DNA of 64,000 nucleotides from Sphyrna mokarran (lineage: Eukaryota): positions 102,238,001-102,302,000 of the forward strand of contig JAGIQG010000009.1 in NCBI GenBank assembly GCA_024679065.1, in the 5' to 3' direction. Position numbers and translations under genes: made by a program. Under the pieces are notes generated by a model. That model saw only the letters and a list, made by a program, of their open reading frames with translations. It was not told the origin of the DNA and searched no databases. Below, one piece after another: positions 1-64,000 of this stretch (within the stretch, counting starts at the first letter, position 1; each line of letters begins with the position of its first letter).

Positions 1-142
1 GTGCCCATCACGTGACCTGACCTGTCAGGATTAAATCAGTCAACAAAGTTTACAAACTGCCGACAATCTTTATTGGTTTCCATTAGAAATAGAATAATTG
101 TGCTATCAAAACACTTGGTTTTCAAGTCACATGAATACTCAC

Positions 143-223
143 CAAATACGAGAACAAATAGGAATATTGACACGCACAGAGCAACAGCTAGAATCATCCC
201 AAGGTACGTTCTGGATGCAAGAC
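143..223 (-). CDS. Ig-superfamily receptor, exon 4 (transmembrane): (G)LASRTYLGMILAVALCVSIFLFVLVF(G)
   Basis: Acceptor tttctattttag| and donor |gtgagt on the minus strand; 81 nt, phase 1-1; about 20-aa hydrophobic helix in frame with the IgC2 exon. Confidence 0.85.
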
Positions 224-377
224 CTAAAATAGAAATGTAATGATTTGTCTTCAACTCCTGTTAAAGGAAAGCAAATGTTTAAACCACTGGAATTGCTGGA
301 TTAAAGCAACCAATGGCACAGGTCTGAAGAACAACATGGGAGTTCCTCTGCATCAGAGAAGCTCTAACTACATTTTA

Positions 378-1510
378 GATGTCAGCTGTGGCTCAATGTG
401 TAATTCTTTCACCTCAGAGGCAAAATGTTATGGGTTATATCTCATTCTAAGAGTTGCAAACAAAAATTCCAGGTCAACTCATGCATTCAGTAGAAGGGAA
501 TGTGCTACATCATTGGAGATGCTGCTGGAATTCCCCAACCTAACCCACAACTGGGATTCACCAATCTCACAGCTTAAATGAAGATTTTACTGAGTGTCAA
601 ATTTTCCATTCTCACGAAGAGCAGTGGCAAGGCACACAAAACTGGACAATTCCAGCCACTATCTTTCTGATAAAGGGTGGGTTTTATGGTTGCACTTGTC
701 CTGAAAATGTAAATTCCTGCCCCAGGTTAACAGACCTCGCCATTGGCCACCTCTTGTCATCTCCAATTCCCGTGCTGGGCAGTGTGGTACAATTCTAGCT
801 GATATGTTTAACATAAGGGCAATTATGACACATCAATTTGAAGAAGAGCAGGGGTATCAGGCAGCATGGTGGCACAGTGGTTAATACTGTTGCCTCACAG
901 CACCAGGGACCGGGTTCTAATTCCAGTTTGGGTCACCGTCTATAGGGCTTCTGCACGTTCTACCCCATATCTGCATGGGTTTCCTCCAGGTGTTCCAGTT
1001 TCCTCCCACAGTCTGAAAGACGCACCAGTTCAATGCATTTGTCATGCTGAATTCTCCCTCAGTGCAGCCAAACTAGTTTGTGGAGTGTAGCTACTAAAGG
1101 ATTTTCTACAGTAACTTCATTGCAGTGTTAACGCAAGCCTACTTGTGACACTAATTAATAAACTTTAAAGTTCTCCTGGTCAATACTTACACCTCAGCAA
1201 AACCTTTCCTCTGGGATCATGCAATTCATAAAACATACCACTAAAATGTCTACATTACAACAGTGACTAACCTCTAAGATATTTTTTATTCATTCATGGA
1301 ACCTGGGTATCACTGGCTGGCCAGCATTTATTCCCCATCCCTAGTTGTCCTTGTTCACAGGGCAGTTGAGAGTCAACCACAACATGAGAGTCACATGTAG
1401 ATCAGAACGGCAGATTTCCTTCACTTAAGGATGCGAGTGAACTAGATTCATTGGCTGTAAAGCCTTTCAGGGCATTCTGAGATTATGAAACAAAATACTA
1501 AAATGCAAGT
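378..1510 (+). mobile_element. Old DeuSINE (SacSINE1-like) remnant, interrupted by younger SINEs
   Basis: tRNA-like head gtcagctgtggctca (~380), 'gaagaagagcagggg' (~840), Deu-type tail 'ctacattacaacagtgact' and 'ttcattggctgtaaagc...aaatgcaagt'. Confidence 0.55.
860..1170 (+). mobile_element. HE1-like V-SINE
   Basis: Head ggcagcatggtggcacagtggttaatactgttgcctcacagcaccagggaccgggttc followed by V-domain gggtttcctccaggtgttccagtttcctcccacagtc. Confidence 0.85.
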
Positions 1511-2347
1511 GGAGGTACCAAATGTCGTATGTTATCTCAAACTATTACACCAGCATCAATCAGTTCAGCAAGGGAGAAAAAAAAAATACTCAAATCATAA
1601 TCAACTAATGAAATTGTGGAGAAGCCACGTGGTCCCTAACTGCATTTCAAAACACACTGGGGTCAACAGGCCAAAGACCTGGTTGACATTTTGTTCCTGA
1701 ACATAAGCAAAAATACAAAACTTACATTCAACAACAGCAGAGTGTATTGCATAGTTCCGTTCTTCATATTTTATATGTCTATAAGATGCTAAGGCATATT
1801 GAATTAGGTAAGATTAAACATGTTGAGGTTCTTAAAACAAGAGACGACTGATTGGTGATGTGACCAAGTTCTTTTAGATTTTGAAAGGGTTGAATAGGGT
1901 AGACGTAAAGAAGATGTTTCCAAGTGTACATAAGGTCAGAACTAAATATAAGAACATAAATATGTCCATGAATTAGAAAATTCAAGAGAAAGGTCTGATT
2001 ATTGAGGTGCATAGTACAGAAGCATTGAAGGGGAAGAGAAATAAACATACGAGAGCGAGAAAGGAATAGAACACACAATGTTCTTTGTAAATTGAAGAGG
2101 GGGCTGGCATGGAACATAAAACACTAACAAGGACATGTTGGACCAAATAGTCCATTTCTATGTAATCCTAGACTCAGTAATTCAATTAAAGCAAATTACT
2201 GTGGGTGCTGGAAACCGAAAGTAAAACAGAAATTGCTAGAAAATCCCAACAGTGTGACAGTATCTGTGAAGAGAGAATAGAGCTAATATTTGGAGTCAGG
2301 ATGACTTTTCATCAAAGCTGTGTTCGATGTTGATCTGACAGACTTAC

Positions 2348-2617
2348 CCCTGATGGTCAACTGATAGCTGTTGTTGCTTCGACTGACAAGGTTCTGGAAA
2401 GTACAGGTATAATAACCAGAATCTGATGCCTGTATGTTGCTAATGGTTAAAGTACTGTTGCTCTCCGACAGCCAATAACGCTCATCATCTGGAAGTGCGA
2501 GCCCTCCTCTGGTCCACTGAATGGAATCGGCTCTCCCGGTCTGCACCACACAGTTCAGTGTAACTGTGTTGTCGTCAGTGCTGTTATTTCTGAAGATATT
2601 GGGCGTAGAAAGAGGAT
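2348..2617 (-). CDS. Ig-superfamily receptor, exon 3 (IgC2 domain)
   Basis: Acceptor ctttttccag| and donor |gtaagt; 270 nt, phase 1-1; VTLNC...IQW...STLTISNIQASDSGYYTC...QNLVS motif; N-glycosylation sequons NNS/NST. Confidence 0.93.
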
Positions 2618-3149
2618 CTGGAAAAAGGGACAAACAGAGGGTATCAGTTAATGAACAAATGCACTGATATGCAGTGCTGTCACACCCAGGAAGTGTCAGT
2701 ATGTTTTACACCAAAGGAGAATAATGTTGAGTGCTTTTGCGGTTGTAGTGAGTTTCAATAGTATGCTCTTTGTTATAAGACCAGCCAGAGGACACAAAGC
2801 ATCTGCTGCATCCTTGTTCCATTGATTGTAATGGATCCCAACATGCAACTGTCTTCTTCAAACTGTGTCAACTGTCTATACTTTGAGATTGCAACCATTC
2901 TCAATTGCCATGGGTTGTGTTCCTGTCTGCTTTATTTAGCCAATGCATCATATCCAAGCTCTAAATAAACTGCATTAAACTTCTTCCGAATATCAACTGC
3001 CTATCTTGGGTATCTGTGACTCCTGAATCCAAAAGCTTATGATGCTGAACAGTGGTAGCAGCAGAAATAAGCAATCTCATAACTAATAGATAAACTCAAA
3101 GCCCACAATCCAGTTGCTAAAAGTGATGGATAATTCAAGAATTAATCAG

Positions 3150-3955
3150 AGGAGGAGGCTCTAAATGCTGTGTAACCTGGTCAGCATTCATACTTGGCTG
3201 ATAGTGGCAAGTAACACTTGTGCCACACAAGTGCCTGGTAATGACCAAGACTGAATAATAAGAAAGAATCCAAATGCTCAAGAGCATCGCCTTCACTGGA
3301 TCTCCACCATCAACATCCTAGGGTTACTACTGAGTAGACATTCAACTTACTAGACATATGAATACTATGGCTACAAGAATAGGTCAGAGACAGGAAATCC
3401 TGCAGCAAGTAATTCACTTCCTTATTGGAAATGTGGAAAATTGTTCAGTTATGTTCTCAACACAAAAAAGCAGGATAAATCCAACCTAGCTAATTACCTC
3501 CCCCCATCATTCTACTGTCAACCATTAGTAAAGTAATAGAAGGGATCATCAACTGTGTTATTAATCAGTCATTGCTCACCAATAAACTACTCACTAATGC
3601 TCAGTTTGGGCTCCATCAGGATCACTCGATTCCTCACCTCACTCCAGCCTTGGTTCATACATGGACAAAAGAGCTGAATACCAAAGATGAGGTGAGAGTC
3701 GCTGCCTTTACATCAAGACAGCATTGTACCAAATTATGGCATTTCAGGAGCCCTAGAAAAACTGAAGTCAATGGGAATCAGAGGAAAATTCTCCGCTGGT
3801 TAGAGTCACATGTCGCACAGAGGAAGTCGGTTGTGGTTGGAGTTCAATCATCTCCATTCCAGGACATCACTGCACCTTGTCAAGGGCAATAAGGGATCAG
3901 CAAAGAATGCTGACCTAGCCAATGAAATCTACATCCATCGAGTTAATGAAAAACG
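3150..3955 (+). mobile_element. Degenerate non-LTR (CR1/L2-group) RT fragments and 3' tail
   Basis: ORF 3572-3892 LLTNAQFGLHQDHS...ALVHTWTKEL resembles the RT motif QFGFR..HS; ends in gggcaataa...gcca...catcca tail. Confidence 0.6.
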
Positions 3956-4037
3956 AAACTTGGTCCATATTTGATTGTCATTATATCTTTCCTGCAAAAG
4001 TTTAATATAGGAAAATGTATAAACTATTCAGCCATTA

Positions 4038-4232
4038 TGTGGAGATGTCGGTGTTGGACTGGGGTGGGCACAGTAAAAAGTCTCACAACACCAAGTCTAA
4101 CAGGTTTATTTGGAACCACAAGCTTTCAAAGCGTTGATTCGCCTGATGAAGGAACAGCACTCCGAAAGCTCGTGATTCCAAATAAAAGTACTGTTAGATT
4201 TAATTTGCTTTTATGAGAATTCTTACTATGCA
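4038..4232. mobile_element. Penelope-like fold-back (hairpin) element
   Basis: Family terminus tgtggagatgtcggtgttggactggggt...aagtctcacaacacc, followed by its inverted copy. Confidence 0.75.
4139..4175 (+). ncRNA. Minimal hammerhead ribozyme motif (Penelope pLTR)
   Basis: tcgc-CTGATGA-a-GGA-acagcac-TCC-GAAA-gc-TC-gtga: intact core, stem II, palindromic AGCT stem III, NUH site and stem I. Confidence 0.7.
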
Positions 4233-4329
4233 GTCTTTGTAATGCTGCATTTGATTATACAATTAGTATGTGCCAAACCTTGAAGAATAGTGGAATACTT
4301 TCATTTCTGAGGGAAAATGTTCTTCACGG

Positions 4330-4735
4330 CAGTCTTCATGATATATGACAGCGCAGAGTCACTGAGCAGAAATTGATAGCCAAGTTCCACACACGAGGAC
4401 GGCCTTAACTGAGATCTTGGGTTCATGTCACACTATTTGTAACCCCCAAAACTTGCCTGGGCTTACAACATCTCACTGTGGAGACAATACACATCTCTTT
4501 AACCTCTGTTTAATGCTGTCTCCACTGACATTGATTAGCTGCAAGACTCTCGTTCTAATCAGTATTCTGTAAACTATATGCTCTGTTTGTGATCAAAATT
4601 CCCACTCACTTGACGAAGGGGCAAATCCCGAAAGCTAGTGGCATTTACTACCAAATAAACCTGTTGGACTTTAACCTGGTGTGCTGAAACTTCCTACTGT
4701 GTTTATCCCAGTACAACGCCGACATCTCCACATCT
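4330..4735 (+). mobile_element. Penelope-like element 3' end (GIY-YIG C-terminus plus pLTR with hammerhead-like motif at 4607-4640)
   Basis: Encodes EQKLIAKF.T.EDGLN.DLGFM, matching 63270-63340; motif cac-TTGACGA-a-ggg..ccc-GAAAGCTA-gtg. Confidence 0.8.
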
Positions 4736-5254
4736 TGAAGGAAGCGATTCAGGAGCTGGGGACAATAGAATTAAAAAACCAATGACAGTTTCTGGGCAAA
4801 AAAAAAAAGCAAATTACTGCAGATGCTGGAATCTGAAACCAAAAGAAAAAGCGATGGAAAATCTCAGCAAATCTAGCAACATCTGCAAGAGAAAAGAGTT
4901 GATGTTTCGAGTCCAGAAGACTTTCTATCAAAGCTGACTCGAAACATCAGTTCTTTACTCTCCCTACAGATCAACAGGCAGTAGTCGGTCCAATGCAACC
5001 AACACAAAGCAGCAATCAAAAGGAAAATAGTGGAAAACGTGCAGTCACGGGTACAGGTTTGTCTTCATTTCTCACCCAGCATAAAAGTGCCCCTATTTAT
5101 GCTAAAGTCAGTCACATAGATCAATGATCTAACAATTTGTAATAGCTTCAATGTTATCCAAGGACATAGCAATTTGTGAAAAATCCAAAATCACAGAGCC
5201 TTCTAATTTTCCTCAGGAATTCCCTCTCACAACTTAGCATGTCTAATGTTCCCT

Positions 5255-6980
5255 CGGTTGATGCCAGTTCTGGAGGAATTTTCTTATGAGGGGTTGAGTA
5301 GGTTGGGCCTGTATGCATTGGAGTTTAGAAAAATGAGGGGTGTTTTTATTGAAACAGAGTATTCACAGGAAAATTCACAGGATGAATGTCGAGAGGATAT
5401 TTCCTCTTGTGGGAGAGTTTAGGAGCAGAGGGCAAAATTTCAAGTGGTCACCCATTTAAGATAGAGACAAGGAGAAATTTCTTCTCTCAGAGAATAGTGT
5501 ATCTGTAGCGTTCTTACTGCACAGAGCTGTAGAGGTGGGTCATTATGTTCAAGGTTGAGATAGACATTTTTAAATCAAGGGTTATGGGGATAAGTTGGGA
5601 AAGTGGAGTTGAGGATTATGGTCAGATCAGCCATGATCTCATTGAATGGCAGACAAACTTGATGGACCGAATGGCCTACTTCTGCTCCAATGTCCTGTAG
5701 TCTTGTGTCACGAACAAAAAAACATAGAAAATTACAGCACAGGAACAGGCCTCCAAGCCTGCACTGACCAAGCTGCCCAACTTAACCAAAACCCCCTACC
5801 CTTCAAGGACCATATCCCTCTAACCCATCCTATTCATGCACTTGTTAAGACACCCTTAACAGTCCACTTCCACTACCTCCTTCCCTCAACCACTACTCTG
5901 TGTAAAACATCTGCCTTGTACATCTCCTTTAAAGCTTGCCCCTTGCACCTTAAACTTATGCCTCCTAGTAATTGACTCTTCCACCCTGGGAAAAAGCTTC
6001 TAACTGTCCACTCTGTCCATGCCTCTCATAATCTTGTAGACTTCTATCACTCATCCCTCAACATCCATCGCTCCAGTGAGAAAACTGGTTGGCAGAGACA
6101 AAACTAAGAGTAGGAATTAATGGGTCCTTTTCAAATTGGCAGGCAGTGACTCGGGGGATGCCACAGGGATCAATGCTGGGACCCCAGCTGTTCACAATAT
6201 ATATTAATGATTTAGATGAAGGAACAAAATGTAACATTTCAAAGTTTGCAGACGATACCAAGTTGGATGGGAGGGTGCACCGTGACAGGGATGCAGAAAT
6301 CCTTCAGAATGATTTGGACAGGTTGGGTGAGTGGGTTAATCAATGGCAGATTCTGGATAATTTAGATGAGGTTATTCACTTCAGAAGCAAAACAAGGGGG
6401 CAGATTACTATCTGAATGATTGTAAATTGAGAGGGGGAGTGTGCAGCAGGATCTGGGTTTCCTTGGTGAGGCCACACCCAGAGTATTCAGTGCAGTTTTG
6501 ATCTTTTCTGTGGAACGATGTTCTTGCTCTCAAGGGAGTGCAGCAAAAGTTTACCAGGCTGATTCCGGGACTGATGTATGAGGAGAGATTGTTTTTGCTG
6601 GAATTCAGATGAATTGGAGGAGGAAGTATCTCATAGAGGCTAATAACATTCTAACAAGTCTGGACAGGATAGATGTAGGGAGGATGCTCCTGATGGTAGG
6701 AGAGTCCAGAATCAGAGATTACAGTCTGAGGATTCAGGATAGACCATTTAGCATGGAGGTGAGAAGACATTTCTTCACCCAAAGAGTGGTGAGGTTGTGG
6801 AATTCATTACCACAGGAAATAGATGAATGCGTTCAATGGTTTGGCACCAAGAGGCACTTGGGGTGAACAGGATCAAAGGTGATGGGGAAAAAGCGGAATT
6901 AGGCTATTGAGTTGGATGATCAGCCATGATTGTGATGAATAGCGGGGCAGGCTCAGAGGGCCAAATGGTTTCTTTGTTTA
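5255..6980. mobile_element. Cluster of CR1 fragments (5255-5707 +, ~5716-6080 -, ~6080-6980 +)
   Basis: GMPQGSMLGPQLFTIYINDLD...KFADDTK and FFTQRVVRLWNSLP motifs; CR1 3' tails. Confidence 0.85.
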
Positions 6981-6998
6981 TCTGTGGGTACTACTTAC

Positions 6999-7295
6999 CA
7001 AGCACAGTAAGGGTTAGAATTCTGGTCCTGCTCGGGTTCAAATCCACAGTCATTTTGTAGTTACCACTGTCCGCCTCTTGTAAATCTTTTAGCAACAATG
7101 ATCCATTTGATTTGCTAAATTCAATTCGAGTTGTGTAGTGTTTGAATATTATTTCATGGCCTTCACTGTATTCTAAAATGGGAAGAGACTTGCTGGAGAT
7201 GAAGTCCCAGTCGAGAGACTTAAATTCCTCATCAGTTCCAGGAAATAGAACGGAGGAACCTGTAGCAGCGACCAAGCTGTTTTTCGCTATTTGTG
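6999..7295 (-). CDS. Ig-superfamily receptor, exon 2 (N-terminal IgV-like domain without disulfide; CD2/SLAM/CEACAM/HEPACAM type)
   Basis: Acceptor ttttctatttcag| and donor |gtaagt; 297 nt, phase 1-1; GSSVLF...LDW...RIEFSKSNGSLLLKDLQEADSGNYKMTV...LTLTVL; no Cys. Confidence 0.93.
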
Positions 7296-7399
7296 CTGAA
7301 ATAGAAAATAAAGAACATTTTACACAAAGTTATCAGATTTAATCATTTCAAACAGGAGGCAACGAGCTCAACATCTCCCTGGTAACTGATGCTGCTCAA

Positions 7400-8062
7400 G
7401 TTAAAAGTTTATTAGTCCAAGTAAGGCTTATATTAACACTGCAATGAAGTTACTGTGAAATTCCTCTAGTCACCACTCTCTGGCACCTGCTTGGTCAATG
7501 CATCTAACCAGCATGTCTTTCAGACTGTGGGAGGAAACCCACGCAGACACAGGGAGAACGTGCAAACTCCACACAAACAGAGATCCAAGCAGGGAATTAA
7601 ACCCAGGTCCTGGCACTGTGAGGCAGCAGTGTTAACCACTGTGCCACTTACATTCTCCTTCACATCTCACATGCACTATTAAACTGTGCCAGAGCCTCCT
7701 TGCAAGATTTCAGTTTTCATAAAATCCCTACAAAAGGAGGCCATTCAGCCCATTGAGTCTGCACCCGACTCTCTAAAAGAGCATCTTATCCAGGCTCTTT
7801 CCCGTGCCATATTGCCGTAACCTCATACGTTTACCATGGCTAATCCACACATCTTGGTGTGCTAATGAACGATTTAGCACGGACGATCCACCTAATGTAC
7901 ACATCTTTGGATTGTGGGAGGAAACCGGAGCACCCAGAGAAAATCCATGCTGATATGGACAGAACATGCAAACTCCACACCAATCACCTAAGGCTGGAAT
8001 TGAACCTGGGTTCCTGTTGCTGTGAGGCAGGACTTCCAAAAACAGTGCCACCATGCTACCCA
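7400..8062 (-). mobile_element. Two HE1-like V-SINE copies (~7400-7647 and ~7720-8062)
   Basis: Reverse-complement V-domain (gtgggaggaaaccggagcaccc...gcaaactccacac) and head (gtgaggcagcagtgttaaccactgtgcc). Confidence 0.85.
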
Positions 8063-8994
8063 AGCTAGATCCAATTTAATGTTTAAATTATTCCTTTAGT
8101 AATACCAGTGGGACATAGTGACTTCACTCTTAGACAGTGACATCCAAAGAGGAAAAGCATCATCAGGATCCAGAGTTGAATGATGGAATATCCCAAATAC
8201 AAACAGGATTCAAATTTATAGGTTGGAGATTAGCTCATAGTGGAAGAGCATTGACCTGTACAGACAAGAGTTTAATGACAGAGAGCCTAATTTCATAGAA
8301 TTGAACAATGCAAAAGGAGACTATTCAACCCACTATTCCAGTGCTATCTCTGAATGAGCTAACCAAATTCAAAAGGTCCTTCCTACAGCCCTGTACGTCT
8401 TTCCCTTTTCAATTATACATTCAATCCTTTTTCTAAAACTGGTACTGAATCTGATGGATTGCTTCAGATGGTTAATTAGAGAGGAGTGCATACCCATTTG
8501 GGTGTCCAGGCTAGGACAACATGGAAATTGGGACTATGTTGTCAGCAGAAAGTCACTCACTACAAACTTAAAGGCCTCCTGCTCTCTGAAAATGTCTTTA
8601 TTGAAGGTTTAAAAAAAAGATGTTAAAACCATGCAGGCAGTGCACAGCAAACAGCAGAAACTGCTGCTACATACAGATACGGGGTTGAATAATACGCTAG
8701 CATACTGAGGGCAGGTTCCACTGAAGGGAGTTGGCAATGTCATCATTTCTGGATGTGCCTGATAAGATGCAAATTGCTGCGTAAAATTGGCAAGAGCAGA
8801 TTAGATGTCTATACCCTACCCAATGAGTGGATCTGGTCTCAGTTCTGAGACCGTGACCCACAGCAGGATTATGACCAGCACTGAAAGGGACAGGAAAGTA
8901 TCAGGAGACCCATCAAATGAATGATCTTGTGAAATCAAGTCTTGCAGATTAGACGGTGAATTTTTAAGATTTTCTCTGCAAACTTTGCCTCTCT

Positions 8995-10165
8995 TCAAAC
9001 AAAAAAACAAGGAACAGTATAGCACAGGAACAGGCCCTTTGGCCCATCAAGCTTGCACCAACACAATACACTTTCTGAATAAGAGACCTTTTGCCTCTAT
9101 GCCTATTTATCGATCAAGATGCCTCTTAAACATTGCTGTTGTAGCTGCTTCTACCACTGTCTCTGGTAGCACGTTTGTCACTCACCACCTTCTGAATAAA
9201 ACCCTGACTCTTACATCTATAAGAATTTTCCCCCTTTTATCTTAAACCTATATCCCTGAATAATTAACATTTCTACCCTGGAAGAAAGATACTATCCATG
9301 TCTCTTATAATTTTGTGAACTTCCAATAGGTCGCTCCCCTCCTCTGCCTTGGGCGTTCAAACTAAAACAAACTAAGTTGGTCTAATCTCTTTTCATAGCT
9401 AATGCCCTACAAATTAGGCAATACCCAGATAAACTTTTCTTTACCCTCTTCAAAGCTTCCACGTCCTTCTGTTAATGTGGCAGCCAGAACTGTATGCAAT
9501 ATTCCAAATATGGCTTAACTAAAGTTCACAGAATCATAGAATCCCCACAGTGCAGAAGGAGGCTATTCAACCCATAGAGTCTGTGCCAACGACAATTCCA
9601 TCCAAATCCAACCTCCGTAACTCCACATATTTTCCCCTTCTAATCTCCCCACACTAAGGGGCAATTTAGCATGGCCAATCCACTCAACCAACACATCTTT
9701 TGGACTGTGGGGGGAAACCAGAGTGCCCGGAGGAAACCCAAGCAAACATGCAGAATGTGCAAACTCCACACAGGCCGTGACTGGAGGTCGGAATTGAGCC
9801 CAGTTTCCTGGCACTGTGAGACAGCAGTGCTAACCACTGTGCCGCCGAGCTGCCCATACGCTGCAACATGACGTCAATTTTTATACTCTATTCCTCAACC
9901 AATGAAGGCAAGCATGCCATTTGCCTTCTTGCCCACCTTATCTACTTGTGTTGCCACTTTCAGGGAACGTCTAGATCCCTAATGCTAATGCTTCTAAGAG
10001 TTCTGCCAATTATTGTATACTTTCCTGCTGCAACAGACCTTCCAAAATGCATCACTCTCATTTGTCCTGAGTAAATTTTATTTGTCATTTCTCCACCCAT
10101 TTGCATCCTACTGTATCATTGGCAATCCTCACTATCCACAGCTCCTTCAATCTTTGGGTCAGTGG
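8995..10165 (-). mobile_element. CR1 3' fragment interrupted by an HE1 V-SINE (~9530-9852)
   Basis: CR1 tail acagcacaggaacaggcc; the CR1 resumes after the SINE at tacgctgcaacatg. Confidence 0.75.
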
Positions 10166-11398
10166 CATTCTTTTTAAAGATCAGGTGCACCCCGCTTCCT
10201 GACATGGAGAAGTTATTTATTCACAGAGTCACAGACATTTACAGCATGTAACAGGTCCTTCAGCCCAACTTGTCCATGCCACTCTTTCTTTTTAAGTCCC
10301 AAAGCTAATCCTTATTGGTCCATATGCCTCTACACCCATCTTATCTATGGAGATGTCTAAATGCTTTTTACCCGTCTCTACTACTACCTCTGGCAGCTTG
10401 TTCCAAACACTCACCACCCTATCTGAAAAAATTGCCCCTCTGAACACTTTGGTATCGTTCCCCTCTCATCTTAAATATGCCCTTTAGTTTTAGGCTCCCC
10501 TATCTTTAGGAAAAGATATTGACTATATAGCTGATCTGTTCCCTCATTACTTTATAGACTTTTATAAGATCACCCCTCAGTCTCTTAGCGTTTCAGAGAA
10601 AAAAGTCCCAGTCTATCCAGCCTCTCTTTACAACTCAAACCATCAAATGATCCTAGTAAATCTTTTCTGCACTCTTTCTAGTTTAATAATCATAGAAACC
10701 CTACAGAACAGCAAGAGGGCATTTGGCCCATCGAGTCTGCACCGACCACAATCCCACCCAGGCTCTACCCCTATACCCCTTCATATTTACCCACTAATCC
10801 TTGTAACATATGCATCTCAGCACACTAAGGGCAATTTTTAGCATAGCCAATCAACCTAAACCATACAGCTTTGGACTGTGGTAGAAAACCGGAGCACCTG
10901 GAGGAAACCCATCCAGGGAGAATGTGCAAACTCCACACAAACAATGACCCAAGCAGGGAATCAAATACAGGTCCCTAGAGCTATAAAGCAGCAGTGCTAA
11001 CCACTGTGCTATCATGCCATCCCTAATATCCTTTCTATAATAGGGTCATCAAAACTACATATATATGTATATATATATATTCCTTATTGTTCCTTGGGAG
11101 TGGCTGGTGTGAGGAGAGCTGGTGAGTAAATTTCTGTGTTTTTTTTTCTCCAAAATCGTGTCTGGTTTTTTTTTTAACTCTTAAAACCGGAAATAGGAAG
11201 TAGTCACAGGGAGGCCTGTGCAGGAGTTTTTTTTTCACCTGGACCTCCATAAATTGGGAAGGTGAAGAATCCCGATACTCTACACGTGTAGAGTATTCCA
11301 ACCCTCCCCCTCCTCTCTCCTAATAAAAAATGGAGACTAGGACTGTGAGTAGGTAAGTTTAAGTTTATATTTGTTTCTGGGTAAAGAAAGTAATAGTG

Positions 11399-12310
11399 AT
11401 GGCAGTGCGATGTACCTCCTGTGGGATGTTTGAGGTGAGGGGCACTGGTAGTGTCCCAGCTGATTACACCTGCCAGAGGTGCATCCAGTTCCACCTCCTT
11501 GAGGACCGTGTTAGGGACCTGGAGCTGGAACTGGTGGAACTAAGAATTATTAGGGAAGCAGAGATGGCTGTTGATAAAAGCTACAGGGAGATAGTTACTC
11601 CTAAATGTGATACACAGGTGACTGTTAGAAGGGTGTAAGAAGCAGTCAGTGCAGAGTTCCCCTGAGGCTGTTCCTCTACGCAATAAGTACTCTGCTTTGG
11701 ATGCTGTTGGGGATGTAGATACAATCAGGGTAAGCTATGGAGTACAGGTCTCGGGAGTTGAGCTTGTCCTTGATGCTCAGGTGGGAAGGGGGAAGAAAAG
11801 ATCTGGATTAGTGATTGGGGACTCCCTAGTTAAGGGGATAGATAGGAGGGTCTGTGAGAAGGAGCGGGACTCGCGGCTGGTATGTTGCCTCCCGGGCGCT
11901 GGGGTCAGTGATATCTCTGACCGAGTGTTTGGGATCCTTAAGGGGGAGGGGAACCAGCCCCAAGTTGTGGTGCATGTAGGTACCCATGACGTAGGTAGGA
12001 AAAGGGATGGGGATATAAAGCAGAAATTCAGAGAGTTAGGGTGGAAACTTAGGTCTAAAACTAACGGAGTGGTTATCTCTGGTTTGTTACCTGTGCCGCA
12101 GGATAGCATAGAAAAGAATAGGGAGAGAGAACATTTGAACTCGTAGCTAAAGGGATGGTGCAGGAGGGAAGGGTTCAGGTATTTGGACAATTGGGGCTCA
12201 TTCTGGGGAAGGTGGGACCTCTACAAGAGGGATGGTCTGCACCTGAACTGGAGAGGTACCAATATCTTGGGAGGTAAATTTACCAGTGCTATTCGGGCGG
12301 GTTTAAACTG
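11399..12310 (+). pseudogene. CR1 ORF1 (zinc finger/leucine zipper + SGNH esterase), disrupted
   Basis: MAVRCTSCGM...CQRC..LEDRVRDLELEL; VIGDSLV, CLPGA, VHVGTHD, DGLHLN; stop/frameshift near 11638 and stop at 12144. Confidence 0.9.
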
Positions 12311-12360
12311 ATTCGGGGGGGGATGGGAACCTGAATTGTTGTGCCAGTATACAGGAGGAT

Positions 12361-15300
12361 GTGAATAGGGAGGTCACGGATAAGGTTTCTAGGTCGCAGC
12401 AGTATAGTGGCAAACGGGAGGGTGGTTTGAAGTGTGTATACGTTAATGCGAGGAGCATACGCAATAAGGTGGATGAACTTGCAGCCTGGATTGGTGCTTG
12501 GGACTTCGATGTTGTGGCCATTTCAGAGACGAGGATAGAGCAGGGGCAGGAATGGTTGTTGCAGGTTCCGGGGTTCAGATGTTTCAGTCAGAGCAGAGGT
12601 GGTGGTAGAAGAGGGGGAGGAGTGGCATTGTTAGTTAAGGACAGCATTACGGTGGCAGAAAAGACGTTTGATGTGGACTTGTCTGCTGAGGTAGTGGGGG
12701 CTGAGATTAGAAACAAGAAAGGAGAGGTCACACTGTTGGGAGTTTTTTATAGGCCTCCAAAAACTTCCAGAGAAGTAGAGGAAGGAATTGCAAAGTTGAT
12801 CCTGGATAGATGTGAAAGTAACAGGGTAGTTGTAATGGGGGACTTTAACTTTTCTAATATCGATCGGAAAAGCTATAGTTCAAGTACGTTAAAGAGGTCA
12901 GTTTTTGTTCAATGTGTGCAGGAAGGGTTCATGACTCAGTATGTAGATAGAACATAGAACATAGAACATAGAACATTACAGCACAGAACAGGCCCTTCGG
13001 CCTTCGATGTTGCGCCGACCAATATAAAAAGCAATGCCCCTCCAAACTAAACCATTCCCTTCTCTTCCATATACTTATCAACTAACCTCTTAAAACGCCA
13101 CCAAACTTGGCGCATCTACAACTGCTGCAGGCAGGGCATTCCACTCCCGAACCACCCTTTGGGTAAAGAACCTGCCTCTGATATCCGTCCTATAACTATC
13201 ACCCCTTAATTTAAAGCTGTGTCCCCTCGTGCTAGCTTTTTCCATCCTAGGAAAAAGGCTATCACTGTCCACCTATACTGTTATATACACACTATATATA
13301 TATACTGTTTCATGACTCAGTATGTAGACAGGCCAACAAGAGGTGAGGCAATATTGGATTTGGTACTGGGTAATGAACCAGACCAGGTGTTAGACTTGGA
13401 GGTGGGTGAGCACTTTGGTGATAGTGACCACAATTCGGTTACATTTACCTTCGTGATGGAAAGGGATGGGCACATACCGAACAACAGTAGTTATAGCTGG
13501 GGGAAAGGTAATTATGAGGCTATTAGGAGAGATTTAGGATGTGTAGGGTGGAGCAGGAAATTGCAGGGGTTGGGGACATCTGAAATGTGGAGCTTATTTA
13601 AGGAACAGCTTCTGCATGTCCTTAATGAATATTTACCTGCCAGGCAGGAAGGAAGTGGTTGAGTGAGGGAACCATGGTGTACTAGGGAAGTTGAATCTCT
13701 GGTGAAGAGGAAGAAGGAGGCTTATATAATGATGAGACGTGAAGGCTCAGTTAGGGCAATGGAGAGCTATAAATCAGCCAGGAAGGGGCTAAAGAGGGAG
13801 TTGAGAAGAGCTAGAAGAGGACACGAGAAGACTTTGGCGGATAGGATTAAGGAGAATCCTAAAGCTTTTTACAGGTATATAAATAATAAAAGATTGGTTA
13901 GGGCAAGATTAGGGCTAGTCAGAGATAGCAGTGGGAAGTTGTGCGTGGAGCCTGAGGAGATAGGAGAGACACTGAATGAGTATTTTTCGTCAGTATTCAC
14001 GCATGAGAAAGACAATGTTGTCGGGGAGAATACTGCGATACCAGGTTGTAGACTGGGCAGGATTGAGGTTCATAAGGAGGAGGTGTTAGCGAATCTTGAG
14101 GGTATGAAAATTGATAAGTCCCCTAGGCCAGATGGGATTTACCCTAGGATTCTCTGGGAGGCTAGAGAGGAGATTGCAGAGCCTTTGGCTTTGATCTTCA
14201 TGTCGTCGTTGGCTACAGGTATAGTGCCGGAAGACTGGAGGATGGCAAATGTTGTCCTTTGTTCAAAAAGGGGAGTAGGGACCATCCTGGAAATTATAGA
14301 CCGGTGAGCCTGACTTCTGTTGTGGGCAAGGTCTTGGAAAGAATTATAAGGGATAGGATTTATAAGCACCTAGAGAGAAATAAATTGATTAGGGATAGTC
14401 AGCACGGTTTTGTGAAGGGTAGGTCATGCCTCACAAACCTTATTGAGTTTTTTGAGGAGGTGACCAAAGAGGTAGATAAGGGTAAGGCAGTTGATGTAGT
14501 GTATATGGATTTTAGCAAAGCGTTTGATAAGGTTCCCCATGGTAGGCTACTGCAGAAGGTGCAGATGCATGGGATTGAAGGTGATTTAGCAGTTTGGATT
14601 AGGAATTGGCTAGCTGATAGAAGACAGAGGGTGGTGGTTGATGGGAAATATTCAACCTGGAGTGCAGTTACAAGTGGTGTACCTCAAGGATCTGTTTTGG
14701 GGCCACTGCTGTTTGTCATTTTTATAAATGACCTAGATGAGGGTGTAGAGGGTTGGATTAGTAAATTTGCTGACGATACCAAAGTGGGGGGAGTTGTAGA
14801 CAGCGAGGATGGATGTTACAGTTTGCAGAGGGACATAGATAGGTTGCAGAGCTGGGCCGTGAGGTGGCAAATGGAATTCAATACGGATAAGTGTGAGGTG
14901 ATTCACTTTGGTAGGAATAACAGGCATATGAAATATAGGGCTAATGGAAGGACCCTTAATAGTGTTGTCGAGCAGAGGGATCTTGGGGTACAAGTACATA
15001 GCTCTTTGAAAGTTGGCACCCAGGTTGATAAAGTTGTTAAGAAGGCGTACGGTGTGTTAGCTTTTATTGGTAGAGGGATTGAATTTAGGAGCCGTGAGGT
15101 TATGTTACAACTGTACAAAACTCTGGTGCGGCCGCACTTGAGTATTGCGTACAGTTCTGGTCGCCGCATTATAAGAAAGATGTGGAAGCATTGGAAAGGG
15201 TGCAGAGGAGGTTTACCAGGATGTTGCCTGGTATGGTGGGAAGGCCTTATGAGGAAAGGCTGAGGGACCTGAGGTTATTTTCATTAGAGAGAAGGTTACG

Positions 15301-15571
15301 CAGTGACCTAATTGAGGCATATAAGATAATCAAGGGATTGGATAGGATGGATAGTGAGAGCCTTTTTCCTCGGATGGTGATGACCAACACGAGGGGACAT
15401 AACTTTAAATTAAGAGGTGGTAGTTATAGGACGGATGTCAGAGGCAGGTTCTTTACACAGAGGGTGGTGAGGGCGTGGAATGCCCTGCCTGCAGCAGTTG
15501 TGGACTCACCTACTTTGGGGGCATTCAAATGTTCGGTGGATAGGCATATGGATGACATTGAAATAGTTTAG
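12361..15571 (+). pseudogene. CR1 ORF2 (endonuclease + reverse transcriptase), disrupted
   Basis: Successive ORFs from 12361, 13219, 13663, 14259 and 15182 join into an ORF2 once the 12948-13308 insertion and one TSD copy are removed. Confidence 0.93.
12948..13308 (-). mobile_element. 5'-truncated CR1 nested antisense in ORF2, with 20-bp TSD
   Basis: (tagaaca)n tail; TSD ttcatgactcagtatgtaga at 12928-12947 and 13309-13328; nearly the same sequence as 60750-61065. Confidence 0.92.
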
Positions 15572-16109
15572 GTTAGAGGGTCCACTGGCCGGTGCAACAT
15601 CGAGGGCCGAAGAGCCTGTACTGCGCTGTAATGTTCTATGTTCTATATATATCGTATTCCAAGCGCGGCCTTAGCAATGTCTTGTACAACTTCAACAAGA
15701 TGTCCCAACTCCTGTATTCAAAAAGGCCAAGCATGCTGAATGCCTCCTTCACCACTTTGTCCACCTGGGACTCCATTTTCATGAAGCAATACGTATCCCT
15801 ACATCTCTGTTCTGTAACTCTCACTAATGCCCTATCATTAACTGAGCAAGTTCAACCCTGGTTCCATCTACCAAAATGCATCACCTTGCATTTATCTAAA
15901 TTAAACTCCATCTGCCATTCATCAGCCAGTGGCCCAATTGATCAAGAACCCATTGCAATTGGAGATAACCTTCTTCACTGTCCACTAAGCCACCAATCTT
16001 GGTGTCATCTGCAAACTTACTAATCATGCTGCCTATATTTTTATCCAAATCATTAGTATAAATGATAAATAACAGTGGACCCAGCACCAATCCCTGAGGC
16101 ACATCACTG

Positions 16110-16195
16110 GTAAGAAGTCTCACAACACTAGGTTAAAGTCCAACAGATTTATTTGGTAGCAAAAGCCACTAGCTTTCAGAGTGCTGCTCCTTCAA
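16110..16195 (-). mobile_element. Penelope-like pLTR fragment
   Basis: gtaagaagtctcacaacactaggttaaagtccaac...agctttcagagtgctgctccttc. Confidence 0.7.
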
Positions 16196-16211
16196 TGACT
16201 TCATTCAGTGC

Positions 16212-16385
16212 CTCCTGAATGCAGTAACAGAGCAACATGAGCAGCTAATGCTGGTAAGAGAAGGAAGCCCAGCCAGATGTGCTGCTTGGGAGGAGGTAGC
16301 CAAGGGGTTTAGCAGATTAAGGTTGGTCAGAATTAAATAGTCCCAATGGTAGAAAAGGCTCACTGACCTAATGAGCATGTCCAAT
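16212..16385 (+). mobile_element. Harbinger-type Myb/SANT (trihelix) exon relic
   Basis: LLNAVTEQHEQL...AAWEEVAKGFS...VRIK*SQW*KRLTDL followed by a gtaagt donor; matches the W.EVA...R...Q..KR..DL pattern; two in-frame stops. Confidence 0.65.
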
Positions 16386-17264
16386 GTAAGTAAGGCCTCA
16401 AAATGTGCAATCTTGTGTCAGTTTGCAACACAGCATGCTCAGGAATGCTGGAGGAAAATCACTTTGGCTAGACCACAAGAGCAGCATTGATTCAACATGG
16501 GAGTAATGCCTTTCGTTATGACATTCTGCATTTAAAGCTAATATTTAAAGCATTTAAATATTCAGAAATATTCTGAAATCGTTGACAAGTGAACCTTTTT
16601 CACCTGTTTTCAGAAGAGACATTGATATGACACTTTATAACCTAAGAGATGGCTGGGAATGAAATATTACATGCCACAGCTGAGAAAAGGCTTCAAGCTC
16701 TTGGATTTTGAAATGGATAGTATTCAATCAAATAGGCACACTGGCACTAACAGTGGAGATTGGACACCCAGAAATCACAAGATCCCCTTCCCTCAGTATC
16801 ATTTGTGGAAGCATGCAAGATATTCCCTTAGTGTCTGTGTTGATATGTGCAATCCTCTCCACTTGGATCCGGCATTTTGCGGTGTCGATAGTAGTCATGA
16901 TGTAAAGAATTGAGTTCTTACTACCCCAGTCCAACGCCGGCATCTTTACATGATATTCCCTTATGCAGGTCTATCCTGCCACTCACTTGTGTAAAGACAG
17001 CTTAAGCTTTCAAATGTAATTTACATCGGGGCCTGTGAGGATTATACTCCCAGTACATCACAGTATCCCACTACTCTTCAAGACAGGATATAAATACACG
17101 AACAGGGGAGGAGACTGGGAGAAAATGCAAGAGAACTGCAATGTCCTTAATGTTACCATTAAGACTCACTTCGTCTGTGTCTAATGACATCTTTGTCCAT
17201 CTTTCCTTAGCTTAGATAGGAAGGTTAACCTATCCTTAACCTTCTGTTACACCTCCACCACACT

Positions 17265-19475
17265 GTTACTCCTATGTTAGGAAGAAAAGGATGGTTAGAG
17301 GGAAAAAAAAAAAATCAGACCTCTTAGGGACAGAGGAGGGAAACTGTGCTTAGAGCCCAAGGGAATGGCGGAGATCCTGAATGAATACTTTGCGTCAGTA
17401 TTCACGAAGGAGAAGGACTTGTTGACAGCTCCTGTCTCTGAGGGAGCTGTGGACCAGTCTAGAAGTGTTAGAGCTTCTAGGTAGCATTAAAACTGATAAA
17501 TCTCCGGGACCTGATGACACTTATCCCAGGCTGCTTAGGGAGGTGCGAGGTGAAATTGCTGGGCCTCTGACGCAAATCTTTGTCTCTTCCTTGGACACAG
17601 GTGAGGTCCCAGAGGACTGGAGAATAGCCAATGTTGTACTGTTGTTTAAAAAGGGTAGTAGGGATAACCCTGGAAATTATAGTCTGATGAGTTTGATGTC
17701 AGTGGTAGGGAAGCTGTTGGAGGGGATTCTTAGAGATAGGATGCACAGGCACTTAGAGAGTTGCAATCTGATTAGGGATACGCAGCATGGCTTTGTTAAG
17801 GGGAGGTCGTGCCTTACGAATCTGGTAGAATTATTTGAGGAGGTGACGAAAACGGTCGATGAAGGGCGAGCCACTGATGTCGTCTATATGGATTTCAGTA
17901 AGGCGTTTGACAAAGTGCTTCATGGGAGATTAGTTGAGAAGGTCAAGGCTCATGGAATACAAGGACAGGTAGCTAGATGGATAAGTAACTGGCTTAGTAA
18001 TAGGAGACAGAGTAATAGTGGAACGGTGTTTATCTAGCTGGAGGTCGGTTACTAGTGGTGTGCCACAGGACTCGGTACTGGGACCTCTTCTATTTGTAAT
18101 ATATATAAATGACTTGGAAGAGGGAGTAAGTGGAGCGATCAGCAAGTTTGCAGACGATACAAAGATGGCTGGACTTGCAGATAGTGAGGAGCATTGTCAG
18201 GCAATGCAGCAGGACATAGATAGGCTGGTAGCTTAGGCAGATAGAATTCAATCCTGATAAATGCCAGGTGATGCATTTCAGGAGAAACAATGTAGGGGGA
18301 AGGTATATGATAAAGGGTAGACCTATTAAGAGTACAGAAATGCAGAGGGACCTGGGGTACAGGTGCACAAGTCTCTGAAGGTGACAGAGCAGGTGGAGAA
18401 GGTTGTGAAGAAAGCATATGGTATGTTAGCCTTTATAGGAATGGGTATAGAGTACAAGAGCTGGCCGCTAATGTTGCAGTCGTATAAAACTTTAGTTAGA
18501 CCTCATTTGAAATACTGCATCCGGTTCTGTTCGCCTTTTTGCCGGAAGGACGTGGAGACCCTGGAGAGAGTGCAGAGGAGGTTTACCAGGATGCTGCCTG
18601 GTATGGAAGGTCTGAGTTATGAGGAGAGGTTAGGCAAATTGGGACTGTTTTCCTTAGGAAGACGTGGACTTAGTGGAGATCTAATAGAGATGTACAAGAT
18701 TATGAGGGGTATAGATAGAGTAAACAGGGTTAATCTTTTTCCTAGGATGGACTCAAATAACATGAGGGGTCACGGGCTTAGGGTGAGGGGGTAAGATATA
18801 GTTTGGATGCTGGAGGGAGTTTTTTCACACAGAGGGTGGGTGGGGGTATGGAATGCAGTGCCAGGTAAAGTGGTGGAGGCAGGCACTCTGGAGTTATTTA
18901 AGAGACACTTAGATGGGCACATGAACAGAATGGGAATGGAGGGGTATAGAAAACTGATTTAAAATAGGGATCATGAGCCTTGGGCATCCCTGGGAAGTGT
19001 GTAAATAGATGATGATATTGTTGTACTTGTTTTCATGCTACAGGTGCTTTGGTCCACCTTGTTGTCTAACAAGGGACATACACGCGATGGGTCGTGAGAG
19101 TATCCTAGTGCTTCACGCCATTAGTATATGCTTGACCTGGGCCATTTGATGGCATCACGACAGCTCAGTGACTATTGCTGTGCTGTGCAGATACATGGAT
19201 TTGGATTTGGGCCTGTGTCTGTGGGAGTTTGCACATTCTCCCCGTGCTTGCGTGGGTTTTCACCGGGTGCTCCGGTTTCCTCCCACATCCCAAAGATGTG
19301 CTCTTAGGCAAATTGGCAAAACAAATTCTCCCTAAATTGTCTCAAATTTGTTTTTTTAATCCATAGACCTATAAACATAGATGGGGATCACGGGTATAGA
19401 AGGGAATGTAAGTGTAGCTGCGCAAGCTCATTGGACCGAAGGGCCTGTTTCCGTGCTGTTTTGCTCTTTGTTCTG
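17265..19475 (+). mobile_element. 5'-truncated CR1, subfamily with a V-SINE-containing 3'UTR (copy 1)
   Basis: RT ORFs 17465-18794; 3'UTR ~18962-19475 with V-domain at ~19213-19300; tail tttgttct. Confidence 0.9.
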
Positions 19476-20282
19476 CATACAGTTGTGCTGCCTAGACATT
19501 TGTGGCATAGTTTCCCCACTGATGTTCTTTACAAATCAGCAGTTCTAAGACAGCTCTGCAGTGGCTATCACTCAGGGAACACATGATAAGGCAGCCCACA
19601 GGTTCCCCTTTCTCATGCCTGCCCACTCTGGCAGTACTAAGCCTTTGGCAGAAGGAATTTCTCACTGGACTAACATTAACTGGCCCCAGTGTAACTAGCC
19701 CATTAACGTGATCTTGGATGAGAACAGGTTTCGCATCCCACCGACTTCGTGCATGACCATGCATAACGTTCAGGCCATTAATCATGTTCGTCACTCTAAA
19801 AGATGATACCGGACTTGTTGAGCATTTCCAGCAGTTATTTTTAAATAATCGTAATTTCCTTCTTCAGGATTAGGCATTTCTTTTATCTCTCTGAACTCAT
19901 TTTACTCTGTATATGAGAGCTATAACTGTTTTGAGAAATGTGAGTAAAAGCTTTTTTTTTTAAAAAGTAGCTTGGCCTACATGAGCCAGCCGTGGATATA
20001 TACCTAGTGTACTGGTTTAGTGAGGAAATTCAAGAGTTAAAGGTTTAGATATTTCAAGGAAACAGCAAGCCAAGTTAGTACATTACAAAAATTAGTTTAA
20101 CAGCATAAATACAGGAATCCCATCTGGATAGCAGCAGCAGAGAAATAGGGAACAGAAGGGAGTGGAATGGTTTTAGAATAACTGTGAGAATGGGGCAGAA
20201 CAAGGCGAGAGCAGGGAACAAGATATGATCATTTACTGTCAGGAAATGACACAGTTCTGCATTCCTGTCAAAGTGAAACTCA

Positions 20283-20506
20283 TGATGTAGAGATACCAGT
20301 GTTGGACTGGGCTAAACACAGTAAGAAGTCTGACAACACCAGGTTTAAATCCAACCGATTTATTTGATAGTAAACTTACACAAGCTTTCGAGGCTCTGCT
20401 CTAGAACACCACATTCACCTGACAAAGAGCAGAGCCTCGAAAGCTTGTGTAAGTTTACTATCAAATAAATCGGTTGGACTTAAACCTGGTGTTGTCAGAC
20501 TTCTTA
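20283..20506. mobile_element. Penelope-like fold-back element with hammerhead-like motif (20416-20449)
   Basis: About 80-bp near-perfect inverted arms; cac-CTGACAA-a-gag..ctc-GAAAGCTT-gtg (core variant). Confidence 0.8.
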
Positions 20507-20599
20507 AAGTGAATCACAGTCAGAATAATAGCACAAATCCAGCTCATGCGTCCTGAAGGAAACTGAAACTTTTTGGCCCTCTTATTTATGGAAAAATAT

Positions 20600-21620
20600 A
20601 GTGGCAGAAACTCTCCCAAAAAAGTTCTAACAGTGAAGATAACGGAGTGATCTGTGATTATCTCTCAGATGCGCTGGGCACCGCAATCCTCCAACACCAA
20701 GTCACTTCTTGGAGAGACGGAAGTTTTACTGAGGAGGTTGAGGGGCAGGGGGTGTTGCTGTTGGTTAGCAGCCTAAACGTGTTGGTAAGCCCATCTTCAG
20801 TGCACTAGGATGTTGTTTCGATGGGGCAGCCTATATCACAGTGCATTGGGACAGCCCTGCCCTCATCCCACAGACACTGGGACAAACACCCTCCCCCCAT
20901 CCCTCCCCCCATCCCTCCCCATTCAGTACTCTCGACATCCCCTTATTTATGACAAGTTATAATAGACAAAATTGTTCCAAAAACATTTGAAGTCTCATAA
21001 CAGTAAGAATAATGGAGTGATCTGTGTTGATCTCTTTGATACACTGGACACACTAATTCTCTAACACCAAGTCACTTTTTTTTTTGGCGAGTTGGGCATT
21101 TGCACCAATACTGGGGAGGGAACAAGGCCTAAACACCCACTCCACCAGGTCAGACATATGCTTGCATAAGACCCTCCCTCCACCCTCCCTCCCGTCAGGA
21201 CCCCCACTCAGATCCCACACCCTTAGCACTGCCTCAGACACATCACCGTCACCATGTGGGCACCAGTGTGCTGGTACCAACGGGCAACACCTGGCAATGC
21301 CCCAATCACCCTGAACACTTCAGGTCTCTGCTAAGGGAGACCAGTAGTAATTCTCTCCATTATCACGAGTTATCTGAAGGCCAGTGAATTTTGTGCACCA
21401 TGATTTGAATGGGCGATGAATATTTAAATACTAATTTAAAAATGCTCATCAGCCTCTGGTTCATGCTATTAGAAAGGGGCTATAAGAATTATTTGGCACC
21501 CGTGCGATTTTTAGGCTCGCAAACTATCCTCTGGTTCGGCACAAAGTCCGGAAATTACCTATTTCACTGGGGACAGTTCAGGGAAGGATACTCACATGAT
21601 CCCCGGAATGGGGCGATTGT
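20600..21620. mobile_element. GC-rich non-autonomous DNA-transposon-like (Harbinger-type) remnant
   Basis: Start ggcagaaactctcccaaaaaagttctaa resembles 39362; internal ~90-bp direct repeat (~20630 and ~20995); ggcaatgccc motifs shared with 28400-29345, 39362-40200 and 44890-46600. Confidence 0.45.
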
Positions 21621-21764
21621 CTTACGAGGAAAGGTTAAACGTGCTAGGACTCTACTTATCGTGTTTAGGGGGAGCTCATAAACCTCAAGATATATTATGA
21701 TGTTAGTCTGGATCCCAATTATTTTCTTTTTCCTTACACTAATATTGGAATAAGGAAAAGTGTT

Positions 21765-22070
21765 TCACTACAGTGCAAAGGAGCCAATTCACCCCATTAA
21801 GTCTGCACCAATCCCAATCCCATCCAGGCCCTTTTCCCGTAACCCCATAAATCTCCTCTGCTAATCTCCCTGACACTAAGTTCAATTTAGCAGAGCCAAT
21901 CAACCTAACCTGCACATCTTGGATTGCAGGAGGAAACTGGAGCACCCAAAGGAAATCTACGGAGACACCAGGAGAATGTGCAAATTCCACACAAGACAGT
22001 GACACGAGGTTGGAATTGAACCCAGGTCCCTGACAGTGTGAGCCACAGAGCTAACTGCTGTGCCGTCCCA
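21765..22070 (-). mobile_element. HE1-like V-SINE
   Basis: Reverse V-domain and tRNA-derived head. Confidence 0.8.
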
Positions 22071-22476
22071 AAAATGCAATTCATAATTACTAATCTATTT
22101 CTGTTAGCTCCAGTTTAAGCGATATTCCTCATAGACAAACTGCTCTTCAAAGTAGAAAAAAATACAGGCTTATGTGTTTTAATTGTTAACAGTCCCACAG
22201 TGCACGTGCAGGAAGATGCGCATGGGAGCGAGCGAGCAAGATCCATCTTCTGCTCCAAAACAGCAGCCTCTAGAGAAACAGAGGCTGCTTGCTCCCTTCA
22301 GACCCCAAACAACAACTACCTGCTTTTTTCTGTAAGCTTAGCTTCTTCCATTCACATGACTCAGCCACTGTCAATCAAAGTCTACCCTGAAAATCCAGGC
22401 GAAAACCCAAAAAAATGAAACAAAACTGCAATAGCTCAGATTTAAACAAACACTCCATTATCGAGGATCTGTAATC

Positions 22477-24320
22477 CATCATGCAAACCAGCCTCCCATC
22501 CATTGACTCTGTCTACACTTCCTGCTGCCTCAGCAAAGGAGCTTAGCATAATCAAGGATCCTCAGTTTAAACCTATGCCCTCTGGTCCTTGACACCTCTG
22601 TGGTAGTCATGATATGGAGATACTGGCGTCAGACTGGGGCACCACAATAAGAAGTCTCACAACACCAGGTTAAAGTCCAACAGGTTTATTTGTAGCAATC
22701 ACCAGATGACAAATGGGAAAGCCCCAAAAGATAGTGTTGTGAGACTTCTTACTTTGACACTTCTGCCATGGCAAAACAATTCTTACAGTCTGCTCTATCT
22801 ACCCCTTTCATAAAATTCTTAAATTCTCCTTCAGCCTCCTCTGCTCTTAAGAAAAAAGCCCAGTCTATCTAATCTCTCCTCGTAGCTGAAACTTTTCATC
22901 CCATCAAACATCCTGATTAATGTCTTCTGCATTCTACCCAGTCCTTCTGGATTTAAGTGTGGTGACCAGAACTGCACACAGTATTCCAGCCGTGGCCTAA
23001 CCAACGTTTTATAAAGTTGCAACAAGACCTCATCGTTTCTTGGCCTTTTGGCTAAGAGCAAGCATCAGCTCAAGCCCAAGATGGGGTACAATATGTTATC
23101 TATCTTGGGGACAATGAATTAGAATTTGAATTTATTTATTGGCACAAACAAGAAAATAGATTTGGATCAATTCAGTCCACTTTCAGCATTGGCTTTGTAA
23201 CTTTAAGAATGGAATAAAAAAAGCATAAACCCTGCTCCTATATTCAATGCTGGTATACGACTGGTCACAGGCTTCCAATCACTAAACCAAACCTCCACCC
23301 CCTTTGCCCCTTATTATTGAGCCAATTTTGGATTCAATTTATCAAATTATGTTGGATCTCTTGGCATCTAGCCCTTTGGACCAGTCTTCCATGTGGGATC
23401 TTACAACATCTCATCTTCTGATTGGTCCATTTAAAGCACATCAATTGTGCAACCTCATTAATGTATTTAGTTCAATTTTCAAAAACACTCAATCAATTTA
23501 GTTAGACAAGATAAGTGCTGACTATCCTTGATTAAGCCCTGCCTTTCCGAATGTTAATTAATCATCACCCTAAGAATTTTTTCTAATAATTTCTCTGCCA
23601 CTGATGGCTTGTAATTACCTAGTTATCCCTGCTGCCATGCTAGAATAAAGGTACCACATTGGCTATCTTCCAGTCATCTGGCACTTCACCTGCAAACATT
23701 TAAATATTTCCATCAATGTCCCTACAATCTCTAACTTGCCTTCCATATCAGTCTGTGAAACATCTCATCAGGCCTGAGGGAATTTATGCATCTTTATGCC
23801 TGCTAAAATATTTGATACCTTTTCCTTAGGAATCTTAATACACTGTAAAACTTCACTTTCCTGACTGAAATCTCTAACTGCTATATCTTTCTCCTTCATG
23901 AATACAGATGAAAAACATTCATTAAGACCTCTACTTGCACTCAGATTGTCCCTTTGGTATCCAAAGGATCCCAGTCTCTTTGGTCTGCCTCTTCCTTAAT
24001 CTTATCTGTCAATGATATTTTATGTCTCCTCTTCACCCTTTAATTTTTTTTTAAGTACCCAGGTTACTCTACTGCTGAAGGACTTTTCGCACTTCATGCC
24101 TACCATATTCTTTCTTTATCAGATCTCAATATCCCTTGACGACTAGAGTCCTGCTTGTGTATATTTAAGGCTGAGATGGATAGATTTTTGATCACTAAGG
24201 GAATATAGGTTACGGGGAAAAGATAGGCAAGTGAGCGTAAGGAATATTGGATCAACCGCAATCCTATTGAATGGCAGAGCAGGCTCGAGGGGTCAAACAA
24301 CTTCCTCCTGCTCCCATTTC
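22477..24320. mobile_element. Mixed old repeats: Rex1/Babar fragment (~22477-22560), Penelope hairpin (~22610-22755), CR1 fragments
   Basis: agcctcccatccattgactctgtctacac; aagaagtctcacaacac...gtgttgtgagacttctt; LYKTLVRPRLEYCVQFWSP. Confidence 0.65.
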
Positions 24321-24750
24321 TTCTGCTTCTCAAGGCAAACGTTCGCCTGGCGCATATTACCAAAGGGAAAAACAAAATAAAATGACATTTGTTTCTACTT
24401 TTCCTCGTTCCTCCAGAAACATGTTCCTTTGGCATCACGCTGAGACAGTAAATATGTTTGAAATAAAACAGATATTTACTCTGTCCATAACTGCTCCAGG
24501 CTGGGCGTTGCCTTCCCCGAGCCCAGTGATATGGTCCAGTTACAGAGACTGGGATATTGGGAGGGGGAATCCAATACAGGGCAAAATTTGCACAATACGG
24601 AGGACGACAGATTGTTCAAGAACAGTTTAATACCCCTTCGCACTGCAGTAGTTAATGCTCAGCTAGCCCGAGTCTTTGTTTTTTTTATTGCAACTTTAGT
24701 TTTTAGTTTTCCCAATCTCCATCACAATCGGTTTAAAGAGACTAATTTAC

Positions 24751-24829
24751 CTGAAATCGAGGCTGTTCGAAGGTGAAGAAAAGGGAGAATGAATATCAAC
24801 TGTGCAGAAAAACAGCCGCACACTTCCAT
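24751..24829 (-). CDS. Ig-superfamily receptor, exon 1 (signal peptide) MEVCGCFSAQLIFILPFLHLRTASIS
   Basis: ATG in strong context (aacATGg); hydrophobic core; donor CAG|gtaaat in phase 1, joining exon 2 in frame (G+CA = Ala). Not in the ORF track. Confidence 0.75.
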
Positions 24830-24910
24830 GTTTAACTAACGGAGACGCATTTCCCCACTTATAGCTGCAGCCGGAAGGAGTAGCAGGAAAGAGAGAGAGA
24901 CAGCTGGGAA
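24830..24910 (-). promoter_or_regulatory. Candidate proximal promoter/5'UTR of the Ig receptor gene
   Basis: ETS-like CCGGAAG and CAGGAAA, E-box CAGCTG, minus-strand TATAAG and GGGGAAAT within 80 nt of the ATG; motif matches only. Confidence 0.3.
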
Positions 24911-25799
24911 TACGTCTCCTTTTAGTGCCAGGGACCGGGGTTCAATTCCAGCCTTAGGTTTGTAATTCTTCTGCTACAGTCCATTTTAGTGTAGTTTAGG
25001 TTGATTAATCATCTAAATCTGCATTTATGGGGTTAGGGTGAAGGGTCTGGGTAAGAATCTCATTTAGTGAGTTGCTGCGGGCTCGATGCGCTGAAAGTCC
25101 TTCATAAGAGGGATGCCATGGACAAAAAAGGATATGTCCAATGAGCATTTATATTTGAGGTGTTGGACATCCCAAATGTAAGAGCAGAAGCTCTGAGGGA
25201 GGCTTCATATTGATGCACTAGTTCAGTTTTTAAATCCACAGTCTCTGCTAGACCTGTTGAGTTTTTCCAGCATTTTCTGTTTTAAAATCATAGAATTTTA
25301 CAGCATAGAAAGAGACCCTTTGGTGCATCTTGTCTGTGCAAACTATGCATTCTAATCCAATTTTTCAGCACCTGCTCTTGTGTGCTATGGCATTTCAAAT
25401 ACTTATCTAAATATCTTCAATGTTGTGAGGGTTTCTTTCTCTAGCACCCTTAGTGAATCCCATGAAACAGTCTCAGGAGAAGAAATTGAATCACTTGGAG
25501 ATGAGCAGTAAAGTTGAAGTAGGTCTTGAGAGGATTCAGAGGATAGCTCCTCCAAAATCAAAGCATCGTGGGTCTGGCCAGTGATCAAGCTGGTCAGCGA
25601 CCTTGGGGTTGGCAATGTGGGGTTAACTTGATACCCTCCTTAACTTGGTTATCTGTAGAAGATTCTTCCTCCCCTTAGAGGGAACATTTCCAACTAAATT
25701 TTTCACTATTCCTTCACCAACAATATCACTCCCTGACAGCATAGTGAGTATACCTACTTTAATTTGCAATACTTTACTTATACTGCTACTTATAAGTTG

Positions 25800-26110
25800 G
25801 CAATATGAGAGATCGTACAAGATGATGGTCCAGCAGGTAGATTTGAAATGACAAGCTTTTGGAGCACTGCTCCTTCTTCAGATGAAGTGGGGCAAATTGT
25901 GCAGGCACAGGATGTACAGATGGAGTGATGATAGCCCAAGAATAACAGGTAATCAAGAGTGTGCATATAGTACGGGCTGACTGAATAACAAGTTTTTGCA
26001 AGTAACCACAAGTGCTAATAGACAAATGCAACCAGTTAAGTATAATCAGTGTAAAGTGTTATACAGGCTGAATAAAAGTAGTGATAAGGGGTTCTTTCTC
26101 AGGTTAGGAC
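25800..26110 (-). mobile_element. Second Penelope-like family pLTR fragment with degenerate hammerhead (25851-25885)
   Basis: Minus strand cat-CTGAAGA-a-GGAGC-agt-GCTCC-aaaaGCTT-gtc. Confidence 0.55.
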
Positions 26111-26588
26111 AATCAGGAGGTTTCAGTACTGGGACTACAGATCTTCACAATATATATGAATGATTTGGAGGAAGAAACAGCGTTTATTGTAGCCAAATTT
26201 GTAAATAATACAAAGGTGAGAGAGAAAGCAGGTTGTAAGGAGGTATGGCTTTGGTTGATAGTTTACACAAGCTATTGTCAGATTAAGTGACTGAGAAGAA
26301 AATTAGCAAATGGAATTCAATGTGGAAAAATATAAGCATTTATTTTGCAAGAAATAATGAGAAGTGATTGTTATCTAAAGGGAGAGAGATTGTCGAAAAC
26401 TGTACCACGAAGAGACTTGGGATCCTTGTTCATGAAATGTAGAAAACTAGCATACTGATTCAGAAGATAGTAGAGAAGGCAAATGAAATGCTGGCTAAGT
26501 AAACAGGTGTTGTTGTAACTGTACAAGGTACCATGAGGCCACATTTAGAATACTGTGTACAGCTTTGGTCCCCTTATACAAGGAAAGA

Positions 26589-28395
26589 CATAAGAACATA
26601 AGAAATAGGAGCAGGAGTAGGCCATCCAGCCCCTCAAGCCTGCCCTGCCATTCAATAAGATCATGGCTGATCTGCAGTGGTTCAGTACCACTTTCCCGCT
26701 TTCTCCCCATGACCCTTAATTCCCTTGTCAGACAAAAACCTATCCACTTTTGACTTAAATATATTCAGCGAGGAATCTCCACCACTTCAACAGGCAGAGA
26801 ATTCCAAAGATTCACCACCCTTTGCGTGAAGAAATTCCTCCTCAACTCTGATCTGAACTGCACCACCACCACCCCCCGCACCACCCCCGGCAATCTTGAG
26901 GCTGTGCCCTCTAGTACTGCTATCTTTGTTAAGCGGGAAGAGTCTCTCAACCTTTACCCTATCCATCCCCTTCATTATTTTATAAGTCTCTATAAGATCC
27001 CCTCTCAGCCTTCTTGTATAAAACGTTGGTTAAGACCTCATTTGGAATATTGCATCCCAGTTCTGGTCACCCTACTACCGGAAGGACGTGGAGACTCTGG
27101 AGAGAGTGCAGAGGAGGTTTACCAGGATGCTGCCTGGTATGGAAGGTCTGAGTTACGAGGAGAGATTAGGCAAATTGGGACTGTTTTCCTTAGAAAGACG
27201 TAGACTTAGCAGAGATCTAATAGAGGTGTACAAGATTATGAGGGGATAGATAGAGTAAATAGGGTTAAGCTTTTTCCTAGGATGGACTCAAATAGCACGA
27301 GGGGTCATGGGCTTAGGGTGAGGGGGTTAAGGTATAATTTGGATGCTAGAGGGAGTTTTTTCACACAGAGGGTGGTGGGGGTATGGAAGGCACTGCCAAG
27401 TAAAGTGATGGAGGCAGGTACTCTGGAGTTATTTAAGAAATACTTAGGTGGGCACATGAACAGAATGGGAACGGAGGGGTATAGCAAACTGATTTAGAAT
27501 AGGGATCATGAGCCTTAGGAGTCCCTGGGAAGTGTGTAAATAGATGATGATATTGATGTACATGTTTTTATCCTATAGTTGCTTTGGTCCACCTTGTTGT
27601 CTAACGAGGGGCATACACACGATGGGTCGTGAGAGGGCTACTCTTGGATTTTTTTCTGAGAGTATCCTAGTGCTTCACATCGTTAGTGTACGCTTGACCT
27701 GGACCATTTGATGGGCAACACGACAGCTCAGTGACTATCGGTGTGCTGTGCAGATACATGGATTTGGGCCTGTGTCTGTGGGAGTTTGCGCATTCTCCCC
27801 ATGCTTGCGTGGGTTTTCTCTCGGTGCTCCGGTTTCCTCCCACATCCCAAAGATGTGACTCTTAGGCTAATTGGCAAAACAAATTCTTCCTAAATTGTCT
27901 CAAATTTGGTTTTTAATCCATAGATCTATAAACATGGACAGAGATCGCGGATAGAAGTGGGAACATCGGGGTGGCGGTGCGGGCTCGTTGGGCCGAAGGG
28001 CCTGTTTCCCGTGCTGTTTTGTTCTTTGTTCTTTGTTCTAAACTCCAACGAGTACAAATCTAGCCTATTTAGTCTCTCCTCATAATCCAATGCCCTCATC
28101 TCCGATATCAGCTTAGTGAACCTTCTCTGCACCCCCTCCAAGGCCAATATATCCTTCCTCGAATGTGGTGACCAAAACTGCACACAGTACTCCAGCTGCA
28201 GCCTCACCAGTACCGTATACAGCTGCAAAAGTACCTCCCTACTTTTAAATCTATCCCCTAGCTATAAAGGCCAACATTACATTTGCCTACTTAATCACCT
28301 GCTGCACCTGCATACTATGTTTTTGCGATTCATGCACAAGGACCCCCAGGTCCCTCTGCACCATCACATGCTGCAGCTTTTTACCATTTAAATAT
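26589..28395 (-). mobile_element. CR1 3' part (cataagaa tail), itself split by the 27016-28039 element
   Basis: Tail cataagaacataagaaataggagcagg; ccctctcagccttct|aaactccaacgag is continuous across the insert; same subfamily as 45411-45838. Confidence 0.85.
27016..28039 (+). mobile_element. CR1 with V-SINE-containing 3'UTR (copy 2)
   Basis: ORF2 end ...MGTEGYSKLI*; 3'UTR 27498-28039 colinear with copy 1. Confidence 0.9.
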
Positions 28396-28399
28396 GTTG

Positions 28400-29345
28400 T
28401 ATGTGATCATCTAATCTCACTGTGCCTGGCACAGATCATGCCAATCTTGGAAAATCCTGTGCGGGACTAAAATTCAGGATCGCTCCAAACACCAAATAGT
28501 TTGCAATTGTCTCAGTCCCTTTCTAATTGTACAAACCAGATCATGCCCAGAAAGGGCACAAGGCATCATATTTAAAGTAGCATTTAAATATACATAGCCT
28601 ATTCGACACCCAACTCACTGGATATTCTGACCCTCAGTGTGCTGCAACAACAATGGGATCAGTACTAGTCTCCACTAACAGAGGCCAGGTGCATTGACCG
28701 TGACCAAGCTGGGGGGGGCGGGGGAGGGAGGGAGGGGGTGTGGCTCGGAGGCCATGGAAATCCTCAGGTGGTTGGGGGCATGGCCCAGGCAGTGACCATC
28801 AGGCACCCTGGCAATGGTCATCAGGCAGTGCCAACAAACACTAAAACAGTACCACTTGGGCACTGACAGTGTGCCAATTGGCTGTTGCCTGAGTAGGGGC
28901 CATGATGGACTGGGGGGGATAGATGGGGAAGGTCTATGCAGTAGCAGTCATGAAGGAGTCATGATGGGGCAGCATATCAAGGGTCATGAGGATGCATGTT
29001 GGAGTTGACAGAGGGACCCATCAGGAAGTCCCCAATATCAGGAAAGTGTGGGGGAATTTGCCATTGATGAGTGGGGGGTCCTGATGTCCATGGGCAGAGT
29101 GAGGGGGTCTCCCACTGTACTGTGAAATCAGGGTGCTCTTGAAAAATGGTACCTGAGCACTCTGCAAAAGAGCTCCCTGGTGTTTTTAGACCCCACAACC
29201 CCCCCAGTACTGGCGCGCAATTCACCACTCTCCAAAATAGTGACTATGTGATGAATGTAGTGCCGAGCACAACTGCAAGACTGGTGGGAATCACTCTGGT
29301 GTTCTTGCCATTACAACACTTTTTGTTTTAGGCACAATTCCACTC
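28400..29345. mobile_element. GC-rich non-autonomous DNA-transposon-like remnant
   Basis: Inserted within CR1; terminus resembles the reverse of the gggtggaattct end; shared ggcaat/gtgcca motifs. Confidence 0.45.
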
Positions 29346-31369
29346 ATAATCATTGAAGCCAGTGCAGAGGAGATTTACTCAGATGATCCTGAATATAGAG
29401 TGACTACCATATGAGGAAAGATTAATCAGGTTGGGTTTGTACTCTTTGCAGAATGAGAGGTGATATGATTGAAACATAAGATTCTTCAGGAGTTCGATGA
29501 AGTAAGTGTTAGGAGGATGCTTCCACTCATGGCAGAGCGCAGGACTAGAGAGCATAGTTTCAGAATGAGGGGGTATTCATTTCAGTTGGATGTAAGGAAG
29601 CATTTGCTCTCTCAGTGAATTGAGTATCTTTGGAATTCTTTATTCCAGGAAGGTGTGGAGGCCAAGTCCTTGAACATTTTCAAGGCTGAGATTAATAGGT
29701 TTTTAATCAGTAGGGGAATTAAGGATCATGGGAAGAAGGCAGGAAAGTGATCTTAGTAAGTGTTAAGTATGCTGTGATCTTACTAAATGGTGGAACAGGG
29801 CTGAATGGTTTATTTCTTATGGTCTCACAGGTATCTGTTGTTCTTGCCCTTCTAGATGGTAGTGGTTTTGGGTTTGGAGGTGCTAGCTAAGTGATCTTGG
29901 TGAGTTCCTGCAATGCATCTATGGATTAGTATTCACTGCTGCTATTGTACGTTGATGATGGTGAAGAGATTGAAGGCTTGTGGAAGGGGTACTAATCAAG
30001 TGGGTTGTTTTGCCCTGGATGGTGTCAAGCTTCTTGAGTATTTTTGGAGTTGTTCCCATCCAGACAAGGGAAAAATATTCCATCATACTCCTGACTTATG
30101 CCTTGCAGATGGTGGACAGGCTTTGGGGAGTTAGGAGGTGAGTTACTTGCTGCAATATTCCCAGCCTCTGACCTGCTCTTTTAGCCACTACTTTTGTGGT
30201 AAATTCAGTTGAGTTTCTGGTCAACGGTAATCCCAAGGATGTTGATAGTAGGGGATTCAGTGATGGCTACACCACTGAATCTCAAGGGGCAGTGGTTACA
30301 GCTTTGGCTGTATGCTGCAGGCACTAGTGGGAATCGACAAATGTCAGTACCAGAGAAGAGCAGCCCTTGTGTACTTGTTGCATCTGCCCCTCCATCCCTG
30401 GGAAGAGCACAGGGGCCCCCTGGAATCCGGAGGGAAAAGGATCAACAGCAGTACAGCCTGGGCCCTTCCAGCCAGAGGATTCTGGGAATGTTCAGCCACC
30501 TGACATACCTGTGAGGGATACATCTCCAGCCCTGACATTGAGGAGGGAAGCGTGTGTGGACTCCAGGTCCCGGGCCCCAAGGGAATGTCCACAGGTTCCT
30601 CAGGAAGCTAGGCATGGAAGTCAACGGACTGCCTCAACGTCGGCTATGGATCCTGGGGAGACATCTAGATGTGGAATGAGAGTAAGCAAGATGAAGTGAC
30701 TGTAGGCACTTGGTGAATATAACACTAGCAGGTCACTATTTTGTTTTTAACATTTGGCATTAAATTTCACTTTGTTCACCAACAAAGCTTCCACCCTGTC
30801 AGTTCATGTCACCAAGCTTGGGAGAACCATTGCGCTCACCTGTGGACTGTGCGAATGGCAGTGCTAGGTCTCTCCCATACTCATGCCCTTACCCCCATAC
30901 CCTGGAGCCCATTCCCAAACCCCATTCATGGAAGGGTGTTGTCCATGCCCCTCTCCATCAAAGCACACCCCCCTTATTAGTACCACTATTCTCTACTGAT
31001 CTTGTGACCAACAGCAGTTGAAATGCTGCCAGACTGCCCATCTTGGCTGCAAGGTAGATGTGAACTTCATGACATGGACCGCTCGCATGGATGAAGCCTG
31101 TAATAGCTGACACTGCACATCCCAAATTTTGGTACCCAATGATAGCCCATTCGCTGCAGGGCACGTTAAGCTGACTGACAGACAGAAGTCAGACATATTG
31201 CTGAGGATAAGAGGATCATCACTCTGTCCTCAATACAAATCATCATCATTCTCCTGCAGAGTGCAGCCAATGGCTTCAGCATCTTGCCCATGAAAGCTGG
31301 CCTTTGAGCAGTCTGGCACCATGTAACTGGTTAGATGTTAGTCCCCATGGTGGGACAGCTCTTTGTTCC

Positions 31370-34060
31370 CTATTTCTGGGACCTCATCTGTGTCCAAAGA
31401 AGAGACAAAGATTTGTGTCAGAGGCCCTGCAATTTCACCTCACACCTCCCCAAGTAGCCTGGGATAAATGCCATCAGAGCCCAGAGATTTTATCAGTTTT
31501 AACACTACCTAGAAGCTCTAATACTTCCTCCCTCAGTATGGATATTTCCCTCAACTGGCCCATAACTCCCAGGGCCGGTCAACAAGCCCCTCTCCTTTGA
31601 GAATACCAACACAAAGTATTCATTCAGGATCTCCCCCATTCCCTCAGGCTCTAAGCACAGTTCACCTCCTCTGTCCCTAAGAGGTCCAATTTTTCCTCTA
31701 ACCACCCTTTTATTCCTAACATAGGAATAAAAAGCCTTTGGATTTTCCTTAATCCTATCCGTCAAAACCATTTCATACCCTCTTTTTGCCCTTCTAACTC
31801 CCTGTTTAAGCTCCATCCTCCTCTCTATATTCCTTCAATGCTCTCTCCATTCCCAGCTGCTTTGACCTAAATACACCTCTTTTCTTCCTAACCAAGTCCT
31901 CAATATCCCTAGTAATCCATGGCTCTCTAATCCTACTTTTCCTCTTAGCTGGCACATATCTTTCTTGCAATATTTTCAGTATTCCCTTGAAAGAATCCCA
32001 CATGCCTAGTGTGGACTTACCCTCGAACAACCATTCCCAATCAGTTTCCATAAGCTCCTGCCCAATCCGACCATAGTTAGCTTTCCCCCAATTCAGCACC
32101 CTGTCCCTAGGGCAACAAGCATCCTTTTCCATCTGTATCCTAAAGTAGACAGAATTGTGGTCATTGTTAGCCACATGTTCCCCTACTACAACATCAACCA
32201 CCTGCCTTGGCTCATTACTCAGAATGAAATCCAAAAAGCTCCCTCTCTAGTCAGGCTAGCCACATACTGCTACAATGATCCTTCCAGTACACATTTTACA
32301 AATTCCTCCCTGTCCAAACCCCCAGCTCCAGGTACCTTCCAATCTACTCTAGGGAGATTAAAATCTCCCACTATAACGACTCTGTTGTTTCTGCACCTAT
32401 CCAAAATGTCTTTACATATGCCTTCTTCAACTACCCGTATGGCCACCCTATATATAGGCCATTATAGGGTGGCCTATAATATATCCCTAGCATAGTAATG
32501 GTCCCCTTCCTATTCCTTAACTCCACCCACAGCGACTCCACTCCTAACTCCTCTGTATTGTCCTCCCTCTGCACCACTGTGATGCTCTCCCTAACTAACA
32601 ACGCCACTCCCTCACCTCTTCTGAACCCTCTGTCACACCTGAAACACCTATACCCAGGAATATTCAGCTGCCACTGCTCCCCTTCCTTTAACCACGTCTC
32701 CATCATTGCAACCACATTCAAATTCCTCGCAAACACTAAGGCCATAAGTTCATCTGTTTTTCCTGTTACACTCCTCGCATTGAAACAGACATACTCCAGA
32801 CCTCCAAGCCCACTTGGAACCTCCTTCTCCCTGGTATATTTCTTGTCATCCAAGCTTACTATCTGTCATCTCACTCCCTACCGAGCTATCGGTCTCAGCC
32901 CCCCCCCCATATTAGTTTAAACCCTGCCAAAACACTCCAGCTAACCTCCCAGTTAGGATATTCACACCTTTTCCATTTAAGTGTTCCCCATCCCTTCTAT
33001 ACATACGCCCTTCTTTCACAAATATGAAACCCTCTGCCCTACACCAATGCTCCAGCCACACATTCAGCTGTAGGATCTCATTTCTCCTGGCTCTGCTATT
33101 ACCCAACCCTGGAAGCAGTCCTGAGATCACCACCCTGGAGGTCCTGCTCTTCAGCCTACCTTCCAATTCCCTGAACTGCCTTCATATATCCTCCCTGCTC
33201 TTCCTTCCTACATCCTTCTCTCCTGCATGAATAAGCACATCTGCCTGGGCCCTCTCACCCTTCAAAATGCCCTCTACCCTCTCAGAAACATCTTGCACTT
33301 CTGCTCTAGGGAGGCAAACTACTATCCTGGAGTCCCACCTTTGACCACAGAACCACCTAACTATTCCTATATCCCTCCCATCCCCCACCACCATCTCCCT
33401 TCTATTCCCCTTCCTCCCATCTGAGGTCCTCCTGCCATACCTTTTTTACCCCTCCACCCTCAATATTTTGGGAGACTGCCACTGGGGAAGTCTTTGGACT
33501 GTCTCCCCTCTCCTTTTTCCCCTTCCTCACAGTAATCCACCTGTAAGGGTCATGTTCCTCAATCTTAGGCTCTGGGTCCACCACCTTACTATGGCTCCCT
33601 TCCATTATTGTCTCATTCTCCCTGACTAAAAATGCATCTTCCAATCGCCACTCTAGATTCTTGACCCGAGCCCTCGGGCACTGCAGCTCCAAACACTTGA
33701 CACATATGTAGACATTCAGGAGACATCTTACCTCCAGGAACTCCCACATATGATACCATACATAGATGAGGCACCTTCCCATAATCCTACCATTGTCCTG
33801 AACACCTTTGGAGTTATGAATGCAACTGGAAAACCAGTAGCACACCTTACCTAAACCCAGCAAGCCAAAGCCCTTAAATGTCTCACTCTGCTTCCCTGCC
33901 CACTCCACTGCCCACTGTCTACTGCCACTTTCTTTTTATACTCTCTGGTTCCCTTCCCAGCTACCCCCTTGCCTAACTACAGCAGCAAAAAGCAATCAGA
34001 AACAGAGAGAAAAAAATCAAATTGAAAATTTTTCACACTCGGCCACCAGCACTTCCAAAC
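31370..34060 (-). mobile_element. CR1 5' half (5'UTR, zinc-finger/esterase ORF1, endonuclease, linker), lacking RT and 3' end
   Basis: YICVKCLEL..ARVKNLE; VCLPRAEVQDV, VVISGLLP, DGEHLN; CFNARS, ETWL, NNDHNSV; RIKENPKAFY. Ends just before RT. Confidence 0.85.
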
Positions 34061-34984
34061 ACTCTGTTCCGGAGAACAATGAGTGTACTTGTGGCTGGCA
34101 AAGAAAAAGTCTCAATGAAAGATGACCTTTTTTTTTTGCCTTGTTATAATAATAATAATGTTATTTACATTTAGTTTGCACTCCTGTCTTTAACATTTAA
34201 CCACCCAACAATTGGACATTGAACAATTGTTACCAATCAAAGCATCGAATACAAAATGAATGATGCTGATTGGCCACTAGATGGAGATCAGTGTCTGAGG
34301 TGCTGATGTACGGTGGGGGGGGTGTTTATTATTTTATTTGTTATTGTAACAAGTGGGTTTACATAATATCCAGTTGAGGGGTGCAGGGTGGGTGGGTTGT
34401 TGGAGGAAAGTTGGGAGAGGAAAGTCCTGAAGTGACATCCTAATGTGTTGAAATGAATTTTCTGAGGCCCTGTGGCTTGTATCACGGTCAGGTGCTGGGA
34501 AGGTCAGAATTTGAAAATCCAATGGCGTAAATCGTGTTTTCCGGTTTTGAGAGCACACTACGCCATTCCCACAGACGGAAAAGTAAATTCTCCATCAGTG
34601 TACCTGAACAGGCACCAGAATGTGGCGACTAAGGGATTTTCACAATAACCTCATTACGGCATTAATGTGAATTTATCCACTTTGGCAGGAAGTATAGAAA
34701 TGCAGTATAATGTTTAAATGTAGGGAGTCGGCAGAACTTTATGGTACAGAGGGATCTGTACATTCTAGTATCCAAATCAGAAATAGTTAGCATGCAGGTT
34801 TGGTAAATTAACGGAAGGAAAATGAAGTGTTTTTGTTAATTCCCCTTTCAATAAGTGGGAGTGGAAATGCGGGTCTTAGTGTGGGTGAGAAAATGGGTCT
34901 GATATCCTGGCCTCAGTTTAATCTCATCCAAAAATGCATGTCCAACAGTGCAACTCTCCACAGATCGCAAATGCTTGACATGGC

Positions 34985-36130
34985 AGCACTCCCTCACGAA
35001 TGACCCTCTGACAATGCTGCATTCCCTCCGTACTGAACTTCTAACTGACTGTGCAGCACTCACTCAGTACTGACCCTCTGACAGTGCAGCACTCCCTCAG
35101 TGCTGACCATCTGACTGTGCAGTACTCCCTCAGTACTGACCCTCTGACTGACTGTGCAGCACTCCCTCAGTACTGACCCTCTGACTGACTGTGCAGCACT
35201 CCCTCAGTACTGACCCTCTGACTGACTGTGCAGCACTCCCTCAGTACTGACCCTCTGACTGACTGTGCAGCACTCCCTCAGTACTGACCCTCTGACTGAC
35301 TGTGCAGCACTCCCTCAGTACTGACCCTCTGACTGACTGTGCAGCACTCCCTCAGTACTGACCCTCTGACTGACTGTGCAGCACTCCCTCAGTACTGACC
35401 CTCTGACTGACTGTGCAGCACTCCCTCAGTACTGACCCTCTGACTGACTGTGCAGCACTCCCTCAGTACTGACCCTCTGACTGACTGTGCAGCACTCCCT
35501 CAGTACTGACCCTCTGACTGACTGTGCAGCACTCCCTCAGTACTGACCCTCTGACTGACTGTGCAGCACTCCCTCAGTACTGACCCTCTGACTGACTGTG
35601 CAGCACTCCCTCAGTACTGACCCTCTGACTGACTGTGCAGCACTCCCTCAGTACTGACCCTCTGACTGACTGTGCAGCACTCCCTCAGTACTGACCCTCT
35701 GACTGACTGTGCAGCACTCCCTCAGTACTGACCCTCTGACAGTGCAGCACTCCCTCAGTACTGACCCTCTGACTGTGCAGCACTCCCTCAGTACTGACCC
35801 TCTGACTGACTGTGCAGCACTCCCTCAGTACTGACCCTCTGACTGACTGTGCAGCACTCCCTCAGTACTGACCCTCTGACTGACTGTGCAGCACTCCCTC
35901 AGTGCTGACCCTCTAACTGACAGTGCAGCACTCCCTCAGTACTAACCCTCTGACAGTGCGGCACTCCATCAGTACTAACCCTCTGACAGTGCGGCACTCC
36001 CTCAGTACTAACCCTCTGACAGTGCGGCACTCCCTCAGTACTAACCCTCTGACAGTGCGGCACTCCCTCAGTACTAACCCTCTGACTGACTGTGCAGCTC
36101 TCCCTCAGTACTGACCCTCTGACAGTGCAG
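34985..36130. repeat. Minisatellite, 37-bp unit ctgactgactgtgcagcactccctcagtactgaccct with 33-bp variants (~30 units)
   Basis: Exact 37-bp periodicity from ~35140 to 35740; 33-bp variant ctgacagtgcggcactccctcagtactaaccct at the right end. Confidence 0.97.
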
Positions 36131-36999
36131 AAATTTCTCTGTACTAAATGTATTATTTAGCATTCTGCAAAATTACCAAAAACAATTTTAAAAACAAAAC
36201 CTAGGATATTGCAAACTAGACTGATTCATTAAACAAAGCTGAATTCTGAGTCAGTTAAAGAATAAGTAATGCATTAATAGATGTATTTGTAATGCTAACA
36301 ATATAATTCATTGGCACAAAAAAGTTTATAACTTTTATAAGGGTAAACACTGAACTTTTATAAGTGTAAACACTGATTTTAATACAATTCTTTCATGTCA
36401 CGAGAATTACAAAATGCTGACTTCCCAGACAGGCTGGAGCTTTTGTTAACCTTGACTGAAGCAATGACCAGGTCTTTATTCAAACTGAGAATTTTCTGAA
36501 CTCATTTTTGTCTAGTTATCTATTGCTTCACTAGTGGATCCTGTTTCTTGATCTTCATTTTCTGGTTCAGAGCAGGATTATTTCATTTGTTTTCCATATA
36601 AATTTTTGTTTTCTCCTTTACTATGTAAAACCTTAGTTTTCCTATGAAACAGCAAGATTTCAGATACCTTCCTCCTGACTCCTCACTCTCGTTTGCTGGC
36701 AGTGCCAAAGGGTCAGGGCCGGAGGAGGAGGGAAGGCAAAGGAGAAGGAAAGGGTCCAATGCATTGAAGGAAGAGGTGATTGAACGGGGTGGGAATTTGG
36801 TGGAGGTGAGAAGGGCAATGTCCAGTGAGGCAATTAGAGGGAGAGGCTGGGGAAGGCAAATATAACACATTTCCCAGTGCATTATAAACACTTGTACATA
36901 GTACATTGGAAAATCAGGTGCCCTTAAAAGCTCAGCAGTTGGCTTCCTGGTGTGAGCAGGCTCTCCTCACTCTCCCTGCTGGCAAAAACCAATTTGGCT

Positions 37000-38460
37000 T
37001 TTTTTCCAAGTGTCATACGATTGCATCTGGGAGTTTACCCAATCAATAGAGCTTTTCTCCCATTTTCACGCTCATTTGGCTCTTAGACTTTGGTTAAGAT
37101 CTCTCTGTAACCCCTCCCCCCTCTCCATTTCTCTTTCTGCCATTGCAAATAATTCCATTTGCTTTTCCTATCTTCTTTCCTTCTCCTGCCTCTTCGCTTG
37201 CTCTCTTTGGAATGCTCTTTCCTTTTCATTTTCCTCTCCTACCCCTTCTTTTTACTTTAAAAACTCTAATTCAAGTTTCCTTTAATTTCTGTTTCTCTTT
37301 GTCCTTTTTCTATATCAAATTGTTTCATTTGTAATTGATTTTTTTGCCAAATCATTTGCCTCACTTTTTGGAGAACTTGATGTGTCAGATATTCTCTATA
37401 ATTTTAAATGCTTAGCTGCACTTTCAGTTATGTCAGTTTTCCTTACCCCCGCAGCTAATTGTTCTCTTTTTTTTGTGATGGGTAACTATGCACCTGACAG
37501 AATGCCAGCGATCAACATTTCTTTGCTCAGTTTGTGATTAACTCTGGCCTGGTACTTTGCAATTCATCAGCTAATTAGGTAACTGCCTCTTGGTTACTTT
37601 CTGTAAACCAGCTACAGTTATATCTTCCATTTGTAGAAGAGTCCTTGCAATTTCCAACACAATTTTTGGACTCCAACTCTTACAATTTACCTCACAGCAA
37701 CTTCAATTCCTATGTCCAGTATATCAGTACCACCACGTGTTCTTTTTTTAAGGATTCACAGATCCCACCTCTTAGCAATAAATGCGGACCGAGTTTTACT
37801 ACTTGGCACCCAGCAACGTGTTTCCATGTTTCAAAGTATTCCTACAAATTATTACAAATCAGCATCCAATAATCTTTTCTCTATGTTCTGAATCCTGAAA
37901 AACCTCCCACTTTTGTTAGAATTCCAGTTGATGTTATTACTGAACGAGAAGATCCCAGAATGGAACCTTGATCAAAGTATTGTAAATTTTACTTTATTTT
38001 AGAAAAGGTGGATGAACAGTCACAGGACCGTCACAGTCATTTTTATAAAACATGAATCTCTGATAACAATACACCTTACTCCCACTTATCTTCACAGGTA
38101 TACGCTGATTTTAAGAACAACCCAGATCACAAATTATATATCTCATTCTATAATGATTTCAGTAACTGAACTATCTCTGTAAGTCAATAGACCATTACTC
38201 TGCACATTTCAGCTGTCTTTAACTTCAATGGATAATACCATGTTAAAATTCCAGTTCCTGATTTTTTTTTTGGCTTTAACTTTCCTGGGTTTTTCTTATT
38301 CCTTATTTCAAAAATAAGCTGTTCTTTAGTTTTTAGAACTTGCTTTCTTGCCCTTTACTCCATTGTTCTACTTCTCTGCTGGTAGAGCTGTGAGAGTTGT
38401 CTTCTCTCTCACTATGTCGATCCAACCGCATTTGTTTTGCATGGATCTAACTAGAGTTTT
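37000..38460 (-). mobile_element. Degenerate LTR retrotransposon relic (LTR, Pro-like PBS, E/K/R-rich gag N-terminus)
   Basis: Minus strand ...ctaaCA-aaag-tgggaggtttttcaggat (12/18 match to tRNA-Pro PBS TGGGGGCTCGTCCGGGAT), followed by a decayed coiled-coil-like reading frame. Confidence 0.45.
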
Positions 38461-38499
38461 ATCTTTTCTTACATAGAAACCGTACAGCCGTAGAATTCC

Positions 38500-38705
38500 T
38501 ACAGTAGAGGAGTCCATTCAGCCTATTGAATCAGCACTGACATTCCAAAAGAGCATCTTACCTAGACCCACACCCCCTCACCCATCCCAACTCCATCCCT
38601 GCAATCCTGTGCACTTACCATGACTAAACTTGCTAACCTACACGTCTTTAGACTGTGAGTGAAAAACGGGATACCTGGGGGAAACCCATGCAGGCATGGG
38701 GAGGA
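38500..38705 (-). mobile_element. HE1-like V-SINE fragment
   Basis: tagaattcctacagtagagg...gactgtgag...gaaacccatgcag. Confidence 0.65.
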
Positions 38706-38714
38706 CATAAAAAA

Positions 38715-39350
38715 CATTAAATTCAACTCACTTAAACCGATATCTTATTTCTAATATCAGCAATACATATAGATTACTTAAAACTACCTTTGCTTCCTAA
38801 CAATTTGTAAATCAACCTTCCATTCATCGCCTTTAGAAATTCCTATCTCTGCACCAATGGAAAGTTCAGATTCTATGATATTTTATCAACATCTGCAATC
38901 GTGTCACTTTCATTGACATAATTAACTCAGTGAAGTGATTTATTTGATCACAGTTCTTATACTGCTTTCCATAGTCTTCTCAACTGCATGCTAAGTGCTT
39001 TGTTCCGCATCAACTGCATTTCCATGTGTTAAATTTTTACCTTCAGGCTGTCTATTTATTTTTTGCCAGTACCATTCAGGTTATCTGCAGTAACTACTTG
39101 TGTGCGTGTGACATTTCTGTCATCAGTTTAATTTGAAATTTTGTTGTCTCTATCACTCTGCAGATGCTTATTGCTATCTCCAGTGTGAGATCCCCTTCTC
39201 TCAATAACCCTTCTGTCTGAGAATCATTTGCAAACCTGCAATAAATTCTATCTCATATGAATTCTTCAAGCTCCCCAAATTCACATAATTTAGCTAGTTT
39301 TCCAAGTTTAGTTACGTCCTAACTAATGTTGTCACTGCTTTCTATGCACA
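38715..39350 (-). mobile_element. Gypsy (Mag-like) gag relic
   Basis: KLAKLCEFGELEEFI*DRIY...LLREGDLTLEIAISICRVIE followed by a decayed double knuckle KCS*CGTKH...GKQYKNCDQINHF. Confidence 0.7.
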
Positions 39351-39361
39351 TTAATAATCTG

Positions 39362-40200
39362 TGGGTGGAATTCTCTCAAAAAAATTCTAAGTGTTGAATT
39401 TGCGGGAAAACTAGAGTAATTCATGCTCTTTCTTTCAGTGGGAGTTCAGACTTGAATCTCCCACACTCTGTGCAATGCAGAGGCCACCAGCATGAATATC
39501 ATTAGATTTCTGTAGGCAGGGCCTAATCACTCCTAAGAGGCTGAAACCAGCAGGTCTCTGCGCATGAACAGTGGCCCCAAGCTGTCAATCTCCCACTTCT
39601 GGTCAGTGCATTGCTGGTCAGCCCTATGACTCACACAATGCTGCACTCTCAATGCCCCCCCAACCCCGACAACGCAATCACAGCCTCCTGACAATTCCCT
39701 TGTCAGCCTCGACACCACCCCTCTCCTTTCCATCTCCATCCCTGAGCACTCCAGTCTCCAACCGTGACCTCCCACCTCCCATAATGCCAATCCCGCCCCC
39801 CCCCCATTCCCGCACAGTGCAGTCAGTCCTGCAGGCAGACTGCTGCCAACCACCTCGCCTCCCGCCACCCATTCCCAACCAACAGACCACCCTCCCAACA
39901 GACCCTCCCACCTAGTCAGTCCCGACCACTGGGCTCCCTCCTGCCCCTTTCAATCACAATGGCAGAATGGCATTGGACTCTCCACTCCCATCGAGATTCC
40001 CCTAGACCCTGCCCTCCATATGCCCTGCCCCATTGGCATTGCCTGATAGCTGGTAGGCAGTGCCAAGATGCCTCTGTGCATGGACACTTTAAACCCTTGG
40101 GCAGTGCCACAAAGTGCAGGTTGGCACTGCCAATGCAGCCATGCCCTAAAGGGATGCATCCTCCTACCGCCACCCACCCACCCCACTTCCCCCTGAAGGC
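39362..40200. mobile_element. GC-rich Harbinger-like non-autonomous element
   Basis: Terminus gggtggaattctctcaaaaaaattctaagtg; C-rich body with ggcagtgcc repeats. Confidence 0.5.
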
Positions 40201-41129
40201 CAACATCCCATTTGCCTTCTCCATTTGCCTGCTGCTTCTGTATGCTTAGCTTCAGCCACTGGTGTATGAGGACACCCAGGCCAGGTTGCACATTCATGTC
40301 TTCATCACTCGCTCAGTGATTTTTATCTCTTTTTAACTGATCAATCTTCTCTTGGTACTCAAAATACAGACCCAACTTTCCTGACACACATCAAGAATCG
40401 ATTCTGAGAAATTCCATACTCTCGACCTGGGTTTTTTGGAACATTTGGAAGATTGGTTGTGTGACAACAGCAGGTGAGTGGGAAACCCAGGCTCATGTTT
40501 ATTGCCCTCGTCTTTTTGTTGTGTTTCGACATTTTCTGTTTTTGGTATTTCTGCCAGTGCCAGTGCCAGATACCCAGGTGGTGATACTGCCCTTGTAAAA
40601 CTTTACTGATCTTTGTACAGTTCAACACCACCACCTTCTGGCTAAAATTGGCACTGCAATGATAGTGAAAACACTGGTAGAAATTTCAATTTAGTCATCG
40701 ATCACAAGCAGACATTTGGGGGATCAGATATCCCTTGAATATATAGTATGGTGAAAGCTCAGTTGGTTAAACGGAAGTGGTACAATTTCAATGTCATCAC
40801 ACCTCCTAAGCTTTGCCTGCCTTCCAGTCTATGTTCTAAGAGTGATTCTCAACCAGTGTGCCGCGAATAAAGATTCAAAATGCATGTTATCGGATTAAAA
40901 CTTACTTTCATCTTCAGCTCTGTGGTTATCAACTCCAAGAATCGATGAACCACAGGCCTCCCGTGCATGAGCAGATTAGATTTGTTGCATTTGTCAGGCC
41001 CATGTGCATGAGAACCAGAACTTGGAGCTGAAGACACAGGCCCCATGTACCTACACAAAAACTCAAAAAGATGATGAATATCGTGGGGGAAGTGAAAGCG
41101 AAAGAGACAGGGAGAGGTTAAAAAACACA

Positions 41130-41730
41130 AACGAGCAGACAAGAGCTGGCAAATCATGTTGCGGCTATATAAAACCTTGGTTAGACTGCATTTGGAGTAT
41201 TGCATGCAGTTCTAGTCACTACACTACCAAGAGGATGTGGAAGCTTTGGACTGAGTGTAAAGAAGGTTTACCAGGATGTTGCCTGGTCTTGAGAGTGTTG
41301 AATATCAGGAGAGGCGGAATAAACTAGGATTGTTTTCACTGGAAAGACAGACGCTGAGGGGAGGCCTGATAGAGGTCTACAAAATCATGAGAGACATAGA
41401 CAGGGTGAATAGTCAGAGGCTTTTCCCAGTGTCAATTATAAGGAGGCACAGGCTCAAGGTGAGAGAGGGAAAGTTTAAGGGGGATGTGTGAGGGAAGCTT
41501 TTCATGCACAAAATTGTGGGTACCTGGGAGGGGCTGCAAGAGGAGGTGGTGTGAGCAGGCACATTAGCAACATTTAAGTGGCATCCAGATGGGTATTTGA
41601 ATAGGGAGGAAATAGAGGGATACGGACTGAGTAAGGGCAGAATGTTTTTTTCCGTTTAGCTAGGGCATCATGATCAGCACAGGCTTGGTGGGCCGAATGG
41701 CCTGTTCATGTGCTGTACTTTTCTTCTTTG
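41130..41730 (+). mobile_element. CR1 3' fragment
   Basis: LPGLESVEYQERRNKLGLFSLE...GLIEVYKIM; CR1 tail gggccgaatggcctgttc. Confidence 0.85.
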
Positions 41731-42434
41731 TTAATAATGAAATTCCCAGTAAGGAAAGGAAACAGAGGAAATAGGAGGTATCTTCAAATGTTTTTAATAG
41801 TATAAAGTTGTACCATGATATATAAATGCTTGGGAACTACTGGTATAAAGCAGCCTGCATATGTGAATTTGTCACATCAATTAACCCAAACAACAGAAAG
41901 GAGATGGTTTGGAGCAGGGTAGAGCAGGTTAGGTAATAAATTTATCAATCATTCAGCAAGTAATACGGATGAAGCTGTAAGCACTATGCATTCTGCTTCT
42001 TTAGGCTGGAGCGATGATTTTTCAGAATCTTTTCCCTCTGTTGGCTGCTAGCCCACTAAAATGTTTTTGGAGGTTTTCTGGTGAATTCCTGTCAGTGAGG
42101 CAGAAAGGGTAAGTGATTTTTTTTTCCTCATTCTTTTCTTTCTGTCCTCAATGCAAGTCATCATCATTCTCTTGCAGAATCCAGCCAGTGCCTTCAGCAC
42201 TCTGTTCTTGAAGCTGGACAACAGCTGAGGAGTGTACTGCTGGCACCACTTAACTGGTCAGCTGTTAGTCAACATACTGGGAGACCTTGGCACTGTGATG
42301 GCCTAGAGGTAGTAATATTCTGGGGATCCAGCTTCAAATCTAACCACAGGGGCCTGTGTCTTCAGGTCCAAGTTCTGGTTCTCATGCACATAGACCTGAC
42401 AAATGCAACAAATCTAAACTGCTCATGCATGGGA

Positions 42435-42593
42435 GAAACTCAGTAAGAGGTCTGACAACACCAATTTTAAATCCAACTGATTTATTTGATAGTAAACTAG
42501 CAAGTTTACTATCAAATAAATTGGTTGGATTTAAAATTGGTGTTGTCAGACCTCTCACTGAGTTTACCCCAGTCCAAAGCCGGCATTTCTACA
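42435..42593. mobile_element. Penelope-derived hairpin insertion with 12-bp TSD
   Basis: TSD tcatgcatggga at 42423-42434 and 42594-42605; ~63-bp inverted arms; the empty site is visible in the left arm (~40959-40970). Confidence 0.9.
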
Positions 42594-43148
42594 TCATGCA
42601 TGGGAAGCCTGTGGTTCATTGATTCTTGGAGTTGATAACCACAGAGCTGAAGATGAAAGTAAGTTTTAATCCGATAACATGCATTTTGAATCTTTATTCG
42701 CGGCACACTGGTTGAGAATCACTCTTAGAACACAGACTGGAAGGCAGGCAAAGCTTAGGAGGTGTAATGACATTGAAATTGTACCACTCCCATTTAATTG
42801 AGCTTTCACCATACTATATATTAAAGGGATATCTGGTCCCCCAAATGTCTGCTTGTGATCGATGATTAAATTGAAATTTCTACCAGTGTTTTCACTATCA
42901 TCGCAGTGCCAATTTTAGCCAGAAGGTGGTGGTGTTGAACTGTACAAAGATCAATAAAGTTTTACAAGGGCAGTATCACCACCTGGGTATCTGGCACTGG
43001 CACTGGCAGAAATACCAAAAACAGAAAATGTCGAAACATAACAGAAAGAGGAGGACAATGTGCAAAAGATGCATATTCTGACTCCAACCTGCAGGGGGAG
43101 AGTGTGGGGCCTAAGTTTGCTGGAAAACTGGCTGTGCTCACTGTAGAG

Positions 43149-43470
43149 GATGTGGAGATGCCGGCATTGGACTGGGGTAAACACAGTAAGAAGTCTCACG
43201 ACATCAGGTTAAAGTCCAACAAGTTTATCTGACAGTAAACCCACAAGCTTTTGGAAACACTGTTCCTTCGCCAGCTATTCAGCTAGCACAGATTAGCTGT
43301 AAAGACTTGCATTCTAATCAGTGTTCTGTAAACTGTGTGTGCCTTTTTATGTCCTTCTCTGATCAGAATTTTCCAGAAACCTGACGAAGGAACTGCGTTT
43401 CCGAAAGCTTGTGGCTTTACTATCAAATAAACTTGTTGGACTTTAACCTGGTGTTGTAAGACTTCTCACC
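43149..43470. mobile_element. Penelope-like fold-back element with hammerhead motif (43378-43413)
   Basis: CTGACGA-a-GGAA-ctgcgt-TTCC-GAAAGCTT-gtg; inverted termini. Confidence 0.8.
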
Positions 43471-44134
43471 GTACAGAACAGAGAGATCTGTCAGTCACCA
43501 CCCCTCTAGCACCCCCCCCCCCCCCCCCACACTCCCCACAACATCCACTCCCCACCCTGCTTTCCGCATCCCAGATATTGCATCCCCTCCCCCGGTCACT
43601 GATTTCTCCAGCCAATCACTCCCCTGGATATCACCCCTCAACCAATCCCAGCCCATCACACCACCCAGCCCATTCCATTTCCCTTCCTATTTATTTGTAG
43701 CACCCGTATGCTAACTTTTTTCTCATTTGGGTACTAGAATATCCAGTTCCCTCTGCACTACAGGGTTGTGCAGATTCCCTACATTTAACTAATGGATTGC
43801 TTTTCTATACTTCCTACAAAAGTGGGAAAATTTACATTTTCCCACATTATACACTATCCGCCAAATTGATGCTCACTGAATTCATTTACATAAATTTCTT
43901 TGGGTTGGATTGCCAGAGTCACTCACTTAGTGGGCAGGATGGGAAGATTTAGAGTGTCTGAAGGTTAAATTTTCACCAGCATAAAAGACGCATTGACTGC
44001 CCCAGTCAAATGCCAGCCCATCTAATTGCCAGTTGCAGAGTGCGCAGTTTCCCATCCCCCCCACCCCAACCCCAATTGATCCCTGGTTGCAGAATGAGAA
44101 GTTCCCCTCACTTGCCTCCCCTTAGGCCCTGCTG

Positions 44135-44885
44135 CCTTGGCACTGTGATGGCCTAGAGGTAGTAATATTCTGGGGACCCAACTTCAAATCTAACCACAGG
44201 AGCTAGTGGAATTTGAATTCAATAAAAAAAATCTGAAATTAACAATCTACTGACAACCATTAAACCATTGTTGATTGTCAGAAAAACATACTTGCTCCAC
44301 TAAAATTCTTTAGGGAAGCAAATCTGTCATTTTTATCTGGTCTGGTCTATATGTGACTCCAGAGCCACAGCAATGTGGTTGACTCAATTACCTCAGGCAA
44401 CTAGGGTTGGCCGATAAATGTTGGCCAGCCAGTGATGCCCATGTCCCACAAATGAATAAAAAGAACTGCCAAGAGCCCGCTTGGGCACTGGCCCCCTTGT
44501 CCCCAGCCTCCTGGTGGCAGTGAGGGGTGGGGAGCAGTTTCAATGACCTCAGGTCGAAGAAACTATAGAGCATTACAGTGCAAAAGGAGACCATTCGGTC
44601 CATCAAGTTTGCACTAACAACAATCCCACCCAGGCCCTATCCCCACAACCCCGTTTATCCCTCTAAACTACACATCCCAAAACACTAATGAGCAATTTCA
44701 CATCAGCAATCAACCTAACCCACACATCCCTGGACTGTGGGAGGAAAACAGAGCACCCAGAGGAAATGCACGCAGACTCAGAGAGAATGTGCAAACTCCT
44801 TACAGACGGTGATCCAAGCAGGCAATCAAACCCAGATCCATGGAGCTGTGAGACAGCAGTGCTAACCACTGTGCAACCCTGCAGC
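44135..44885. mobile_element. SINE (+, ~44135-44465) and HE1 V-SINE (-, ~44560-44885)
   Basis: tRNA-like head and tail ataaatgttggccagccagtgatgcccatgtccca; reverse V-domain. Confidence 0.75.
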
Positions 44886-44889
44886 CCAG

Positions 44890-46600
44890 CAAAGTCCTAC
44901 TGGTAAGACCACCAACTCAAGTCCCCAGTGATAGGTACGTGATCCTCGCTGGTGAGGAACTTCACCAGGCAATTGCATCCCGGGCTCACTAATAATATTA
45001 CAGTCAGCAGTTAAATTGATTTAGAATTAGGTTTGCCCCAGATTCTGGGACTGGTGCAATCAAGAGAGTCCAGATTCCAGGCACAAACTACTACACACAA
45101 TGTTCACACTCTGTCAATTTTATTGACAGTTAGGAGTTTCTTACTGGTAGGTAGGATGGAGCCTAAGCTCACCAGGGAAGCTGGCTGCAAACTGCTAGGC
45201 ATGCACCCTGACCTCCCCTATATTGCGTACACACTATATAGGAGACTGGTCAATCCTACACCCCCACCATGGACATCATGCCCCCATCTCACCATGGACA
45301 ACACTCCCCAGTTGCCACACCCCCACATACCAACACCCAACCGTTACCCATCACATGAACCTCCCAATCACTATCTTCCCAGAGGACACCACCCAATGCA
45401 CCTTCCCCCCACATAAGAACATAAGAAACAGGAGCAGGAGCGGGCCATCTAGCCCTTCGAGCTTGCACCACCATTCAATAAGATCATGGCTGATCTGAAG
45501 TCGATCAGTTCCACTTGCACGCTTTCTCCCCATAACTCTTAATTCCCTTATTTATCAGAAACCTATCTACCTGTAACTTAAATATATTCAGCGAGGTAGC
45601 CTCCACCACTTCAACTGGCAGAGAATTCCAAAGATTCACCACCCTTTGATTGAAGGGTGTGTGAAGAAGTTCCTCCTCAACTCCAACCTAATCTGTCCCC
45701 CCCTTATTTTGAGGCTGTGCCCTCTAGTCCTGCTACCCTTTCTAAGTGGGAAGAATCTCTCAATCTCTACCATATCCATCCCCTTCAATATCTTATATGT
45801 CACTACAAGATTCCCCTTCAACTTTCTAAACTCCAAACAGGTCCACAGCCCCCTCACTCCACTCACTAGCCAAATTACTACCCACTGATCACTAGCCTCC
45901 TGATCGCTAGCCTGAAACCAGGTCGCTGGCCCCAACACCTGACTGCCGACCTGACCCCAGATTGGTGGCCCCAAAGCTGGTAGCCAGCCACACCGCCAAA
46001 TCCCCCCTCCCAATGCAGAGTTTCCTCCTCTTCCCTACCAAAATACTGACCTCTCCACTGCCCACTCCTATCTGCTTCCACTCCATCTGAACCCACCTCT
46101 TGAGATCCTGACCCCTCACGTGCCACCTCAGGCTGTGTCCCCTCCTTACTGCCTGGTAGTGGTGGAGAGTGCCAGGGTGCCAGGCTGACACCTCCAGGGT
46201 CCCAGGCTGGCAGTGCCAGACTGGAACTGCTCAAGGGACATTGACACTCTATATCCAAACAACTGTGGCCACAATGACCTTGAGTCCCATCAGAGGGGCC
46301 ATCACGTCAGGTCCCTCTATTAGTGGGGACCATCTGTGATCCTTAGCGGTGAGGCTGGAGAGCCAAGTGAGCCTGGACTGACTAGTCAGCATTCTGGGCT
46401 GACTAATCAGATTGAAATCAGTATATCAATATTTAAATCAGACTCGTGCCCTTCCTGAATGCAGAGCTGATTACGTCAGTAAAAATGGCCTGGGAGGATT
46501 GCGAAAGGCCTGACACCATGCGTGACTCTGGTTTTTAGCCTCCTGCTAAAATTTCCTGTCGAGCTACGTCATTCGATCATACAGCAAGGCGGAAAGATCA
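44890..46600. mobile_element. GC-rich DNA-transposon-like remnant with a nested CR1 3' fragment (45411-45838, -)
   Basis: CR1 tail cataagaacataagaaac; flanks share ggcagtgcca motifs with the other GC-rich elements. Confidence 0.55.
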
Positions 46601-47399
46601 CATTCACGAACTGTTAAACACGTACACATTTATATAGAAATTATCTCTTGTTACGAAATAGATATCTTTGATCCCTGAATACCTTAAGACCTTCCTCTTC
46701 CAAACAACATTCAAATTACATAAATCAATATATCAAATGTAGTTTATACTTACCACACAACACAAAACGAACAATGAATCTAGACAATGTATTTTCCTGG
46801 TCCAGCAAAGATATTTACACTACCTTTGCAAAAGTTGCTGGTTCTAAGACCTGATAGATGTTAAGTCTCATAGATAGATAGATGTTAAGGTATATAATTC
46901 AGTCTCTGAGCTATATACCAGCCTTACTAGCTCTGAAGTGTTACAATGCCTTCTTGCCTGTTAAATGTTAAACTGACCTGTCGGCTGTAAGATGTTAAAC
47001 TAATCTGAATTCTTCTGTAGGCCCTAGCAATTATACCTCTGTCTCCTCTGTGATTTGGTTATTTGAGCTATCTGCATCTTGGTAAGCTATTTGCCAATGA
47101 TAGCTTTTTACACCTTATTCAATCTGCTATCATTGGCAACCAACTTACCTAGATAATGAAAAGGTCAGTGGAGCTATACAAATGATAATTTCAAGGGTCA
47201 CAGAACATGATAGATGCAGACAGCTCAAATAATCAAAGGGGAATATCACATAGTAGCCAAATTGCAATGCAATTTTTCATCTGCCAGTAACTTTACTGGG
47301 AAAAGTTGTATTTTATCATCCCATTTCAATGCTGGCTACTGGTGTTGCTTGGCAGATCCATGACACCGCTATTCTAGGGGTGTGTACATTGCACCCCTT

Positions 47400-47810
47400 T
47401 GAATGTGTCCATTTGTTACCCTCAGATGAAGCAGTAAATACTTCAAGTGATTGCCACAGCACACAAGTGAAGACTGGGACAGATCTGTGCCACATACAGC
47501 AACAGCAAGAGTGCCTCACAGATGATGACGAGGTTCTTACCTGCAATGGAGCATACTCAGTTTTTGGTTCGTTATACCTACTTGCTCCTTCCAGTTTTTA
47601 ACACATGCGCTCTGAACCGTAGACCAGTCTTTTCAGATCATCTGACCTGACAGTGAAGAAAACAAGAGATGGGTTCACTCAATTCCCAAAGAAGATGGCC
47701 TCACTTTTGCCATGATTTACCTTGGCATTTGAGGCCAGTTCGAACTGATCATAGTTGTAATCAATCTGCTCACCAATTCACCACTTATGAAAAAGGTACT
47801 GCAATAATCA
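47400..47810 (-). mobile_element. Tx1-like (L1 clade) ORF2 relic
   Basis: YDQFELASNAKVNHGKSEAIFFGN...FTVRSD and SIAGKNLVIICEALLLLLYVAQ across frameshifts. Confidence 0.75.
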
Positions 47811-48304
47811 TGGATGATTACAAATGATTGGACAGATCAGGACAGCAAAGATAGCTCGGAAGATGAGTTTGTAGAATATTCTCTGGAAAGCTTTTGAGAG
47901 CAACCAAGGAGCAGGCTATTCTGAATCTACTATTGTACAATGAGCCAGGATTCATTAATGATCTCACAATTAAGTGATCATAATGTGATTGAATTTCTAA
48001 TTCAATTAGAGGGAAAGTAGAGTGAGTCTTAGAATAATATTTTAAACTTAAATAAAGGGAATTACAGTGATATGAAGACAAAAATGGCTGAAGAAAAATT
48101 AGGTTTAGGGTCAGAGCAGCACAAATGCAGTGGCTGACATATAGGCTGATGTTTCAAGGCTTAGCAAAGATTTATTCCAGTGAGAAAGACTCCAAGAGAT
48201 GATGCACCATCTGTGGCTAACTAAGTAAGTGAGAGATTTCTCACTTACTGAAAAAGAAAAATACACAATTCTGTCAAGAATCGTGGAAAGTCAGATAAGT
48301 GGAT

Positions 48305-51300
48305 AGAATAAAGAACAAAGGGCAAAGAACAAAACAGCACGGGAAACAGGCCCTTCGGCTCAACGAGCCCGCGCTGCCACCCCGATGTTCCCACCTCTAT
48401 CTGTGATCCCTGTCTGTGTTTATAGATCTATGGATTAAAAACCAAATTTGAGACAATTTAGGGAGAATTTGTTTTGCAAATTAGCCTAAGAGCATCTCTT
48501 TGGGACGTGGGAGGAAACCGGAGCACCCGGAGAAAACCCACGCAAGCACGGGGAGAATGCGCAAACTCACATAGACACAGGCCCAAATCCATGTATCTGC
48601 ACAGCACAGCGATAGTCACTGAGCTGTCGTGTTGCCCATCAGATGGTCCAGATCAAGTGTACACTAACGACGTGAAGCACTAGGATACTCTCGAAAAAGA
48701 TCCAAGAGCAGTTCTCTCACGACCCATCGCGTGTATGTCCCTCATTAGACAACAAGGTGAACCAAAGCACCTGTAGGATAAAAACAAGTACATCAATATC
48801 ATCATCTATTTACACACTTCCCAGAGACTCCCAAGGCTCATGATACCTATTTTAAATCAGTTTTCTATACCCCTCCATTCCCATTCTGTTCATGTGCCCA
48901 TCTAAGTATTTCTTAAATAACTCCAGAGTACCTGCCTCCACCACTTTACTTGGCAGCGCATTCCATACCCCCACCACCCTCTGTGTGAAAAAACTCCCTC
49001 CAGCATCCAAATTATACCTTACCCCCCTCACCCTAAGCCCGTGACCCCTCGTGTTATTTGAGTCCATCCTAGGAAAAAGCTTAACCCTGTTTACTCTATC
49101 TATCCCCTTCATAATCTTGTACACCTCTATCAGATTTCCTCTAAGTCTATGTCTTTCTAAGGAAAACAGTCCCAATTTGCCTAATCTCTCCTCGTAACTC
49201 AGACCTTCCATACCAGGCAGCGTCCTGGTAAACCTCCTCTGCACTCTCTCCAGAGTCTACATGTCCTTCCGGTAGTAAGGCGACCAGAATTGGACGCAGT
49301 ATTCCAAATGAGGTCTAACCAGCGTTTTATACAACTGCAACATTAAAGGCCAGCTCCTGTACTCTATACCCCTTCATATAAAGGCTAACATACTAGATGA
49401 CAGAACTTGATAAAGCTCTAAAAGATACCAGAAGTGGTAAGGCACCCGGGCAAGACAGTATTCCATCAGATGTGCTGAAACAAGGTGGTCCTGCTCTGAA
49501 AAGTGAACTGCTAAACATTTACAATGCTTGTTGGCAAAACCAGTGCCTCCCTCAGGACTACAAAGATGCGTTGATTGTCACAATCTATAAGAAGAAAGGC
49601 GACCAAAGTGAGTGCAAAAACCACCGAGGCATGGCGCTTCTTTCTGTAGCTGGCAAGATTATGGCGAAGATCCTGCTCAATCGACTCAAAATTATTTCAG
49701 AAAATGTCCTCCCTGAGAGCCAATGTGGCTTTAGGATTGGAAGAGCAACTACAGATATGATTTTTACCTTGACGCAACTCCAGGAGAAGGCGGCAGAACA
49801 GCAACAACCATTGTACATTGCCTTTGTCGATTTTTCATAAGCATTCGATACGGTGGATAGAGAAACCTTCTGGAGAGTGCTCAAAATTTATGGATGTCCA
49901 GATAGACTGCTCAAGATGATCACACTGTTTCATGAGAATATGTATGGCAAAGTAACTATTGAAGGAGATATCAGCGAAGTCTTCAGCATCAACCACGGGG
50001 TAAAGCAGGGATGCGTACTTGCTCCAACTTTGTTCACGCTATATCTTGCTGCAGTATTGGAAACAATGGGCCAAAATCTGGACAAAGGTGTGTACATTAG
50101 GACTCGCTCAGATGGAAAATTGTTCAACCTCTCAAGACTCAAAGCCTCAACCAAGACGAGAAAGATATGTGTCAGAGAACTTCTGTATGCAGATGACTTA
50201 GCCCTCGTTGCCACTGATCCAAATGTGATTCAAGAAATTGTAGACCAATTCTCATCTGCTGCCACTGTTTTTGGCCTAAGAATCAATGCCTCCAAAACTG
50301 AACTCCTGTACCAGCCTCCGCCTCTGTGTAATGAAACCCAATCACCAGTCATAAAGATAAGTGGGCTAGCGCTGAAAAACACTGAGTCCTTCACTTACTT
50401 AGGAAGCGCTGTAACCAGCACCAACTTATCGGACCTGGAAATAGAAAGGAGGATTCAATCAGCAACTAAAGCTTTTGGTGCCTTGCAGAAGCGACTTTGG
50501 TCCCGCCATGACATTAAAATGTCAACCAAGGTCAAAGTGTATAATACAGCCGTTCTACCATCTCTACTTTATTCAACAGAAACGATGACATTGTACCGGA
50601 AGCATATCAAGAAACTAACCAAGATACAACTCAGACACTTGCGACAAATATTAAACATCAATTGGCAAGAGATGGTTCCTGATGTGGAGGTATTTAAATG
50701 AGCTGGAACGGTCAGCGCAGAATCGCTCGTCACAGCCTCTCAGTTGCAGTGGACTGGCCACGTCATAAGAATGAACGACGATCGTTTGCCCAAAGCCGTC
50801 TTCTATGGCGAGCTACATGAAGGAAATAGAAACATGGTGGACAGAAGCAGCGTTACAAAGATGTGCTCAAGCGCCATATGAAGAACACTAACGTGGATGT
50901 CAACACCTGGGAGAAGGATGCTTTGGACAGAAGAAATTGGCAATGCATTGTCAAGAAGACAATCCCACTCATCGAGAAAAAAAGGCAGGAAAAATATGAA
51001 GCAGACCATGAACGTAGACATTTTGTTACAAATCAGACAAATCACAGTTGCAACCCATGTGGGAGACAATGCCGATCCAATGCAAGCCTTATAACACACC
51101 AACGTGCCTGCGGAATCTAAACTTCCAACACAGTCAACATCGAAATCGATGAATGGCCGAAGGGGGAAGGGGAGCATACTATATGCTTTCTTCACAACCT
51201 TCTCACTTGCTCTGCCACCTTCAGAGACTTGTTCACCTGCATCCGCAGGTCCCCCTGCGTTTCTATACTCTTAATAGGTCTACGCTTTAACATATACCTC

Positions 51301-51545
51301 CCCACTACATTCTTTCTCCCGAAATGCATCACCTCACATTTATCAGGATTGAATTCCATCTGCCATCTGTCTGCCCAAGCTACCAGCCTATCTATGTCCT
51401 GCTGCATTGCCTGACAATGCTCCTCACTATCCGCAAGTCCAGCCATCTTTGTATCGTCTGCAAACTTGCTGATCACTCTACTTACTCCCTCTTCCAAGTC
51501 ATTTATATATATTACAAATAGAAGAGGTCCCAGTACCGAGCCCTG
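48305..51545 (-). mobile_element. CR1 with V-SINE-containing 3'UTR (copy 3), split by an RTE insertion
   Basis: ORFs 48852-49244 and 51192-51497 near-identical to copies 1 and 2; 3'UTR 48305-48851. Confidence 0.92.
49396..51174 (+). mobile_element. 5'-truncated RTE-clade LINE (RT plus C-terminal C2H2-like motif) with 7-bp TSD
   Basis: KAPGQD, PESQCGFR, GVKQGCVLAPTLF, RELLYADD, LPSLLYSTET, RLPKAVFYGEL, CNPCGRQCRSNASLITHQRAC; TSD catacta at 49389-49395 and 51175-51181. Confidence 0.93.
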
Positions 51546-52654
51546 ATAATAATCAGCAAAAGAAGACTTTAAAACTTGAAGGCTGGCAGAAATTACAGTA
51601 TGAGTAAAAGCTAACTAGAAATATAACAAAAGATACTAAAAGTTTCTAAAAGTATTTAAAAAGGAAAAGGGTAACTAAAGTGAATGCATGTCCTCTAAAG
51701 ACTGTGTGAAGAATTAAAATGTGAAATAAGGAAATATGAGAAACATTGAACAGGTATTTAATATTGAACTTTATTGTAGAATACAAATAATATTTCACAA
51801 ATACTTGTAAGTCAAATGGTGAAAGCAAGGGAAGAACTTCAAATAATTATGATCAGTAGTGAAAGGATACTGAAAAAAGATTAGAAATAACAGCTGATAA
51901 GTCCTCAGGGCATGATGACCTGCAACCTAGGGTCTTAGAAACAAGAAATTATATAATTTTACAGCACAAAAGGAAGCCATTCAGCTCATCATGTCTACAC
52001 CGGCTCCCAAAAGAACAACAGAACTATCCAGCTAATCCTATTCTGTGGTTCTATCTCTATAGTCCTCTGAATTCATTACCTTCAAATATATATCCAGCTA
52101 TTTGTTAAAACCTTCTGTGGAATTTACTTGTACCACTTCCCCAGGCAATGCATTCCAAATCTCAACAACTCTGAGTAAAGACGTTTCTCCTCATCTCAAT
52201 CCTTGCTCTCTTGCTGACCATGTTGAAATTGTGACCCATTAGTCACTAACATACCAAATAGTGGAAACAGAAGATCCTTCTTTACCCTGTCAAAATCGTT
52301 CATAATTTTGAACAACTTAAGCGCTTTAACATCTGGCCTTAAATAAGGTGCCCGGAACTGAACACAATATTCCACATGTGGACGGACCAAAGATTTGTAG
52401 AGGTGTAGCATCGCTTCCGTGCTTTTACACTGTTTGCCTCCATTTATAGAACCAAGGATCCTATCAGCCTTCTTAACAATTGTTTCAACTTGCTTGGCCA
52501 CCTTCAGAGTATGATGCGCTTGAACCCTATGGTGCCTCTGCTCCTGTACTATCCTCAAAGTTATACCATTGAGCCTGGATTGTCTCCCCACATTTCTTCT
52601 AGCAAAATGCATTACCTCGCATTTTGAAATTCATCTGCATTGACCAAGTTGGCT

Positions 52655-55600
52655 CTGAAGTAGGGAAATAATTAATGCATTTTGTAAGTAGAATATGTCA
52701 CAAACATAACCCTTATCAGAGTCCGGTAATACCTGTCAGGGGTGATCAGTACCCTCCATATCACTAAAACTTACACTATTAAGCTTAAGTTTAAGCCAGC
52801 TTTTCCTTCATCTCTGGTGATCACTGACAGTCTCTCTCCCACTCATATCTGAACACCACAGTCCAGGCATTTTTCTCCAGTCTTTTACAACCAATTTGAA
52901 ATCACAACAGTTCAGACCTCTGTCACCCTCTCACAGTCTCTCAGCTCAGATTCTCATCACAGATGATTCCCCACTATAGTTTGACTTATCCTATTAAGTT
53001 TGTTGATCTATTCCAGTACCTAGATTATGGCCATTCAACGTGAGCCCACAAACAGATCCCAGCTTTCAGCACCAAATGTTATAGGTAAAGTAATACCTCA
53101 GATTGTTAGTGAGTCAAAATACAGTGGTTTTTATTTCAAAACTCTGGTGTTCATTCAGGAGCTTTGGGAGAAGTAGGGCTATAGACTTCTTACAGAACAC
53201 AAACACAAGTGGGCATTTATGCATCATGAGTTTTAGTGTCAATCACGATTCCAAGTTTCCCATTCCAGCAAGAACTCCAGGTCTTCCTTCCTTGGTCGTG
53301 ATGCAGCCCCAGATTTAATCAAAATTCACAGTCCAGCTGGTAGCTGCAATTGTGACACATCATCATGATTCAAAACCTTTCTGCTGCAGAAAGATGCCGG
53401 CATCTCTGTCTTTGAAATTACTTGTGCGATTGCGGCTCTTCCTGTCAAAAGCCGTTATCATAAACTTCCATCTGTGTAATCATGTCCAACTAAGACAAAT
53501 AGGTAAGATTTACAAAGTCTACAAAGTAACGGCCACATTAAACTAACTGTCTTTATAAAAATGAGAGTTAAAACATGTAATATATGAACAAATAACTTAT
53601 ATTACTGCCAGGATCAATATAAGCCTGGGAAGATCACCACGATGGAGGATACTGACAGGTATTACTGGACTCTGATAAAAGCAGCCTAGGGGTGAGAGAG
53701 CAAGAAGGTAGATTAGAAGACTCCAGGTGGTGAGCATAAACTTATCTGTATTATAGTGGGATTCCTGATGAATTAATGCATCACTGAGAGAGACAGATTC
53801 ACTAAACAGATGAGAAAAGAGACGTGGAACTCATCTCATCCATTAGACCAACAACAAAAATGGTTGGGAAAGGAAAAGAAAGATAGAATTAAGAAAACTG
53901 GAGTTCTCTTAGTTCACCAATTGGCAGGATGAATTGAACAAGTCTCAGTGTTGGGTAAGAAATGGGCTGGTGATAAAGCAAACATCAAAATGTTGGAATC
54001 ATGCATGAGAGAACTAGAAAAGAGAAACCAAATTTTTGAAAAGCATCAGAATTTGGGGAGCAACTTTGTAAGTATGCCAAAAATGTTTGGGAGTGCCCAA
54101 ACCTGCCTGAACAGATAGAGCCTTTTTACAAGCATTTAAAGATGGGCTGTCATCAGTTCACCAAAAAATCCTTAAAATGGGAATTCTTAGTACACAGAAC
54201 TATGATGAATTCGTAGAATGGGCATCTGGAGTTAAAGATGGACCAGATGAGAGACCCTAAGGAAAATTCTCAGGTTTTGTATTTTAGTGTGTTTGTGGGA
54301 TTTGGTTGCTGGTTGAATGCAGGTGGTTGTTGTTGTATTAGATTGAGAGCAGGAATTGTTTGTTTTGTGGAGTATTTATTGCAGATAATAAATGCAATGC
54401 TTTATACTTTGTTTTGACTTCAAAGGGGCTGACAAAGTGTTAGAACTGTTGAAATTTTAAATATAAGATTTCTTGAATTTACTTCTGTTTTTGAGTTTAA
54501 TTACAGTTTGGAAGAAAGAAGAATGAAGGCAACTGTCTTAATCTGTTTTCTCTGTTCTTTTCAATGTTTTATTTTCATCCCAGTGTAGAATGTTGGATTT
54601 AAATAAAGGATAATGTGGGATAAATGTTGGAAGTTTCCACATATGTCTGCGTATGTTTAATAAAGTCGTCGGGATGTTTATGTTTATGTTTTTGTTTTTG
54701 GTGTTTTTAATGTTTTAATGTTCTTTCCTTAATTGTGATTTACAACAATGGGTTTGATACAGAGTTTAAATAAAATGGGAAAGTAAACTGAAATTTCAAA
54801 GTCAAAGTACATAAATTGAAGTTTGGAATAATCAGTTTGAATTTTGGATTTAAACCTTGGAAGGAACCATGTGCTTTTCCTTTGTCTTGAAGAAGTTGTT
54901 TAAGACTGAGTTAATTCATTTGGCTCCTAGCCAAAAGTACTTCTTATATTTTAAGTAAATGGTTCATGAATGACAAGCAAGATTATTTCTCACAACTTAG
55001 TGATAATTGAAACTTGAAGAGTTTGGTTCATTCAGATTTTCTCATTGTTAACTTTCAAATTAAAATGATTGGTTACACTTAAGTGTTACAGTTTCTGACA
55101 TTTAATTGATAGAATAAATTGTGTGCACAAAATAACCAATTTATAAATGGGAAATTGCCTGAACTTGTAAGAGGTAAACAAGTTTAATTTTGACAAAGAA
55201 AAGGTAATGGAAATAAAGTCTGTATGAGTTTTATATTTCGAAGAGGGATATGTTGAAACATATTCTCAGTTTATGCTGTAACTATTTGAATGTGAGACAA
55301 TGTTACAAAATAATATCAGTTTGTTTTGTGACTTTCCTGTACTGAGTAAATGTTATCTGTGGTAATTCTCATGTTCAAATGTAAAGTTTGTTGAATTGAT
55401 GTATGTAAATGCTAAAATGTTGGGAGTTAATTTATCTGAAAAGCGAAGGGCTCAAGAGAGTATCAATAACTTTACAACAGATGATGGGATTTTTCTTTGT
55501 ATTTAGTTATTTGGGGTTATAAGAGTTAAAATGCTTCAAGGGGAACAAATAAACCATTTGTCCAAATTATGTTATTCATAAATAAATTGATAAAGTGGAC

Positions 55601-56842
55601 ATAATCTATAATTTATTAAATTGATGGAAAACATTTGAATTACTTTTAACTTGTACTTTAGTTACATTGTGTTAATTGGGTCATGGAAGAACCTAGTATG
55701 TGTACGCTAGAAGGTGATAGCTTTTGAGCTGTGACTGTGGAAGTTTAAATCTGAAATGGTAACTGTGACAAAAGGTGTTTATTATGCAAATCTGGATCAT
55801 TTTTAAATCTTGGATACTTTGGAGAGTTAAACCTACCTCTTCAGCACCTTTTTGGATGTATAACTCTCCAAATTTGAATGTTATTTCCTTTTCATTTGAA
55901 TCAATGATTTATTATTGGCCTGTGCATAATTCTGAACCTAAAATGGAGTTTAGACTATGTGATTGTTTGTATTTGTAGCGTATTGTTGTCTATAACTTCT
56001 GGAATATCAATATGTTGTGGGAATGTATTGTTACCGTGCATGCCAATGTCTAGGCCTTGCTTGACTTTTGAGTACTGGAGAATTCTTGACAGACGCTGAT
56101 CCTGAGTTTGTGATCCATCATGCTTCGTGTTCAGGATGGAAGGGAAATATGTGAACTGTGCCTCCAATGTCTACAGACATGGTCAATACTCAGAGATCGG
56201 TGTGGCAGCACCTGACTGGACTCTTATCGACAAGAGGGAATCAAGTCCTGATTGATTGGCAATGATCAAAAGGGGTATGAAACCGAACCAAGAACGAGTC
56301 ACAACAATGGTAACCATTGCCAGCGACGACCAGCATTTGGACAGCCACCATACCCAAGAAGGAAGGAAGAAAACCAAAGCCAGAGCGCCAAGCCAGACCA
56401 AAGAACTAGACTACACAGAGGACAACCAAGACCGATGCACAAATAAAGGCCAGTGTTTGCTTGGGACTTGCCATTCAGTCAAGTTTAAGTCAAGGTCTTG
56501 TACTGGACTTGAACTTTGGTATTTTCCTGTAAGATAACTTATTGTTGATTGTGTGGGCACAAAGAACCCCAAGTTACCTTTTGTTTTTTAACTGGGAGTG
56601 GGTCCATATGCTGGTAACATTTGGCTTTGGTTTGGTCATGGGGCCATACTTGGGCCTGGCCTTGACCAAAAGGGGGAGAGAAAGAGTTAATGCATTTTGT
56701 ACCTAGACTATGGCACAAACATAACCCTTCATCATGGCTGATCTTCCCAGGCTTATATTGATTCTGGCAATAATATACTTTAATTCTCATTTTTATAAAG
56801 ACAGTTAGTTTAATGTGACTGTTATTTGGTAGACTTTGTAAC
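52655..56842 (+). mobile_element. Degenerate endogenous retrovirus/LTR element with an internal inversion (~52714-53650)
   Basis: LTR start at ~52670-52713 repeated at ~56686-56730; remainder of the 5' LTR inverted at 53077-53648 (matches 56726-56842); PPT aaaagggggagagaaagag at 56668-56686; gag-like DRAFLQAFKDGL at ~54113. Confidence 0.8.
53057..53074 (-). promoter_or_regulatory. Primer-binding site, tRNA-Phe type
   Basis: TGGTGCTGAAAGCTGGGA (15/18 match to TGGTGCCGAAACCCGGGA), 2 nt after the LTR-terminal CA; AATAAA at 53130-53135 (-) inside the LTR. Confidence 0.8.
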
Positions 56843-57467
56843 TTTCTGAATGTTTAGTTATCTTCTAATCCATGCTGCCAAGGACCCTTCAAACCCAAAC
56901 ATTTATAATTTGCTAACATATCTGCCATTTACCATAGTATCAAAAGTCCAAATATAAAACATCCACAGCCATATCCTTATCCAATGCCTGTGTCAGCTCA
57001 TCAAAGAACTAATTAAATCTGTCAGTCATGACCTATCCTTGACAAAGCCATATTGACTGCCTAGTATAAATTTACTTTTCTCTAAATGTACATTTATCTT
57101 ATCCTGTATTACAGTCTCTATTAGCTTTTCCACTATTGATGTCAAACTGATGGATCTGTTGTTTCCTGGATTATTCATTGCCCCATTCTTAGACAACAGC
57201 ATCACTTTTGCAATCCTCCAGTCCCCCCGGGACTAACTCAGTTTTCAGAAGGGCCTGGATAATTTCTGCAGTTTGCTCCCTATCGCTCTCAGCAATCTAG
57301 GATGCATCCCATCTGGACCTGGTGACTTCTCTTAAATAAAATATTTGTGGAGATAGGGTATGCATTAGTTGTAATTTTCCAAAATTCTCTTGATTCAGGA
57401 AAGGTCCCATTATTTTGGAAAATAGCAAATATCACTTCTCTATGCAAGAAGGGGGGCAAGAAAGTAT

Positions 57468-58270
57468 TGTGATATTAGTGTCCCTTAAGAGATTTTTTTT
57501 AAAAAAGTCATGCTCTCTGTAGCTCACAGACTTAACAGATCTCATTATTGCCAGCTTGACTGGAGCTGTGCTTTTATTGTTACTTCAATAGCTTAAATGA
57601 GGGCTGTTTATTTTAACTCTGGGTTATTTTATGATCCTGCATTGTTAGGAGGATGATTATATGTATTTGAATGGATTTTTTGCTTTCCAGTGAGTTTAAG
57701 GTTTTCTGCTTGGTTACAGTTAGTGTTGAGTTTTAGTAAGCTGAAAAGTAGTCTTTCTCTCTGCCTGGTTTTGGAAATTCTGATAATTAGCTAAAAGCCT
57801 TTCTGAAGTGGGAATCCACTGTTGGTGGCTTGCCTAGAGTCACTGGTGTTTTAGGAAGCTGTTCTGACTTTAAACTATTCTGAGTCTATCCAGAGAACTT
57901 CAGACTTCATCCAAATGAATCAATTCCAGTGTCACATGAGCATTAGTCTATGCCATATTAAATCTGTCTGAAGGGTCTTGTTTATAGGATTGGTTTGATT
58001 GGGATAGTACCTATATTTGTTAAGGGTTATACAATGTAGTGGTTATTTTGTTTCTTGCTTGTAATTGCTAAAATTTCTCACTAATTTTCTTACTATGCAT
58101 GTTAACTGTATTCTTAAATAAACTTTGTTTGATAGAAGTTCCCTAATGAATATTTCAATCATAGCTGATGTCAAACATATCATGCGTATCCTAGCCAATT
58201 TCAAGATGCAAAATTTATGATCCAGGGGACTCCATAGAACACTTCGGAATTTCTGACCTAAGCCATTACA
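57468..58270 (+). mobile_element. Probable solo LTR inserted in a CR1 fragment (~57340-57467 / ~58271-58440)
   Basis: TGT...ACA termini, AATAAA near 58117, CR1 continuity across the insert; no clear TSD. Confidence 0.5.
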
Positions 58271-58958
58271 GACAGACCATTTAACCTCACATCTGTCATA
58301 GGAAAATGCTGCAATCTATTATTAAGGCAGTAGGGCACTTAGAAACTTTTAATCTAATCAGACAGCGTCAACAGTCACGTTTAAATGATTTATTTCAGAT
58401 CTCCGAAGGAGTAACAGATAAAGGGGAACTTGTGCATTTATTAAACTTGAGTGACCCCTTCATACATGTTGTCTATATGATTGTATGTACTGTCTTATCA
58501 AACAGCTTTGGGAATGGAAGGAGGGAGTGATGCTAGTACGTACACGAGGGTGGGCACTTCTCATTTATTCAGTACTTAACTGAGGCACTTTTTTATTGTG
58601 TGTGAATACAAAAGTAAATTATGAAATTTAAGTGAATTATGAATGAAGGCATTTTCAGTAATATTTTTTCATCTAACGGGAGTTAACCTTCCCTAATCTC
58701 ACTCCCATCATTAAATGGGGAGATATCTCATTAGAAGCTCTCTCATTACAAGCTTCTTACGAATTGATTGCTGAGTTCAGGGAAGCATTTTCGGTACGTT
58801 TTTGTTCCTCCTAGCCTTGAGCGCCAAACCTCAGAATTTCAGATCTATATTCACTGGAGGGAACGCCAGGTGGCGTGACCGTCGTGCCTTTATATATCAA
58901 AAAACGATTCCTGATCTATCTAACCCTTTAGTTGAGGCAAAGTCTGGAGAAGAGTGCA

Positions 58959-59418
58959 ATGCAAAGGGGCGCTGCCAACGAAATTATGCCGCTGCTTCCG
59001 TGTGAGTATCGTTTAGTTGTCCAGTCACTGTGTCCTGATGATAAACCTAGAAGGATCATCGATCAGCTGAATCTGAGCAATGTGGAGGTCCAGTACTTAC
59101 GATTCAGTCCGGCAGACTTGCAGCAATCCTATCTGCTCTGGCGTTTCTTGTGGGCCACTTGGAGAGGGATTCAAGCTCTATTCTGCAGCCTGTGCAGCTG
59201 CTGTCTTCCTCTCTGGCGCACTCTGGCCAGATGTTGCCCCTTGTCCTGCAGATACCATGTATTCCAAAGTGTCCGAGGTGTACTGAAATATTGCCCATGG
59301 CGGGGGTACCAGGATCTGCGTGTTGTCTACCACTCAGTTCTGGCCGGAAGACGGAACCTTACAGACGTGAACGATTCTTTATACGGCAGCATTTTAAAAT
59401 ATCTACTGCGGAAATATG
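58959..59418 (+). CDS. Uncharacterised protein with TIR-like alpha/beta topology, coding exon 1 (153 aa)
   Basis: Open non-repeat frame MQRGAANE...YHSVLAGRRNLTDVNDSLYGSILKYLLRKY; donor G|gtaagt at 59418/59419; possible upstream acceptor ccctttag| at 58931. Confidence 0.8.
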
Positions 59419-59822
59419 GTAAGTGCGAGATTGTGTCCTACTAATAGACGGAGAACTTTATTCTGACACTGTAATAATGTAATTATTAATCTGTTCTCCA
59501 TGTAATCCTTATTGAGAACTCTGTAACCCTCCCCCTCTCTGGTCTGTACTCTCTTTATAAAACTCTCCACTCCCTCGCTCAGTGAGGGTCAGAAAGTCAC
59601 TTGGTCGACCTCTTTTTAGTCAACTGTCCTGATGTCTCCTTCAAGTTGGTGTTTATTGGTCTTCTGCATGGTAGATTGGAGTTCTTCAGCACCACTGGGT
59701 TACTCAAACAGTTGATTGGAAAATCATTATTTATCTCACACGATTGTTCATTCCTTCATTGACCCTGATGGAATTTCAGAAAATTCTGCAACTAATATTT
59801 TTAATGATGGATTTATTCTCAG

Positions 59823-60043
59823 GTCGATCATCCCTGATCTTTATTGTTGATGACGAAAAGAAAGGTGACAAAGTAAAGGAAGAAATTAAAGCTGAACAGC
59901 CAACGGTAATTGAATGCTGCAACAGAATATTTGTTTTTGAGAAAGAAAATCCAAGTGACCCACCGACGGCTTGGAACAGACAGGAAATTCGCAAATTAAC
60001 TGAATATGTGAATCATTTTCTGCATGAAAACAATCAGGTTTAG
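59823..60043 (+). CDS. Same gene, coding exon 2 (GRSSLIFIVDD...HENNQV*)
   Basis: Acceptor tttattctcag| at 59822; phase-1 junction in frame; total CDS 681 nt = 226 aa plus stop. Confidence 0.8.
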
Positions 60044-60317
60044 CCTCCCATCCATTGACTCTGTCTACACTTCTTGCTGTCTCGGAAAAGCAGCCACCAT
60101 AATTAAGGAACCCATGCACCCCCAACATTCTGCCATCCACCTTCTTCCGTCTGGAACAAAATACAAAAGTTTGAGATCAAGTACCAACCAACTCAAGAAC
60201 AGCTCCTTCCCTGCTGCCATCAGACTTCTGAATGGGCCTACCTTGCATTAAGCTGATCTTTCTCTACACCGTAGCTATAACTGTAACACTATATGTTACA
60301 TATATGTTACATATTGC

Positions 60318-61065
60318 AGGAACAATAAATGTGTAGAGTATAGGGCTAATGGTAGGGCTCTTAATAGTGTTGAGGAACAGAAGGATCTTGGTGTATGTGT
60401 CAATAGATCCCTGAAAGTAGGCAGTCAAGTGGATAAAGTTGTTAAGAAGGCATATGGAGTCTTAGCTTTTATTGGTAGGGGGATTGAATTTAGGAGCCGC
60501 AGCATCATGTTGCAACTGTACAAAACTCTAGTGCGGCCGCACTTGGAGTATTGTGTGCAGTTCTGGTCCCCACATTATAAGAAAGATGTGGAGGCATTGG
60601 AGAGGGTACAGAGGAGGTTTACCAGGATGTTGCCTGGTATGGAGGGCAGGTCCTATGAAGAGACGTTGAAGGATTTGAGGTTGTTTTCGTTAGAAAGGAG
60701 GCGGCTAAGAGGGGATCTTATTGAAGCATATAAGATGATTAGAGGTTTAGATAGGGTGGACAGTGATAGCCTTTTTCCTAGGATGGAGAAAGCTAGCACG
60801 AGGGGACACAGCTTTAAATTAAGGGGTATGAGTTATAGGACGGATATCAGAGGTAGGTTCTTTACTCAAAGAGTGATTAGGGAGTGGAATGCCCTGCCTG
60901 CAGCTGTTGTAGATGCGCCAAGTTTGGTGGCGTTTAAGAGGTTAATTGATAAGTATATGGAAGAGAAGGGAATGGTTTAGTTTGGAGGGGCATTGCTTTT
61001 TATTTTGGTCGGCACAACATCGAAGGCCGAAGGGTCTGTTCTGTGCTGTATTGTTCTATGTTCTA
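60318..61065 (+). mobile_element. Young 5'-truncated CR1
   Basis: Uninterrupted ORF2 C-terminus 60429-60980; tail ttgttctatgttcta. Confidence 0.92.
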
Positions 61066-61144
61066 TATTTTGTACTCTCTCCTTTCCTTCTCTATGTACA
61101 GTATGCTTTTTCTACACGGTGCGCAAGAAATAAAACTTTTCAAG

Positions 61145-61383
61145 GAGTGCAATGTGAAGTGACACTCCTGATGAAATTATGCCGTTCTCTCAGTGTGATG
61201 ATTGTTTAATTGTCCAGTCACTATATCCTTGTGAGAAACCTGAAAGGATTATAAATTAGTTGAGTCTGGGCAATATGGAGATCCAGTACTTACAGTTCAG
61301 TCCTGCAGAGTCGCAGCAATCCTACCCACTCTGGAGCTTCTCGTGGGCCACCTAGAGAGGGATTTAGACTCTATTCTGCTGCC
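61145..61383 (+). pseudogene. Pseudogenised fragment paralogous to exon 1 of the TIR-like gene
   Basis: Gap-free alignment to 58952-59190, about 79% identity by hand count (51/239 mismatches); four in-frame stops. Confidence 0.9.
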
Positions 61384-62316
61384 AAATACGTGTACTAATA
61401 CATGTGACAATAATAAATCAAATACAATCAAAGATTTATTCTTTTCGGTTCCTCACTCAGTTTTAACAATTATGTGTCAAAACCTTGTATCACTGAATTT
61501 GAAATAAAATCTTAATTTTGATGGTTCCGATAGCTGTCAATTCTGCATTTCTGTTTTTCCAACTTCTTCCTCTCGTACTTCAGGAAATAACATTGCAGGT
61601 CACTGATCCTTCAGAAAGAAGGATCACATTGTAATATATTTAAGCAAACACAATAAATTAATTGCCACCTAAAGGGTCTCACTTAGTGTTCAGGTTTGAA
61701 GGCTGTCCATGATGCTTCCTGCCTGGATTTGATTAGGTGAGGGGCTGCTGGTAACCTCTGCCTCCCCTGCAGCTCCCTCCCCCTGCCATCCAAACACACA
61801 CACACACACAGCTTACCATCTTATCAAATTTACCACACTCTCCCCCCTCTTCAAAACTTGCTAAATTCCACTAATTGGTCTATGGGGATCCTGACTGTGC
61901 ATTTTGGTAAGTAGATAGATCATATTGGTTGTATCGGTTGGGCTAAGATCTCTGGAGGAGATGAAGTTAATGAAAAACAGGATGTCCCCCACCAGGTGTG
62001 TCAGGAGTGAAGCATCTCCTCACACTTTCTGATCTTATTTTCATAATAGAGAAATTGACAGTCCACCTACCCCTTTCAAACAGATAATAAAGGGACAATT
62101 AAGTTTGTTACCAAGCAACTGGCTATGCACTAAAATATTTTGTGTGGGCAATTGGAGTAAGTGGACAGCCCAATTTAAAGAAAGAAACTCCACAAAGTAC
62201 AAGAATAGGAGTGGCAGGATGGAGAAGATGTTGTTCCACCTTTTGGGGTGTCCTTTGCAGATCTCAGAGCAGCACCTCCTCTAAGACAGAACCCACCCAT
62301 TTCTTTCTTTCTACTG

Positions 62317-63695
62317 TAAAAAGTCTCACAACACCAGGTTAAACTCCAACAGTTTTATTTGGTAGTAGATGCCATTAACTTTCAGAGCGCTGCTCCTTGG
62401 TCAGGTGAGCGGAGTGATCTGATTACAAACAGGACATATAAAGGCACACACAGTTTACAGAATATTGATTAGAATGTGAGTCTTTACACCTAATCAAGTC
62501 TTAAAGATGCAGACAATGTGAGTGGAGGTAGCATTAAGCATAGGATAAAGAGATGTGTATTGTCTCCAGACAGGACAGTAAGTGAGATGTTGCAAGTTCA
62601 GGCAAATCATGGGATTTACAGATAGTGTGACATGAATGCAAGATCCCGGTTGAGGATGTCCTCATGTGTGCGGTACTTGGCTATCACACGACTCTGCGCT
62701 GTCGTGTGTCGTGAAGGTGGCCTTGGAGAACGTTTACCTGAAGATCAGAGGCCGAATGCCATTGACCACTGAAGCATTCGCCAACAGGAAGGGAACAGTC
62801 TTGCCTGGTGATTGTCAAGCGGTGTTCATTCATCCATTGTCATAACGTCTGCATGGTTTCTCCCCAAAATACCAGGCCTCAGAACATCCTTTACCGCAGC
62901 GTATCAAGTAGACAACGTTGGCCAAGTTGCAAGAGTATGTACCGTGTACCTGCTTCCTCTACAAGACATGCTAGATCATTGACACGGATGCCATCATCTC
63001 ACGCGAGAACACATCCACCAGGTACACGGTACATACTCATGCAACCTGGCCAACCTTGTCTATCTGATACAATGCAAGAAAGGATGTCCCAAGGCATGAT
63101 ACACTGGAGAGACCATGCAGATAGATGAATGAACACTGCTCGACAATCACCAGGCAAGACTGTTCCCTTCCTGTTGGCCAACTCTTTAGTGGTCACGCAC
63201 ATTTGGCCTCTGATCTTCGGGTAAATGTTCTCCAAGGTGGCCTTCACGACATACAACAGGGCAGAGTTGCTGAGCAGAAACTTATAGCCAAGTTCTGCAC
63301 ACATGAGGACAGCCTCAACCGGGATCTTGGGTTCATGTAACACTATCTGTAACCTCTGTGACTTGCCTGGGCTTGCAACATCTCACTTGCTATCCTGTCT
63401 GGAGACAATACACATCTCTTTAACCTATGCTTAATGCTATCCCCACTCACATTGTCTGCATCTTTAAGACTTGATTAGCTAATGAGCTGTAAAGACTCTC
63501 ATTCTAATCAGTATTCTGTAAACTGTGTGTGCCTTTATATGCCCTGTTTGCGATCAGAACTCCCCAATCACCTGATAAAGGAACAGTGCTGTGTTGGCTA
63601 GTGACGTTTACTACCAAATAAACCTGTTGGATTTTAACCTGGTGTTGTGAGACTTCTTAATGTGTTTACCCAAGTTCATTGCTGGCATCTCCACA
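62317..63695. mobile_element. Penelope-like element: two inverted 3' halves (GIY-YIG endonuclease plus pLTR)
   Basis: Right arm HQVHGTYSC..ANLVYLIQC...YTGET...MNEH...AEQKLIAKF.THEDSLNRDLGFM; left arm is the reverse complement; tttctttct on both flanks. Confidence 0.88.
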
Positions 63696-64000
63696 TCTTT
63701 CTTTCTGCCCACAGCCTTAAACTCACCTTTCCCCTGCCTCCTGTCCCTCTTCCTTAAGGATCCCAATATTCCCCTGCCAAATACCTTGCACTTATCTGTT
63801 TCCAGCATCTATAGCCCTTCTTCCTCCCTCTCTTGTAATTGTGGCAGTGTCCATTAACATGCCTGTTACAAGAATGGCTTACCCCTTATTCTGAAATTAT
63901 CTGCTTTTGTTCCAGATCCCCAGTGTAATGGGAATGTTGAAACAAGTGTTGTGCAGTATGAAAAAGGAGTTATGCATTCTAACCAGCTCAGTCCTGTTTA

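What the first reader, a model, noticed from the sequence alone, without database searches (positions are those of the whole stretch)
58959..60043. Unannotated-type gene: stand-alone TIR-like domain with a Cys/Trp-rich putative membrane anchor inserted into it
Seen: a clean two-exon, 226-aa ORF in non-repeat DNA. Its hydrophobic pattern alternates as five strands and flanking helices (RLVVQS, VEVQYLRF, LRVVYHS, LIFIVDD, RIFVFE), the flavodoxin-like order of TIR/SEFIR domains. The block YHSVLAGRRNLTDVNDSLYGSILKYLLRKYG..LIFIVDD recalls, from memory, an uncharacterised family I associate with amphibian expansions (YH..RGR.N.TDV.DSLYDEEL.YL....G...V..DD). Between strands 2 and 3 (aa ~58-114, nt ~59130-59300) lies a segment with 8 Cys and several Trp/Arg (LWRFLWATWRG..FCSLCSCCLPLWRTLARCCP). 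Inference: an S-acylated amphipathic anchor that tethers a TIR-like signalling module to membranes. The helix where TIR NADases carry the catalytic Glu appears to read SLYGSIL, suggesting a non-catalytic scaffold. This could be an undescribed innate-immune module, and it lies about 34 kb from an Ig receptor gene.
Basis: partly seen in the sequence, partly recalled or inferred. Interest (0 to 1): 0.8.

Follow-up and report, generated by a model that had tools for sequence, protein, structure and literature searches.

The report
Shark-type TIR-like protein, probable membrane anchor
This is a real, unstudied gene shared by sharks, chimaeras and lungfish; its protein folds like an immune TIR signalling domain, lacks the usual catalytic residue and carries a greasy insert that probably ties it to membranes, while its many frog relatives keep that residue and may be a new family of vertebrate immune enzymes.

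Summary
The gene is real: two exons, 226 aa, with full-length orthologues in epaulette shark (47%), elephant shark (39%) and lungfish (30%), all annotated 'uncharacterized'. The same domain is strongly expanded in frogs, without the insert. AlphaFold models give a five-strand alpha/beta core. The frog model's best match is a TIR domain (Z 11.4), tied with receiver, deoxyribosyltransferase and IRGQ domains; for the shark orthologue IRGQ ranks first (Z 10.5). No TIR HMM matches. What favours TIR is a glutamate between strands C and D, kept in 148 of 149 frog-type copies and in register with the catalytic Glu of CAP12/TIR-STING domains (weak, partly circular profile match). All four insert-bearing proteins lack it (Ile145 here). 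The 66-78 aa insert is helical, basic and Trp-rich, with 4-12 Cys and no clear transmembrane helix; 35 of 112 frog proteins carry a putative transmembrane segment instead. Best reading: a membrane-tethered, NADase-dead TIR-like adaptor, the sister lineage of a probably enzymatic frog family not found in nine literature searches. S-acylation, immune role and expression are untested. The Ig gene 34 kb away exists, but nothing links it.

The parts
58959..59418 (+). Exon 1 (aa 1-153): strand A, helix A, strand B, the insert, strand C, the long C-C loop and helix C
   Evidence: orthologue alignment; model
59419..59822 (+). Phase-1 GT-AG intron, 404 nt
   Evidence: the spliced product aligns through the junction to annotated orthologues
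59823..60043 (+). Exon 2 (aa 154-226 and stop): strand D with the invariant DD, helix D, strand E, helix E
   Evidence: 35 of 63 residues identical to the epaulette shark protein
59112..59309 (+). Insert, aa 52-117: helical, basic (8 K/R, 1 D/E), 8 Cys, 5 Trp; inferred membrane-surface anchor
   Evidence: 66 aa against 11-13 in the same columns of 24 frog rows; three helices in the orthologue, pLDDT 55-78
59328..59384 (+). Family signature block, aa 124-142 (Y124 H125, G130, N133, Y142): end of strand C and the C-C loop, inferred ligand pocket
   Evidence: invariant columns
59391..59393 (+). Ile145, at the column where 148 of 149 frog-type copies have Glu
58889..58897 (+). TATA-like element about 65 nt before the ATG, in a CpG-enriched stretch; candidate promoter
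   Evidence: motif scan, no chance control; CpG o/e 0.62-0.70 against 0.28 for the window
61145..61383 (+). Decayed partial copy of the 5' half of exon 1 (78.7% identical, 4 stops in 76 codons); no exon 2 copy found in the window

Best explanation
A small intracellular protein made of one divergent TIR-superfamily domain, closest in motif to the CAP12/Pycsar/TIR-STING type, that has lost the catalytic glutamate. Shown: the gene, its conservation across cartilaginous fish and lungfish, the five-strand core (predicted), the insert and the missing Glu. Inferred step 1: the basic, Trp/Cys-rich helices inserted after strand B (the B-B loop region in TIR terms) lie in the cytosolic leaflet of a membrane, probably S-acylated in sharks. 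Inferred step 2: the kept pocket residues (H125, N133, Y142, D163-D164, Q179) still bind a nucleotide or a partner surface but do not cleave NAD+. Inferred step 3: the protein acts as a membrane-tethered adaptor or brake in innate-immune or stress signalling. Its sister lineage, expanded in frogs, keeps the Glu and probably acts as an NAD+- or nucleotide-cleaving enzyme.
For: Orthologues in Hemiscyllium, Callorhinchus and Protopterus form one side of a branch with the window protein (SH-aLRT 96, quick tree, branching as the species do). The frog-domain model (pLDDT 85.8) ranks TIR-STING first in Foldseek (E 3.5e-5) and the RRS1 TIR first in VIA-align (Z 11.4, rmsd 3.5, 134 aligned; TIR-STING Z 10.6, rmsd 3.6, 126 aligned). 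Glu is kept in 148 of 149 frog-type copies, between strands C and D, where more than 70% of TIR domains have it (PMC7075850 section 10). Of 15 rows hit by six frog-type helix C/strand D junction words in a published TIR table, 11 are PF10137. hhalign puts the frog Glu on the CAP12 Glu (E 0.0013; 0 of 60 block-shuffles as high). No P-loop in the four insert-bearing proteins and in 87 of 88 frog cores. The insert's best 18-mer has an interfacial score of -6.5 to -8.7, against a best of -5.9 and a median of -1.5 in 88 frog cores. 35 of 112 named frog proteins have a hydrophobic 19-mer above 1.8 and one ends in a CaaX box, so anchors recur in the family. The amoebal CAP12-type TirC is ER-targeted by its own helix (PMC13142454 passages).
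Against: No TIR-clan family matched in Pfam for any member tested, and no TIR-named family is among those listed from PADLOC or NCBIfam (top 25 shown). Fold matches are ties: receiver Z 10.9, deoxyribosyltransferase 10.4, IRGQ 10.4. For the insert-bearing orthologue IRGQ ranks first (Z 10.5, rmsd 3.4, 133 aligned) and TIR-STING scores 8.6; Foldseek gave nothing at E <= 0.001. The CAP12 profile match has probability 18.5%, the CAP12 set was fetched with the motif being compared, and without that motif the signal is E 0.042 with 3 of 60 shuffles as high. The aromatic residue typical of the TIR C-C loop is absent. The place of the insert rests on an alignment chosen from 14 of 221 subsets, and hhalign aligned only the C-terminal 83 columns. 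Cys positions are mostly not conserved. The Glu does not always mean enzyme activity. There are no expression, localisation or infection data.
Confidence: 0.45

Rival explanations
1. The core is a degenerate GTPase-derived domain like the N-terminal domain of IRGQ, or DUF4630 proteins. The protein is then a membrane adaptor in trafficking or autophagy, and the TIR likeness is convergent.
For: IRGQ is rank 1 for the shark orthologue model (Z 10.5) and rank 2 in Foldseek for the frog model (E 1.4e-4). Many GTPase domains score Z 8-10. The ESM Atlas lists a chordate DUF4630 cluster at 0.80, a lead only.
Against: Walker A is found in 1 of 88 frog cores and 0 of 4 insert-bearing proteins, G3 in 0 of 88, G4-like in 4 of 88. 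An invariant Glu in helix C and the junction words shared with PF10137 are not explained by a GTPase origin.
Confidence: 0.2
2. The protein is not dead. It is a membrane-bound enzyme that uses the kept His, Asn, Tyr and Asp-Asp residues for a different chemistry, such as a nucleotide N-glycosidase or a cyclic-ADP-ribose hydrolase of the Raw kind.
For: Seven of the nine columns invariant in frogs are kept in the window protein. Deoxyribosyltransferases and MilB are among the top fold matches. Raw is a TIR-fold enzyme that hydrolyses cADPR and not NAD (PMC13455253 abstract and passages).
Against: Raw also needs glutamates, and so do deoxyribosyltransferases (own knowledge). The Glu column holds Ile, Phe, Ile and Tyr in the four proteins, and the strand-A Arg is Leu in three of them.
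Confidence: 0.2
3. The core is TIR-like, but the insert is a protein-binding or metal-binding helical subdomain rather than a membrane anchor.
For: No 19-residue window passes hydropathy 1.6 (maxima 1.28-1.56). CxxC-like and CC spacings occur in the shark proteins. The insert is as conserved as the core between the two sharks (30 of 58, against 19 of 35 and 19 of 36).
Against: Cys number and spacing differ among the four proteins, with one invariant Cys column. Trp richness, net positive charge and interfacial hydrophobicity are kept in all four, which fits a membrane surface better than a metal site.
Confidence: 0.13
4. A non-functional or unexpressed relic whose frame is open by chance.
For: No RNA evidence is at hand. 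A decayed copy lies 2 kb downstream, and the gene keeps outgroup residues only a little more often than the copy (13 against 8 of 75 sites, P = 0.38).
Against: Both exons are open with canonical splice sites, and three full-length annotated orthologues exist. In simulation 87 of 2000 frames stay open at 11% neutral divergence and 439 of 2000 at 5% (substitutions only), while the copy gathered 4 stops in 76 codons.
Confidence: 0.03

Closest known systems
CAP12/Pycsar/TIR-STING TIR domains (PF10137), including amoebal TirBCD (PMC13142454)
   Same: Five-strand fold (TIR-STING Z 10.6 to the frog model). In the frog forms, a Glu and the following helix C/strand D junction sit in the same register. 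Long C-C loop. TirC also has a membrane-targeting helix.
   Different: No PF10137 hit. Profile match weak. An extra 8 or so residues lie between the R-x-N motif and the Glu. The window protein lacks the Glu and has a 66-aa insert after strand B. No STING or other sensor domain.
Non-enzymatic animal TIR adaptors tethered to membranes (TIRAP/MAL, TRAM, BCAP)
   Same: A small TIR-like protein with a lipid-binding or acylated segment (anchors of TIRAP and TRAM recalled, not from a call). TIRAP and MyD88 also rarely have the Glu. The BCAP TIR is Foldseek rank 9.
   Different: Their anchors are N-terminal (recalled); here it is inside the domain. No sequence similarity by HMM, and no known receptor partner.
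IRGQ N-terminal GTPase-like domain (PDB 8q6q)
   Same: Z 10.4-10.5 over 133 residues to both models; vertebrate.
   Different: 10-13% identity, and no P-loop, G3 or G4 motifs here.
Raw/OLRN-1 TIR-fold cADPR hydrolases (PMC13455253)
   Same: A long-overlooked animal TIR-fold family, with tandem domains as in the frog proteins.
   Different: Reported absent from vertebrates. Kinship was not tested. The window protein has a single domain with no Glu.
Nucleoside 2-deoxyribosyltransferase / MilB family
   Same: Same fold class (Z 10.4, rmsd 3.1, 113 aligned); a catalytic Glu in the equivalent helix (own knowledge).
   Different: No HMM hit, shorter aligned length, 8% identity.

Membership tests
TIR domain (STIR clan) | Five-strand flavodoxin-like alpha/beta core | tested here: met
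   Five strands alternating with helices in both models, aligned end to end to TIR, receiver and flavodoxin chains. Models are of relatives, not of the window protein itself.
TIR domain (STIR clan) | Match to a TIR-clan profile HMM | tested here: not met
   No TIR, TIR_2, TIR_3, SEFIR, ThsB or CAP12 family for the two exons, 12 first hits or 14 frog proteins, nor among the 25 of 102 families listed for 88 frog members. One UniRef name reads 'TIR domain-containing' (P0064), but Pfam gave it nothing.
TIR domain (STIR clan) | Nearest solved structure is a TIR, clear of other folds | tested here: inconclusive
   Frog model: TIR first but within 1 Z of receiver, NDT and IRGQ. Shark model: IRGQ 10.5, TIR-STING 8.6.
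TIR domain (STIR clan) | Ser/Thr at the end of strand C | tested here: met
   S126 in the window protein; Thr 27 and Ser 6 of 33 aligned copies; feature
TIR domain (STIR clan) | Aromatic residue three places later in the C-C loop | tested here: not met
   A129 in the window protein; Arg in 80 of 88 frog rows. The CAP12 consensus lacks it too.
Enzymatic TIR (NADase) | Glu between strands C and D, window protein and its orthologues | tested here: not met
   Ile, Phe, Ile, Tyr in 4 of 4
Enzymatic TIR (NADase) | Glu between strands C and D, frog-type copies | tested here: met
   148 of 149 copies; first turn of helix 74-84 in the model
Enzymatic TIR (NADase) | NAD+ cleavage | not testable with these tools
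   needs an assay
CAP12/Pycsar TIR (PF10137) | Significant profile-profile similarity | tested here: inconclusive
   Whole domain: probability 18.5%, E 0.0013, 0 of 60 shuffles as high, but the set was chosen by the motif. N-terminal half: E 0.042, 3 of 60. C-terminal part: E 0.07. Six of six loci checked are PF10137.
CAP12/Pycsar TIR (PF10137) | Beta-hairpin extension in the C-C loop | tested here: inconclusive
   A long conserved C-C loop is present but modelled at pLDDT under 50 (residues 62-70).
P-loop GTPase | Walker A, G3 and G4 motifs | tested here: not met
   1, 0 and 4 of 88 frog cores; Walker A and G4 in 0 of 4 insert-bearing proteins
IRGQ-NTD / DUF4630-like degenerate GTPase domain | Homology beyond fold | tested here: inconclusive
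   Fold match and an Atlas lead at 0.80; no PDB sequence hit under E 0.3; no profile of these families was on hand
Response-regulator receiver | Phospho-acceptor Asp at the end of strand 3 (feature recalled) | tested here: not met
   Strand 3 ends in Tyr-His-Thr/Ser
S-acylated amphipathic anchor | Cys clusters in basic, aromatic helices without a transmembrane span | tested here: met
   Met in the two sharks (8 and 12 Cys), weaker in chimaera and lungfish (4 and 5; P 0.09 and 0.03)
S-acylated amphipathic anchor | Acylation and membrane binding | not testable with these tools
   needs acyl-RAC and fractionation
Raw/OLRN-1 | Sequence kinship and paired-domain pocket | not tested
   no Raw sequence was on hand

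The most novel reading that the evidence does not exclude
This gene is the first look at an undescribed jawed-vertebrate branch of bacterial-type (CAP12/TIR-STING-like) TIR domains. Frogs expanded it into a large clustered family of glutamate-bearing NAD+- or nucleotide-cleaving immune enzymes with tandem domains and varied membrane anchors. A second lineage, kept from cartilaginous fish to lungfish, became a pseudo-enzyme that carries its own lipid anchor inside the B-B loop. That would add an enzymatic TIR family to vertebrates, beside SARM1.
Probability: 0.35. Interest if true: 0.9.

Novelty: new variant of a known kind. Interest (0 to 1): 0.7.

Why it matters
SARM1 was described in 2026 as the only enzymatically active animal TIR known until Raw, and Raw as absent from vertebrates (PMC13455253 abstract and passages). 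Motif searches did not find this family in the sequence table of a 2026 TIR atlas built on EukProt, although EukProt holds two members. If the frog proteins cleave NAD+ or a related nucleotide, vertebrates have a further TIR enzyme family, expanded in amphibians, a group whose immune genetics bears on chytrid and ranavirus declines. This can be tested directly in Xenopus, which has single-domain members. The shark-type gene would show how such a domain was disarmed and tethered, with an anchor placed inside the domain. If the GTPase reading is right, it is still an unannotated vertebrate domain family.

Tried and rejected
Pfam on both exons: nothing. Word-index search with exon 1: 0 of 9 candidates. 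ESM Atlas with exon 1: best 0.77, recognition below threshold. PDB sequence searches: best E 0.32, 0.51 and 1.5, all rejected as chance. PADLOC, NCBIfam and Pfam scans of 88 frog members: scattered weak or coiled-coil hits only; KAP NTPase and AAA_16 matches to the strand ending in DD were rejected because there is no Walker A. Prokaryotic relatives: none in GTDB (26 pattern matches, 0 confirmed) or plasmids (3 records at E 4). Metagenome and viral contig collections were not searched, and cluster membership of the hits could not be looked up, so the full range and copy numbers stay open. Homodimer prediction for the epaulette shark orthologue returned no answer. Alignments A5, A6 and A7 placed the frog N-terminal half inconsistently and were not folded. 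Half-domain hhalign tests were not significant, and the HMM shuffle test in the same script crashed. No Rfam match in the window. No strict NF-kB or ISRE site in 1 kb upstream. A functional link to the Ig gene was not adopted: it rests on 34 kb of repeat-rich distance alone, and synteny could not be checked. The maximum-likelihood search did not finish, so only the quick tree is used. Literature searches showed no description of the family; six locus ids gave 0 papers.

Full report
Observation. The finding is at the stated place. Exon 1 (58959-59418), a 404-nt phase-1 GT-AG intron and exon 2 (59823-60043) give 226 aa without a stop. The Cys/Trp-rich segment is as described. About a third of the window is covered by within-window repeats, many of them LINE-type reverse-transcriptase frames. 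The gene lies in a CpG-enriched stretch with a TATA-like element upstream. A 239-nt copy of the start of exon 1, 78.7% identical with four stops, lies at 61145-61383. An Ig-superfamily gene runs on the other strand, with V-set and I-set exons and a candidate leader exon 34.1 kb from the ATG; nothing tested ties the two genes together.

Relatives. Pfam and the word-index search gave nothing. A full phmmer scan with exon 1 gave 12 hits. Three are single-domain proteins with the same insert: Hemiscyllium ocellatum LOC132832507, Callorhinchus milii LOC103172281 and Protopterus annectens LOC122798903. The spliced protein matches them at 47.3, 38.6 and 29.5%, through the splice junction. The other nine are 674-1662 aa and hold 2-6 copies of the domain without the insert. 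A profile search found 183 proteins of 79-417 aa; 120 were listed, 112 are named and all of these are frogs, and 63 were not seen. Almost all are called uncharacterized or hypothetical. Seven of nine Discoglossus and six of six Pelobates fuscus entries share one chromosome-sized contig, which suggests gene clusters. In a quick tree of the C-terminal half (94 of 153 copies kept after thinning, 91 columns), the four insert-bearing proteins form one side of a branch (SH-aLRT 96) in the order lungfish, chimaera, two sharks. I infer that the window is from an elasmobranch and that the gene dates from the jawed-vertebrate ancestor. The tree is unrooted, so the direction of change is inferred, not shown.

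Fold. A frog single-domain protein folded on 88 sequences gave pLDDT 85.8 and five strands alternating with helices. Foldseek ranks TIR-STING first (E 3.5e-5), then IRGQ and MilB. VIA-align ranks the RRS1 TIR first (Z 11.4, rmsd 3.5, 134 aligned), with a receiver (10.9), TIR-STING (10.6), a deoxyribosyltransferase (10.4) and IRGQ (10.4) tied with it. The epaulette shark orthologue stood in for the window protein. Its model has the same five strands at block pLDDT 83-95, with three extra helices (52-88, 93-105, 107-119; pLDDT 55-78) between strands 2 and 3. This model depends on an alignment I chose: only 14 of 221 random subsets put strand B before the insert, although 154 aligned strand A, and hhalign aligned only the last 83 columns (half-domain tests not significant). 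For this model IRGQ ranks first (Z 10.5) and TIR-STING scores 8.6; Foldseek finds nothing at E <= 0.001. The fold class is settled; the superfamily is not settled by fold.

Motifs. Nine columns are invariant in 88 frog domains: an Arg after strand A, Tyr-His at the end of strand C, Gly, Asn, Tyr and Glu in the loop and helix that follow, Asp after strand D, and a Gln. The Glu is present in 148 of 149 frog-type copies found by pattern. It lies between strands C and D, where more than 70% of TIR domains carry the Glu needed for NADase activity, though some inactive TIRs carry it too (PMC7075850, section 10 read whole). Six frog-type junction words searched in the sequence table of a TIR atlas hit 15 rows, 11 of them PF10137 domains at the junction after their catalytic helix. 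A profile of 91 such domains, from 120 loci fetched by that motif (six of six checked are PF10137), aligns to the frog profile Glu on Glu with E 0.0013 and probability 18.5%, above 60 of 60 block-shuffles and the reversed profile. This is partly circular: without the motif the N-terminal half gives E 0.042, with 3 of 60 shuffles as high. No TIR HMM was seen for any member. GTPase motifs are essentially absent. I put TIR ancestry at about two in three. The window protein keeps seven of the nine invariant residues and lacks the Arg (Leu24) and the Glu (Ile145); its three orthologues lack the Glu as well.

Insert. It is 66-78 aa in the four proteins against 11-13 in the same columns of 24 frog rows. 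It has 4-6 Trp, 8-10 Lys/Arg against 1-5 Asp/Glu, and 8, 12, 4 and 5 Cys (window, Hemiscyllium, Callorhinchus, Protopterus). Its peak 19-residue hydropathy is 1.28-1.56, and its best interfacial 18-mer scores -6.5 to -8.7, beyond all 88 frog cores (best -5.9). Between the two sharks it is as conserved as the core (30 of 58), but only one Cys column is invariant in all four. This fits helices lying in a membrane surface, with S-acylation likely in sharks and less clear elsewhere. Frog members often carry other anchors: 35 of 112 named proteins (30 of 87 clusters) have a 19-mer above 1.8, and one ends in CaaX. Some of these may be signal peptides or gene-model errors.

Mechanism. Most likely (0.45) this is a membrane-tethered, NADase-dead TIR-like adaptor or brake whose pocket still binds a ligand or partner. 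Rivals are a degenerate GTPase-like adaptor (0.2), an enzyme with other chemistry (0.2), a non-membrane insert (0.13) and a relic (0.03). An immune role is inferred only from the fold class and from the clustered, variable frog expansion. No partner is identified, and no Glu-bearing paralogue was seen in shark or lungfish among the hits listed.

What is known. PMC13142454 (abstract, section 5, passages, and word searches of its five spreadsheet supplements) does not mention frogs, sharks or vertebrates in its main text. Six family words found one unrelated row in its sequence table, whose cells are cut at 400 residues; its PDF supplement could not be read and may bear on this. PMC7075850 (abstract, passages, section 10) gave the TIR features. 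PMC13455253 (abstract and passages) describes Raw as a separate TIR-fold enzyme absent from vertebrates. Other papers were seen only as search listings. Nine searches showed no account of this family; the library lacks most subscription papers. The anchors of TIRAP and TRAM, receiver and deoxyribosyltransferase catalytic features, and the 2.3% Cys background are recalled.

Verdict. It is a new variant of a known kind, with TIR membership probable but not proven. Interest 0.7, most of it from the frog sister family, whose invariant glutamate makes a simple enzyme test possible.

Noticed in passing
window 24829-24751, about 7295-6994 and about 2620-2340, minus strand: Ig-superfamily gene: candidate leader exon, V-set exon and I-set/C2 exon, running off toward the window start; head-to-head with the finding at 34 kb.
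   Followed up: partly
window 61145-61383 +: Decayed copy of the 5' part of exon 1. It keeps 8 outgroup residues that the intact gene has changed, so it is an old duplicate; it sits just after a LINE piece.
   Followed up: partly
window 60042-60112: A repeat fragment (86% to 22490-22561) begins inside the stop codon of the gene, so the 3' end may come from a mobile element.
   Followed up: no
P0006 (unnamed, 1175 aa): A kinesin motor domain (E 4e-40) joined to three copies of the family domain; a real fusion or a mis-joined gene model.
   Followed up: no
P0007, P0008, P0010, P0012, P0013: Three or four tandem copies of the domain followed by long charged tails that look coiled-coil; the first copy forms its own subgroup in four of them.
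   Followed up: no
P0014, P0040, P0070, P0092, P0096, P0110, P0111, P0130, P0134: Family members with many predicted transmembrane segments around the domain; P0068 (Xenopus laevis) ends in a multi-Cys CaaX box.
   Followed up: partly
ESM Atlas rows for P0009 residues 30-200: An echinoderm cluster (0.85) and a chordate DUF4630 cluster (0.80) appear as leads for wider kin.
   Followed up: no
window 34983-36123: 37-bp tandem satellite, about 32 copies, 92% matches.
   Followed up: no
window 11622-16023, 49397-50701, 60252-61069 and others: Several LINE-type elements with reverse-transcriptase frames, one near full length with an OSK-like first frame.
   Followed up: no
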